In this document: positions 1-64,000 of the stretch, one piece after another
Layout of the letters: every line of letters begins with the position of its first letter
Numbering within the stretch: position 1 is the stretch's first letter
DNA from: Podarcis gaigeae
Taxonomy: Eukaryota
Strand: one strand, 5' to 3'
NCBI GenBank assembly: GCA_964106915.2
Contig: OZ066920.1
DNA: 64,000 nt
Position numbers and translations under genes: made by a program
Notes under the pieces: generated by a model
Database searches by the model: none
The model's input: only the letters and a program-made list of their open reading frames with translations
What the model was told of the DNA's origin: nothing

Positions 1-162
1 TGATCTTTTTGTCCAATACATTAACAGATATATAGTTCATATATAGTTCATATAAGCCAGTTTTGTCATTAAAAAAAAATCACAATAGGTATTTTTTTCT
101 CAGGTGTTCTCATGTTTACTCCCAGTCTTATTTGTACCTGAATATTGAATATTATAAGCATA

Positions 163-389
163 CAGTAGTACCTCTAGTTACGAACTTAATTCATTCCAGA
201 GGTCCGTTTTTAACCTGAAACTGTTCTTAACTAGAGGCCTGCTTTCGCTAATAGGGCCTCTTGCTGCCACACAATTTCCATTCTCATCCTGGGGCAAAGT
301 TCTCAACTCGAGGTAACTCTTCCAGGTTAGTGGAGTTTGTAACCTGAAGCGTTTGTAACCTGAGGCATTTGTAACTTGAGGTACCACTG
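163..389. mobile_element. Tc1/mariner-type MITE (227 bp)
   Basis: TIRs CAGTAGTACCTC ... GAGGTACCACTG with TA on both sides; same family as 14994-15233 in opposite orientation. Confidence 0.85.
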
Positions 390-1521
390 TATAACCAAGG
401 ATTTGGCAGGTGATTATACTATGATATGTTCAATTCAGTCCTGCTCATCTATGTATGCTGATCTATCATGTGCAGTTTTCTAATCATTCTTCCCTCCTGC
501 TCCCATTTCCTTCTCAGAGTTAATTCTTTATTTGACCTTCACATGCAGTTACATTTGTGTGATTTACCCCCAACCCTGTCCAAGTGGTTCTGTCTTTCAC
601 AGGCAGCTCTTAGATGCAGGGGATTGCATAATGGAAAGTCAGCTTCCACAGGACTGTGCTTGAAAAATAATCATGCATCCTCTTTCCTCTCCATCTTTCC
701 CTCCATCAGTAATCCCATGTGTCCAGCTTCTCTTTCTTCGGTTCCCATTTGATAGTTCCTAACTTTGAGATGAGAAGTTTCCATTAAATCCAGTAAGTAG
801 AACTGCAGAGCTTTTTCAGTGAAAGCCAATAATCAGAACAAGATTAATGGAACTAAAGTGTCCAAGAACTAAGACTTGCACCCTGCCCATCATGAGGATA
901 GCTATTCATTCTAGTACCATAATAATCTGAAACTGGTGTTTTGAAACAAGAGCTGTATTGAGGGTATCAAGAAGGCGCTTTTGTTTTCACACCATTACAT
1001 TCTGAGGTAGCAGATTTGAATTTTTTAAGTCTCCATTGAAGTGGGGAAACAATTTCAATAATCTATCCCAGACACTTCCAGTTTGCTGTTGTATTACATT
1101 ATCCTCTTATGACTTTATCACTGACAGCTCTTCTTTTGGAGGCTTGGTTGTTCTCTGAAGTCAACTCAATTTGACCATCAACTCAGTCACTTCTTTGATT
1201 TATAGCTAACCAACAATATTCTCAAATGAACATATCTCACATCATGGCCACTGGGAGGTGTGACTACAATTATCTGAAATCCCACCCGTGATTCCATAGG
1301 CACCCATATCTAGAAATGTGGTAACTTTACTGTGTAGTTGGGAGGCTACAGGTATTCAGATGGCCTCTCATGAGGTATGCTTTTAAGTAGGCACCATGTA
1401 GAAGGTAAGATAATGAACACCAGTGTCTCTTCTACTTCCTGCTGAAGTTGAGACCTGAAACATCAGAAACAGAAGCCTAGCTGGATGCCGTTTGAGTTGT
1501 GGTGAAAGCTGGCGAAGCACA

Positions 1522-1780
1522 AGAATCATAGAATCATAGAATCATAGAGTTGGAAGAGACCACAAGGGCCATCGAGTCCAACCCCCTGCCAAGCAGGAAA
1601 CACCATCAGAGCACTCCTGACATATGGTTGTCAAGCCTCTGCTTAAAGACCTCCAAAGAAGGAGACTCCACCACACTCCTTGGCAGCAAATTCCACTGTC
1701 GAACAGCTCTTACTGTCAGGAAGTTCTTTCTAATGTTTAGGTGGAATCTTCTTTCTTGTAGTTTGGAACCATTGCTCCGT
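1522..1780 (-). mobile_element. Young CR1 LINE 3' end, 5'-truncated
   Basis: (ATTCTATG)n tail on minus strand; ORF2 C-terminus [30 protein letters not shown]; nearly identical to 63568-63820. Confidence 0.92.
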
Positions 1781-2019
1781 CTTCTAAATAGCATGCCTCT
1801 TGCTTGGGAGCTGCTTTCCTCCAAACAGACTCCATGCAGCTGGGGCATAATGAGTGAGCTGATCACGCAGGTCCTACCCACATAAACTGAACACACTCCT
1901 CTTGCATAAACTCAACCTACATGGCTTCTCACTTAGATCCCATCTGCATAGGGTCTACTCATAGAAAGCAGCTCCCTCATGCCTAATAATAGCTAATAAT
2001 ACTTGGATCAAGACTGGAT

Positions 2020-2635
2020 GCAGAAAGGGGACATTTTTAACAAAACAACTAAGTGAGATAAATTTAATAAGTGAGATAAATTTAAATCTCTGCATTAGTT
2101 AGGAAGAATCAGGTGCACAAATCTAGGATGGGTGATACCTGGCTTGACAGCTGTACATGTGAAAAGATTCTAGGGTTTTAGCAGATAACAAGGTAAACAT
2201 GAGCCAGTAGTGTGACACAACAGCTAAAAAGGCTAATGCAGTTCTAGTTCACATCAACATAAATACTGTGTCCAGTTTGTGAAAAGTAATGGTATATTTA
2301 TATCCTGCTTTGGTCAGACAACCTCACCCAGAGTACAGTGCCCATTTCCATGCACCACAGTTTAAGAAAAATATTGGCAAACTGGAATGTGTGCAAAAAG
2401 GGGAAACAAAAAAAATTCAAATTGCAAGAAAAAGTATTTAGACAATAGTCTAAATAGGAAGAACCTTTTGCAGACATGAGCTGCTTGAAAGTGGATCAGA
2501 CTGCATCCATTAAGTTGTGTACTCTTCTTCATTAGAAGTTCTAAACAGAGATTATCAGCAGTGGTGAATTTCTTGCATTGGCAGATGGTTGGAATAGATG
2601 ATTATTGAGGTCGCTTTCAACTCTATAATTCTAAT
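2020..2635 (+). mobile_element. Old degraded CR1 LINE fragment
   Basis: Aligns by eye with the CR1 at 62738-63820 (atgggtgatacctggcttgacag, cagctaaaaaggctaatgca, tcaactctataattcta tail); many indels. Confidence 0.8.
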
Positions 2636-4441
2636 ATGTGAAGTGAGAACACATGTGTCTCCACTATGATAAAATGCAAGAATTTCACCTGCTAGAATCA
2701 CCCATCATTCCATGATCCTTGCGCCTAGCCCTGCTTTCCATATTATACAGGAAGGAATAAATGCCACTCACACCTCAGTTTCCTTTTGTTTTGAACATGC
2801 GATGCTCCCCTCAATCCATCCTAGAATTTGGAGTGATAGTATTGCAGCAGCGGTAAATAAATTGTCTTCTTTTTCTATCATTTGCCCCCAAATATGTAAA
2901 GAAGAATTTGGCAGAGTTCTTTTGGAAGAATAAATCTGGACTCTGTACACCATGGTAATTTACCTCAGACTTTGCAGATAAAATAATAGTCACTTCAACA
3001 ATCCTGCCATGGAGTCAGTATGGATTTTTTTAAAAAAAATGTCTATATTTGGGATACAGTCAAGAATATTCAGCTTCAAGGAAGGATTAATGCCTATTGG
3101 AATAAAAAGTCCTGCAGCAGGCAGTGAAATGCCATCAGGAAGGAGGCCCAGAGGACTTTCTAGGGCAGGGAGTTCCACATCCCTTCCATGAATACCTGCC
3201 AAATATATCTCAGATAGTGGTCCCCTGTGGCAGGGAGGCACATGGCAGCATGTCCACCAGAAGTATTGTACGGTAGTTACCCCATCTAGGCAAAAATATA
3301 AATTCAGGTGGTCAGGGAACCAGTATAGCTTCACGTCATTTTATAAGGCCCCAGTCCCAAGGCCTGCTCATTTTGCCTCAGCAAGGAAGCAGGGGAGGTG
3401 GTTCTGCCAGGCTGAGGGCCTGCTCTTCACCTTTCCTCCCTCTAGCTTCTGCCACCTCAGAAACCGGACAGTTTGCCTGTTTTGCAATTACACCAGGCGC
3501 CATCGGTCTTTCTGGACCAGTGGCCACATTTTTAATTCTGAGAGAGTGCTGTGGGTGCAAGTCACAAAATGGCTGCCATGGGTGCATGGCATAATACAAA
3601 ATGGCTGCTGTGGGGAGCACGGTATACCACAAAATTAGAGTGAGCACGGTCCTGGTGAAACTTTTCCCATAACTGTATTTCCATACTAGGAAAGGCTCAA
3701 CCTCATACATCTGTTAAAGGCACAAGAACCCTGTTTTCCCCCAATGCCAACCCTAAACCAAAGCCTCGTCTGCCATCCTGCATCCATTAAGCACGTCTGA
3801 GTAGGTATGTATACCATTATACTGTAAGTTAACTATACAGTGAATTCTTAATGACTGGCAGGTCTTTAGCTCTTTCACAGAATAAGATATGTCTAAGCCT
3901 CTTTGCAAAGTGTTCACATTTGCCTTTGGGTGAGTTTTTAACATCCATCCATATTTACTGTGTAGTAATATCTAGAGAAAATAACTTCTAGGGATTACTT
4001 TATCTCAGACAAACCCACCACAGGAATGACGCATCCCAGTTTCTAGGAACAAAAATCAGGACTCTGCGCTCCAGCATTGCATATATACTGGATTTATTAT
4101 TATTATTATTTTAGCAAGGTTTAATATGAGGCCTAGTAAGGGATTGAACGTGCTTGCTTAATTGTGAGTGCAGTAGAAAAAGTACCGGTATTCAGAAAAG
4201 ATAAAATTTTCCTCAGAAGAATGGGGGAGGAGCGCTGCCAGCACTTCTAAAACATAAAGTTGCCACAGATAAACAGGAGATCAAAAAGAGTGAATATGCA
4301 TTTTCTGGAAGAGGCTCAACAGCAGAGATTAAGGTTTATCTGTCAGAAGATAATTAATTACCATATTTAGTGACAGGAAAGTTCTGGTATATTTTCTCCA
4401 GGAATAGTTTTGTATGTAGCAAAAAGCCAAGCAGTGCTTGG

Positions 4442-4622
4442 CAAGGCCGGCCCAGTACATTTTGGCACCTGAGACAGACCCCAGAATAGCACCCCCTCCC
4501 CACCAGGGAAGATGGGGTGAGTGAAAATCTATGTCAGGAACTGACATCAGGATCTGCTGCCCTGCTGGACTCTGCCGCCTAAGGTGGTCACCACACCTTC
4601 CCTCGTGGGTGGGCCGGCCCTG
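4442..4622. mobile_element. hAT-type MITE
   Basis: TIRs CAAGGCCGGCCC / GGGCCGGCCCTG; 8-bp TSD GTGCTTGG / CTGCTTGG. Confidence 0.7.
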
Positions 4623-5443
4623 CTGCTTGGCCTTTCCAAGCCATTACAAGAAACAGCTCTGTCTCTGCCAAGTCTTATGTGAGAGTCTCTCGGATCCACA
4701 CACCTCCCTGTCTTTGATCTTATCCTTTTAGAGGTTCGGAAAGTGGTAGAGGCACTCATGGTCCATAATACGGACGATTCACTTTAATCCTTGCATACGG
4801 GAGTGTTTTCTTCTGCCAGTTTACATCTTTGATTTTCCTTCTGCCCTACCCATCCCGGCAGAGAACATGAGAATCCACATGACATTTACTAATGGAAAAG
4901 CCAGAAGATTCAGCCTAAAACTAATTGCACAAATGCACTAAATAATCTATCTTAATTAATATTCAGTTAGTATGTTATTTTCATTTTTCTCGATTCAGCA
5001 GATGCTAGAATATCAGTCAAACAAGTGTATAAGTATAACTCATGATTATTCTTACTATACACACGTTATTACAAAATATCCTACAACTATATGGTACATT
5101 TCGGCCAAAGAAAAGTATTTCTGAGACCCGGTGATTTCTGGAGAAGGAACTTAAGCATGTGCTTATCTCTCCTATGGATGGTGCCCATAATATTGATGTT
5201 CCTTAAAATGCTGCATAGCATCAATTATATGTTTACATACCATAATATATACTTGGCAATGAGGTTCAGAGAGTCATTTTACTGCTGGGCAACAATATAA
5301 CAGCAAAGATAAGAAATGTAATTGAGTAAAATAATTTGTCTTGTTATAGCATGAAACACAAATACTGAAAAAACTGTGGTGTTACTAATAAATATCAAAT
5401 AAAATGCTATGTATAATAATACCCTCCAGTATTGTTTGCTCAC

Positions 5444-7846
5444 CTGGACTATGATTAATCCTTCATTGTTCAAGTTTAAATCTTCACCAGGTAGGATCGG
5501 ATCCTTTGCCTCACAAGCTTCTTTATTGCTCAGAGTATTGGAATAATTTGCCTTTCTAGAGTCTGTAGTGAGAGAAACCTCCTGGCAGTAGGAGTGCAGA
5601 AATGCCCGGACTCCGTCAATCCCCACAAACTGTGAGATAGGAGCGCCACTGAAATTCACACTCCCCGACTCAAGCAGCTGAGAATTTCGCCACCTGTGCA
5701 ACTTGATGGCCAGTAACACAAGGAGGAAAGTGAAGAACAAGCAGGAGACAAAAGCCACTGCAAGGACCAGGTAGAAAGTGAGGTCAGACGGAGGCTCTAC
5801 AGGAGCTGAGATGCTGCTCAGGTCTGAGAGGATTGCAGGGATGGTGTCAGCCAGCACCACAGTGAGAGTGGCTGAAGCAGAGAGAGGTGGCTGCCCATTG
5901 TCCTTCACTAAAACCACCAGGCTTTGCTTGAGGGCATCTTTCTCCAGAAAGAAGCGAGCTGTCCTGATCTCTCCCGTGTGGAGCCCCAGAGTGAAGAGCC
6001 CTGGCTCGGTGGCCTTGATCAGCTGGTAGGAGAGCCAGGCATTCTGGCCAGAGTCCGCATCCACGGCCACCACCTTAGTGACCAGGTAGCCAGGCTCAGA
6101 GGAGCGAGGGGCCAACTCTATCCCTGTGGAACCGTCAGTGGGAGGGGAGGGGTACAGGATTTGGGGAGCATTGTCGTTCTGGTCCAGGATGAAGAGAGTC
6201 ACTGAAACGTTGGAGCTGAGTGGTGGAGAGCCTCCGTCCTGGGCCTTTACACGGAACCGAATGTCTCGAAACTCTTCATAATCAAAGGAGGTCAGAGCAT
6301 ATATAACCCCCGTCTCAGAGTTAATGGACAGATAGGAGGAGAGGCGGGAGTCACTTCTTTGGTCATCAGTGATGGAATATGTTATTCTGGCATTTTCTTC
6401 CCAGTCAAGATCATTTGCTCTTAAGGAAGAGACCATGGCTCCTCTTTGGTTATTCTCAACAAAATAGAAAGTATAGTCGGTTTTTTCAAAGATGGGTGGG
6501 TTGTCATTTGTGTCTAAAACATGAAGTGAGATAACTGTGACTGCAGAAAGAGGGGGGACTCCATGGTCAGTAACAGTGACAGTAATATTGAAGACTGACA
6601 CCTGTTCCCTGTCAAGGGCACCATCAGTCACCAAACTGTAAAAGTTATCCATGGACTTCTTTAGCTGGAAAGGGAGGTTGCTAGGGATTGAACATGTGAT
6701 TTCCCCATTGATTCCCGAATCTCGGTCTTGGACATTTAAAATGGCAATTACCGTTTGGGATGGTGAACTTTCAAGTATGGTGTTGGTGGCAAAGTTAACT
6801 GATAATTCAGGTACATTGTCATTCAGATCTGTAACAGATATCACAACTTTTGATCTGTCACTCAGGCCTCCTCCATCTTTGGCTTGTATCTCAAATGCAT
6901 ATAAAGATGATTCCTCATAATCAAGATTCCCAATAAGGATGATTTCACCTGTTGTGGAATTTAAGACAAACATTTGGGAGTCTCTCTTTGTGATTTTTTG
7001 GAAAAAGTATTTAATGTCTCCGTTGATTCCTTCATCCATATCAGTCGCTCTCACTGTCAAAACTGTGGACCACTTGGGGATATTCTCACTGACACTCACT
7101 TCATAGAGAGGTTGGCTGAAAACTGGTGCATTGTCATTTGCATCAAGGACAGCGATGTGGATTTGTAATGTGCCAGATCTGATGGGATCACCTCCATCAG
7201 TAGCTGTGAGAAGCAAATTGTAAGCTGATTGTTCCTCTCTGTCCAGTGATTTTTCCAACACAAGTTCAGCAAGTCTGACACCATTTTCTTCTGTTTGCAC
7301 ATGCAAAGCAAAATGGCTACTGCCTGTGAGTTGGTAGCTCTGCACTGAATTTATCCCCCAATCTGGATCTTGAGCTTCAGGAAGAGGAACCTGGAATCCA
7401 GGTATAGATGCCTCACTGATTTCCAGCTCCTGTTCCCATAGAGGGAAGTGGGGAGCATTATCATTTATATCCGTAATTTCCACTTCAATTCCATAAAGCT
7501 TCAGTTTGCTTTCAACAAGAACCTGAAACTTCAACATACATTTCTCTGCCTCTCTGCAGATTTCCTCTCTATCTATTCTCTCAGATATCTGCAAATGGCC
7601 ATTGTTGGCATTCAAAGAAAAGTACTGAATCATACCTACAGGGTAAACAATGCGGAGTCCATGGTTTGGGAGCTGCTTGCCATCCATTCCCAGGTCCTTT
7701 GCAATATTCCCCACAGAAGAGCCTTTGTGCATCTCTTCTGGAATGGAGTAGTGGATCTGCCCAGAAACTGCCTTCCAAGAAAACATCATGAAAAGGCACT
7801 GGAATATTCCCTTTCTGCAATTCCACAGCCTCTGAGTTCCTTCCAT
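5444..7846 (-). CDS. PCDHGA: Protocadherin gamma-A-like variable exon (exon 1 from left)
   Basis: Signal peptide, six cadherin repeats (DxNDNAP, LDRE, DxD), TM, gammaA-type [23 protein letters not shown]; donor CAG|GTGAGC at 5444/5443. The ORF track extension to 5279 is intronic read-through. Symbol is subfamily-level only. Confidence 0.95.
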
Positions 7847-8038
7847 CTTTGCAGCAGGTTAAAGACCCTTAGATTCTGGTTCAAACGATGCTGTATCCAA
7901 CTCTTCTCTAAGGAAAATGCACTTCCATTTCTTCTTTGCACTGAAAAGCAGCTTGCTCCTTCAGATATTTTGTGCTTGTGTTTAACAGAAAGGCAACTTC
8001 GATTGGGCAGGATTTCTCATTTCTCCTCCGTTCTGGTG

Positions 8039-8073
8039 AACAGTGACACCCAGAGGATCAAGCCCAAAGTGCA
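8039..8073 (-). promoter_or_regulatory. Pcdh CSE / CTCF site (CACT core)
   Basis: Minus strand TGCACTTTGGGCTTGATCCTCTGGGTGTCACTGTT, 193 bp upstream of ATG; homologous motif precedes all nine exons. Confidence 0.85.
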
Positions 8074-10785
8074 AAAACCTCACTTTTGAAAATTAAATAA
8101 ACACCATTTCACTGTACTCGTTTATTAAAATATTATAAATATTATAAATGAAGACATAGCTAGGATAACTATGTATATTATTCTATATTCTTTATTATTT
8201 TTTTATTTCGAATTTAACCGCTAAGGATAAAAAAGAGTGACAAACTGAAAAGGAGGAGGAAAGACAAGTGTGTTTAGGGTTCCTGCCCTACCCCATTACT
8301 GGAAATTCTGGAATGAATTGAATTCTGAAATATTGAACTTTCTCAGCAATGTTGTTTGCTGGATATTCAAAAGATTCATTTTGGATGCAGAAAAAAGAAT
8401 AGTAAGCCTCTGGTACTTCCTATTTTCTTTGCTTCAGTGTAATGTTTATAGTTGTAAAGTGAGGAAACTGATATGCTGACACACAGTTCTTTCCTGCTGT
8501 TTTCCTGGGGAAACAGAGGCATCCAGAAAGGCTGACAGAGTTGTGGCACTAGCCAATGACATTCATTGTTGTGTCACACCAAATATGCTGGTGTGCATGA
8601 AATTTAGCACAACTTGCTGGTATATTAGTCAAAAACCACAGTTCCATAGCACAGCATGTACCACAGTGAAAAGAACAGGACAGAAATGCTAACATTAAAC
8701 TCAGGAAAAATAACTAATGTAATATTCCCCACAAATTTGAATGCAGCCTCTCCCCCCACCCCAATATCATAACATTGATCTACTTTTCTGGGTTATTGTA
8801 AGAATTACACAGCACTATATGTGAAGCGCCTTGAACACTCTAACACTAGGTATTACTGCACAGAGCAAAGAAGTAAAATGGCCACATTCTCTGTAATTTA
8901 TTGCCACTGCTTATCTGGAAAGGGCTGGGCTTCAGCCACGGCAAGGTTATGGCCATGCAGGTGCACCAGCCAGATTGGTTGCTGACAGAAGCATACAGAC
9001 CGAGCCACACTGCTGCCTCATCCACAGCTCCAGCTTAAGACAAACATCACTACTGTGAATGGAAAACATTCAATGGTAGCTTAGAAGCACACATGTGAAA
9101 ATTGGATGCAAACTCAGAAGAGAGCTTTATTAAAAACTAGCATGTGAGGGCTTGTTAAACAGCAGAGGTAGGTGGTTTTCAGCCATCTTCGTTGGAGAGC
9201 TTGATGTTGTGCTTCTTGTTCTACACGATTAGACTGCTAAAACTGAATTTGGCCATTAGCAGGAGGGACAAGACACTGAATTATCCACTAGATAATGCCA
9301 ACAAATGTTCTTTTAACATTAGTCTTCATCTTTCCTAATGGAATATACACTGGTGGTGAACATGACCTAGCTTTAAAGTACAACAATTACAGGATGTGCA
9401 GATGTATGTCCTGGCCAGATTGACTCTCCATAAGAAAACATTCCATGCCAAAGAGTTAAAAGGGCATCTACCATTGGTAGCTGTGACTCAAGAGTCATTT
9501 GTCACCTATATTTCAACAGTATGGAAGCATGACTGGAGATGGTATAAGTAGAAATACTAACCACACGCTCCACATCCACACATCCTTACATACAAAGTGT
9601 TCACTACAACTTTTACAACTTGTCATAATCTCTAACAATATAATGCAAATGCCAATGAAAGGAATGCCAATACTTTGGGATTGCATCCACACTGGACATC
9701 AGTAGTATATAAGAGAATACAGGACCTGGCCAGGGCAGGGGCGGGGGCGGGGGGGCAGGAGATAGTTTTGGGTTCATGATACAGTCAGGTTTGGTTTAGG
9801 GTATTTGTCAATTTAGGGACCATTTCCAATATATACGTATCTTGGAAGTTTGGGGGATATGTGCATATTATTTATTTATTTAAGTAAAATAATTCTATAG
9901 TCCCCCACCACTACCACACACACACACACACAGAGTGGTATACAACATCTCTAGAAATCATGCCAAGAGAAACTTCCTTTTGATGCCACTCTTCTACACA
10001 GGTTGTACATGAGCATTTTTCATTCTACAAACAGCATGCAGTCACAAGACCTAAGAAATGCTTGTACAACTGATAGCTTCCATCAGTGCTCCACCACTTA
10101 ATATGTTGTGCTATTCTCATCAGACCCAAATCCCAAGCTGTGTCTGTGACAGGAACACGGTATCCAAATGCTATGTAAGATTATGTGTATATACAAGAAC
10201 CAAATCAAGTTATTCTAAAACGTTTAGTGGTTAATTAATCCTTTACTCTCATTAAATAATCCAGCCCATAAACACTTCCTTCCACACACACTTCCTAAAA
10301 TTCAGTTGAAAACCTTTACCAATTACTAAGAAATTTACCAACTTATATAAAGAATATTCTGTGAAAGACTTTTTGGTATTTCTTCTTGTAAATTTCTTAA
10401 AGGACAGAATGTAAATATAACTACATATTCAATTGCATTTGTACTGCAAAGATAAGAAAATAAAAGAAATCAGCATTCTCTCCACTCAGCCATGCTGCGC
10501 CACTCTGTAATCTTAGCATGACACTGAGTTACCATGTAGATGTGCACCTAGACAATTCTGACAGAGCCTCCGCCATCCTGCTATGCTGCCCCTCAATAGC
10601 TGCTGGAAAGTCCAATTAGCTTGCTGTACAGCAGTAGCAGCTCAGTACTACTCCCTACCTACTTCCCTGATGACATGGTCTGAATTCCCTGGGATGCCAG
10701 TTTGATTACATCCACTGTTTACAATTAAACTCTCAAACAACTGATAACACCAAATTCCCTATAAGGAACATGAAATATAACTCAC

Positions 10786-13215
10786 CGTGCTGCCATTTTC
10801 CTTTTCAGAAATTAAATTGCCTCCACTGACCATCAAAGAAATGTCAGAGTTGCCATTGCAAAGGAGGTTCTCTGCTATTTGGACAGTGGGCTGCAGGAAT
10901 GTCAGCTCATTCCTCCTGGATTCAGAGGACAGACAGACCTGGTAGGAATAAGGCAAAGTTCCGTCCTCATAATTGGGTGGGAATATGGCACCAGCCTTTG
11001 AGTGGGGGTCAGGAATAAAGCACTGAAGGAAAGTGGGGTTCCTTGACCTTCGAAGCTTCATCAGAATGGTCAGTATCACGGTCACCAGGAACAGAAAGGA
11101 CACCAAGGTCAAGGCCAATACCAAATAAAACTGTAGATCAGACTGATACTCTGAGTCATTTGGTTGGGAGTTCATTTCCGGAAGAGCCTCCTGGAAGTTC
11201 TCAGCAAACACCAGACTCAAAGTTGTGGTGGCTGAGAGAGGAGGATGCCCATTGTCCTTCACCAGGATGACCAGCCTCTGCTTCACTGCATCTCTCTCAA
11301 GTAATGCTCGGACTGTGCGCACCTCTCCTGTGTGGGAGCCAATGCTGAAGAGTGAGGGCTCTGTGGCCTGCAGGAGATGGAAGGAGAGCCAGGCATTGTG
11401 TCCTGAATCAGAGTCCACGGCCACCACCTTCGTCACCAGATAACCCGACTCAGCTGACCGAGGCACCATCTCAAAGAAAGGTGAGCCCTCTGTTGATTGT
11501 GAGGGGTACAGGATCTGCGGAGCGTTATCATTTCGATCCAAAACACACACTGTCACTGTGGCACTGCTATTGAGTGGTGGAGAACCTCCATCTTGGGCCT
11601 TCACTTGAATCTGAAACTCTCTGAATTGCTCATAGTCAAAGGAGTGTTGGGCATAGATGATCCCAGTCTCAGAGTTAATGGAGACATAGGAGGAGAGAGG
11701 CAGGTCCTTGATGTTGCTGTGAAGGATGGAGTAAGTGATTCTGGCATTGCGATCCAGATCTGGGTCAGAGGCCTTGATGTGGAAAATTGAAGCTCCAGAT
11801 GGGTTGTTCTCTGGAACGTAGGCAGTGTAGGAAGATTTTTCAAAGGCTGGTGGGTTGTCATTGATATCTGAGATCTGTATTGATATGGATTTGTGTGTGG
11901 AGAGTGGAGGTGTGCCTTTGTCTGTTGCTGTGATTGTAATATTATACTCGGGAGTCCTTTCTCTGTCAAGGGCACCATCTATGAGGAGCTTGAAATAATT
12001 ATCTGAAGATGAGACTATCAGGAAAGGTACAAGTTCCTTCAGGTGACAGGTGACTTCTCCATTATCCCCAGAATCCCTGTCCTGAACTTTAATGAGAGCA
12101 ATCACAGCTCCAGATGTGACATCTTCCGGAACTAGGCTGGACACGGATGTAAGGATCACATCTGGAGCATTGTCATTCTCATCAAGAACCTCAATCTCCA
12201 CATTGCAATGTGCCACCAAGCCTCCTCCATCACTTGCCTGAATTATCATCACATATTTTTGTCTATCCTCAAAATCAACACTTTCTATGAGTGTGATTGT
12301 TCCATCTCTGTGATCCAGATGAAACTTCTGCTCAGCTGTTTCTGGGATGTCACTGAATGTATAAGTGATCTCAGCATTTGACCCTTCATCACTGTCAGAT
12401 GCTTTGACTTGAAGCACAGAGGTTCCTTTGGGTGCACTCTCCTTCAGGCTCACTTTATAGATTGTCTGGGTGAAAACAGGAGCATTGTCATTAATATCAA
12501 TAACTGAAACCAATATGTTGGCTGTTCCAGTTTTTGGAGGTTCTCCACCATCCATGGCTGTAAGGACCATGTGGTGTGTGTGTTCCTTTTCCCTGTCCAA
12601 TTGTTTCTGCAATACTAATTCTGCATATTTGGCACCATTATTATTGTTTTGGATTTCCAACTTGAAATATGGAGTTGAGCTCAATCGATAATTCTGCAGG
12701 GAATTTGTTCCAATGTCTTTATCTTCAGCATTTCCAAGAGCAAATCGAGCTCCTGGCAGACTAGACTCACTCAATTTAAGCTCAATATTTTCATTCCGGA
12801 AATGTGGGGCATTGTCGTTAATGTCCTGGATAAAAATATTTATGTGGAAAATATTCAAAGGATTGTGTGCCACAACTTCCAATTTGAGGACACAAGTAGA
12901 TGATTCCCCACAAATCTCTTCTCGGTCTATCCTCTCATTCACATACAGGTTGCCATTTTGTTCATTCAAATCAAAGAATTGCTTTTCTGAAGAAATACCA
13001 AGCTTGCGCTTTGACAGCTCTCTGAGATCCAACCCCAGATCCTTAGCAAGGTTCCCCACAAAGGAGCCCTGCTCTGCTTCCTCTGGAACTGAATATTGAA
13101 CCCGCTCAGACCCCACCTGGCAGAAGAACACAGACCAGAATATGAACAGAAACAGTACTTGCCTCTTGGTGATCTTCCTTGTTCTCTCTGCCTGCTTTAC
13201 TTCCATCACATCCAT
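10786..13215 (-). CDS. PCDHGB: Protocadherin gamma-B-like variable exon (exon 2)
   Basis: gammaB hallmarks [53 protein letters not shown]; ATG at 13215 matches the paralog start (ATG at 13206 is an alternative); donor ACG|GTGAGT at 10786/10785. Confidence 0.95.
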
Positions 13216-13450
13216 TGCCTTTCCTGATTTCTTCCTTCTTTCATTATAGTTTGCAAGACTCCCAGTACACTTATTTGAGATAGTACCAATACTGTTCTTT
13301 TGAGTTGATCTTTGGGAAACTGAGAGCTTTCCTTTTTTGAGCACCTTTTAAAATAAAAGCTTTTCCTTTCTGCTCAGCTGAAGTGTTAAGAGAGAAAGAC
13401 TGCTCTAAAAGTCTCGGAAATGCTGAGCCATGGCTGCTCCCACGTTGTCC

Positions 13451-13484
13451 AACAGTGACACTCTGAGTCCATACGGTGAACTGC
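13451..13484 (-). promoter_or_regulatory. Pcdh CSE / CTCF site (CACT core)
   Basis: Minus strand GCAGTTCACCGTATGGACTCAGAGTGTCACTGTT, 236 bp upstream of ATG. Confidence 0.8.
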
Positions 13485-14993
13485 TTTTACTATTTCTAGA
13501 ATTCTACATGGAATTTTGTCTCTTAAGTAGGGAATTGTTTGTAATATAAGTACACCTTTAAATGCAATCTGAAACAAATTTCTTCTCCATCACTTGTGTG
13601 CATCCTCTTCGCTTCCCAGTCCCTCACTATTCAGCATCATTGCTTTATTTTCTTTCTTTAAAAAGAAGTGAAAAACAACCCAAGAAAACCCATAGGAATA
13701 GTAGAGAGGGGATGCCTGTTGGTGAGGAGGGCTCATCAGATACAGATAAATTTGTTTCCAGAGGCTTCTAAGGAAATTGTGGTCTTCCTAAGTGTAATTC
13801 CTTGTCAGGGTACACATGGTTTGTCAATGTCTCCTTTATTGGATCAGGAGGCAGAGGGAAATACACTTGGCATGCTCTCTGGCAGGAAATTCCACTTCTG
13901 TGCATGTTCAGGAACACCATTTCTGGTTTGAGGTTAGATAGGACTCTCCTACCTCTGCCCACTGACAGTTACCACCAGCACCCCACACGTTTTCAAGGGT
14001 GATTTTATTTTTACTTGATAAAGGGAAGAAATGGCAGGGAGGTTTAGCTAATGGTACTGGTGAAACCCAGTTTATGCTTGAAATTAATTCAAAGAAAACT
14101 GGGTCCTTGCTGAATTAAAGTGATTTAAAAAGATGGGAGAGCTTATATTTAAAATCTTCTCATAGGACCTGGACTAAAGCTAGCTGCACTCTTTATAAAA
14201 GAGACAACATGTTATACATTATTATGTTATTTGCTATCTGTCTTTCACCCAGTTTAAACATAGCATTAATACCTCTATACTTTTGCATTATTCTGATTAA
14301 AAGGTTTCTGTAAAGGAATAAAATACTGAAAGACCAAACTAACCAATGGGCATATGATTAATGTGATCAAAATATTTTACCACTTTTATTTACAATAATG
14401 TAATGCAACTATTTCAAGCACCCAGTGTTCCCAATATTACCGGTAAATCATTTCCAGTTTCTCTTTAACCGTCATACAATTTTGTGTGAATCAAAGCATT
14501 CCCACCCCACCCGCTCCAATGCAGTTTTGATTCTGCAATGAACGTAGTTCCAGGACATTTTCACAAATGGTCACCCCTACAATATCTTCAAAGTTCATCC
14601 CCTACCAGCTACAGCTGTGTCAATAACTTGGCACAAACCATATAATGTTGTTTGGGGACATCTTTCTATCCCAGGACAGTTTTCTTGTGAGTTTCTTAAT
14701 AGGGTCAGAAACACATCTCACAAATTAGTGTTTTCTGGCTTGGGATGTTTGGACATTGTCAAGCACTCTTCTTCTGACACCACAGACACATATATTTTCT
14801 GGGATTCAAAATTCTACCCACACCTTATATTGGAAATCACATTGGGGTAGAAACATCCTCCCCCCAAAAAAGTTAGTGTGTTGCTGTTGTTTTCTGACAT
14901 AGGGTGAAGGTTCCAAGTTATAAGGAGTATAATGCAATCAATCTTACATTCGATTGCTTGCATTTTTAATTTGCTTTAACTTGTATTAATCTA

Positions 14994-15233
14994 CAGTGGT
15001 ACCTTGGGTTACATACGCTTCAGGTTACATACGTTTCAGGTTACAGACTGCTAACCCAGAAATAGTACCTCGGGTTAAGAACTTTGCTTCAGGATGAGAA
15101 CAAAAATCGTGCTCTGGCGGCATGGCAGCAGCTGGAAGCACCATTAGCTAAAGTAGTGCTTCAGGTTAAGAACAGTTTCAGGTTAAGAACAGACCTCCAG
15201 AATGAATTAAGTACTTAACCCGAGGTACCACTG
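14994..15233. mobile_element. Tc1/mariner-type MITE (240 bp)
   Basis: TIRs CAGTGGTACCTTGGGTTA / TAACCCGAGGTACCACTG, TA TSD; internal sequence matches 163-389. Confidence 0.85.
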
Positions 15234-15367
15234 TATTCTGTTGTGATTTTAACTTTCTGTGTGCTTTAAATTATGGTTGTCATTTTTAAAATATTATTTT
15301 TATCCATTTTTAATAATATAAAAGTTTAACAATGTAGAACATTTATATACTCTCAGTCTAAAAAATA

Positions 15368-15532
15368 GAAAACAAAAAATTCCTTCCAGTAGCACCTTAA
15401 AGACCAACTAAGTTAGTTCTAGGTATGAGCTTACGTGAACTAACTTAGAACTAACTTAGTTGGTCTTTAAGGTGCTACTGGAAGGAATTTTTTGTTTTGA
15501 CTATGGCAGACCAACACAGCTACCTATCTGTA
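15368..15532. mobile_element. Penelope-like element terminal fragment in inverted arrangement
   Basis: Perfect 53-bp inverted repeat (15369-15421 / 15446-15498); same sequence as 63876-64000; flanked by near-duplicated TCTA6-7TA. Family assignment from recall. Confidence 0.7.
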
Positions 15533-15617
15533 TCTAAAAAAATACAAATATACAGATTTCCATTGTTAAAACTGGACAAATCTCCATCAGTTATAAATTA
15601 TAACTGTCCCAAAAATA

Positions 15618-15887
15618 CAGTGGTGCCCCACAAGACGAATGCCTCGCAAGACGAAAAACTCGCTAGACGAAAGGGTTTTCCATTTTTCGAGGTGCTTCAC
15701 AAGGCGAATTTCCCTATGGGCTTGCTTTGCAAGACAAAAACGTCTTGCGAGTCTTTTTCCTTTCCCCCCCTTTTTCTAAGCCGCTAATAGCCGCTAAGCC
15801 GCTAATGGCCGTGCTTCGCAAGATGAAAAAACCGCTAGACGAAGAGACTCGCGGAACGAATTATTTTCGTCTTGTGAGGCACCACTG
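15618..15887. mobile_element. Tc1/mariner-type MITE, second family (270 bp)
   Basis: TIRs CAGTGGTGCCCCACAAGACGAA / TTCGTCTTGTGAGGCACCACTG, TA TSD, internal CAAGACGAA repeats. Confidence 0.85.
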
Positions 15888-16399
15888 TAATTAAGAAAGG
15901 GAGACTTTTGCAGATCCCATACCCATCTCGGCTTTTACATGGCTTTAGGGCAAGATGTAAATTCCTCAGCTCTCAAGTCACTTAACCCCCATCCGAGTTC
16001 CTAGGAGCTGACTGCTTCTTGGTCTCTTGACAACAGAAAACAGCCTTTTCAAAGCACCAGGGATTAATCTCTCGTTCACTCTTTTCCCCAAAATGAATAT
16101 GGGAGCCAAGAGACTTATGTCTGGCTATCATCAATCACCATGTAATTATCTCTGCTGGCAGACTGTCAACAAAAGATGTTCAATCCTCTATTTCCTTCCC
16201 CATAACACATAAAAAACTCTCCACAAACTTCCTAATATTTAGTTTGATGATAAGGAGAATTTCGCCAATAACTAAAAAATTTGCAAACTTCTTGAAGCAT
16301 ATACTATGTAGGATGTTTTTGTGTTTGTTCTTGCATATAATGTATCTTCTTAAAGAGAGAACATTAAAATAGCTACATATTCAAATTTAGTCATGCTGC

Positions 16400-16406
16400 A
16401 AAGAAA

Positions 16407-16451
<45 letters not shown>

Positions 16452-16453
16452 AA
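16400..16453. repeat. (GAAA)n microsatellite
   Basis: Direct tetranucleotide array. Confidence 0.95.
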
Positions 16454-16775
16454 ACAATTTAGCACTGTCTCCACTCAAACATACTATACTATGGTCCCAG
16501 ATCATCACCCTAAGTCAGCATGAAGATAGGCATCTGGATAATTCAGACTGAGGCTTCCATAATTTGCAGTTTTCTCCCTCAACAACTGCTGAAAAATCCA
16601 TCCCATTAGGTGGCTCTGCAGCAGTAGCAGCTCAGTATTACTCTCTACCTACCTTCCTGATAACATGGCATGAATTGTCTGGAGTGCCAGTTTGATAACA
16701 TCCACTGTTTACAAATAAACTCTCAAACAAGTGATAACACCAAATTCCCTATAAGGAACATGAAATATAACTCAC

Positions 16776-19205
16776 CGTGCTGTCATCTTCCTTTTCAGAA
16801 ATTAAATTACCTCCACTGACCATCAAAGAAATGTCAGACTTGCCATTGCAAAGGATGTTCTCTGCTATTTGGACAGTGGGCTGCAGGAATGTCAGCTCAT
16901 TCCTCCTGGATTCAGAGGACAGACAGACCTGGTAGGAATAAGGCAAAGTTCCGTCCTCATAGTTGGGTGGGAATATGGCACCAGCCTTTGAATGGGGGTC
17001 AGGAATAAAGCACTGAAGGAAAGTGGGGTTCCTTGACCTTCGAAGCTTCATCAGAATGGTCAGTATCACGGTCACCAGGAACAGAAAGGACACCAAGGTC
17101 AAGGCCAATACCAAATAAAACTGTAGATCAGACTGATACTCTGAGTCATTTGGTTGGGAGTTCATTTCCGGAAGAGCCTCCTGGAAGTTCTCGGCAAACA
17201 CCAGGCTCAACGTTGTGGTGGCTGAGAGAGGAGGATGCCCATTGTCCTTCACCAGGATGACCAGCCTCTGCTTCACAGCATCTCTTTCAAGTAATGCTCG
17301 GACTGTGCGCACCTCTCCTGTGTGGGAGCCAATGCTGAAGAGTGAGGGCTCTGTGGCCTGCAGGAGATGGAAGGAGAGCCAGGCATTGTGTCCCGAATCA
17401 GAGTCCACGGCCACCACCTTCGTCACCAGATAACCCGACTCAGCTGACCGAGGCACCATCTCAAAGAAAGGTGAGCCCTCTGTTGATTGTGAGGGGTACA
17501 GGATCTGCGGAGCGTTATCATTTCGATCCAAAACACATACTGTCACTGTGGCACTGCTATTGAGTGGTGGAGAACCTCCATCTTGGGCCTTCACTTGAAT
17601 CTGAAACTCCCTGAATTGCTCATAGTCAAAGGAGCGTTGGGCATAGATGATTCCGGTCTCAGAGTTAATGGAGACATAGGAGGAGAGAGGCAGGTCCTTG
17701 ATGTTGCTGTTAAGGATGGAGTAAGTGATTCTGGCATTGCGATCCAGATCTGGGTCAGAGGCCTTGACGTGGAAAATTGAAGCTCCAGATGGGTTGTTCT
17801 CTGGAACGTAGGCAGTGTAGGAAGATTTTTCAAAGGCTGGTGGGTTATCATTGATATCTGAGATCTGTATGGATATGGATTTGTGTGTGGAGAGTGGAGG
17901 TGTGCCTTTGTCTGTGGCTGTGATTGTAATATTATACTCGGGAGTCCTTTCTCTGTCAAGGGCACCATCTATGAGGAGCTTGAAATAATTATCTGAAGAT
18001 GAGACTATCAGGAAAGGTACAAGTTCCTTCAGGTGACAGGTGACTTCTCCATTATCCCCAGAATCCCTGTCCTGAACTTTAATGAGAGCAATCACAGCTC
18101 CAGATGTGACATCTTCCGGAACTAGGCTGGACACGGATGTAAGGATCACATCTGGAGCATTGTCATTCTCATCAAGAACCTCAATCTCCACATTGCAATG
18201 TGCTGCCAATCCTCCTCCATCACTTGCCTGAATTATCATCACATATTTTTGTCTATCCTCAAAATCAACACTTTCTATAAGTGTAATTGTTCCATCTCTG
18301 GGATCCAGATGAAACTTCTGCTCAGCTGTTTTTGGGATGTCACTGAAAGTGTAAGTGATCTCAGCATATGACCCTTCGTCACTGTCAGATGCTTTGACTT
18401 GAAGCACAGAGGTTCCTTTGGGTGCACTCTCCTTCAGGCTCACTTTATAGATTGTCTGGGTGAAAACAGGGGCATTGTCATTAATATCAACAACTGTTAC
18501 CAATATTTTGGCTGTTCCGGTTTTTGGAGGTTCTCCACCATCCATGGCTGTAAGTACCATGTTATGCATGTGTTCTTTTTCCCTGTCCAGTTGTTTCTGC
18601 AATATTAATTCTGCATATTTTCCGCCATCATTGCTGTTTTGAATTTCTAGTTTGAAATATGGAGTTGAGCTCAACTGATAATTCTGGAGGGAGTTTATTC
18701 CGATATCATCATCTTCAGCATTTCCAAGAGCAAATCGAGTTCCCGGCAGAGTAGATTCACTAAATTTAAGCTCAATATTTTCATTCCGGAAATGTGGAGC
18801 ATTGTCATTAGTATCCTGAATAAAAATATTTACGTGGAAAATATTCAAAGGATTTTGTGCTACAACTTCTAGTTTTACGACACAAGTAGATGATTCCCCA
18901 CAAATCTCTTCCCGGTCTATCCTCTCATTCACATACAGGTTGCCATTTTGTTCATTCAGATCAAAGAATTGCTTTTCTGAAGAAATACCAAGCTTGCGCT
19001 TTGACAGCTCTCTGACATCCAAACCCAGATCTTTAGCAAGGTTCCCCACAAAGGAGCCCTGCTCTGCTTCCTCTGGAACTGAATACTGAACCTTCTCAGA
19101 CACTACCTGGCAGCAGAACACAGACCAGAATATGAACAGAAACAGTACTTGCCTCTTGGTGATCTCCCTTGTTCTCTCTGCCTGCTTTACTTCCATCACA
19201 TCCAT
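16776..19205 (-). CDS. PCDHGB: Protocadherin gamma-B-like variable exon (exon 3), close paralog of exon 2
   Basis: Same gammaB hallmarks, offset 5990 bp from exon 2; donor ACG|GTGAGT at 16776/16775. Confidence 0.95.
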
Positions 19206-19440
19206 TGCCTTTCCTGATTTCTTCTTGCTTTCAGTACAGTTTTCAAGACTCCCAGTACACTTATTTGAGATAATATAAATATTCTTCTTTTCAGCTGATC
19301 CTTGGGAAACTGAGAGCTTTCCTTTCTTGAGCAGCTTTTAAAATAAAAGCTTTTCCTTTCTGCTCAGCTGATGTATTAAGAGAGAGAGAGAGCTCCAAGA
19401 GTCTCAAAAATGCTGAGCCATGGCTGCTCCCACGTTGTCC

Positions 19441-19475
19441 AACAGTGACACTCTGAGTTCACATGGGGAACTGTA
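19441..19475 (-). promoter_or_regulatory. Pcdh CSE / CTCF site (CACT core)
   Basis: Minus strand TACAGTTCCCCATGTGAACTCAGAGTGTCACTGTT, 236 bp upstream of ATG. Confidence 0.8.
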
Positions 19476-19777
19476 TTTGCTTATTTTCATGTTTATAATT
19501 CTATATTGCTATTTCCCCCTGATATCTATGGAGAATTGTGAATGACTTAAAATTCTTTCACTGGTTGTCCAAATGTACTTTAGTATCACTTGATCAGAAG
19601 TCACATAAGCTTAATTCAGATTTGTTTTTCATTGCATACAACTGTTATTTTAATATTTTTATTGCTTTTGCTGGTAGATGATAATGACACTTTAGGGTGT
19701 TTTTGATGTAGCATAAACACAAGCACTTGCCACCAGAAGAAAACCATACAATAATTCAGAAAGCCTACATCTCTGCC

Positions 19778-19990
19778 TAGGGCTGCCATACGTTTGGATT
19801 TCCCTGGACGTTACTGGGATTTCAAAGGCGGAATTGACATCTTGGGGGAATTTCCAAGAGTTGGCGCTTTGTCCTCGTTCTTATTCAAGTCAATCGCAAA
19901 ATCATGGTTTTAGGGGTGTTTTTGTCTAGAAAAAGCTCAACAAGTTTCAGGTTTTCCTAAAAACAATTGTGGGCTGCCCTGGCAACCCTA
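19778..19990. mobile_element. hAT-type MITE
   Basis: TIRs TAGGGCTGCCA / TGGCAACCCTA; 8-bp TSD TCTCTGCC / TCCCTGCC. Confidence 0.78.
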
Positions 19991-20494
19991 TCCCTGCCAG
20001 AATTCTGGTGATTTGGCCTTTATTTAATTATGAACTTGTTTAGCAAATTTAATTTTTGTATTTTGTTCTGTCTTTAAGATTTTGGTGCATTGTGTGCTTT
20101 ATTTCTGTTCTATTGGCCATAATAAAATGCTGAAAAAGAAATTTAAATTCACTTTAGCACAGGATAACTCTTTCATTCTTTAGTCTTATGCATATTCATT
20201 TGACATTTTTCTCATATGTTTGTAATCTTCCCTGTGGCATCTGGCTGGCCACTGCTGCACTAGAGGAAGTTTTGGGTGATACATCTTTCCTTACGATTCT
20301 GTGTGATGATTCCTAATTCCTTAGGTGGTGAATTATTCAATATTCTCCCTTTGACCTTTTTGGATGCTTTTCAATGGTATTTCACAAGAAGACACATATG
20401 ATCCTTTTGAATAATTGGTTTTTCATTTCTGTTTTCATAGTACTGGAAATTAATTCTATTCAACCTTTGCTAGTAAGATTTTATTACAGTTTTT

Positions 20495-20566
20495 ACATTG
20501 CAATCCTATACCAACTTACCTGAGTATAAACTCAATGAGACTTATATCTGAAGATAAAAGATTTGT
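20495..20566. mobile_element. Degraded short palindromic MITE (family of 46643-46724 and 59728-59817)
   Basis: TGCAATCCTATACCAACTTACCTGAGTATAAACTCAATGAGACTTATATCTGA shares ordered blocks with the 46643 copy. Confidence 0.6.
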
Positions 20567-21155
20567 TAGATGTATTGCGTTTTTGGATTGCTTTGGCATA
20601 TGTGGAAGTTTATTGTAATTAATCAGGAATGTTTATGACATGAAGAAAAAACTTCTACACAAGTGCACTCAAAGTGTGCACTACTCTGCCAGAATTTCAG
20701 TTTGTCAGACTGTAAACTGAAATGTAATAATTAATCGTAGTAGTAGTGGTAGTAACAGTAGTTGTTTTGAACTGAGAACTTTCTTTCTGCCATTATTGTA
20801 TCAGTGCAGAGCCATTCAGCGGAGAGGATTTGAGTGATTTGAGGGGGTCTAAGATATATCCAGAACTGCTTATATCCACTCTTGACTTGAACGCAATCAG
20901 ATTCGGAATGATTTTCTATCATTCTATCGGTCTTATTGTTGATATTAATTTGATAGGTTAAATTCTTATTACCTGAAAATGTGGAGTTATCAGTGAATAG
21001 TAACACCATTGTCCAGAATAGAAAGATTAGCCAAATGCACAGACTAAAACACAATGCATACACATAGCAAAATGAATCTATATTTGACTAATCCAGCAAG
21101 GATTATTTGACCAGTCCAGCAAGGTAGATTAGAGGATGGATGCCTCCTTCTGGCA

Positions 21156-21277
21156 CAGGCATCCCCAAACTCGGCCCTCCAGCTGTTTTGGGACTACAAC
21201 TCCCATCATCCCTAGCTAGTAGGACCAGTGGTCAGGAATGATGGGAATTGTAGTCCCAAAAACATTTGGAGGGCCTG
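21156..21277. mobile_element. Palindromic hAT-type MITE
   Basis: Internal hairpin TTTTGGGACTACAACTCCCATCAT / ATGATGGGAATTGTAGTCCCAAAA; CAGGC...GCCTG ends; 8-bp TSD TTCTGGCA / TTCTAGCA. Confidence 0.8.
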
Positions 21278-21985
21278 TTCTAGCACATGGCTCCTGGTAT
21301 GGGATTGGGAACTGTAATGCAGGCAGGATAGGGCAGCTATTTCAGCATGCAATGCCCACCAGCACTCAAAGTGCATATAGCAACACCCCCTTTCCTTCCA
21401 GGCTTAGAGGTACTTTATGCCTACTGTGAGCAATTATTACTTGCACCTAACTAGGCACAAGTTACACCTGTTTAAGAATAGTGGTTGGCAAAGAGAACCA
21501 GAAGATCATGTTATCACAGGAAAATGTATTTATTTGTTCAAAATAGGTTCAGCTCAGCTTTTAGTCCAGGGACTTCCAAAGCAGATCACAACTTGAATGA
21601 AAACAATTAATCAACCAACAGGGAGGTGGAAGAAATAATTGACAGTGTAATTGAACATAGAGGTCTTCACAGCCTGTCAGTTAGTGAGGGGGGCAATCAG
21701 ACTTCCCAGGGGGGAGGCATTCCACAACAGAACAGAACAGGGGGCCAGAAGTAATCTGCCAGGGGCCATATGCAGATGCTGGGCAAGAGAAAATCCAGTG
21801 GTGGACAGGGCTGAAGCCAAATGTGGGCACAGTTGGGGGGAGGGGCCAAGACAAAAAAATAGGCCACCCCTTTCCCCCCTCTTTCTGCTACCTTCCTTCC
21901 CCCTCTTTTCCCCTCCTTGCCACTCACCAAAGTGAGAAGACCACCCACTGTGCCTTCTGGCTTGTGTCTCAGGCAATCAGACCTT

Positions 21986-22160
21986 CAGTTGCCATGTTTC
22001 AAACAGTGAAAATCCGGACAGAAAAGTTGTTGGGCCAGATCGCAACTGCCAACATGGGCTGCCGTACACCCGGATTTTCCCTAACATTTTTCTGATTTCT
22101 GCCCAGATGATGCTGACAAATTCTGGATATGTCTGGGAAATTCTGGACATATGGCAACCA
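21986..22160. mobile_element. hAT-type MITE remnant related to 19778-19990
   Basis: GTTGCCAT...ATGGCAAC ends, TCCGGACA-like subterminal motifs, internal GGGCTGCCGTAC similar to the left end of 19778; no TSD seen. Confidence 0.5.
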
Positions 22161-22497
22161 GACAGAACACAGAGCAAGGCCTATGATGAGAAATAAATAC
22201 AGTGGGCAGGCTGGCTTGTGTAGGTAGCTTGCTCAAATATCCTGCACAGAGTCAAACCACAATAAATTTCAAATATAAAATCCTTACTGTCACGTAAGCC
22301 CCAGTGGTTTAAGAAAACACAGATTGAAACCAATAAAGATTTCCCTACTAGTAAAATAAGATACTAGCTATAAGTGAAATAAAATAATTACCAACACGTC
22401 TCGTTGCTTTGAAAAGGGTCAAGAAAAGAGATAAATGGGAAATTTATCCGTCAAGATTTATAATTACAATTACAATTAAAAGAAAAAGTTAGCACAC

Positions 22498-22852
22498 CCG
22501 GTCTCTGATTTCATTTCCATTGTTCCAATCTAAATCCCCATTAGCAAAAATAGGATCCTTTACCTCCTAGCCCTGATCATTGGTTGTAGTATGGAAATAA
22601 TTTGCCTTGGAAGTGTTAAACTTGTTCTTCCTAAAGGCAGTGTTAAGAGAAAGATCATCACCATAAGAGTAAACAAATGTTTGGATTCCATCAATAGCCA
22701 CAAACTGTGAGACAGGAGCACCACTGAAATTCACACTCCTTGACTCAAACAGCTGCAGTTTTCTTCATCTGTGCAACCTGATGACCACTAACACGAGGAA
22801 AGTGATGAACAAGCAGGAAACAAAAGCCACTGCGGTCACCAGGTAGATGAGA
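22498..22852 (-). pseudogene. Pcdh gamma-A relic: TM plus VCD only
   Basis: Translates [56 protein letters not shown]...KANYFHTTTNDQG*EVKDPIF...; stops at 22765-67 and 22567-69; decayed donor CGG|GTGTGC; no ectodomain upstream. Confidence 0.92.
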
Positions 22853-23300
22853 TATGGCTGATTCCCCACCCCACCCTGCCTCTGGTAGTGGTGTTTCTCT
22901 TTGGCAGGATCAGGAAGGTATAGGCAGTTTGGGAGACTGCACTGACAGAAGTGGAAGGTGCATGCAGCCCAGTGGTTGTCCACCTCTGACCTACAGCCAT
23001 GGAGAGAGAGCCCTTCTACCAAATGTTCTGGTAAACCTACCTGTTCTAGAGACCTTGTTAATCATTATTAAACAATGGCACTAGCAGCCTTCAGGAATGC
23101 ATCCTTAGCTTTAACTAAACATGCAAAGGAGGGGCCTCGGGAAGAGATGTGCAATCTACACCATGCTGTGGTTCTTCTTAGTTTCCCATTCCTGGATGGT
23201 GATTGCCTGAGCCAGGAAACCTTTTGTACTCAGGAAAGTTTCCTATGCATTTTAGAATACTGAGAGATCAAATGGAAAGTACTGAAATTTATGTGCTCAC

Positions 23301-25727
23301 CTGAGGGATTGCTGCCTCCTCCGTAACCGTGTTAGAATCACCTATGAGTAACACAGGGCCTGGCTTATCAGGAGCCTGCTGTGGGGTCAGAGTATTGGTA
23401 CAACTTCCGATTGGAAAAAGAATCTGACTTTTCCGAGAGCCTGAAGTCAGTGAAACCTCATGGCAATAAGACTGAAGAAATGCCCGGACTCCGTCAATCC
23501 CCACAAACTGTGAAACTGGTGCACCACTGAAATTCAAACTTGCATTATCACACAGCTGAGAATGTTTCCACCTGCGAAGTCTGAGTGCCAATAACACAAG
23601 GAGGAAGCTGAGGAACAAGCAGGAGACAAAAGCCACTGCAGTCACCAAGTAGAAGGTGAGATCTGACTGTGGGTCTTCAGATAATGGGACACTGCTCAGA
23701 TCAGTCAGCATGTCAGGGATGCTGTCAGCCAAGACCACAGTCAGAGTGGCTGAAGCAGACAGAGGTGGCTGCCCATTGTCCTTCACTAAAACCACCAGGC
23801 TTTGCTTGAGGGCATCTTTCTCCAGAAAGAAGCGAGCTGTCCTGATCTCTCCCGTGTGGAGCCCCAGAGTGAAGAGCCCTGGCTCGGTGGCCTTGATCAG
23901 CTGGTAGGAGAGCCAGGCATTCTGGCCAGAGTCCGCATCCACGGCCACCACCTTAGTGACCAGGTAGCCTGGCTCAGAGGAGCGAGGGGCCAGCTCTATC
24001 CCCGTGGAGCCATCAGTGGGAGGGGAAGGGTACAGGATTTGGGGAGCATTGTCATTCTGGTCCAGGATGAAGAGAGTCACTGAGACGTTGGAGCTGAGTG
24101 GTGGAGAACCTCCATCCTGGGCCTTGACCAGGAAATTAATCTCTCTGATCTCTTCATAGTCAAAAGAACTCAGAGCATAGATGACCCCTGTTTCAGAGTT
24201 AATGGAGAGGTATGAGGAGAGAGGGGAGCCGGTCACTTGACTTTCTATGATGGAATATGTTATTCTGGAGTTCTCTTCCCAGTCTGGATCATTTGCATTT
24301 AGAGAAAAGATGGATGCTCCTCTCTGATTATTTTCCATGAAAAATGACTTGTAATCTGATCTTGCAAAGTGAGGTGGGTTATCATTTGTGTCTAAAATGT
24401 GTAGAGCTATGATGGTGGCTGTAGAAAGAGAAGGCATTCCATGGTCAGTTACTGTGATGGTGATGTTGTAGTTTGCCACTTGTTCTCTGTCAAGGGGGCC
24501 ATCTGTCACCAAACTATAAAAGTTGTCTATGGATTGTTTTAGCTGAAATGGGAGGTTTCTGGGAATTGTGCATGTGACCTCACTATTGATTCCAGAATCT
24601 TGATCTTCTACATTTATAATAGCAATAACTGTTCCGGTTGATGAGTTCTCATGAATGGAGTTGGTCAGAAAGGTCACAGTTAATTCTGGCGCATTGTCAT
24701 TCAGATCTGTGACCATGATCACAACCTTTGACCTGTCACTTAGACCACCCCCATCCATGGCTTGCACCTCAAATTCATAGAAGGATGATGTCTCAAAGTC
24801 CAAGTTTCCCATGAGGGTTATTATGCCAGTTGTTGAATTTAAAAGAAACATTTGTGAATCCTTTTTTGTGGTTTTTTTGAAGGAGTATTTCACCTCTCCA
24901 TTGATTCCTTCATCCAGATCAGTGGCTTTGACTGCACAGACTATGGACCCTTTGGGAATGTTCTCCTCAATGCTGATTTCATAGACTGGTTGGCTAAAAA
25001 TTGGTGTGTTGTCATTTGCATCTAAAACAATGACTTGAATTTGAGCAGTGCCAGTCCTGACAGGATCACCCCCATCCATAGCCATAAGAATTAGATCATA
25101 AACTGGCTGTTCCTCTCTGTCCAAAGATTTTTCCAGCACCAGCTCAGCATGTTTGGGACCATTTTCTCCTGTTTGAACATCCAGAGAAAAATGCACGCTA
25201 CCTGTGAGTTGGTAATTCTGAACAGAATTTATCCCCAGATCTGGATCAGTAGCATCAGGCAGAGGAAACCGAGACCCTTTTATAGATATTTCATTAATTT
25301 TCACCTCCAGTTGTCCTGGAGGAAAGTGGGGAGCATTATCGTTTATATCAGTAATTTCCACTTCAACTCCATAAAGTTTTCTTTTACTCTCAACAATAAC
25401 CTGAAAATTTAATTTGCACTTCTCTGCCCATGCACAAATTTCTTCTCTGTCAATTCTCTCAGTGGTTTGTAAATGACCACTGTTGTAGTTCAAAGCAAAA
25501 TACTGAATCATACCTGTTCTGGTAAGAATCCGGAGCTCACGGTTTGAAAGATTATTTCCATCCATTCCTAGATCCTTTGCAATATTTCCCACAAAAGAGC
25601 CTTTCTGCATCTCCTCTGGAATGGAATAATGAAGTTGTGCAGAAACTGTCTTCAAAATGAACACCAAGATGAGGCATTGCAACAAGATTGTCTCTTTACA
25701 GCTCCATTGCTTCTGATTTTCTCCCAT
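23301..25727 (-). CDS. PCDHGA: Protocadherin gamma-A-like variable exon (exon 4)
   Basis: Intact SP-EC1-6-TM-VCD; donor CAG|GTGAGC at 23301/23300. Confidence 0.95.
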
Positions 25728-25924
25728 TTTCTTGCAACAGGATAAATGCCACTTATTCTGGCTCAGACGTTTTTGAGTATGAAATAAATGCTGTTGTTTT
25801 TTATTTAAAGTTGCTCCTATTACACTTCCGGCAATGTCTGTGCAAGTATGGTCATGCAGATATTTTCTGTTTATACATTAGAGAATTTAGGGAACTCCCA
25901 GTGTGTTCTGTAGGCAAATTGGTG

Positions 25925-25959
25925 AACAGCGACACCCAGAGGCTCAACTGAAAACTATA
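25925..25959 (-). promoter_or_regulatory. Pcdh CSE / CTCF site (CGCT core) with adjacent CCAAT
   Basis: Minus strand AGTTTTCAGTTGAGCCTCTGGGTGTCGCTGTT followed by CACCAAT, 198 bp upstream of ATG. Confidence 0.88.
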
Positions 25960-26824
25960 GCTCATTTTAACATAATCTTACAGTACTTTCATATTTGCCT
26001 AGACAATCTGAGTCAGGGATGTGATGGACTGAAAGTTCCATATCCTGTTTAATAGACCCAAGTGATATGGTGAGGCAATCTCATTATCTTCATCTGGAGT
26101 ACTTTAAAAAGTTGGTGCTTTTTTCCTGTGCTTGTAATGTGCATTAATATATGGGGTGTTAATTGCATTAGGAGGATTGCATTCATTATCTATTAATATA
26201 GTCATGTAAGTAGGGTTTATTGCATGTTTTATAAAGCACCCCAGGCTTATCTGCACTTAGGGTAGCAAGGTGCTCACTCAGAGAGGCTACTTTAAATGTT
26301 TCAACAGTGCACGTGCTTATTCATAAGATAATTGCCCTGTGTAGAGGACCACGGTCTCAGACATCCAGCAGTCCCATTTTCTTTTAGTCCACCTTCCTCT
26401 CACACCTGCTATGCTCTGGTGAGTGAATTTTAAAGTGGAAAGGACGGTGGGTGAGACGATTGATTTGCTGTTTTGGGGTGATGAGGGTTTGCTGCTGTTG
26501 TTGCTGTTGGTTTTTTGTATCTTTATTTTAGATCTTGTGATTTATGTAGAAACTGTTCAGTTTGGTTGTGTTTCATGTTTTATTATGAGTTCCATGTTTT
26601 ATTTATTGTTTATGATGACTTTTGTTATGTTGTAGTTATGTATTTTTTTATGTGGTAAGCTACCTTGAGTATGGTCTGAACTGTGGAAAGGAGGCATACA
26701 AATAAAATAATGTATGTGTGTGTTGGCAGAGGAAAACAACAGAAGGCACAGCAGTTTCAGTCTCCCTCAGTATCTCAAGAGCATTTAGGAGGTTTGAGCA
26801 CTTCATGGTAAATTATTTAAATAT

Positions 26825-26912
26825 ATTGGATGCAAAGCCCTGAACAACTCAGGACCTTGTTTTCTGAAAGAACTCCTGTCCCTATATACACCTGGTGGAT
26901 CACTGAGATCTA
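26825..26912 (+). mobile_element. Short L2 LINE ORF2 fragment
   Basis: aaagccctgaacaactcaggacc...ctgaaagaac...cactgagatct resembles the L2 C-terminal KAL..LGP.YLK..L motif. Confidence 0.45.
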
Positions 26913-26914
26913 TT

Positions 26915-27450
26915 CAAAAAAGAATAAGCAAAATTATCAAGGAGTACAAGCAACCCCTTCTATGAAGAAAATTTGCAGCTCTTGGGAATTTTTAGTTTAG
27001 AGAATAGGTGGGTAAGAGGTGACATGACAGAAGTGTATACAATTATGCAAAACACTAGAACGCAGGGACATCCAGTGAAGCTGAACGCTGGGAGATTCAG
27101 AACAGATAAAAGGAACAAGCAGTGCATAGTTAGATGAAGGAACACAAGCCCACAGGAGGCAGTGATGACCACTCAGATGGCTTTAAAAGAGCATTAGACA
27201 AATTCATGGAGGAAAGGGCTATTGAAGGCTATTGCCCATAATGGTTATGCTCTGCCTCCACAGTTAGAGGCAGTAATGCTTTTGAATACCAGTTGCTGGA
27301 ATCCACGGGATGGGAGGGTGCTTTTGAGCTCAGGTCCTATTTGTAGGTTTCCCACAGGTGTCTGGTTGACCACTCAACCAGGATGCTGAACTGCATGGGC
27401 TGTTGGCCTCATCCAGCAGGTTCTTCTTATGAAATCATATTATGTTCTTA
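26915..27450 (+). mobile_element. CR1 LINE 3' fragment, older family with TTCTTATG-type tail
   Basis: Degraded LGxFSLExRxxRGDMxEVY, TRxxGHPxKL, DGFKRxLDKFME motifs, then 3' UTR and ttcttatg tail. Confidence 0.8.
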
Positions 27451-28782
27451 TAAAGTCACAATGTTTTGCTGCTGATTCAGGGCTTGGAAACGGTGTCGTG
27501 GACCACTATGGAACATACACTGGGTCAAGAGTCTATGTGTTGGCTATCTTTTCACTTAACAATTCCTAGATTACTTATCTAATTTTTTCTTGTTCTCTAA
27601 CCACAGGATCTGGAAAGAATGGTTCTCAAAATTTGCCCCTCTGATATCACTTATGATGCTTTTAATCTACCATTATTTGTTTAATGAAGATAGAATAGCA
27701 ATATATGGACAGTGGGAACAGGTGTGGCTTTTTTGGCTCAAAGATTTTTATACAGGTCAACCCCTTACACAACACCTGAGTGTCAGCAGAAAACTGACAC
27801 TAAAATGATCCAAATACATGCGTCACATACTTTGACTCCCACACTTATAATCCATTCGGTAAAATACTTCTTTCACAAATCTACAGAGTATTAAACTCTC
27901 GAATGCTGCTACCATTCACAACTCTAAAGGCATGATGGGGAGGAAATCAGATGATACTTTATGGGAAGAAGTGATGAGCAACTCTCAGCTCTTCAAGGCA
28001 GGAGGAGGAAGCAAACACTGAACTCAGTCTTGACACTCATTCCTACTTGAATGGCACATTCCAATACTTGAGATTTGCTTGAAATTGAGAATGGCGATTT
28101 CTAAAAGGAGAGATTGTCATTCTACACCCACTTTCACCTTTTCTCATGTGGCCGTCCTTGGCTTGGAGCCACATAGCAATTCATGTCTTCTGTTCACGTC
28201 ACTTCACAGCACCCACCCACCCACCCAATGGTGTTCTGAGGAAGGGCTGGTTGTGTTGTCACACCCTGCAACTGCAGCACCACATGGTGCAATTAAGTAG
28301 GTGGAGAGAGAACTTTTAATCTTGTTGGGAACCATCATCATCAGGAGCAGCTCATTGTGTATATGGGCTTTAATAAAGGGAAGGTTAGCTTTGGCTTTTT
28401 TTTTTTTTCATTCCTGCCATTTGTTCATTCAAAAAATTCCAAGCTGATTTTCTTCCCCTAGCTCCCCATGAATGAGAATGCAACCAGGGAGGCTTGTTTT
28501 CAGCAAACAGCAGGAAGAGAAAGAGGCAGCAGTCCTTTGCACTTCCAGTTACAACCTCCGAGTCTGCTTTTTGAGTTAAGAGGAAAAGCTCACCTGAAGA
28601 TTGTTGTTGTGTATTATCTCCTGTACAATAACTAAGCTGACTCTTATTGAAGTCTTGTTTCCCCAAAATACTATAGTGTTTTCTCAAATATGATATTTTG
28701 CAGCCAAGATTATGGTGTCCTTTGGTATTAGTTGATATTACATACTTTCTAGTATTTTGGTGGGTTTCTCTATACCAATATT

Positions 28783-28845
28783 CATAGAACCATAGAGTTG
28801 GAAGGGACCACGGCCCTGAGATTAAGAGTCTCATGCTCTACTAAG
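28783..28845 (-). mobile_element. Internally deleted tRNA-Lys(CTT)-derived SINE with CR1-type tail
   Basis: Minus strand GTAGAGCATGAGACTCTTAATCTCAGGGCCGTGG (tRNA-Lys D and anticodon arms) fused to TCCCTTCCAACTCTATGGTTCTATG (CR1 3' end). Not a complete tRNA. Confidence 0.75.
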
Positions 28846-29347
28846 ATATATTGACAATCATTGTCACTGAAAATGTTGTGTTTTACAGCATTTCCCCAAT
28901 TAGTTTAGCCAGTTAGTCAAGGCTAGAAGTTCTGATGTATGTATAATATTTTAGTATTCTTGATATTGCTTGCTCACCTTTGGCCTGAATCTCTTCCATT
29001 GTATTACTTTTAATTCCTGCTTCTTCTCCCCAAAATTAATTAAATTTGTATATTATTTAAGTATTGAATTAGAACTGTTAGGGGAGAAGGGAAAGAGAAC
29101 CCTGGTTACGCATTCCTTTAATAATGCAACTTTACCAAATCAACATGGAGTTAATTAGGACCAGGTTTCTTAATTCTTCCTAATTTTGTGTGTGTGTAAG
29201 GGTTGGTAACTGTCTTTAATAACTCACTGAAATTAGAAGAAATATTTTAAAATAAATATAATTAATTCTCCTTTGTTTCCAGGGCATAGAATTTAGTTAT
29301 CATTTCATTTTCTTTACTAGATGTGTAGTCTGACCCATAATTTTCCA

Positions 29348-29665
29348 ACCCCCATCGTTTAGCCCAAACACTGAGGTCCAGCGCCGAGGGCCTTGTGTCA
29401 GTTCCCTCACTGCAAGAAATGAGGTTACAGGGAACCAGGCAGAGGGCCTTCTTGGTAGTGGCCCCTGCCCTGTGGAACGCCCTCCCATCAGATGTCAAGG
29501 CAGTAAGTGACTATGTTATTTTTAAAAGACATCTGAAGGCAGCCCTGTTTAGGGAAGTTTTTAATGTTTAATGCTGCATTGTGTTTTTAATATTCAGTTG
29601 GGAGCCACCCAGAGTGGCTGGGGAAACCCAGCCAGATGGGCGGGGTATAAATAAATTATTATTAT
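29348..29665 (+). mobile_element. L2 LINE 3' end
   Basis: ORF2 C-terminus RAFLVVAPALWNALP..., FKRHLKAALF; 3' UTR ccagagtggctggggaaacccagccagatgggcggggtataaataaa(tta)n. Confidence 0.85.
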
Positions 29666-30382
29666 TTCTATATTTTTTTCACTATACCTTTATTTGCCTG
29701 AAGGATAGTATTAGTTTAGCCAATGAGATAACAATGCCATTAGTCTATAATAGTATTTATGCTTCATATTCCCAAATCTAGTACCAAATGTCCCAGGATT
29801 TAGCCTTAGTGTTAGGCACAGAATATTGATATGATTAAAGATAAATGTGCCCCTGCCTCCCTTACTCTCTTAGATATAGAAGGAGGGCTAGGGCAGCTCA
29901 GAAGGGCCCTTGCACAAACGCACACTCATGCAATGGTAGAAGGCTGGCGGGACAGTTTAAAACCCACTGCCGCTACACAGCAGACGGATTGAAGAAAAGG
30001 AAGTACGAATTAGTCTTGTAGTCAACTGCTAACCTTGACCAATCATGGCTAAGAGCAGCTAGGAGCTGGTTGGAATCATAGATCTTTAAAAAGTGTAGAC
30101 ACACTGGGCAGCTACCATTTTGACTTGAAATGTTAGTTTGGGGCTTCTCAGAAATATGTAAAGGCATGAAGTGGGGGGGGGGGGAGAGTGCCAGCCCACA
30201 ATGGCGCCCACCTGAGAGGTGCCAGAACTTCACTACAGCACACTCCAGCTGAAAAATAGCACTGAATATCATTAACAATTAACGAAAGTAAAAACTACAC
30301 ATTTTATGTTCCCTGTTACAACAATTTTTGGATATAGAGCTATTGCTGATTTGTTTTACTAATGTTATTTCATTTATATATG

Positions 30383-30565
30383 NNNNNNNNNNNNNNNNNN
30401 NNNNNNNNNNNNNNNNNNNNNNNNNNNNNNNNNNNNNNNNNNNNNNNNNNNNNNNNNNNNNNNNNNNNNNNNNNNNNNNNNNNNNNNNNNNNNNNNNNNN
30501 NNNNNNNNNNNNNNNNNNNNNNNNNNNNNNNNNNNNNNNNNNNNNNNNNNNNNNNNNNNNNNNNN
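30383..30565. other. Assembly gap (183 N)
   Basis: Run of N. Confidence 1.
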
Positions 30566-31006
30566 CAAATAAAAAACAAAAACAAGATAAATATAGCATT
30601 TACGTTGACCAGCACCATGGTGCAAAGAACTGAAGCCTGAATGTATTTGATGAAAAGGAGAGCATCAATTTATAATCCCACATAAAATTGTTGACAAAAA
30701 GGGAGCATTGCATCTACAGGCATTCAGAAGGTCAACAATGGAACGTTTTCAAAAGGCAAAGTTCATTGTGCACATGGTAGAAACGCACTACAGAATATGC
30801 AAGATGACTTCACCTGCCATCAGCACTACAAGACATACCACCAAGACATAGAGTAAGAAAGACAACCTATCTGTTCTAGAGATCGTTATACATTGTTAAA
30901 CAATGGCAGTATCAGCATTCAGAAAATCTTTATATTCAGGAAAGTTTCCTATGCATTTTAGAATACTGGGAGATCAAATGGGAAAGCTTAACATTTATGT
31001 GCTCAC

Positions 31007-33430
31007 CTGAGGGATTTCTGCCTCCTCCGTAACCGTGTTAGAATCACCTATGAGTAACACAGGGCCTGGCTTATCAGGAGCCTGTTGTGGTATCAGAGTA
31101 TTGGTACAGCTTCCGATTGGAAAAAGAATCTGGCTTTTCCGAGAGCCTGAAGTCAGTGAAACCTCATGGCAATAAGACTGAAGAAATGCCCGGACTCCAT
31201 CAATCCCCACAAACTGTGAAACTGGTGCACCACTGAAATTCAAACTTGCATTATCAGACAGCTGAGAATTTTTCCACCTGTGAAGTTTGAGTGCCAGTAA
31301 CACAAGGAGGAAGGCGAGGAACAAGCAGGAGACAAAAGCCACTGCAGTCACCAAGTAGAAGGTAAGATCTGACTGTGGGTCTTCAGATATTGGGACACTG
31401 CTCAGATCAGTCAGCATGTCAGGGATGCTGTCAGCCAAGACCACAGTGACAGTGACTGAAGCCGACATTGGAGGCTGCCCATTGTCCTTGACTAAAACCA
31501 CCAGGCTTTGCTTGAGGGCATCTTTCTCCAAAAAGAAGCGGGCCGTCCTGATCTCTCCCGTGTGGAGCCCCAGACTGAAGAGCCCTGGCTCGGTGGCCTT
31601 GATCAGCTGGTAGGAGAGCCAAGCATTCTGGCCCGAGTCTGCATCCACGGCCACCACCTTAGTGACCAGGTAGCCTGGCTCTGAGGAGCGAGGGGCCAGC
31701 TCTATCCCCGTGGAGCCGTCAGTGGGAGGGGAAGGGTAAAGGATTTGGGGAGCATTGTCATTCTGGTCCAGGATGAAGAGAGTGACTGAGACATTGGAGC
31801 TGAGTGGTGGAGAACCTCCATCCTGAGCCTTGACCAGGAACTTCATCTCCCTGATCTCTTCATAGTCAAAAGAACTCAGAGCATAGATGACCCCTGTCTC
31901 AGAGTTAATGGAGAGGTAGGAGGTAATAAGGAATTTGTCCATGTTCCCTTCAATTATGGAATAACTTATTCTGGCATTTTCCTCCCAGTCTGGATCGTTT
32001 GCTTTTAAGGAAAATACTTGAGCTCCTCTTGGATTGTTCTCTGTAAAATAAGCCAAGTAAGATGGTTCTGCAAAAACAGGAGGGTTGTCATTTGTGTCTT
32101 GGATTTGAAGTAGGATAAAAGTTGATACAGAAAGTGGTGGAATTCCATGGTCAGTAGCTGTGATAGTGATGTTGTAGTCCGCTGTGCTCTCTCTGTCAAG
32201 GTTACTGTGTGTCACCAAACTATAAAAGTTATCAAAAGACTGTTTTAATTGGAAAGGGAGCTTACTGGGAATTGAACATGTGACCTCCCCATTGACCCCT
32301 GAATCTTCATCTTGTACGTTTAGAAGGGCAATAACTGTTCCTATTGGTGAATTCTCAGAAATGGTATTGATGAAAAAGGTTATTGATAGTTCAGGTGCAT
32401 TGTCATTAACATCCGTAACAATTATCACAACTTTTGACCAGTCACTCAGCCCTCCTCCATCCTCAGCCTTCACCTCAAAGTCATATGAGGATGATTCCTC
32501 ATAATCAAGGTTTCCCATTAAGGTAATTGTACCAGTTGTTGAGTTTAAAATAAACATTTTGGAATCCTTCTTTGTGATTTTTTTGAATGAATATTTTATC
32601 TCTCCGTTCTGTCCTTCATCCAGATCAGTAGCGCTAACTGTAGCAATGCTGGCCCCGTTCAGAATGTTCTCCTTGATGCTCATTTCATAGATTGGTTTGC
32701 TGAAAACAGGTGCATTGTCATTTGCATCTAAAACAATGACTTGGATGTTAGCAGTGCTGGACCTGACTGGATCGCCTCCATCAGTAGCTGTGAGGATCAG
32801 ATTGAAAACAGCTTGCTCTTCCCGGTCCAGATTTTTCCCCAACACCAGCTCAGCAGATTTGGCACCATTTTCTTCAACTTGCACCTCCAAAGAAAAATGG
32901 CTACTGCCTGTGAGTTGGTAGGTCTGTATAGAATTTATCCCTAGGTCTGGATCCTGAGCTTCAGGCAGAGGGAACCGGGATCCAGCAGTAGATGCCTCAC
33001 TGATTTTCAGTTCCAGTTTCCCCGATGAGAATTGGGGAGCATTATCGTTTATATCAATAATTTCCACTTGAACCCCATAGATCTCTATTTTGCTCTCAAC
33101 TATAACATCAAAACTTAAAACACACCTTTCTGCCCTTCCACAGACTTCCTCTCTGTCTATTCTCTGAGAGGTTTGTAAATGGCCACTGTTGTAATTCAAA
33201 GCAAAATACTGACTCATACCTGTCCTGGTAACAATCCGTAGTCCGTGGTCTGAAATATGATTTCTATCCACTCCTAGATCCTTTGCAATATCCCCCACAA
33301 AAGAGCCTTTCTGCATCTCCTCAGGAATGGAATAATGAATCTTCCCAGAAACTATCTTCCAAGCAAGCACAATTATGAGGCATCGTAAGACCTTTTCTTT
33401 GCAGATCCATAGCTTTTGATTTTCTTTCAT
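31007..33430 (-). CDS. PCDHGA: Protocadherin gamma-A-like variable exon (exon 5)
   Basis: Intact SP-EC1-6-TM-VCD; donor CAG|GTGAGC at 31007/31006. Confidence 0.95.
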
Positions 33431-33632
33431 TATCTTGCAACACTATCAGTTCTAGGACTCAGGAGCTTCTGGGTTTTAAATTAGTGGTTTTTAAAAAAAT
33501 AAAAAATAGAAGTCTCTGTTAACAGTGCCTACAATATCTGTGCAAGTTTGATGCATCAGATATTTTGTGCTTGTGTTTAAGAATACTGCAGCTGGGTTAG
33601 CTGAATATCTGTCTTCCTGTGCCAGATTAGTA

Positions 33633-33667
33633 AACAGCGACACTCAGAGGCTCAACTGAAAACTGGA
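33633..33667 (-). promoter_or_regulatory. Pcdh CSE / CTCF site (CGCT core)
   Basis: Minus strand TCCAGTTTTCAGTTGAGCCTCTGAGTGTCGCTGTT, 203 bp upstream of ATG. Confidence 0.88.
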
Positions 33668-34856
33668 GATTATTTTTCCTACATTGGTAGTCCTGTATTT
33701 GCCATTATAAAACAATTATTTTGCTTTAAGAATGGGCATAACACGAGTATAAATTTTTATAAGTAAAAAATTGCCCTAAAGACACAACATCAAACATTTA
33801 AACTTCAGATAAAATTGTACTTGTGGTTGTTGTCAGCTATTACAATTTTTTTAAAAAAATAGACTGGTGTTTTAGGCATTTATTGACAACTCTGCATAAA
33901 ATAGTGTGTATAAGAGATTATTCACTTATTTTAATAAAATAGGACTAAATTCCATGCATGAACATCAATGTTAATTCATTGGCTTCAAACTTCAAAAGTC
34001 AGGCATCAGAGCCCTGAGAGCTATTTATTCTGATGCTCCACATTAGAATATCCTTCTATCATAGTTCACCAGGTGGAATTACTATATATTAAAGTATATA
34101 GAATTTTTGTCACTGATCTGATGTTTCCATCAGATTTGCCCAGTCTGTAGCCTAGCTACAAAGAAATAAAGGTTACTTTAAAATGTGTAGAATTAGATGT
34201 GGGTCTTTTCTTCCTTACCCTATGTAAATAAAAGCTTAAACGCTTTCAGTGTAGAAATAGTTATGTCCATCTTGGAAGGAAGAAGTTTGTGTTCCAAGCT
34301 ATACAAATAAATCTATACTTATTTGTGCTTCTGAATCGCCCTTTAAGACTTCTGGAGGGAGGATATGCACATGCCCTGTAAGAGAGCTGAAGCTAGGAGC
34401 AGCCGCCATCATGGGCAGTTATCCCTTTGTAAGAAAGGGAGATCACTTATCTCAGCCAGTGAGGATGAAGTTTGGCCATCTCTGTAAGGCCCCGTGCCCT
34501 TAACTGCAAGTCAGGACTGAGGTTTGATTTAAAAATTCAAAACAAACTACACAGTTCCCAAAAGTGTCTGCTTTGGTTCTTTTACTTTATAAAGTACTTG
34601 TTCCTTTCATTTCCCTGAGTTGTTGGCGTTGACAGCCTTTTGGGAAGGCAGCTATGGAGCTGAAGCCAGTGAACAGAGGCAGTCTTCCTCCCATTGTGGC
34701 CAGTAGCCAGGCCAAGGCTCTGATGGCAACCAAGGAAGGAGTGGCACTATTTTTTCATTTTGTGTCATTTATGTAAATTGTGCTGTTTATGTAAAAACCT
34801 AGTACACATCATTTTTATCATTTGATGTTTCTCTGTATTTGCTGTGACTGTGAGAC

Positions 34857-35185
34857 CATACCCTCCAGCATTTCTCTGATGAAAAAAGGAACATTCAGTG
34901 TTATTTTCCTAGAAAAAGAGGTTCTGGAACTCATCATGAATGCCTCCCTTGTTCTCTTGCAATGGCAATGGTGCCCACCTGAGAGGTGCTGGAACTGAGT
35001 TCTGGTGAGTTCTGGCTGAAAAAAAGCCCCTTGGCCATCCCATTCCATGTCCCTCCAACATTTCTTTGATGAAAATAGGAACATCCTAAGGAAAAGTTGG
35101 ACATTCCAGGATCAAATCAGAAACCAGGATGGCTTCTGTAAATTGGGGTCTGTCCCTGGAAAACAGGGATACTTGGCGGGTCTGT
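34857..35185. mobile_element. Cluster of non-autonomous DNA transposon remnants
   Basis: CCCTCCA(G/A)CATTTCT..GATGAAAA repeated at 34861 and 35051; internal segment 34896-35030 shares caatgg.gcccacctgagaggtgc..gaact with 30199-30264. Confidence 0.5.
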
Positions 35186-35791
35186 GAGTCCCTCCAGACA
35201 CCCTGAATAAATTTCTTTTGCACAGAAAAGCATAGTGGAATTTCGTAAATGAGTTGCATTTGCTTTCAATAATCATCTCTTAACATTTTGTTCTAAAATA
35301 TTTATGGAAAATGTTCAGTTAAGACACATGTTTATTTTCCATTTTAAAGGAAACCTTTTTGAGAATATTACCATAGATAGTCTAAAGATTTAGAAGACTA
35401 AATGTGGTAGACAATACCACACTGAATGAATGCCCTGAATTCATGTAATGCAGTTTCCTTTGCCATCAAAGCTCGCTTCAAGCATGAATAGTAAATCGTA
35501 AGTACATGATTGAGACAGTAGTACAAGGATGCATGGCTGGCACCACCACACATATCCCTCTGTGGCTGGTTCCATGGCCTTCCAACTTGTGGTAGATGAC
35601 TGAAGCCTTTTGGGCATCTAGAGGCACCAATTTATGGGAAGTGGAAGCAGCTGAGCACATGTTCTCTGCCAGTGAGGGACCACCATATTCTTCACCAGAG
35701 CACACAAGGCCTTCTTAATGTCACATAACTGAAGCATTACATAGGAACATTGTGTCCCATTGCTGCCACTGCTTGTAGAACCAGCTAAACT

Positions 35792-35939
35792 GGCTGCATA
35801 TGCACACCCACCCACAGAATCCTAGAAACTGTAGGTTGTTAAGGATGTTGGGAATTTTAGCTTTGTGAGGGGTAAAATATGGTTCCCAGGATTCTTTGGG
35901 GAAAGCCACGTGCTTTAAGTGTGTGCTGTGCACACAGCC
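35792..35939. mobile_element. Imperfectly palindromic MITE remnant
   Basis: GGCTGCATATGCAC / GTGCACACAGCC ends and internal agaatcct / aggattct symmetry. Confidence 0.5.
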
Positions 35940-37646
35940 TAAAAGGGAGGGAGAATTTGCTGCTGTTGCTTTCCCTAGTAAGCTCCTTAACCCATTTCTC
36001 AACATTTGTCCTCCTTAGCACTGCAATGTCCCGATTTCCATGGTAAAAAGTTCATTTTGAAAGCTCATTCAGCTCAGCTCTATATTTCATCATGTACAGG
36101 TTCCTATCTGAATTTCAACCTAGCCTTTTCAAGTGGGTAATTTAATATGACCTGATGAAGTGAGTGATTGAACCTTCATTGCTGTTTAGTGTTGGAGCCT
36201 GGACCACTGGAGAATCCTTCAGTGAATGCTTTCTTAGATTCACCTGTCACACAACAATGTGGAAATCATTGGACCAAAAAGTACCAACAAAGGAGCTTCT
36301 GTGTGCATGTGTATAACATTGAGCCAACATAGATTAAGATCATGAAATTAATAACTGCTATGTGATCTAAATACAGAAACTTGACGTGTACCAGTTTTGA
36401 TTCACCTTATGAAATCCCTAGAACCATGACCACTAAAAAGGAGGAACAGATCAAAGCAAAATTGATTTTTTACAACTATAGCAACTGTAGTTCTAATCTC
36501 AGGACCATAAGATTAAATCAGCGAAAGATTAAATCAAGTTAATGTCTGTTTTACACACTTACTGATTTCAATACCATGTCCTTTTTCTGGATTGCATCTG
36601 CAGTGTGCCAACCTCACTGCTGCATTGCCCCATCATGGTTAAGGGCAGCGACTCACCTGCCAGGAGGTCAGGCTGTCCACCATGCTGTGTCCACTGCTGC
36701 CTGAAGCTATGCATGAATGATTTTAACTCTCCTCATAAGGATGCATTTTCATCACTGAAAATCGTTATTGTCCTTCTCCACACTTTTTTCAGTCATGCTA
36801 TAACTTTTTATAACAACATTATCTTCTTGCATTGCAATGAGCCAACCATTTCAAGGAACTCCAAAATAACTTTATTGAGTTTCATTAGCAAAAGTTGTAC
36901 ATTCCTAAACAAAACTTTATCAGTCGTGCGAAAGCTGTTCTATCATTTGCACGCCCTCTTATCTGCTGAAAATATAAATGTGGGCGAGCGTTCTGCTGTA
37001 GGATCACTGAGTGGTTTGGCTACAAACCTGAGTAGCTTCACAGAAATGTCTGTTCTTGCAGACCATCCATCACTGACAACCGTATTATAAAAGGTTAAAA
37101 AGAAATACTAGGTCACAAAGCTGTGCTGATGTATGTGCCTGTCTATTGCCTTAAATATAGTTCAGATTGTATGCAGCTGACCAGACCTTAGTATTGCTCC
37201 TTTCCCCTCTTCAGCAACCTGCCTTGTGGCAGGCAAATGGAAAAGCCAAGGATCATTGCCAGCCTCCTAAACACTTCTGTGATAGAACAAAGAATATTGG
37301 CCTTCCTGTGACTGTTTCTAACCTGGTCAGAAGGTGGATTTCAATATAAGTTATGCACAATAAAGGTCTTTAGGAACAGTACACAAGTTTCCTTTCAAAA
37401 CAAAATCTGATCCAGCTTTCCGTTATCCTTAGAAAAAAATATGACATAGATCAAAATACATTATTTATTAGAATCAATAAAGTAAGTGCTTCATCATTTA
37501 ATGAAACACCATCTCTCTTTACGTCTTTATTACAGAAAGCATAAACAGATTTTTCCAGAATTTGTTATTTTAGAAATTCTTTTAAATTTCATAAAATAAA
37601 ACCTATAGAATAATGAGGGTCAAAGTATTGAAATTTATTTACTCAC

Positions 37647-40076
37647 CTGAGGGATTGCTGACTCCTCTGTAACTGTGTTAGAATCACCTATGAGTAACAC
37701 AGGGCCTGGCTTATCAGGAGCCTGTTGTGGTGTCAGAGTATTGGTACAGCTTCCGATTGGGAAAAAAATCTGGCTTTTCCGAGAGCCTGAAGTCAGTGAA
37801 ACCTCATGACAATAAGACTGAAGAAATGCCCGGACTCCGTCAATCCCCACAAACTGTGAAACTGGTGCACCACTGAAATTCAAACTTGCATTATCACACA
37901 GCTGAGAATTTTTCCATCTGCGAAGTCTGAGTGCCAATAACACAAGGAGGAAGGCAAGGAACAAGCAGGAGACAAAAGCCACTGCAGTCACCAAGTAGAA
38001 GGTGAGATCTGACTGTGGGTCTTCAGATACTGGGACACTGCTCAGATCAGTCAGCATGTCAGGGATGCTGTCAGCCAAGACCACAGTGACAGTGACTGAC
38101 GCCGACATTGGAGGCTGCCCATTGTCCTTGACTAAAACCACCAGGCTTTGCTTGAGGGCATCTTTCTCCAGAAAGAAGCGGGCTGTCCTGATCTCTCCTG
38201 TGTGGAGCCCCAGAGTGAAGAGCCCTGGCTCAGTGGCCTTGATCAGCTGGTAGGAGAGCCAGGCATTCTGGCCAGAGTCCGCATCCACGGCCACCACCTT
38301 AGTGACCAGGTAGCCTGGCTCAGAGGAGCGAGGGGCCAGCTCTATCCCTGTGGAGTCGTCGGTGGGAGGGGAGGGGTAAAGGATTTGGGGAGCATTGTCA
38401 TTCTGGTCCAGGATGAAGAGAGTCACTGAGACGTTGGAGCTGAGTGGTGGAGAACCTCCATCCTGGGCCCTTACATGGAACTTAATCTCCCGAAACTCTT
38501 CATAATCAAAGGTTCTCAAGGCATAGCCAACCCCTGTTTCCGAATTAATGGAAAGGTAGGAAGAGAGTGAGGAATCAAACATTTGACTTTCAATGATGGA
38601 ATAGGTTGTTTTTGAATTTTCCCCCCAGTCTGGATCCTCTGTTTTCAGAGAAAATATAGAGTCCCCTCTCTGGTTGTTCTCTACAAGGTAAAAAGTGTAT
38701 TCTGGTTGCATAAAGTATGGAGCATTGTCATTCTTGTCTAAAACCTGAAGGAGGATTAAGGTGGTTGATGAAAGAGGTGGCATCCCGTGATCTGAGGCTG
38801 TGATGGTGATGTTGTAGGCTGCTACTTGCTCCCTGTCCAGTGGTCTAGCAATGACCATAGTGTAATAGTTAGCATTTGCTTTTGTTAATTGGAAAGGGAT
38901 ATTACTCGGAATAGAGCATATGACTTTCCCATTCTCTCCAGAATCATCATCGTGCACGTTTATCAAGGCAATGGCAGTTCCTGCTTGAGAATCCTCAGGA
39001 ACTGAATTGGCAAGTGATCTGACAGCTATTTCAGGTGCGTTGTCATTAACATCACTTACAAAAATCACGGCTTTTGATATATTAAATAGTCCTCCCCCAT
39101 CAATGCCTTGAATCTCTATTTCATACAGTGTAGATTCTTCATAATCCAGCTTCCCCACAAGAATAATTTCACCTGTCTCTGAGTTTATGTGGAAGTTCTG
39201 AGAAGCTGTGTCAGATATTTTTCTGAAGGAGTATGTTATTTCTCTGTTGATTCCTTCATCCAGGTCAGTGGCTTTTACTGTGACTACTGTATAGCCTGTG
39301 GGCACATTTTCTGCAATGGTCACTTTGTATACAGGTTGGCTAAAGATGGGTGCATTGTCATTTGCATCAAGGACAATAATATGGATTTCGGTTGTTCCAG
39401 ATTTGGGTGGATCCCCCCCATCAAAGGCGGTGAGAATAAGATCATGCACATTTTGTTCTTCTCGGTCCAGTGATGTTTCCAGTACAATCTCTGCATATAT
39501 TGCACTATCCAATCCAGTTTGCACATCCAGAGAAAAGTGTTTGTTTGCACTGAGTTTATAATTCTGGACAGAATTCATCCCTAAATCTGGATCCTGGGCA
39601 TCTTCCAGACGGAATTGTGTCCCACCTTCAGTTATCTCACTGATTTTTATCTGGAGTTGAGCTGATTTGAAGCTTGGAGCATTGTCGTTGACATCAATTA
39701 TTTCTACTTCAATTGTATAAATCTTCATTGCATCTTCTATAATAACTTCACAATTAAAGAGACATCTTTGTATCTGGGGACAGGTCTGCTCTCTGTCCAG
39801 TCTTTCCTTAATGTATAAATGGCCATTCTTATTGTTTAAAGCAAAATATTCCATCTTACCTCTGCAAACAAAGCTGACTCCAGAATGTGAGAAATCCTTT
39901 ATATCCAGTCTAAGATCCTTTGCAATATTCCCCACAAAGGAACCTTTTGGCATTTCCTCAGGAACTGAATAATGAATCTGTTCAGTAGCAGTCTCACATG
40001 CGATGCAAAAAAATATGATGGGAATGAAAGCTGTGTCCTTGTAGAACCTAAGACAGAAATGTGTTGCAATAGCCAT
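37647..40076 (-). CDS. PCDHGA: Protocadherin gamma-A-like variable exon (exon 6)
   Basis: Intact SP-EC1-6-TM-VCD; donor CAG|GTGAGT at 37647/37646. Confidence 0.95.
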
Positions 40077-40272
40077 TTCCAGATGTTATCTTCTTACTTT
40101 CAGTCCCTTAAACCTGGATGGTCCAATATCTTAGCAAAAATAAAATAAAATAGCAAATCCAATGGATCTTCCTAGATCTTCTTTGTTTCTGTTCCCTTGC
40201 ATTCTCTTTCTAGGTGGAGCAGCAGCACTGAGATGGCAACATCTCTCAGTGCATTTCTCTGCCTGATTAGGG

Positions 40273-40307
40273 AGCAGCGACACCCAGAGTCTCAACCAAA
40301 AACTGCA
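40273..40307 (-). promoter_or_regulatory. Pcdh CSE / CTCF site (CGCT core)
   Basis: Minus strand TGCAGTTTTTGGTTGAGACTCTGGGTGTCGCTGCT, 197 bp upstream of ATG. Confidence 0.88.
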
Positions 40308-41219
40308 CCAGCATGTTACAATAATTCCTCAGATGGGGTGTATGCCTTTTGTACTTTCATTTTGATATAGGAATATCTATCATTCCAAGCAAATGATCCT
40401 CCTGGGAGAAGCTCCAAAGTAAAACAACTCAGAGGATCTTGCTTTACTTACAATAACAATGCAGAAATTGTCCAGCATGTTCCTATTGCAATGCATTTAG
40501 GTACATGCTCATATATGCTAGTGATGTTGGTTGAAATTTACAAATTATAATTGTCATTCTTCTCCCTGCCCCTCATAGCAAGCAATGGATAGCGGCAGCC
40601 AGGACCAGAACCCAAACTAATGTTTAAACATTTCAGTTATTGATTCAAGAAAATTGTGGATTAGGCTGCAGCAAACTGTAGCTTTTTATATTGGTATGCT
40701 GTGTTCTAGGTATTTTGCATCATGTTTTGTATTATGGCAGGATTATTTTATGGATGATTCCCACCTACCCACACATCTTACATACACTTTTAATGATCAG
40801 TGTGCTAATTATTATATTTCCTAAATATAATGAAGTCCCACTTGTATAGCTGTTATCCAGGTAACAGGATTACAGTTCCACACAGTCATTCTGGTAGCGC
40901 AGCAACCTTATGTGTATTCCATATGTTCTAAAAAAATATTCAGTGTCAAAATTTCTGTTATATGTAACACCGAGACATACATTAAAGGTGACATTAAAAA
41001 AAACAACTGAATGAAATCTGGTACTGTATTGCATAGCTTATTGCATATGTTGTTGTTATTTGCTGGTGTATTGAATCTGAGTTTGTTTTAACATTGTGTA
41101 AAATGGTTGGAAATGGCTATTGAGTGTGGGGATCCCAGTGTGAACAAGGGAAACAATGCCCTATAGCATCTCCATACCGCTTCCACTCCTTTGCTCCCCT
41201 GCCGGTATGCAGTGTGGCT

Positions 41220-41490
41220 TAGGATCAACATTAATCTTTTAAACTTACCTCATATGGAAGACTTGTCTTTCTTGATAGTTTTCATTGGCCTTTTCTTTAC
41301 TTCTTTTGAGTTGTGCTATATTCTTTTTAAGCATGATCAGGAACAGCACAATTTTCTCGAAGCATGGTTGGACCTTTATAACAGCTTTTGTATTATGCTC
41401 TTGCTATGTTCTGATTTCTGATTGACAACTGCAGTGCACTTACCTGACCATTTCAAGTGGCAATTCATGATGATTCCAAAAGGTCTCTAT
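41220..41490 (-). mobile_element. Very old CR1 fragment
   Basis: Reverse complement shows decayed RDLGII, LKKxI..L and YE..LK motifs. Confidence 0.5.
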
Positions 41491-41956
41491 TGATAACTGG
41501 TAACTAATACAATGCCAGCGCCCCTCACACAACACATTTTTTATTTGTACTTGTGATATAGTTCTATATTCCAATGTAGCTCAAAGGTGCCATCTAGAGT
41601 GCCTGGAAATTCACACCACCACAGTGAACCCTAAATAGACAGCAATTCCCTGTTTCAGTTTGAATATACATCCTTAAGTTGGTTCATTTCTCTCACTGGC
41701 CAGAACTAGCTGATTCTCTCTCTCTCTCTCTCATTGTTTTTATTAAAGATTATTAAAGATTATATTGGGCTACAAAAGTGTGTACATTGTCTTTATTTTC
41801 AGATCATAAAGTCCTTTCTGCAGATCAGTTATATTCTGATATGCAAGTTCAGGGTTGTTAAGAAGGTGGAACAAGCTTCTAAGCAAATTTTTGATTGGCC
41901 ACAGAAACCACAGAGCTGATCTTATGTTTTGACTAAGAAACAATTCATCTCCACCA

Positions 41957-42080
41957 AAGATCCTTTGCAATATTCCCCACAAAGGAATCTTTTGCCATTT
42001 CCTTGGGAACTGAATAATGAATCTGTTCAGTAGCAGTCTCACATACGATGCAAAAATTATATATGATGAAAATGAAAACG
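41957..42080 (-). pseudogene. Pcdh relic: copy of signal-peptide end and EC1 start of exon 6
   Basis: [33 protein letters not shown] vs exon 6 [33 protein letters not shown]; DNA matches 39912-40030; no own CSE or homologous ATG. Confidence 0.9.
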
Positions 42081-42479
42081 GCATTTCCATGTGCTCTGGC
42101 ACTCGTCATGGTGTCCTGTTGCACCAGAAGCAGTTTAGACATGCTGGCCACATGATCTGGAAAGCTGTCAAAAGGACAAACACCAGCTGCCTTGCCCTGA
42201 CCCCATATTCACCTTTGACTGGACCTTTACCTTTCTTTTCCACTTTAACCAACCTCCTCTCCACCCATTTTTCAATATTGGATGCAGTGAAATGGCTATT
42301 ACTGCACCCTGACATTATGGCACACAGCTTGTGAAGCCAATCACTATTGCAAACATATGTGTTGGTACCATGACACACTGGTCTTTTCATTACTGATCAC
42401 AGTCCCATTAGGAGATGTTTTCCAATCCAAGTTACTTAAAAGTAGTGTCTTCTGGAACAGGAGAGTCTTTCCTTCTGTT

Positions 42480-43460
42480 TGTAAAGCCACCCCTCATCAT
42501 TGATCCCAGGGGGAGTTACAACAAAATATAGACATGAGCCAAGCAGGTCAAATACCATAAAACATAAAACACAATTCAAAACATTCAGAACATACATAAT
42601 AATTCTAAAAAATGGACCCTTACATTGCAGGTGATACCCTAACAGCTACTGGCCACAGTACCAACCCCTCTCCAAAAGCCTGAGCAAAGAGGTTTGTCCT
42701 TAAGTGGCACAGAAAGATAAGGGGCAAAAGTGAAGTTCTCAAATAAAGAAGGTTTTTTCCTGCATGCTCCTCCCTCCACTTTATTAGATAGGCGAACAAT
42801 GAGAATGCACACACAGAGAGACACCAAACTGGACAGTTTCATACAGAATCAGATATTCCTTCCTTGAATTGGGGTCAGAAATGTACAGACACTCAGCATC
42901 AGTTCTTCAGGACCAGTGCTGTTTGGACAAGACTGGCTGTACCATTCAGCAATCTGGGAGGTGCATACTGTGCTTAGCTGTATCTTCTGAGCCATCTACA
43001 GGGATAGCTCCATGTAGAGTTTATTACTGTATAGTAATCCGTTCAGGGGATTACCTGAGCCTGGGTCATAGTAGCAGAACAACTGTAGCTGAAGAACCTG
43101 TCAAAGCAGGTAATAGGCATTCTTCACCAGATATGTCACTTCAGATTCCAGTGACAATGTAGAATTCAACAACAGCCCCAGGCTACAATGTGGTTCCTTT
43201 AAAGAGAATTGTTACCTCTTCCAGAACAGGTCATCAACCTAGTCCTCAGATCTGGAAACTGTCAACCTACCATGCCTGCATCTTTTCAGAATTTAGCTTC
43301 AATTTAATGGCCTATATCTAGCTCAATACTACCTGCAGATCGTGATTCAGGACCTGAGTGGCTTCTCTTGCTTCTGATGATATGCAAAAAAATGGACCTG
43401 AGTGTCATCTAAGTGTCACTGACACTGCCCTCCAAATCCCTTGATGACACCCCGAGAGGC
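42480..43460 (-). mobile_element. Degraded L2 LINE
   Basis: Reverse complement shows decayed DDTQ, LKLNSEK, LG.LL.S.L and 3' LRTNLFAQAF motifs. Confidence 0.6.
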
Positions 43461-43803
43461 TTCTTACAACCATCTTATAGAAATTCCACAAGTAAGATTA
43501 CTTTGATGCAATACATGATCTGGCTTTGCTATTCCCGTCAATAGAAAATTTTATGCTCAGGGGAATCCTTAAAACACTACCTAGATAAAATGCAATATTT
43601 ATTTAAATTAATGAAGTAGTTGCTTCATCTGTTAAAAAAAGGAAATGACACCAAAATTTGTTTCAAAAATAAATAAATTAAGCTTTGTTATTTAAGAAAC
43701 TTAATTAAATTACATAAAATGAAACCTATTGAATAAGGACAAATAAAAGAACTGACTTTCTGAACTTTAAAATAAATGGAAGTACTGAAATTCATGTACT
43801 CAC

Positions 43804-46218
43804 TTGATAGGTTGCTGCCTCCTCCGTAACAGTGTTAGAATCACCTATGAGTAACACAGGGCCTGGCTTATCAGGAGCCTGTTGTGGTGTCAGAGTATTG
43901 GTACAGCTTCCGATTGGAAAAAAAATCTGGCTTTTCCGAGAGCCTGAAGTCAGTGAAACCTCGTGGCAATAAGACTGAAGAAATGCCCGGACTCCGTCAA
44001 TCCCCACAAACTGGGAGATGGGAGCACCATCAAAATGCACACTTCCATTGTCACACAACTGAGATTTTTTCCACCTGCGAAGTTTGAGTGCCAGTAACAC
44101 AAGGAGGAAGGCGAGGAACAAGCAGGAGACAAAAGCCACTGCAGTCACCAAGTAGAAGGTGAGATCTGACTGTGGGTCTTCAGATACTGGGACACTGCTC
44201 AGATCAGTCAGCATGTCAGGGATGCTGTCAGCCAAGACCACAGTGACAGTGACTGATGCCGACATTGGAGACTGCCCATTGTCCTTGACTAAAACCACCA
44301 GGCTTTGCTTGAGGGCATCTTTCTCCAGGAAGAATCGGGCTGTCCTGATCTCTCCTGTGTGGAGCCCCAGAGTGAAGAGCCCTGGCTCAGTGACCTTGAT
44401 CAGCTGGTAGGAGAGCCAGGCATTCTGGCCAGAGTCCGCATCCACGGCCACCACCTTAGTGACCAGGTATCCTGGCTCTGAGGAGCGAGGGGCCAGCTCT
44501 ATCCCTGTGGAACCGTCAGTGGGAGGGGAAGGGTAAAGGATTTGGGGAGCATTGTCATTCTGATCCAGGATGAAGAGAGTCACTGAGACGTTGGAGCTGA
44601 GTGGTGGAGAACCTCCATCCTGGGCCTTGACCAGGAACTTAATCTCTTGGATCTGTTCATAATCAAAGGAGATCAAGGCATAAACTACCCCAGTTTCAGA
44701 GTTAATAGAAAGGTAGGATGAAAGAGTAGAATCGCCAACACTTTGATCAATGATTGAAAACGTGATTGTAGCATTTTCCATGCAGTCAGGATCACTTGCT
44801 TTCATGTAGTAAACAGATGCTCCTCTGATGTTATTCTCAGTTACATAAGAAGTATATTGTACGTTATTGAAGATTGGGGCATTGTCATTTACATCTGAAA
44901 TTTCTACAAAGAACACTGTAGTGGTTGATAATGGTGGGTTCCCTTTGTCTGTAGCCATGATAGTTATACTATAATTTGATGTTTCTTCTCTGTCAAGAAC
45001 TCTGTCAGTCATCAAATGGTAATAGTTATCAAAGGATTTCTCTAAGTAGAAAGGAAGAGTTTTAGGAACTGAGCACAAGATTTCTCCATTCTCACCCTTA
45101 TCTCTGTCTTGTATGTTTAGTAGAGCAACAACAGTTCCTGGAGAGCTTCCTTCACTGATTGAACTGAAGAAGGTAGTGATAGTTATCTTGGGGATATTGT
45201 CATTAACGTCAATAAGGATGATCAACACTTTAGCCCTGTCGGAGAGACCTCCATTGTCCTTTGCTTGAACTTCCATTTCATGTAATGCATCTTCTTCATA
45301 GTCCAACTTCCCTGTTGTTGATATCTCTCCATTTCTAGAATTTATTTGAAAGAGTTGTGATGCTGTCTCCTTTATTTTTAGGAATGAGTAAATCACCTCA
45401 GAATTTGTTTCCTCATCGGCATCTGTAGCATTTACAGTAAGCAGCAGAGAGCCTATGGAAACACTTTCCAAAACACTCACTTTATAGAGAGGTTGGTTGA
45501 AAATGGGTGCGTTATCATTTGCATCAAGAACCGTTACATAGATCTGCAGAGTGCCAGACCTCACAGGGTGCCCACCATCAGTGGCCGTTAGGATGAGTGA
45601 GTAAAATGCTTCCGCTTCTCTGTCCAAAGATTTCTCTAGCACCAGTTCAGGAAATTTGTCCTTTTCAGATCTGCTCTGCAGTTTCAGGGAGAAATAGCTG
45701 CTGCTGCTCAGATGGTAGTTCTGAAGGGAATAATCTCCAATGTCAGAATCCTGAGCTTCTTGCAAGGCAATACGAGTCCCTACAATGGCCGTTTCACTTA
45801 TTTTAAGATCTAAGCGTTCCTGGGTGAAAGTTGGAGCATTGTCATTTATATCTGTGATTTCAATTTCTACGGTGAACAGTTTCATTTTATCCTCAACAAG
45901 GACTTCAAGACTTAAAACACATTTCTCTTCCCACCCGCATATTTCTTCTCTGTCTATCCTTTCGGAGACATATAACTGGCCATTCTTAGAATTCAAAGTA
46001 AAATATTGAAGCATACCTTCAGAGATGATGCGAACTCTGTTGTCTGACAATTTCTTGGAACCCAGTCCCAGGTCCTCTGCTATATTCCCAATCAAAGAGC
46101 CTTTTGGGACTTCCTCAGGAACCGAGTAGTGGAGCTGCCCATAATTTGTCTGCCAAATGGCAATAAAAGCAAACCAGAAGGAGCCACTGTCTTGTCGGAG
46201 TCTCAGGGCAGCTGCCAT
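43804..46218 (-). CDS. PCDHGA: Protocadherin gamma-A-like variable exon (exon 7)
   Basis: Intact SP-EC1-6-TM-VCD; donor CAA|GTGAGT at 43804/43803. Confidence 0.95.
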
Positions 46219-46416
46219 TTCAACGAATTACCTTTGGAGCATCTACCTATTTCTCTTTCTCGTGGCAAAGGATCTTGTAGCAAAGAACCAGAAAATCCTT
46301 TTGTTAAACTATACTGTTTCACTGAGAGAGAGGACGTGTGCCAATTTAGCTGCCTTTCTAGCAATGTGCAAGAACTTACCCTGCATCTTTCATTTCAGTT
46401 TGCTTTCTCATTGGTA

Positions 46417-46451
46417 AACAGCGGCGCCCAGAGTCTCAACCAAAAACTGCA
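46417..46451 (-). promoter_or_regulatory. Pcdh CSE / CTCF site (GGGCGCCGCT core) with adjacent CCAAT
   Basis: Minus strand TGCAGTTTTTGGTTGAGACTCTGGGCGCCGCTGTT followed by TACCAAT, 199 bp upstream of ATG; most mammal-like copy. Confidence 0.9.
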
Positions 46452-46642
46452 ATGGCTAAAGTCATACAAAAGGCAAAGACAGCCTAGTTGACACGATTAA
46501 GCAGTTTACTTCCTGCATGTGTGGGTAACTTTTACCAATAATATTACCAACGCATATTTAATGTTGTATTTAATGAGATTTTCTTTGCTTTGTTTCTTTG
46601 CTTTGCTCCAGTAAAGGATCACTGTAGCTAACAGGACATTAA

Positions 46643-46724
46643 GGCTGCAATCCTACACAAACTTACCTGGGAATAAATCACATTGGAAATTTACTTGTGA
46701 GTAACCATATATAGGATTGTATTG
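46643..46724. mobile_element. Short palindromic MITE (PIF/Harbinger-like), non-coding copy
   Basis: Preceded by TAA; inverted CAATCCTA / TAGGATTG ends; body ACTTACCTGGGAATAA...TTACTTGTGAGTAA. Confidence 0.7.
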
Positions 46725-47120
46725 TATATTAAAGTAACATTCCAAATATCACCATTTCATTGTGTGTAACTTATAACGTTATTTCAGTAAAATCAGGCAG
46801 CCTTCCTGATCATTTCCTTCCTGGCCTATTCACTACTTTAGTTTAGGCATTTTAGAAGCCATATATATTTAGATATTTTTTCATTTCTTACCACAAATAA
46901 CTTCTAGAAATTAGAAATATATCTGATTTTATTGCCATCTTGTCTTTAAAACCTCTACCCAGTTAGACTAAAGGACTTGAATTTAAAAGATAATAAGCAT
47001 TTTGCTTCCATATCTAGAATGAGCATACCAGGAGGACAACAAAATGAAGATTGAAGTAGGGCCACAATTTCGGCCACAATTTCACTAAGTAAAAGAGTTT
47101 ATATGCAACATGGTTAACTA

Positions 47121-47730
47121 CCGTATTTTTCGCTCTATAGGACGCACCCTACCATAGGACACACCTTGTTTTAGAGGGGGAGAACAAGAAAAAAAATTTT
47201 CCCCCTCTCTGCTCAGCGCCCCTTCAGCGAAGCGGCAGGAGAAACAGCCCCTTCCATTTCTCCTCCCGCTTGGCTGAAGGGGCGCTGCGCAGCTCTCCCT
47301 CTCTGCTGAAGCCAGGAGAGTCTTGCTCTCCTGGCTTCAGCAAAAGGAACCTGAAGTCTCCGGAGCACAGCAGGACCTCCCGCTGTGTTCCGGAGGCTTC
47401 AGGCAGCTATCCCTTAAGCCTTCAGAGTGCAGCGCAAGTTCCTGCTGTGCTCCGGAGGCTTCAGATTCCTTTCACTGAAGCCAGGAGAGTCTTGCTCTCC
47501 CAGCTTCAGCAAAAGGAACCCGAAGCCTCCGGAGTGCAGTGGTACCTCCTGCTGCGTTCTGGAGGCTTCAGGCAGCATGGAGCATGGAGGGAGCACTCCC
47601 TCTGCGCTTCAGAGGCCTCGCATTGCTATCGCTGAAGCCAAGGAGCCTGCATTCACTCCATAGGATGCACACACATTTCCCCTTAATTTGTGGGAGGCAA
47701 AAAGTGTGTCCTATAGAGCGAAAAATACGG
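47121..47730. mobile_element. Tc2/pogo-type MITE (610 bp)
   Basis: TIR CCGTATTTTTCGCTCTATAGGAC is perfect at both ends, TA TSD; internal GC-rich direct and inverted repeats. Confidence 0.9.
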
Positions 47731-47871
47731 TACTTAACTGACAGCCTCGCTTACAGTCTGCAACTGTAGGAGCTGGAAAAGAATTTTCTGCTACCTACCG
47801 TGGTTGGACAACCTTACCTTGACTCTGGCCATAGGAGCCAACTCCTACAGGCCTTTGGCCCCCACAATAAA

Positions 47872-47924
<53 letters not shown>

Positions 47925-48443
47925 TTTATACCCCGCTGTGGCAATCACACAGGGTCCCCGGACGTTTGACGATCTATTGATCCAAGTGCCACCACTGTGC
48001 TTGCTTCCCCGCTGCCACAAACCCGTTACTCTCAGGTACACACTGAGTCCAGACAGTTGTTAAAATTAAATCAAATAAACAAGTTTATTTTGTAAACACT
48101 AACAAGTATGGTTTCTCAGTTAATTTTCTTGTCAGTTTCTTATCCTTAGTTTCTTTACCGGCCTATACCTTCCTAATACCTTCTGACTGATTATCTCAAT
48201 TTAACAGTTTCTCTCACTCTCTCACATCAGACTAGCCCAACCCACAGACTAATCCACCCCCTCTCTCTTCTCTGACTCCAGACTGACTTCTTAACAACTC
48301 TAACTCCTCTCCTTGGGTTCCTATAGGTTAGTCATTTTACAATTAGTTAACCCTTTCCTTATGAACCCAGTATGATGTCACACACCTAGGAGGGCAAACG
48401 CCACACCCGCCCATCTGGCTGGGTTTCTCCAGCCACTTTGGGG
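47872..48443 (-). mobile_element. L2 3' tail with (AAT)n, split by a solo LTR
   Basis: (AAT)n-ATTTATACCCCGC | CCATCTGGCTGGGTTTCTCCAGCCACTTTGGG rejoins to the reverse complement of 29608-29665. Confidence 0.85.
47937..48405. mobile_element. Solo LTR (469 bp)
   Basis: TGTGGC...GCCACA termini; exact 5-bp TSD CCCGC at 47932-47936 and 48406-48410; interrupts an L2 tail. Confidence 0.88.
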
Positions 48444-48848
48444 GAAATGCTGGAGGGGGCTGGACCCCCACAAAGTTGATGGGCATTCCCATTCAAATGT
48501 GGGGGTTCTGCATCATGTGATCAATTATGCGGGGCAGGGCCTACCTGAACCCTCACAGTATTTTATTCAAGTTGGCACACCTGACCTCTGATCTACTGAA
48601 GAAGTTTGCTGTTTCTTGCCTATGCACATTCAAGGTGTGCTGGGAAGATTCCGCCAGGGCCATCTGCCTGTAAGTGTTGTTGTTGTTTTTTGGGGGGTGA
48701 ATGAGCCCAAATATTGTCCAAGAGTGCCACTCATCTGAGGTCCCCACAAGTCACTGGAAGGCTGGGTTAGATAAGCAATTCTTAATGCTTTGTGTGTTTT
48801 TGATTCCGACCTTCACTGAATCTGCTGGTGATATCTAATTATCTAGAT

Positions 48849-49034
48849 CAGGGGTTATCAACCTGGTCCCTACCGCCCACTAGTGGGCGATTCAGGATTC
48901 TAGGTGGGCCATAGGGTGTTCTACGGCACAAGGTGAATCCTCCTTCCATTGAGCACTGGTGGGAGGTAAGGAAAGTTTACCATCAAGAAAGATGCACTAG
49001 TGGGCGGTAGGTATAAAAAGGTTGACTATCCCTG
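48849..49034. mobile_element. hAT-Charlie-type MITE (186 bp)
   Basis: TIRs CAGGGGTTATCAACCT / AGGTTGACTATCCCTG, subterminal CCTACCGCCCACTAGTG inverted; TSD ATCTAGAT / GTCTAGAT. Confidence 0.88.
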
Positions 49035-49929
49035 GTCTAGATGCTTGAGAAAATGACTTGCTTAATTTGGAACAAGTTGACAAAAATAACTCCCTTCAAG
49101 GCTGATCAGGGAATGAGAGTCAAAAGATTCCCACTTCACCTGCAAACAGCTAACATTGCCTGAGATACTGTGGGTTTCTCCAGGGTTTCTTCAGAGACGA
49201 GACTTTCCAAGCTTTTCTGGAAATTCTATGGATTATACTTGAAATCTTTTGCACACAAAGCATATGCTGGGCTACAGTCTTTTAGTTTGTTTCAGTTTAA
49301 ATCCAAATACCTTGGTTTTATTAAGTTATGCATCAGAATCTGATTATGTTATTTCCTTCTGATTATGTCATTTCCTTCTTACTAGCTGCTTATAGTTAAA
49401 CTCCTGTTTACCTTCTTAGTTTAACTCCCTACAGTTAAAATATTGCTTTGTTGTGTAACAGAAATAATTTTTACCTTTACTAACCATATAATTGTGAGCA
49501 TTTAAAGCACTGCCTTTAAAATATGGTTCTACGTCTCATTCAGACATTTAAAAAAGTAGAAATGCTGGTGTATCTCCATCCACATTTATTAGATAATGCT
49601 GATTCCTCCATCCTTTTTTAAAATTAAAAGATCACAGGAATCATGAATGAAATGTCTAGAACACAGGGTGTAGGAGCAATGTTACTGCACACAGGCTAGA
49701 GCCTGTTTTACATGTTCAGTCATGGTAATGATTGTGGTGAAGAGAGATTCCTTCACATCCACCAGAGTTGTATCTGAGAAATGCCATCCAGAGGAGCTGC
49801 TAAGTAGCAATGGAGCTTATTCATCTGCAATTTATAAGAATCTTCAATGATCCAGTGTGACTTATTCCCAAAACATTTCATAGAAAAATGACTTGAGTGA
49901 TGGATTGCTTATAGGACTGGAAGTTCCTG

Positions 49930-50790
49930 TGGCCCCATCCAGACCCTTTTGCTAGAATGAATTTGCACTATTGCAACTTAATGTTATTTGCAGCTTAATA
50001 TTATCAGAGAAGTGTTCCCCCTCTATGTTCAACTCTTGTTGCCCACCACAGCGTCAACCCAGAAGGGGTAGTAAATTGGGTTCAGGTGGCAATAAGTACT
50101 TCCTTAAAGAAGAGAAGATCCCAGCAGCCTTGAAGGAGGCACCTCTGAGACTACTCCTTAAAAATATATGGGTGATTCCCCCCCCTGCAATTGGCCAATT
50201 GCTAATCCCCCTTTCTTGGGCAAGTGGCTTTACTAGACAGTGGCTTCTCAACCTCAGACATGCCTGGATGAAATGGATTATTTGGATCTATTTCAGTCTG
50301 AATTCTGTCATGGTTTTTGGGCACTTTGGTCACCCCCACAGAATACGTGCTAGGAGAGGAACACATGGAGTGCAATCTTGTTGATTCTTCTGGATCTCTC
50401 AAAGTTTATCAATTTGATGTTTTGATGTATCAATTATAATATACTTCTGAATCATCTTCTGGTTTGGGGGCATTGTGTCCCCTTGGTTCTGTTCTTGTCT
50501 GTCATGTTAGTCCCAAACAGTTACATTGTAGTACTTCTGTTTCACTCCACAACATTTATCCTATTGAGTAACATGTACCCAGCTGTAGGAGGAAATTATC
50601 TAGAGATGGTAATGAGGCATCATCACTATGCTAACGACACCCAGCTCTATTTCTCCTATTTGTCTAGTGTAGATGACACAATGAATATTCTTAAAAGGTG
50701 CTTGGTATAGTAATGTGTTGGATATGGGCTAATAAAACAAAGCTCAGTCCAGACAAGATAGATGTTCTGTAGGAAGTCAATGAAGTTGAT
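49930..50790 (+). mobile_element. Degraded L2 RT fragment
   Basis: PAALKEA, LDLFQS, LILLDLS, HHYANDTQLY (YADD box) and KLSPDK remnants. Confidence 0.75.
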
Positions 50791-51886
50791 TAGTGATTCA
50801 GTGTTCATCCTGTTTTGTATAAAGTTGCTCCCCCCCGCCAAATATCTGCATTAGGATGGGAAAACTACTGGTGGGACTGGGGTGAGAGTGAGAATACTGA
50901 CACCCTTTCATTCATGTGTAGGGGAAAAAAATAGAATATAGAATATAAATAAAGGAAAACTTCCATGCCTCTGACATTATGAACAGCACTACTGATTTTG
51001 CTGTTACAAAATGATAGTAATAGAGCTCCATAACATGGAAATAACACCATTCACAAACCTTGATACCAATAAAACTTAACAATGGTAAAATAGAATAAAA
51101 TTCACTAAATAAATTGATGCAAGATGTCTGCCAGTGGAACCCCATGTGCAACTGCAATGTAGCTGAGGTGCAATTTTTGCTATAAAGCAAGGCTTATATT
51201 GCCATCCCACAAATGCTGACCCACTGCCAGTGCCCAGCCATTCACAATCTGTAGCATACTGCAACAATAAATTAATTTTAATATTCATTCCTGCCCTGCT
51301 ACTAGGGATGCTCCCTGTGGTTGGATTGCTCTTCTGTCACATGATCATTATGATAGGGAGAAATTGGGCAATGAAGTGCCTGGGCACGTCAGTTTAGTCC
51401 AACATGGAGTTAAAGATTTAAAAGTTTGGAACTTTTAAAATTCTCGATTAACATACAGGCAGTGGAACTAGTCTTCTTTCACTTTCTCGAAAAAGCATGT
51501 GATAGAGTAGAATGTGAGGAATCATCTACAATCATGAAAAAATGAACTTTAGTGTTGCAGATACACAAAAGCTCAGCTGCATTTTAAGAGGGTCTTATTA
51601 GAGAGTCCAGAGACTTTTTTTTAATAGCCAAAGCACATACCAAATCAACAATTTCACCAACCAGCTTGCTGACCACATATGAAGTTGTTGTTTTATTCTT
51701 GAGCCCCTACTCCGCTCTGCTTCCCATATTCAGTCCACCACTTTCCCCTACAACTGATTCAGCTATCTATCCCCTTACCTAAAATTCTCTAGGCATCTCC
51801 CACCTTGAATACTGCTATGTTTTACTCTCTGGCTTGGACTTTGAAGCAGATGAAGACCTCCCTGTTTCTTCTTCTTATTTAAATAC

Positions 51887-52377
51887 TGTTATGAGTTTGG
51901 AGGAAGGGGAAGGCTGTATGTCTTGCCTCCCTTCTAATTCATGAATCCAGCATGGATTCAATTCCTGGAATAGCTAGGCTAACTTCCTGATGAGATAATG
52001 GCCCTCTAAGTATGGACCTTTAAGGTAACAAAGGAAGTGTCTCTGTGCTGCATGACAAAGGGTGGGCTTTCCTCCCTCAACAAACCAGTAGTTAGAAGGA
52101 TAAAGGCCAGAATGGAGAGTTTAGTTATGTGAGCTGGAAGGTAGAAGAGAGTCTGCAGGCTGGGAAGCTGGGATACAGAGTTACGTCTGATTTCTGGTTG
52201 AATCCAAGGTTTGGCTATGGTGGAAGCAAAACCCCTCCATCATAGGCTCAGGTTGCATATATGTGTAAATAAACAATATGTCATAAAGACACCACATTCT
52301 CCACTGTCCCTCATTCCAAAAGGTAAGCACCTGGAATCCATGGAATCTTACATTGCTTGGAGATTGGGGTGGCAACA
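51887..52377 (+). mobile_element. Probable solo LTR (491 bp)
   Basis: TGTT...AACA termini, AATAAA near 52268, imperfect TSD ATAC / ATCC. Confidence 0.5.
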
Positions 52378-52680
52378 ATCCACTTTTATTTAAACCCAAA
52401 CATTAAACAAAGGAGAGGTTTCTTAAGTGAGTTAAACTTAGATTAATTGAGAAACAGCAAATTACAGTGTGAATTAAGTCAAAAAGGCCAAATTATCTTC
52501 AAGATGATCAAGATTTTTAAATGTTTTAGTTCTTACAGTGATTCTTACAGAAACACTTGTTTAGTTGCAGTGAAGTTATTCTTGAACATCAAATAAAAGG
52601 TAAAAATAATTCAACTAGATAAATATACTGACATAAGGTTTTATAAAACCTTTTCAAAGTTTAGTAAAAGCAAAACATAC

Positions 52681-55092
52681 CTGTTCGCAGCTCTGCCCTT
52701 CCTTATTGATATTTGAATCATTTGCAGTAAACAGAGGTCCAGAGATTTGAGAAGCCTGATGTCCTGTCAGTGTGTTTGTACAGGTTTCAATGGGGAAAAA
52801 AATCTGACTTTTCCGAGAGCCCGAAGTCAGTGAAAACTCATGGCAATAAGTCTGAAGAAATGCCCTGACTCCATCAATGCCTACAAACTGTGAAACAGGA
52901 ACCCCATTTAAATTTGCACTTCCAGTGTCACACAACTGAGAATGTCTCCACTTGCGAAGCCTTAGTACCAATAATACGAGGAGGAAAGTGAAGAACAAGC
53001 AGGAGACAAAAGCCACGGCAGTCACCAGGTAGAAGGTGAGGTCAGACTCAAGACTGATAGGAGCTGAGATGGTGCCCAAATCAGTCAGCATGTCAGGGAT
53101 GTTGTCAGCCAAGACCACAGTGACAGTGACTGAAGCCGACATTGGAGGCTGCCCATTGTCCTTGACTAAAACCACCAGGCTTTGCTTGAGGGCATCTTTC
53201 TCCAGAAAGAAGCGGGCTGTCTTGATCTCTCCCGTGTGGAGCCCCAGAATGAAGAGCCCTGGCTCGGTGGCCTTGATCAGCTGGTAGGAGAGCCAGGCAT
53301 TCTGGCCAGAGTCCGCATCCACGGCCACCACCTTAGTGACCAAGTAGCCTGGCTCAGAGGAGCGAGGGGCCAGCTCTATCCCCGTGGAGCCGTCAGTGGG
53401 AGAGGAGGGGTACAGGATTTGGGGAGCATTGTCATTCTGGTCCAGGATGAAGAGAGTCACTGAGACGTTGGAGCTGAGTGGTGGAGAGCCTCCGTCCTGG
53501 GCCTTGACCACAAACTTAATCTCTTGGATCTCTTCATAATCAAAGGATCGTAGGGCATAGATTACTCCAGTCTCAGAGTTTATAGAAAGGCAGGAGGAGA
53601 AGTAGGAATAACTCATCTCACCTTCAGTGATTGAATAAGTTATTTTGCCATTCATCTCCCAGTCAGGATCAGTTGCTTTTAGTGTTAAAAGAGAGGATCC
53701 AGCTGAAGTATTTTCTGTAATTGAAGTAACATAGGACCTCTTTTTAAAGGTGGGTGGATTATCATTTTTATCTAATATTTTCAGCTGAATAATGGTGGTT
53801 GTGGAGAGAGGAGGATTTCCTTTATCTGTTGCAATAACTGTAACATTGTAATTAGATACATCTTCTCGGTCCAGGGTTCCGCTAGTCACTAAACTGTAAT
53901 AATTATCAAATGTTTTCTCTAAATGAAATGGCGGGTTGCCAAAGATGGAGCATGTAACCAGCCCATTGTCTTCTGAATCCCTGTCTATTACTTTTAACAG
54001 TGCAATTACAGTTCCTTCTGGGCAGTCTTCACTCACAGCATTAGTAAGAGATGTGACTGCAATTTCTGGTGCATTATCATTTACATCGGTAATAGCCAAC
54101 AAAATATTTGCTCGACCTGATAACCCTCTTCCATCACGAGCTTGAACCTCCATTTCATACAAAGCACACTCTTCAAAATCTATCTCCTGCTTCACCCTTA
54201 CTTCTCCAGTTTTTGGATCCAAATGAAAACTGTTTGAAGCCTTTTCTGATACCTGCCTGAATGCATATGTTATCTCTGAATTAATGCCTTCATCCAGATC
54301 AGTAGCATTGACTGTTACAAGCAGGGAATTAACAGGAATGTTTTCTGCAGTGGTCACTTTGTAAACAGATTCTGAAAAAACTGGTGCATTGTCATTTGCA
54401 TCTTCAACGGAAACTTTGATGTGTGCGGTTCCAGATTTGACAGGATTCCCCCCATCACTGGCTGTAAGGATTAAGTCATGGAAAGCTTCTACTTCTCGAT
54501 CCATAGAACTTTCCAGTACTAACTCAGCATATTTGGCTCCACTTGCTGTCATTTGCACATCAAGAAAGAAGTGTCTGTTAGGGCTGATTTGATAGCTCTG
54601 TAAAGAGTTCACTCCTAAGTCTGGGTCTTGTGCATCTGGAAGAAGAAATCGAGATCCCACAGCTGTATTTTCTCGGATATTTAGCTGCAATGTCTCCACT
54701 TGGAATGCCGGTGCATTGTCATTGATATCTTCAATTTCAATTTCTACTGTATAGACTTTTAGCTGCTCCTGAATAAGAATCTCCAACTTCAAAATACAAG
54801 TTAACAGACGTCCACATATCTCTTCTCTATCTAGTCTTTCATTAATATATAAATGACCATTTTGGAAATTGAGGGCAAAATATTGTGTCCTACCTTCTGT
54901 AATAATCCGGACACCACCAGGCAAGAGTTGCTTCATATCCAATCCCAGATCCTGTGAGAGATCCCCAACAAAAGAACCTTCCTGCAGTTCCTCAGGAACT
55001 GAATAATGGATCTGTCCAGTAACTGCCTGAAAAACAGCTAGCAGCACAAGGCAGGATGTCTGTCTCCTTCTATCCAAGAGTATACAAGCCAT
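52681..55092 (-). CDS. PCDHGA: Protocadherin gamma-A-like variable exon (exon 8)
   Basis: Intact SP-EC1-6-TM-VCD; donor CAG|GTATGT at 52681/52680. Confidence 0.95.
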
Positions 55093-55302
55093 TTCAGCCT
55101 ATGCCAGGTCCTATCAGTCCACAGATAACAGGCACCAAACTAGGCTCTCTTAACAGACTAATGTGCCTATTTAAGACTTCCTTTTATTTTCCATCAAACA
55201 AGATCCTCCTTTTTCTATTAGGTCAGAAATTATAATAAACCTTTTGTGTTTTTGCATCTCGGTGGTCTAGCTGGTTCAATCCAGTTTCTCTCCTTACTGG
55301 TG

Positions 55303-55337
55303 AACAGTGACACCCAATGGATCAGTCAGTAAATGCA
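55303..55337 (-). promoter_or_regulatory. Pcdh CSE / CTCF site (CACT core)
   Basis: Minus strand TGCATTTACTGACTGATCCATTGGGTGTCACTGTT, 211 bp upstream of ATG. Confidence 0.82.
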
Positions 55338-55733
55338 GTGTTTTAAAAAACTGAAAAATAACATTTCATTCCTTTTTATTTAATAATAGGTATAAAAACA
55401 AACTTCCATTAACATACTGCACCCTGTCTAGAAAGCTCAATGGAGATAACACAGTGTACCTCCTCATCAACAGGATTGTGTCAAAAGTAATCAGTGACTA
55501 TTGATCTAATGACAATTTCCATCTTAGATATATATTTAATCAACTTAATTCAAAGTACAATCACATAGTTTTTTTTTTTAAGTGTCTTCTCCCAATGTGG
55601 GAGTAGGGTTGCTGGAATGAGGGAGGGAAGTCGTGTGTGTGTTCGGAGATGTGGGCTCAGATTTTTTGCTACATAGCCTTGCCTACGCCTTTACTCAGAG
55701 GTAAACTGCTGGTGAATATTTAGTGTGTAGAGT

Positions 55734-55993
55734 GGACAGATCCTGAAGCTTAGGCTCCAATACTTTGGCCACCTCATGAGATTCCCTGGAAAAGACCCTG
55801 ATGTTGGGAAAGATGGAGGGCACAAGGAGAAGGGGACAACGGAGGACGAGATGGTTGGACAGTGTTCTCGAAGCTACCAGCATGAGTTTGACCAAATTGC
55901 GATAGGCAGTGGAAGACAGGAATGCCTGGCGTGCTCTGGTCCAGGGGGTCACGAAGAGACGGACACGACTAAACGACCAAACAACAACAACAA
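55734..55993 (+). mobile_element. RTE-BovB LINE 3' end
   Basis: ILKLRLQYFGHLMR, LEKTLMLGKMEG.RRRG..RTRWLD, EDRNAWRALV.GVTKRRTRLND and (CAA)n tail. Confidence 0.92.
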
Positions 55994-56599
55994 GGGTGGT
56001 AGAAGACAACAGTAATTTAGTAGTGAGGGAAAAGCACTCTGCACCTGCTCAGACATGCTTTTCTTCCCATATTACAGGTTCAGGTCTGCTATTGAAGACA
56101 GATTCTTAGACTACCTTCTGGAGAGTCCTTACACAAATTAAGTCAGGGAAGACAGAGGCAAGAATAGTTTGCCTTAGAAAGAAAGAGGGAGTTACTGGAG
56201 GAGGGAAAATGAAGAATGGCCAGTGAGTTGTGCTGATATTGGACTAGTCCTTTATTATTATGCTTTGCTTCTCCTTCTTTGTAAAATGGGGCCTCTAGCC
56301 TCTTTGACAGTCCTGTTACTGAAGGAGGGCTTATAAAATTGACAATCAATTAAACATGCTGCATGTACTGTAGGTGTGCTATGTGTATTTGACGGTCATA
56401 AGTTATCTTATTTGGAACCACTTGCTTGCATACACTTTTAGTTTTTTCTTTTGTTTTGTAACACTTTTGAATCTGAATTTTGTTGGGCCACCTTTGCCCT
56501 CTGGGTCATTGTGCTCGACTAGCCCCATCCACTCATGCACAACAATGCGTTGAATGCTATATTGTCTACAACTTTGTGAGGTCAGTTTCAGCTTCTGCA

Positions 56600-57020
56600 G
56601 CCTGAAGACATGGACAGGGTGCTTGCAGGGATACCCTCTCAATCCCTGCCCATCTTGGCTGTTGAAATTGAGCCTGGGGGTTGACTGGATGGGTCCAAGC
56701 GGCAAAGGTCTTTATTTTTATTTTTGCATGAAGGAGTGGCACTTGCTGACTTAAAGAAGTTGGTATGGGCACTACTGAAAAAGCCAGCCCTGGGCAAATT
56801 GGCTTGCAGCAACTATTACCAAGTCACAAGTAGCTTCATTCGGGGGAAGGTGATTGAAAGAGTTGTGGTGGAACAACTGCAACATGAGAATGATTTTCTG
56901 GATCCATTCCTGTCTGGTTGATGCCTGAGTTCAGGACTGAATAAGCCTTGGTCTCTCTGACGGATGACAATCCTTGATTCTTTTGCTTGATATCTCAGCA
57001 GCTTTCAGTACCATTGATAA
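56600..57020 (+). mobile_element. Degraded L2 RT fragment
   Basis: LNPCPSWLLK, LLKKP.L, GKVIERVV.EQLQ, DFLDPFLSG, LLDISAAFSTID. Confidence 0.8.
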
Positions 57021-57286
57021 AGTGCACCAGTGAAGACATCTTGGACCCTGTCCCCTCTCTGGTGTGTGCAAGCAATGTGCAAATGTGACTTGAAATGTAG
57101 CTAGGAAAATCTACCTCGCTGTGTTTTAAGCTGCTAGTGTTTACATAGCCTTAGTGTACACCAACAGAAAGGCATGGCAAACAAGGATGGTATAAAATTC
57201 ACTAGCTCCCAGGTGATTAGCAATCTGCCCTTCCCTCCCTCAGTGTCCTTTCTACCCAAGCACAGGCATCTCATCTTAAGAATCAT

Positions 57287-57532
57287 AGCCAGTGTGGTGT
57301 AGTGGTTAAGAGTGGTGGACTTGTAATCTGGTGAACCGGGTTCGCATTCCCACTCCTCCACCTGCAGCTGCTGGGTGACCTTGGGCTAGTCACACTTCTC
57401 TGACGTCTCTCAGCCTCACTCACCTCACAGAGTGTTTGTTGTGGGGGAGGAAGGGAAAGGAGATTGTTAGCTGCTTTGAGACTCCTTAGGGTAGTGATAA
57501 AGTGGGATATCAAATCCAAACTCTTCTTCTTC
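57287..57532 (+). mobile_element. tRNA-derived SINE with L2-type tail (Squam3-like)
   Basis: A box TGGTGTAGTGG, B box GGTTCGCATTCC, core gggtgaccttgggctagtcac, (CTT)n tail. Confidence 0.85.
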
Positions 57533-58788
57533 ATAGTGGGAAAGAAACCATTTTTATATTGTGTTGCATTGCTGTCAAATGGCTAGTGGAGTGCAAGTAG
57601 ATTCAGGTTTGGTGGTCAGTCTCAGCTTCAGGTTTTGGAGGGCCCTTGGGCAGGACCTTGCTCAGTAAGCCCACCTGCTCCCCACTCCCATAATCACCAG
57701 GTACTACGGCTTTCCCCCAAGCCGGAAAGGACAGGATAGCCTTCTGGTCATTGCCTGGTCTGACCTGACCTAAGGTACAACCACCTACTAACTAAACCCA
57801 GTTCACTAATATATGGAAACTTCTGTTTTCAATTCTGGTGCCTCAATTGTGGTCCAGCAGAGTTTTTGTAATGACAGTAGAAAAGAAGTGTTCCAAAAGT
57901 AGGGAAGGCAAGAAGTTAAGGAAATGCCAGCAGAGAACTGAAACCAAGGATTGATCAGTTGTAGCCAGAGTTGTTGAATGTTAAGGAAAGTTACTTTGTT
58001 TGCAGCAGCAATTATTTCAGTTGTCTGCTCCATATATCTAAAACCATCTGTCACCAGAGATTTCAAAACAATTTAGAAAAATTAGAACAAGTAGAACAAT
58101 AATATACACTCAGCTCTTGCTTCCTCCAGCCGTGTTCAATGACCAGAGGGAGAGAAGTGGCAGCTGCACCTTTTCCTCCCTCCTATCTCTGCTCATTGAC
58201 TCAGAGACAGCATCCGAACAAGCAAGGAGAAGCATCTGGAATCGGAGACCTCAGGGATTGCTCGTAGGCCCATTGCTGTGGCCCAATAATGCCAGTTCCC
58301 AATGCCAGCTTGACTTAGGATAGTTCAAGCAGCTACTTGCCAAGAGCAATGAACCTCTCCCTGGTGATATAGATAAATCCAACCCAGTAACGAACCAAAA
58401 TGACATCTGTTAAGGAAATACTTTAATAGGTCCTCTTGTCTGCAAGTATTTGTTCCTTTATGCCCATTTCTTTCCCATTACTTGCCACTAAAAAATTCAG
58501 CCATGGTCCCTAGACAGCAAATAAAGTGCAAAGAAAGCGGGGGGGGGAGGGGCGAAGGGGGGCGAAATGCCACTCACTTTCTGAATTTATGAAGTGCAAA
58601 TCAACTAATGTTTGGTGGGATATTACTGAAAATACATGGGTAAACACTTGTAAAATAAATACAAATCCACTTTGCACAATTCCTAGCTCAGTGCCCAATG
58701 AGCTCTGCAGACTGTATCACATTCAACTTGTTTCTGCTTTGTACATTGTAAAATGTGAGCAATCTTAATTTTAGAAAATGAAACTCAC

Positions 58789-61302
58789 CTGCTCAGAGTT
58801 TTGTCGTACTGTATCAGTGCTTGGATCTTCCATAGTTAACAAAGGACCTAAATTATCGGCAGCTGGATGAGATGAGAGAATATCTGTACAACTTCCAATT
58901 GGAAAAACAATTTTATTGTTTTGGGAGTAGGTAGTTAGTGAGCCATCAGGGCAGTAAGACTGAAGAAAAGCCCGGACACCATCAATGCCCACAAACTGTG
59001 AAACAGGTACTCCATTGAAATTTCCCAATCCTGAGTCACACAATTGTGAGTTTCTCCACCTATAAAGTCTAAAAGCTAGTAACAAAAGCAGAAAGGTGAA
59101 GAACAAGCAGGAGACAGCAGCTACTGCAGTCACCAGGTACGAAGTGAGCTCACCATCAGATTGTGGGTCTTCAGATACTGAGATGCTGCTCAGGTCTGAG
59201 AGGATTGCAGGGATGGTGTCAGCCAGCACCACGGTCAGAGTGGCTGAAGCAGAGAGAGGTGGCTGCCCATTGTCCTTCACTAAAACTACCAGGCTTTGCT
59301 TGAGGGCATCTTTCTCCAGAAAGAAGCGGGCCGTCCTGATCTCTCCCGTGTGGAGCCCCAGAGTGAAGAGCCCTGGCTCGGTGGCCTTGATCAGCTGGTA
59401 GGAGAGCCAGGCATTCTGGCCAGAGTCCGCATCCACGGCCACCACCTTAGTGACCAGGTAGCCTGGCTCAGAGGAGCGAGGGGCCAGCTCTATCCCCGTG
59501 GAGCCATCAGTGGGAGGGGAGGGATACAGGATTTGGGGAGCATTGTCGTTCTGGTCCAGGATGAAGAGAGTCACTGAGACATTGGAGCTGAGTGGTGGAG
59601 AACCTCCGTCCTGAGCCTTGACCAGGAACTTAATCTCCCTGATCTCTTCATAATCAAAGGAGTATAGGGCATAGATTGCTCCAGTTTCAGAGTTAATTGA
59701 GAGGTAGGTAGGAAGGAAGGAATTTTTGACTTTAGTCTCATGCTCACTTATCTGAGAGTAAGTCCCATTGAGCTCATTGGAATTCACTTCTGAGTAGGCT
59801 TTCTTAGCATTGGGCTGCACAATTTCTCTTTCAATGATAGAGTAAATAATTCTGCCATTTTCCTCACAATCAGAGTCATGTGCCTTCAAAATAGTAATGA
59901 ATTCACTTCTGTGGTTATTTTCCTCAAGATAAAAAGTGAATGCTGTATTTTTAAAGGTGGGTGGGTTGTCATTTTCATCTAATATTTCTAGTGGGAAGTA
60001 AGCAGTTGTTGAGAGAGAAGGAATCCCGTGGTCACTTGCTATTATTGTGATGTTATATTCTGAGACCCTCTCCCTGTCAAGGACACTTGCAATCTCCAAG
60101 TTGTAATAGTTGTCAAATGCTTTCTTCAACAGAAACGGAAGTCCTGCTGGTATAGAACATGAGACCTCTCCATTTTCCCCATCATCTCTGTCATTTATAT
60201 TTATAAGACCTATTACAGTTCCTGGAGGAGAACTTTCTTCAACCTTGCTGAAAAGTGGTGTAATTGCAATCTCTGGTGGATTGTCATTCGCATCCATGAC
60301 TCTTATGACTACTCTAGCGCGAGTAGACAAGCCAGCCCCATCTTGTGCTTGGACCTCCATTTCATGTGCTATAGATTCTTCAAAGTCAATATTCCCAATG
60401 ACTGATATCTGCCCTGTTGCGGAATCCAAGTGGAATATTTTGGAAGCTTTGTCTGAAATTTTTCTGAATGAATACATTACCTTTGAGTTTATTCCCTCAT
60501 CAAGGTCAGTTGCATTCAGAATTAACACGTGTGACCCTTTAAGCATGTTTTCCATAACGTCCACTTCATACAGAGACTTACTGAAAATAGGAGCATTGTC
60601 ATTTACATCTGCAACAGAAACACGGATTTGCACCGAACCAGACCTGGCCGGTTCTCCTTTGTCAGCAGCAGTGAGAATTAGTTGGTGCACTTTCTGTTCT
60701 TCTCGATCTAACAGCTTTTCAAGGACTAGTTCTGCGTATTTGATCCCATCAACTCCAGTTTGTACATCCAAGGAAAAGTGTCTGTTGCTACTGAGATGGT
60801 AGCTCTGGAGAGAATTCATCCCTAGATCTGGATCCTGAGCCCCTGGTAAAAGAAACCTTGCCCCAAGACCTAAGTTTTCAGCAATTGTTAATTCAAACTC
60901 TTCTACGGGGAAGCTGGGTGAGTTGTCATTAATATCAGTTATTTCAACTTTAGCCATAAAAAACTTCACTTTATCCTTCACAAGAATCTCAAAATTTAGC
61001 AGACATTTTTCTACCTGGTGGCAAATCTGCTCCCTGTCAATTACTTCCTTGATGAACAAATGTCCATTTCTCAAATCAAGTGAAAAATATTGCTTCATAC
61101 CTCTGGAAATTATCCTGGTGTCTCCACTTGATAACTCCTTTACGCTCAGTCCAAGATCCTTTGCAATATCTCCTACAAAAGAACCTCTCTCCATTTCCTC
61201 AGGAATCAAATAATTTATTTGCCCAGAAGCTGCCTCCCAGACCATCGCCAGCACAAAGCAAAGCACACTATTCTTTTGATAGCATAGAATCCTTCCAGCC
61301 AT
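58789..61302 (-). CDS. PCDHGA: Protocadherin gamma-A-like variable exon (exon 9) with 31-aa EC5 insertion
   Basis: Intact SP-EC1-6-TM-VCD, about 30 aa longer than paralogs; donor CAG|GTGAGT at 58789/58788. Confidence 0.95.
59728..59817. mobile_element. 90-bp palindromic MITE inserted in frame in EC5 of exon 9
   Basis: Central hairpin AGTAAGTCCCATTGAG|CTCATTGGAATTCACT (12/16 pairs); colinear similarity to 46643-46724 and 20495-20566; absent from the eight paralogs. Confidence 0.8.
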
Positions 61303-61483
61303 TTCCAGGTAGACTGTCAGATTGTTGTGCCCTTATTGTCCAGTTTGGACCTTACAAAGGTTCCAAAGGCTCCCTAGATATTTCCTCCTGCAAATCCAGA
61401 CTTGCTGAACGCAAATGTGAGCTTTGTGTATTGTTTGAGGAATGAGAGCAGAACAGGGATTTGTAGTTTTTGGCTTATGAGCA

Positions 61484-61518
61484 AACAGCGACACTTAGAG
61501 GTTCAATGAATAATTACA
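61484..61518 (-). promoter_or_regulatory. Pcdh CSE / CTCF site (CGCT core)
   Basis: Minus strand TGTAATTATTCATTGAACCTCTAAGTGTCGCTGTT, 182 bp upstream of ATG. Confidence 0.82.
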
Positions 61519-61749
61519 CCAGTTTTAGTCCTTCCTCAGTGTTTTCAGGAGGCGGGGGAGAGAGACTTCAAGCAAAACCCAATTAATTTTAGATAATAGT
61601 CTATTATTCCTAAGGAACATCAAATAGCAACTAGTCATGTCTACCAATTTGCTTTACAATTTTTAAGTCAACCTATGGAAAGATGCTGTTATGTTAATTG
61701 TTCTGATCTATCTCCCAAATTCATGCCTATGATGCTCAAGGTTTTCTTA

Positions 61750-61820
61750 CATCTGATGAACTGGGCCACAAAACTGTTGTTTCTTTCTGCAACAAGCTAA
61801 GATGACTAGCCCTCTGAATA
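61750..61820 (+). mobile_element. Possible old Penelope-like terminal remnant
   Basis: atctgatgaa...gccacaaaactgttgtttctttctgcaacaagctaagatgactagccctctg loosely parallels the PLE end at 15470-15530. Confidence 0.35.
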
Positions 61821-61850
61821 TGTTTCCCTATTGTTCCTATTTTTCATCAG

Positions 61851-61910
61851 TAATAATAATAATAATAATTTTATTATTTATACCCCACTGATCTAGCTAG
61901 CTTGCCCCAA
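61851..61910 (-). repeat. (AAT)n plus decayed L2 tail
   Basis: (AAT)n...tttataccccactgatctagctagcttgcccca resembles the L2 3' end seen at 47920 and 48410. Confidence 0.55.
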
Positions 61911-62240
61911 AAAATAAACACTGAGCATGCAATAAATACATATATAATACTGGGGGAAAGCAAGTGAGAGGGGACATATTTTGAACTATGTAAACAATCT
62001 TTTTTAATTTTCTACTTTCATTATCAGTAGTAGAAGGGGAGTATGTTTAGTAAAACAGTGAATTTTTAAGTGTTGTACAATGCATGAATGCAGTGACTAC
62101 ATTATTACATGAGCACTGTTCCACATTCATTCGAAATAAGATGGGTTTATGAAGCATTCTATATCCACCCACCACGCTGATGAAGAATTCTACGAAACAG
62201 TAGTCAATATCTGGAATTACTGTTCAGTATTGGACATCAT

Positions 62241-62591
62241 AGGGACACAGGTGGCGCTGTGGGTTAAACCACAGAGCCTAGGACTTGCTGATCAGAAGGT
62301 CGGCGGTTCGAATCCCCGCGATGAGGTGAGGTCCCGTTGCTCGGTCCCTGCTCCTGCCACCCTAGCAGTTCTAAAGCACGTCAAGTGCAAGTAGATAAAT
62401 AGGTACCACTCCGGCGGGAAGGTAAACGGCGTTTCCGTGAGCTGCTCCGGTTCACCAAAAGCGGCTTAGTCATGTTGGCCACATGACCCGGAAGCTGTAC
62501 GCCGGCTCCCTTGGCAATAAAGCAAGATGAGCGCCGCAACCCCAGAGTTGGCCATGACTGGACCTAATGGTCAGGGGTCACTTTAGCTTTT
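62241..62591 (+). mobile_element. Sauria SINE, full length
   Basis: A box TGGCGCTGTGG, B box GGTTCGAATCC, diagnostic gtgcaagtagataaataggtacc core, cttta tail; 13-bp TSD TATTGGACATCAT / TATTGGAGATCAT. Confidence 0.93.
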
Positions 62592-62737
62592 TATTGGAGA
62601 TCATTGTTGAATACACAAAGCTTCACAGTTTGTCTTCCACCATACAAAGTTTGGTACCTCGCTTTATTTAAAGATTTTCAGAGACTTTGAGACTAAAGAT
62701 TTCATTTTGAACTTTTTATGATTTGAAGGAATAGTCA

Positions 62738-63820
62738 AGAAATGCGGTCTTGACTATGCTACCACTCAGTGGATTTGTAACTGGCTGACTGACCGAACCC
62801 AAAGGGTGCTCATCAATGGTTCCTCTTCATCCTGGAGAAGAGTGACTAGTGGGGTGCCACAGGGTTCTGTCTTGGGCCCGGTCTTATTCAACATCTTTAT
62901 CAACGACTTGGATGATGGACTCAAGGGCATCCTGATCAAATTTGCAGATGACACCAAACTGGGAGGGGTGGCTAACACCCCAGAGGACAGGATCACACTT
63001 CAAAACGATCTTGACAGATTAGAGAACTGGGCCAAAACAAACAAGATGAATTTTAACAGGGAAAAATGTAAAGTATTGCACTTGGGCAAAAAAAATGAGA
63101 GGCACAAATACAAGATGGGTGACACCTGGCTTGAGAGCAGTACATGTGAAAAGGATCTAGGAGTCTTGGTTGACCACAAACTTGACATGACAACAGTGTG
63201 ATGCGGCAGCTAAAAAAGCCAATGCAATTCTGGGCTGCATCAATAGGAGTATAGCATCTAGATCAAGGGAAATAATAGTGCCACTGTATTCTGCTCTGGT
63301 CAGACCTCACCTGGAGTACTGTGTCCAATTCTGGGCACCACAGTTCAAGAAGGACACTGACAAACTGGGACGTGTCCAGAGGAGGGCAACCAAAATGGTC
63401 AAAGGCCTGGAAACGATGCCTTATGAGGAACGGCTAAGGGAGCTGGGCATGTTTAGCCTGGAGAAGAGGAGGTTAAGGGGTGATATGATAGCCATGTTCA
63501 AATATATAAAAGGATGTCACATAGAGGAGGGAGAAAGGTTGTTTTCTGCTGCTCCAGAGAAGCGGACACGGAGCAATGGATCCAAACTACAAGAAAGAAG
63601 ATTCCACCTAAACATTAGGAAGAACTTCCTGACAGTAAGAGCTGTTTGACAGTGGAATTTGCTGCCAAGGAGTGTGGTGGAGTCTCCTTCTTTGGAGGTC
63701 TTTAAGCAGAGGCTTGACAACCATATGTCAGGAGTGCTCTGATGGTGTTTCCTGCTTGGCAGGGGGTTGGACTCGATGGCCCTTGTGGTCTCTTCCAACT
63801 CTATGATTCTATGATTCTAT
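62738..63820 (+). mobile_element. Young 5'-truncated CR1 LINE (RT C-terminal half, disrupted)
   Basis: [41 protein letters not shown]; frameshift near 63190, CGA>TGA stop at 63647; (ATTCTATG)n tail. Confidence 0.95.
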
Positions 63821-63875
63821 AAAGATTGTCTGTTACATATGTATATGGTCATAGTGTTGCCTAGACATTGTTCCA

Positions 63876-64000
63876 GTTACAGATAGGTAGCCGTGTTGGT
63901 CTGCCATAGTCAAAATAAAACAAAAAAATTTTCCTTCCAGTAGCACCTTAAAGACCAACTAAGTTAGTTCTTGGTATGAGCTTTCGTGTGCATGCACACT
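63876..64000 (-). mobile_element. Penelope-like element terminus with partial hammerhead motif, cut by window edge
   Basis: Matches 15368-15532; minus strand reads AGTGTGCATGCACAC-GAAA-GCTC. Confidence 0.7.

What the first reader, a model, noticed from the sequence alone, without database searches (positions are those of the whole stretch)
59707..59835. A DNA-transposon MITE inserted in frame forms a new 31-aa loop in EC5 of one protocadherin isoform
Seen: between YSI and YLSINSETG exon 9 has 43 aa, whereas the six other gammaA-like exons have 12. The extra DNA includes a 90-bp block (59728-59817; [30 protein letters not shown]) with a central imperfect palindrome (AGTAAGTCCCATTGAG|CTCATTGGAATTCACT). 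It is colinear with two non-coding repeats in this window (46643-46724, 20495-20566), sharing ACTTA.CTG.GA.TAA.TC, CATTGGAA, TT.ACTT.TGAGTA and TAG.ATTG with the 46643 copy. 90 bp plus a 3-bp target duplication gives 93 bp = 31 codons, exactly the length excess, although the TSD itself is no longer recognisable. The copy has many substitutions but no stop or indel, while both non-coding copies carry deletions. One palindrome arm (AAT GGG ACT) encodes an N-G-T sequon. Known: clustered Pcdhs form cis-dimers through EC5-EC6, and PIF/Harbinger elements make 3-bp TSDs. Inference: this is an old TE insertion retained in the protein that may alter cis-dimerisation, lattice packing or surface delivery. 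I do not know of a description of it.
Basis: partly seen in the sequence, partly recalled or inferred. Interest (0 to 1): 0.9.

Follow-up and report, generated by a model that had tools for sequence, protein, structure and literature searches.

The report
Ancient transposon loop in lizard protocadherin
A tiny jumping-DNA element landed in frame inside a lizard neuronal self-recognition gene after geckos split off, and it is still present in every non-gecko lizard group sampled as an extra floppy, probably sugar-carrying protein loop whose function, if any, is not yet shown.

Summary
Confirmed and extended. One protocadherin-gamma variable exon (58771-61302, minus strand) has 31 extra codons in EC5 versus eight paralogues. 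A profile built only from non-coding skink copies matches the 90-bp insert at E 5e-10 (control best E 3), so it belongs to an interspersed, palindromic, TWA-flanked MITE-like family. Only one of the element's six frames is stop-free, and the insert uses it. Orthologues carry the loop in frame in four lacertids, a skink, Elgaria, Varanus and Pogona. Six geckos and the closest turtle genes have the empty site: one gain on the skink+Episquamata stem (about 170-190 My, date from my own knowledge). Probable-RNA contigs read through it; no skip was seen. AlphaFold puts it as a disordered loop between strands C and D, the connector holding gammaB4 E497, a residue needed for in situ lattice order. Function is unproven: skink-lacertid dN/dS is 0.6-0.8 in the loop versus 0.2 in EC1-4, three lineages have in-frame deletions, and the N-G-T sequon survives in four of five lineages. 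The duplicated target triplet is not recoverable at this site. No description was found in the paper library, and the scan's notes hold no earlier report of it.

The parts
58771..61302 (-). Protocadherin-gamma (gammaA-like) variable exon ORF, 843 aa: signal, EC1-EC6, TM, variable cytoplasmic part
   Evidence: orthologues named protocadherin gamma-A12-like in RefSeq
59728..59817 (-). 90-bp MITE-like element inserted in frame, residues 496-525, in the C-D connector of EC5
   Evidence: 64/90 identical to the consensus of non-coding copies; disordered in the model
59818..59820 (-). Extra codon (Val495) making up the 93-bp excess; candidate decayed half of a 3-bp target duplication
   Evidence: empty gecko site versus filled sites; the duplicated triplet is not recoverable
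59757..59788 (.). Central imperfect palindrome of the element
59761..59769 (-). N-G-T glycosylation sequon (residues 512-514), kept in lacertids, skink, Elgaria and Varanus, deleted in Pogona
59746..59754 (-). Dead copy of the element's phase-0 splice donor (CAG|GTAAGT in consensus and skink; the G of GT is an A here)
58783..58791 (-). Normal phase-0 splice donor of the variable exon (G of GT at 58788)
   Evidence: junction matches RefSeq isoform P0001
46643..46724 (-). Non-coding copy of the same element family, 8-nt deletion, TTA on one flank
20499..20567 (-). Decayed non-coding copy of the same family, 10-nt deletion

Best explanation
A 90-bp non-autonomous palindromic DNA element (Tourist/PIF-Harbinger-like MITE) inserted directly into the large variable exon of one gammaA-like protocadherin in the common ancestor of skinks and Episquamata (shown by distribution). 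It survived because 90+3 bp keeps the frame, because it landed in the only stop-free one of its six frames (shown), and because it fell in a surface connector (C-D) of EC5 that leaves the fold intact (predicted). It is translated as a flexible, probably N-glycosylated loop (inferred). The loop is mostly a tolerated passenger under weak constraint. [quoted passage not shown] Probability about 0.95 for the origin, about 0.6 for the passenger part.
For: Origin: profile from non-coding copies only hits the insert end to end, E 4.8e-10 (3 copies) and 2.6e-13 (8 copies, two of them found through the loop peptide). Nine unrelated short spurious ORFs carry the same reading frame. In lacertid transcript contigs depth over the insert bin is 102 and 220 versus about 7 and 4 beside it, with loose ends showing element termini from other loci. 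Family flanks: TWA at 7 of 16 ends, P 8e-7, one perfect TTA/TTA. Single gain: the EC1-4 tree largely follows the species tree, with loop-bearing rows and six empty geckos as sister clades and turtles outside. One open frame of six. Fold: pLDDT under 50 in the loop, cadherin strands intact, TM 0.79 to gammaA4 EC3-6. Weak constraint: loop dN/dS 0.62-0.78 skink-lacertid versus 0.21-0.23 for EC1-4; in-frame deletions of 2, 4 and 8 residues; 17% of loop sites vary among four lacertids versus 7% in EC1-4.
Against: Within three lacertids the loop has 4 nonsynonymous and 6 synonymous changes (P 0.011 against neutrality by the internal ratio, but P 0.10 using the exon-wide synonymous rate). The sequon is kept in four lineages (neutral simulation P 0.01-0.07, chosen after the fact, branch lengths partly guessed). 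No sampled lineage has lost the whole loop. These hint at real selection.
Confidence: 0.6

Rival explanations
1. True exaptation: the MITE-derived loop and its N-glycan sterically control the EC5 face, forcing this isoform onto the EC6-only side of cis-dimers or changing the opening angle of the cis/trans lattice, and have been kept for that.
For: The insert sits in the same C-D connector as gammaB4 E497, three residues upstream of the equivalent position (mapping from the alignment, offset 30 checked on four residues). E497K abolishes the in situ zigzag lattice, and E497 is modelled to approach EC6 of the cis partner (PMC11830823). Sequon and Tyr-Ser kept across lineages; lacertid N:S 4:6; retention in all five non-gecko lineages sampled.
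Against: Deep dN/dS near 0.7; Pogona has deleted the sequon; length varies from 23 to 31 extra residues; six invariant columns of 24 is not significant at plausible tree lengths (P 0.015-0.5); no functional data.
Confidence: 0.27
2. The insert is removed from most mRNAs as a small in-exon intron, so the protein has a normal EC5.
For: RefSeq models of the skink (P0128) and Varanus (P0123) orthologues cut the loop out as a small intron.
Against: The two models remove different stretches (27 and 25 codons; the skink one is GC-AG), as expected of alignment-forced artefacts. A 498-nt probable-RNA contig spans 59671-60168 without gaps, a second organism's contigs bridge both junctions, and no joint skips the insert. 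The frame is open in all eight species. RefSeq Podarcis, Zootoca and Elgaria isoforms join the loop-bearing exon to the constant region. Caveat: those runs are only guessed to be RNA, and contigs drop rare forms.
Confidence: 0.06
3. The element inserted in the ancestor of all squamates and was excised or converted away in geckos.
For: Formally possible on the tree; DNA transposons can excise, and paralogues in this cluster exchange EC5-6 sequence (PMC2764143).
Against: Needs two events rather than one; six geckos have a normal 12-residue connector without a footprint; no copy of the family was found in 56 kb of gecko DNA (a small sample).
Confidence: 0.05
4. The extra DNA is an internal duplication of cadherin sequence or a chance resemblance to a repeat.
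For: Direct pairwise matches to the two window copies are weak; a 13-nt direct repeat links 59780 and 59899, and a 30-nt partial match to cadherin coding DNA exists (E 0.02-0.16).
Against: End-to-end profile match at E 1e-10 to 1e-13, 71% identity to the non-coding consensus over exactly 90 bp; the skink and Varanus peptides are close to the translated consensus.
Confidence: 0.02

Closest known systems
Tourist-type MITEs of the PIF/Harbinger superfamily (PMC3814204); crocodilian Chompy elements (Ray et al. 2005, title seen in that reference list; resemblance recalled from memory, not tested)
   Same: Short, non-coding, multicopy, palindromic element with inverted ends and 3-bp TWA flanks; tandem copies separated by one TTA.
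   Different: The outer 5 bp of the two ends do not match in the consensus (the 12-bp perfect inverted repeat is subterminal); no autonomous partner was found; this copy lies in coding sequence with non-TWA flanks.
TE exonization (Alu, MIR, L1; MIR-derived IGF-1 tail, Alu-J in GPHA, reviewed in PMC7786948; L1-derived Lyosin exon in sauropsids, PMC12129022)
   Same: TE-derived residues become a lasting part of a host protein, often as a disordered, modifiable segment.
   Different: No new exon and no splicing: the whole element sits constitutively inside an existing exon, within a folded domain; the donor is a non-coding DNA-transposon MITE rather than a retroelement or transposase ORF; no TE-free isoform of this gene buffers it, only paralogues.
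Clustered protocadherin gammaA isoforms (mouse gammaA4, PDB 5SZQ; cis-dimer 5V5X; gammaB4 6E6B)
   Same: Six-domain variable exon spliced to the gamma constant exons; EC4-6 model matches 5SZQ at TM 0.79, 53% identity.
   Different: EC5 C-D connector of 35-43 residues instead of 12; among the roughly 130 cadherin proteins retrieved, only this orthologue group has it.

Membership tests
MITE (non-autonomous DNA transposon) | Short, without coding capacity for a transposase | tested here: met
   90-bp consensus from eight non-coding copies
MITE (non-autonomous DNA transposon) | Interspersed, many copies | tested here: met
   2 more copies in the window, 4 in 35 kb of skink DNA, more in L005/L006; nine unrelated ORFs; depth spike from other loci. 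Genome-wide number not measured.
MITE (non-autonomous DNA transposon) | Terminal inverted repeats | tested here: inconclusive
   Consensus 54/90 self-complementary (shuffles 23 +/- 6, maximum 48 of 20000) with a perfect 12-bp subterminal inverted repeat, but the outer 5 bp differ
PIF/Harbinger (Tourist-like) | 3-bp TWA target duplication in the family | tested here: met
   TWA at 7 of 16 ends, P 8e-7; one copy with TTA on both sides
PIF/Harbinger (Tourist-like) | 3-bp TWA duplication at this insertion | tested here: inconclusive
   Three extra bases are present, but the flanks are GTG/TCG and GGA/AGA, and the empty gecko site offers GGA in that register
PIF/Harbinger (Tourist-like) | Ends shared with an autonomous PIF/Harbinger element, or match to a Dfam/Repbase family | not testable with these tools
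   No repeat library or vertebrate genome search; pattern scans of viral and metagenome contigs were blank
TE exonization (new exon by splicing) | TE supplies splice sites and forms a new exon | tested here: not met
   The insert is internal to one continuous ORF in every genome seen
TE exaptation in protein-coding sequence | TE-derived sequence transcribed as part of the coding mRNA | tested here: inconclusive
   Contigs from runs guessed to be RNA read through both junctions and show no depth in the flanking non-coding bins; the splice to the constant exon was not covered
TE exaptation in protein-coding sequence | Purifying selection on the TE-derived residues | tested here: inconclusive
   dN/dS 0.19 within lacertids (10 changes), 0.62-0.78 skink-lacertid; sequon retention P 0.01-0.07
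TE exaptation in protein-coding sequence | Demonstrated host function | not testable with these tools
   Needs deletion and sequon mutants
Clustered protocadherin gamma, A-like | Variable exon with EC1-6, TM and donor spliced to gamma constant exons | tested here: met

The most novel reading that the evidence does not exclude
A whole non-coding DNA-transposon MITE was co-opted, without splicing, as a glycosylated steric switch on EC5 that fixes which side of the asymmetric cis-dimer one protocadherin isoform takes or how wide the lattice opens, giving non-gecko squamates an isoform with distinct assembly behaviour.
Probability: 0.25. Interest if true: 0.85.

Novelty: new variant of a known kind. 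Interest (0 to 1): 0.63.

Why it matters
Most TE-derived protein sequence enters by exonization, buffered by alternative splicing. This is a dated case of a complete MITE written constitutively into a folded extracellular domain and kept since the skink-Episquamata split, with empty-site outgroups and many non-coding sister copies as neutral controls. It is a natural insertion mutant in the EC5 connector implicated in protocadherin lattice geometry, so it offers a direct test of the asymmetric cis-dimer model (gammaA on the EC6-only side). It is also a rare genomic change uniting skinks with Episquamata against geckos, and it shows that gene models can hide such inserts by inventing small introns.

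Tried and rejected
Internal duplication: rejected. Structured RNA: no Rfam match and no folding excess. Pattern scans for the element in viral and metagenome contigs: blank, uninformative for a lizard repeat. DNA for the Varanus, Elgaria, Podarcis and Phrynosoma genes could not be fetched, so their codons are missing from dN/dS. No snake, anole, teiid, amphisbaenian, cordylid or tuatara orthologue was retrieved; a blank there says nothing, as models may drop the loop. The first sequon simulation started from N-G-A and was redone with N-G-T. The top representative hit P0130 and hits P0133 and P0142 are unrelated repeat proteins. Shifting the element ends to obtain a TWA duplication at this site breaks the frame or the consensus. 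The cis-dimer structure paper (Goodman 2017) was not held, so crystal contacts of the C-D connector were not checked. Literature searches found no description.

Full report
Observation. The window holds nine protocadherin-gamma variable exons on the minus strand. The exon at 58771-61302 has 43 residues between YSI and YLSIN in EC5, while the other eight have 12. The excess is 31 codons: the 90-bp block 59728-59817 and one codon. The block has a central palindrome (59757-59788, 78%) that no longer folds better than shuffles.

Origin. Fetching the skink (Tiliqua) locus gave three non-coding copies of the same element. A profile made from them alone matches the insert over model positions 12-98 at E 4.8e-10, the 46.6-kb copy at 3.2e-10 and the 20.5-kb copy at 4e-4; on reversed sequences the best E is 3.1. 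With eight non-coding copies (two of them found through the loop peptide) the insert scores E 2.6e-13 and is 64/90 identical to their consensus. A profile of the loop peptide retrieved nine short spurious ORFs from unrelated contigs that carry the same frame, mostly bounded by Leu, as TTA flanks would give (DNA for two of them). In lacertid transcript contigs the insert bin has 15- to 60-fold more depth than the adjacent unique bin in two runs, contributed by other loci whose loose ends show the element's termini. The consensus is 90 bp, 60% self-complementary, with a perfect 12-bp subterminal inverted repeat but unmatched outer 5 bp; TWA stands at 7 of 16 ends (P 8e-7) and one copy has TTA on both sides. 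This is the anatomy of a Tourist/PIF-Harbinger-type MITE (3-bp duplications, PMC3814204). The family name was not testable; a likeness to crocodilian Chompy is from memory only.

Why it could stay. Of the six frames of the consensus only one has no stop, and the insert uses it. Ninety bases plus three keep the frame. So the open frame is a property of the element and a condition of survival, not evidence of function. The duplication itself cannot be read. Geckos have Ile-Gly-Asp at the site; the skink has Gly-Asp directly after the element and Ser before it; lacertids have Val before and Arg or Lys after. The implied triplet is GGA, not TWA, so this was an off-consensus target or has decayed.

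Age. A search with the loop found Podarcis raffonei, Zootoca and Lacerta orthologues with the same 31 residues. Wider searches found the loop in Elgaria (27 extra residues), Varanus (31) and Pogona (23). In Tiliqua the RefSeq model lacks it, but the genomic DNA reads through 29 extra codons that are closer to the consensus than the lacertid copy. Six gecko orthologues and the nearest turtle genes have the 12-residue connector. A tree on EC1-4, which excludes the loop, groups the eight loop-bearing rows (96/90) as sister to the six geckos (100/96), with turtles outside, needing one change. That places a single gain on the stem of skinks plus Episquamata, roughly 170-190 million years ago by published squamate dates as I recall them. 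Snakes, anoles and several other groups were not retrieved.

Expression. No run on record as RNA held the stretch in the index. Three contig sets guessed to be RNA and one raw RNA run were laid on 58500-61500. One 498-nt contig spans 59671-60168 with nine differences and no gap. A second run has a contig over 59704-59854, with only 24 letters on one side. A second organism has two contigs bridging each junction. No joint skips the insert; the listed joints come from paralogues that rejoin at 59708 or 59675. Flanking non-coding bins have no depth, as expected for mRNA, but the exon's 3' end was not covered, so the splice to the constant exon was not seen; RefSeq annotates it in Podarcis, Zootoca and Elgaria. 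The raw run had no reads on the unique part of this exon.

Structure. AlphaFold2 on EC4-6 gives mean pLDDT 86 with the insert below 50, between strand C and strand D of EC5; the model matches gammaA4 EC3-6 at TM 0.79. In sequence the insert falls between residues 258 and 259 of 5SZQ. PMC11830823 reports that E497 of gammaB4 EC5 is needed for the in situ zigzag lattice and may approach EC6 of the cis partner when the dimer opens. Matching T451, V453, Q484 and Y488 to the 6E6B chain gives an offset of 30, which puts E497 at chain position 467, inside the same connector, equivalent to about three residues after the insert; that residue itself lies between the two aligned stretches and was not displayed. 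[quoted passage not shown] This explains tolerance, and it also suggests how the loop could act: by blocking the EC5-6 side further.

Selection. Skink versus lacertids: loop dN/dS 0.62-0.78, EC1-4 0.21-0.23, rest of EC5-6 0.12-0.14. Among three lacertids: 4 nonsynonymous and 6 synonymous changes, ratio 0.19; P 0.011 by the internal ratio, 0.10 by the exon-wide rate. With Podarcis added at protein level, 5 of 30 loop sites vary against 31 of 417 in EC1-4. In-frame deletions removed 2, 4 and 8 residues in skink, Elgaria and Pogona. Tyr-Ser is invariant; N-G-T is kept in four lineages and deleted in Pogona. Neutral simulations with partly guessed branch lengths give P 0.015-0.5 for six invariant columns and 0.01-0.07 for keeping the sequon. 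The loop is therefore much freer than the domain, with a faint signal on the sequon.

Verdict. Shown: a complete MITE-like element forms a 31-residue in-frame insert in EC5 of one gammaA-like isoform, gained once after the gecko split and present in all five non-gecko lineages sampled. Predicted: a disordered surface loop. Inferred: glycosylation, and tolerance because gammaA isoforms rely on EC6 for cis contacts. Open: a selected role in cis-dimer side choice or lattice angle (about 0.25). It works like TE exonization in outcome but fails that family's defining feature, because no splicing is involved. I found no description in the paper library, which lacks most subscription journals. The scan's notes hold no earlier report of it, though other unchecked notes mention ~90-bp palindromic MITEs in this genome. 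Novelty: new variant of a known kind; interest 0.63.

Noticed in passing
L004:11477-11572; P0128, P0123 versus P0023: RefSeq models of the skink and Varanus orthologues delete the loop as small introns with different ends, while genomic DNA (skink) and the GenBank model (Varanus) read through. Protein databases therefore under-report the insert.
   Followed up: partly
window 59746-59754 (-); L004 about 11540-11550: The element carries a perfect CAG|GTAAGT donor in the same phase as the exon's own donor. It is intact in the skink and changed or deleted in the Episquamata orthologues (Val to Ile or Leu; deleted in Elgaria). In skinks it could yield an in-frame isoform without the membrane anchor; untested.
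   Followed up: partly
L005:4366-4475; L006:1157-1305; P0136, P0140: Copies of the element occur head to tail separated by a single triplet, usually TTA, as if new copies insert into the flank of older ones.
   Followed up: no
window 58771-59708 and the matching parts of the other gammaA-like exons: The second half of EC5 and EC6 are almost identical among the seven gammaA-like exons (gene-conversion pattern, as in PMC2764143). The homogenised tract begins just downstream of the insert, which has neither spread to paralogues nor been erased.
   Followed up: no
window 10759-13344 and 16749-19205: Two gammaB-like exons are near-identical recent tandem duplicates.
   Followed up: no
P0051, P0126 (Podarcis muralis UniRef models): Chimeric models that join EC1-3 of this exon to the rest of the next exon; probably model or assembly artefacts.
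   Followed up: no
L003, L007 (56 kb of gecko DNA): No copy of the element family was detected, against four non-coding copies in 35 kb of skink DNA; a small sample, consistent with a burst after the gecko split.
   Followed up: partly
window 3792-3828; L004:8593-8635: Possible half copies of the element (E 0.17 and 2e-5).
   Followed up: no
window 30383-30565: Run of 183 N; left untouched.
   Followed up: no
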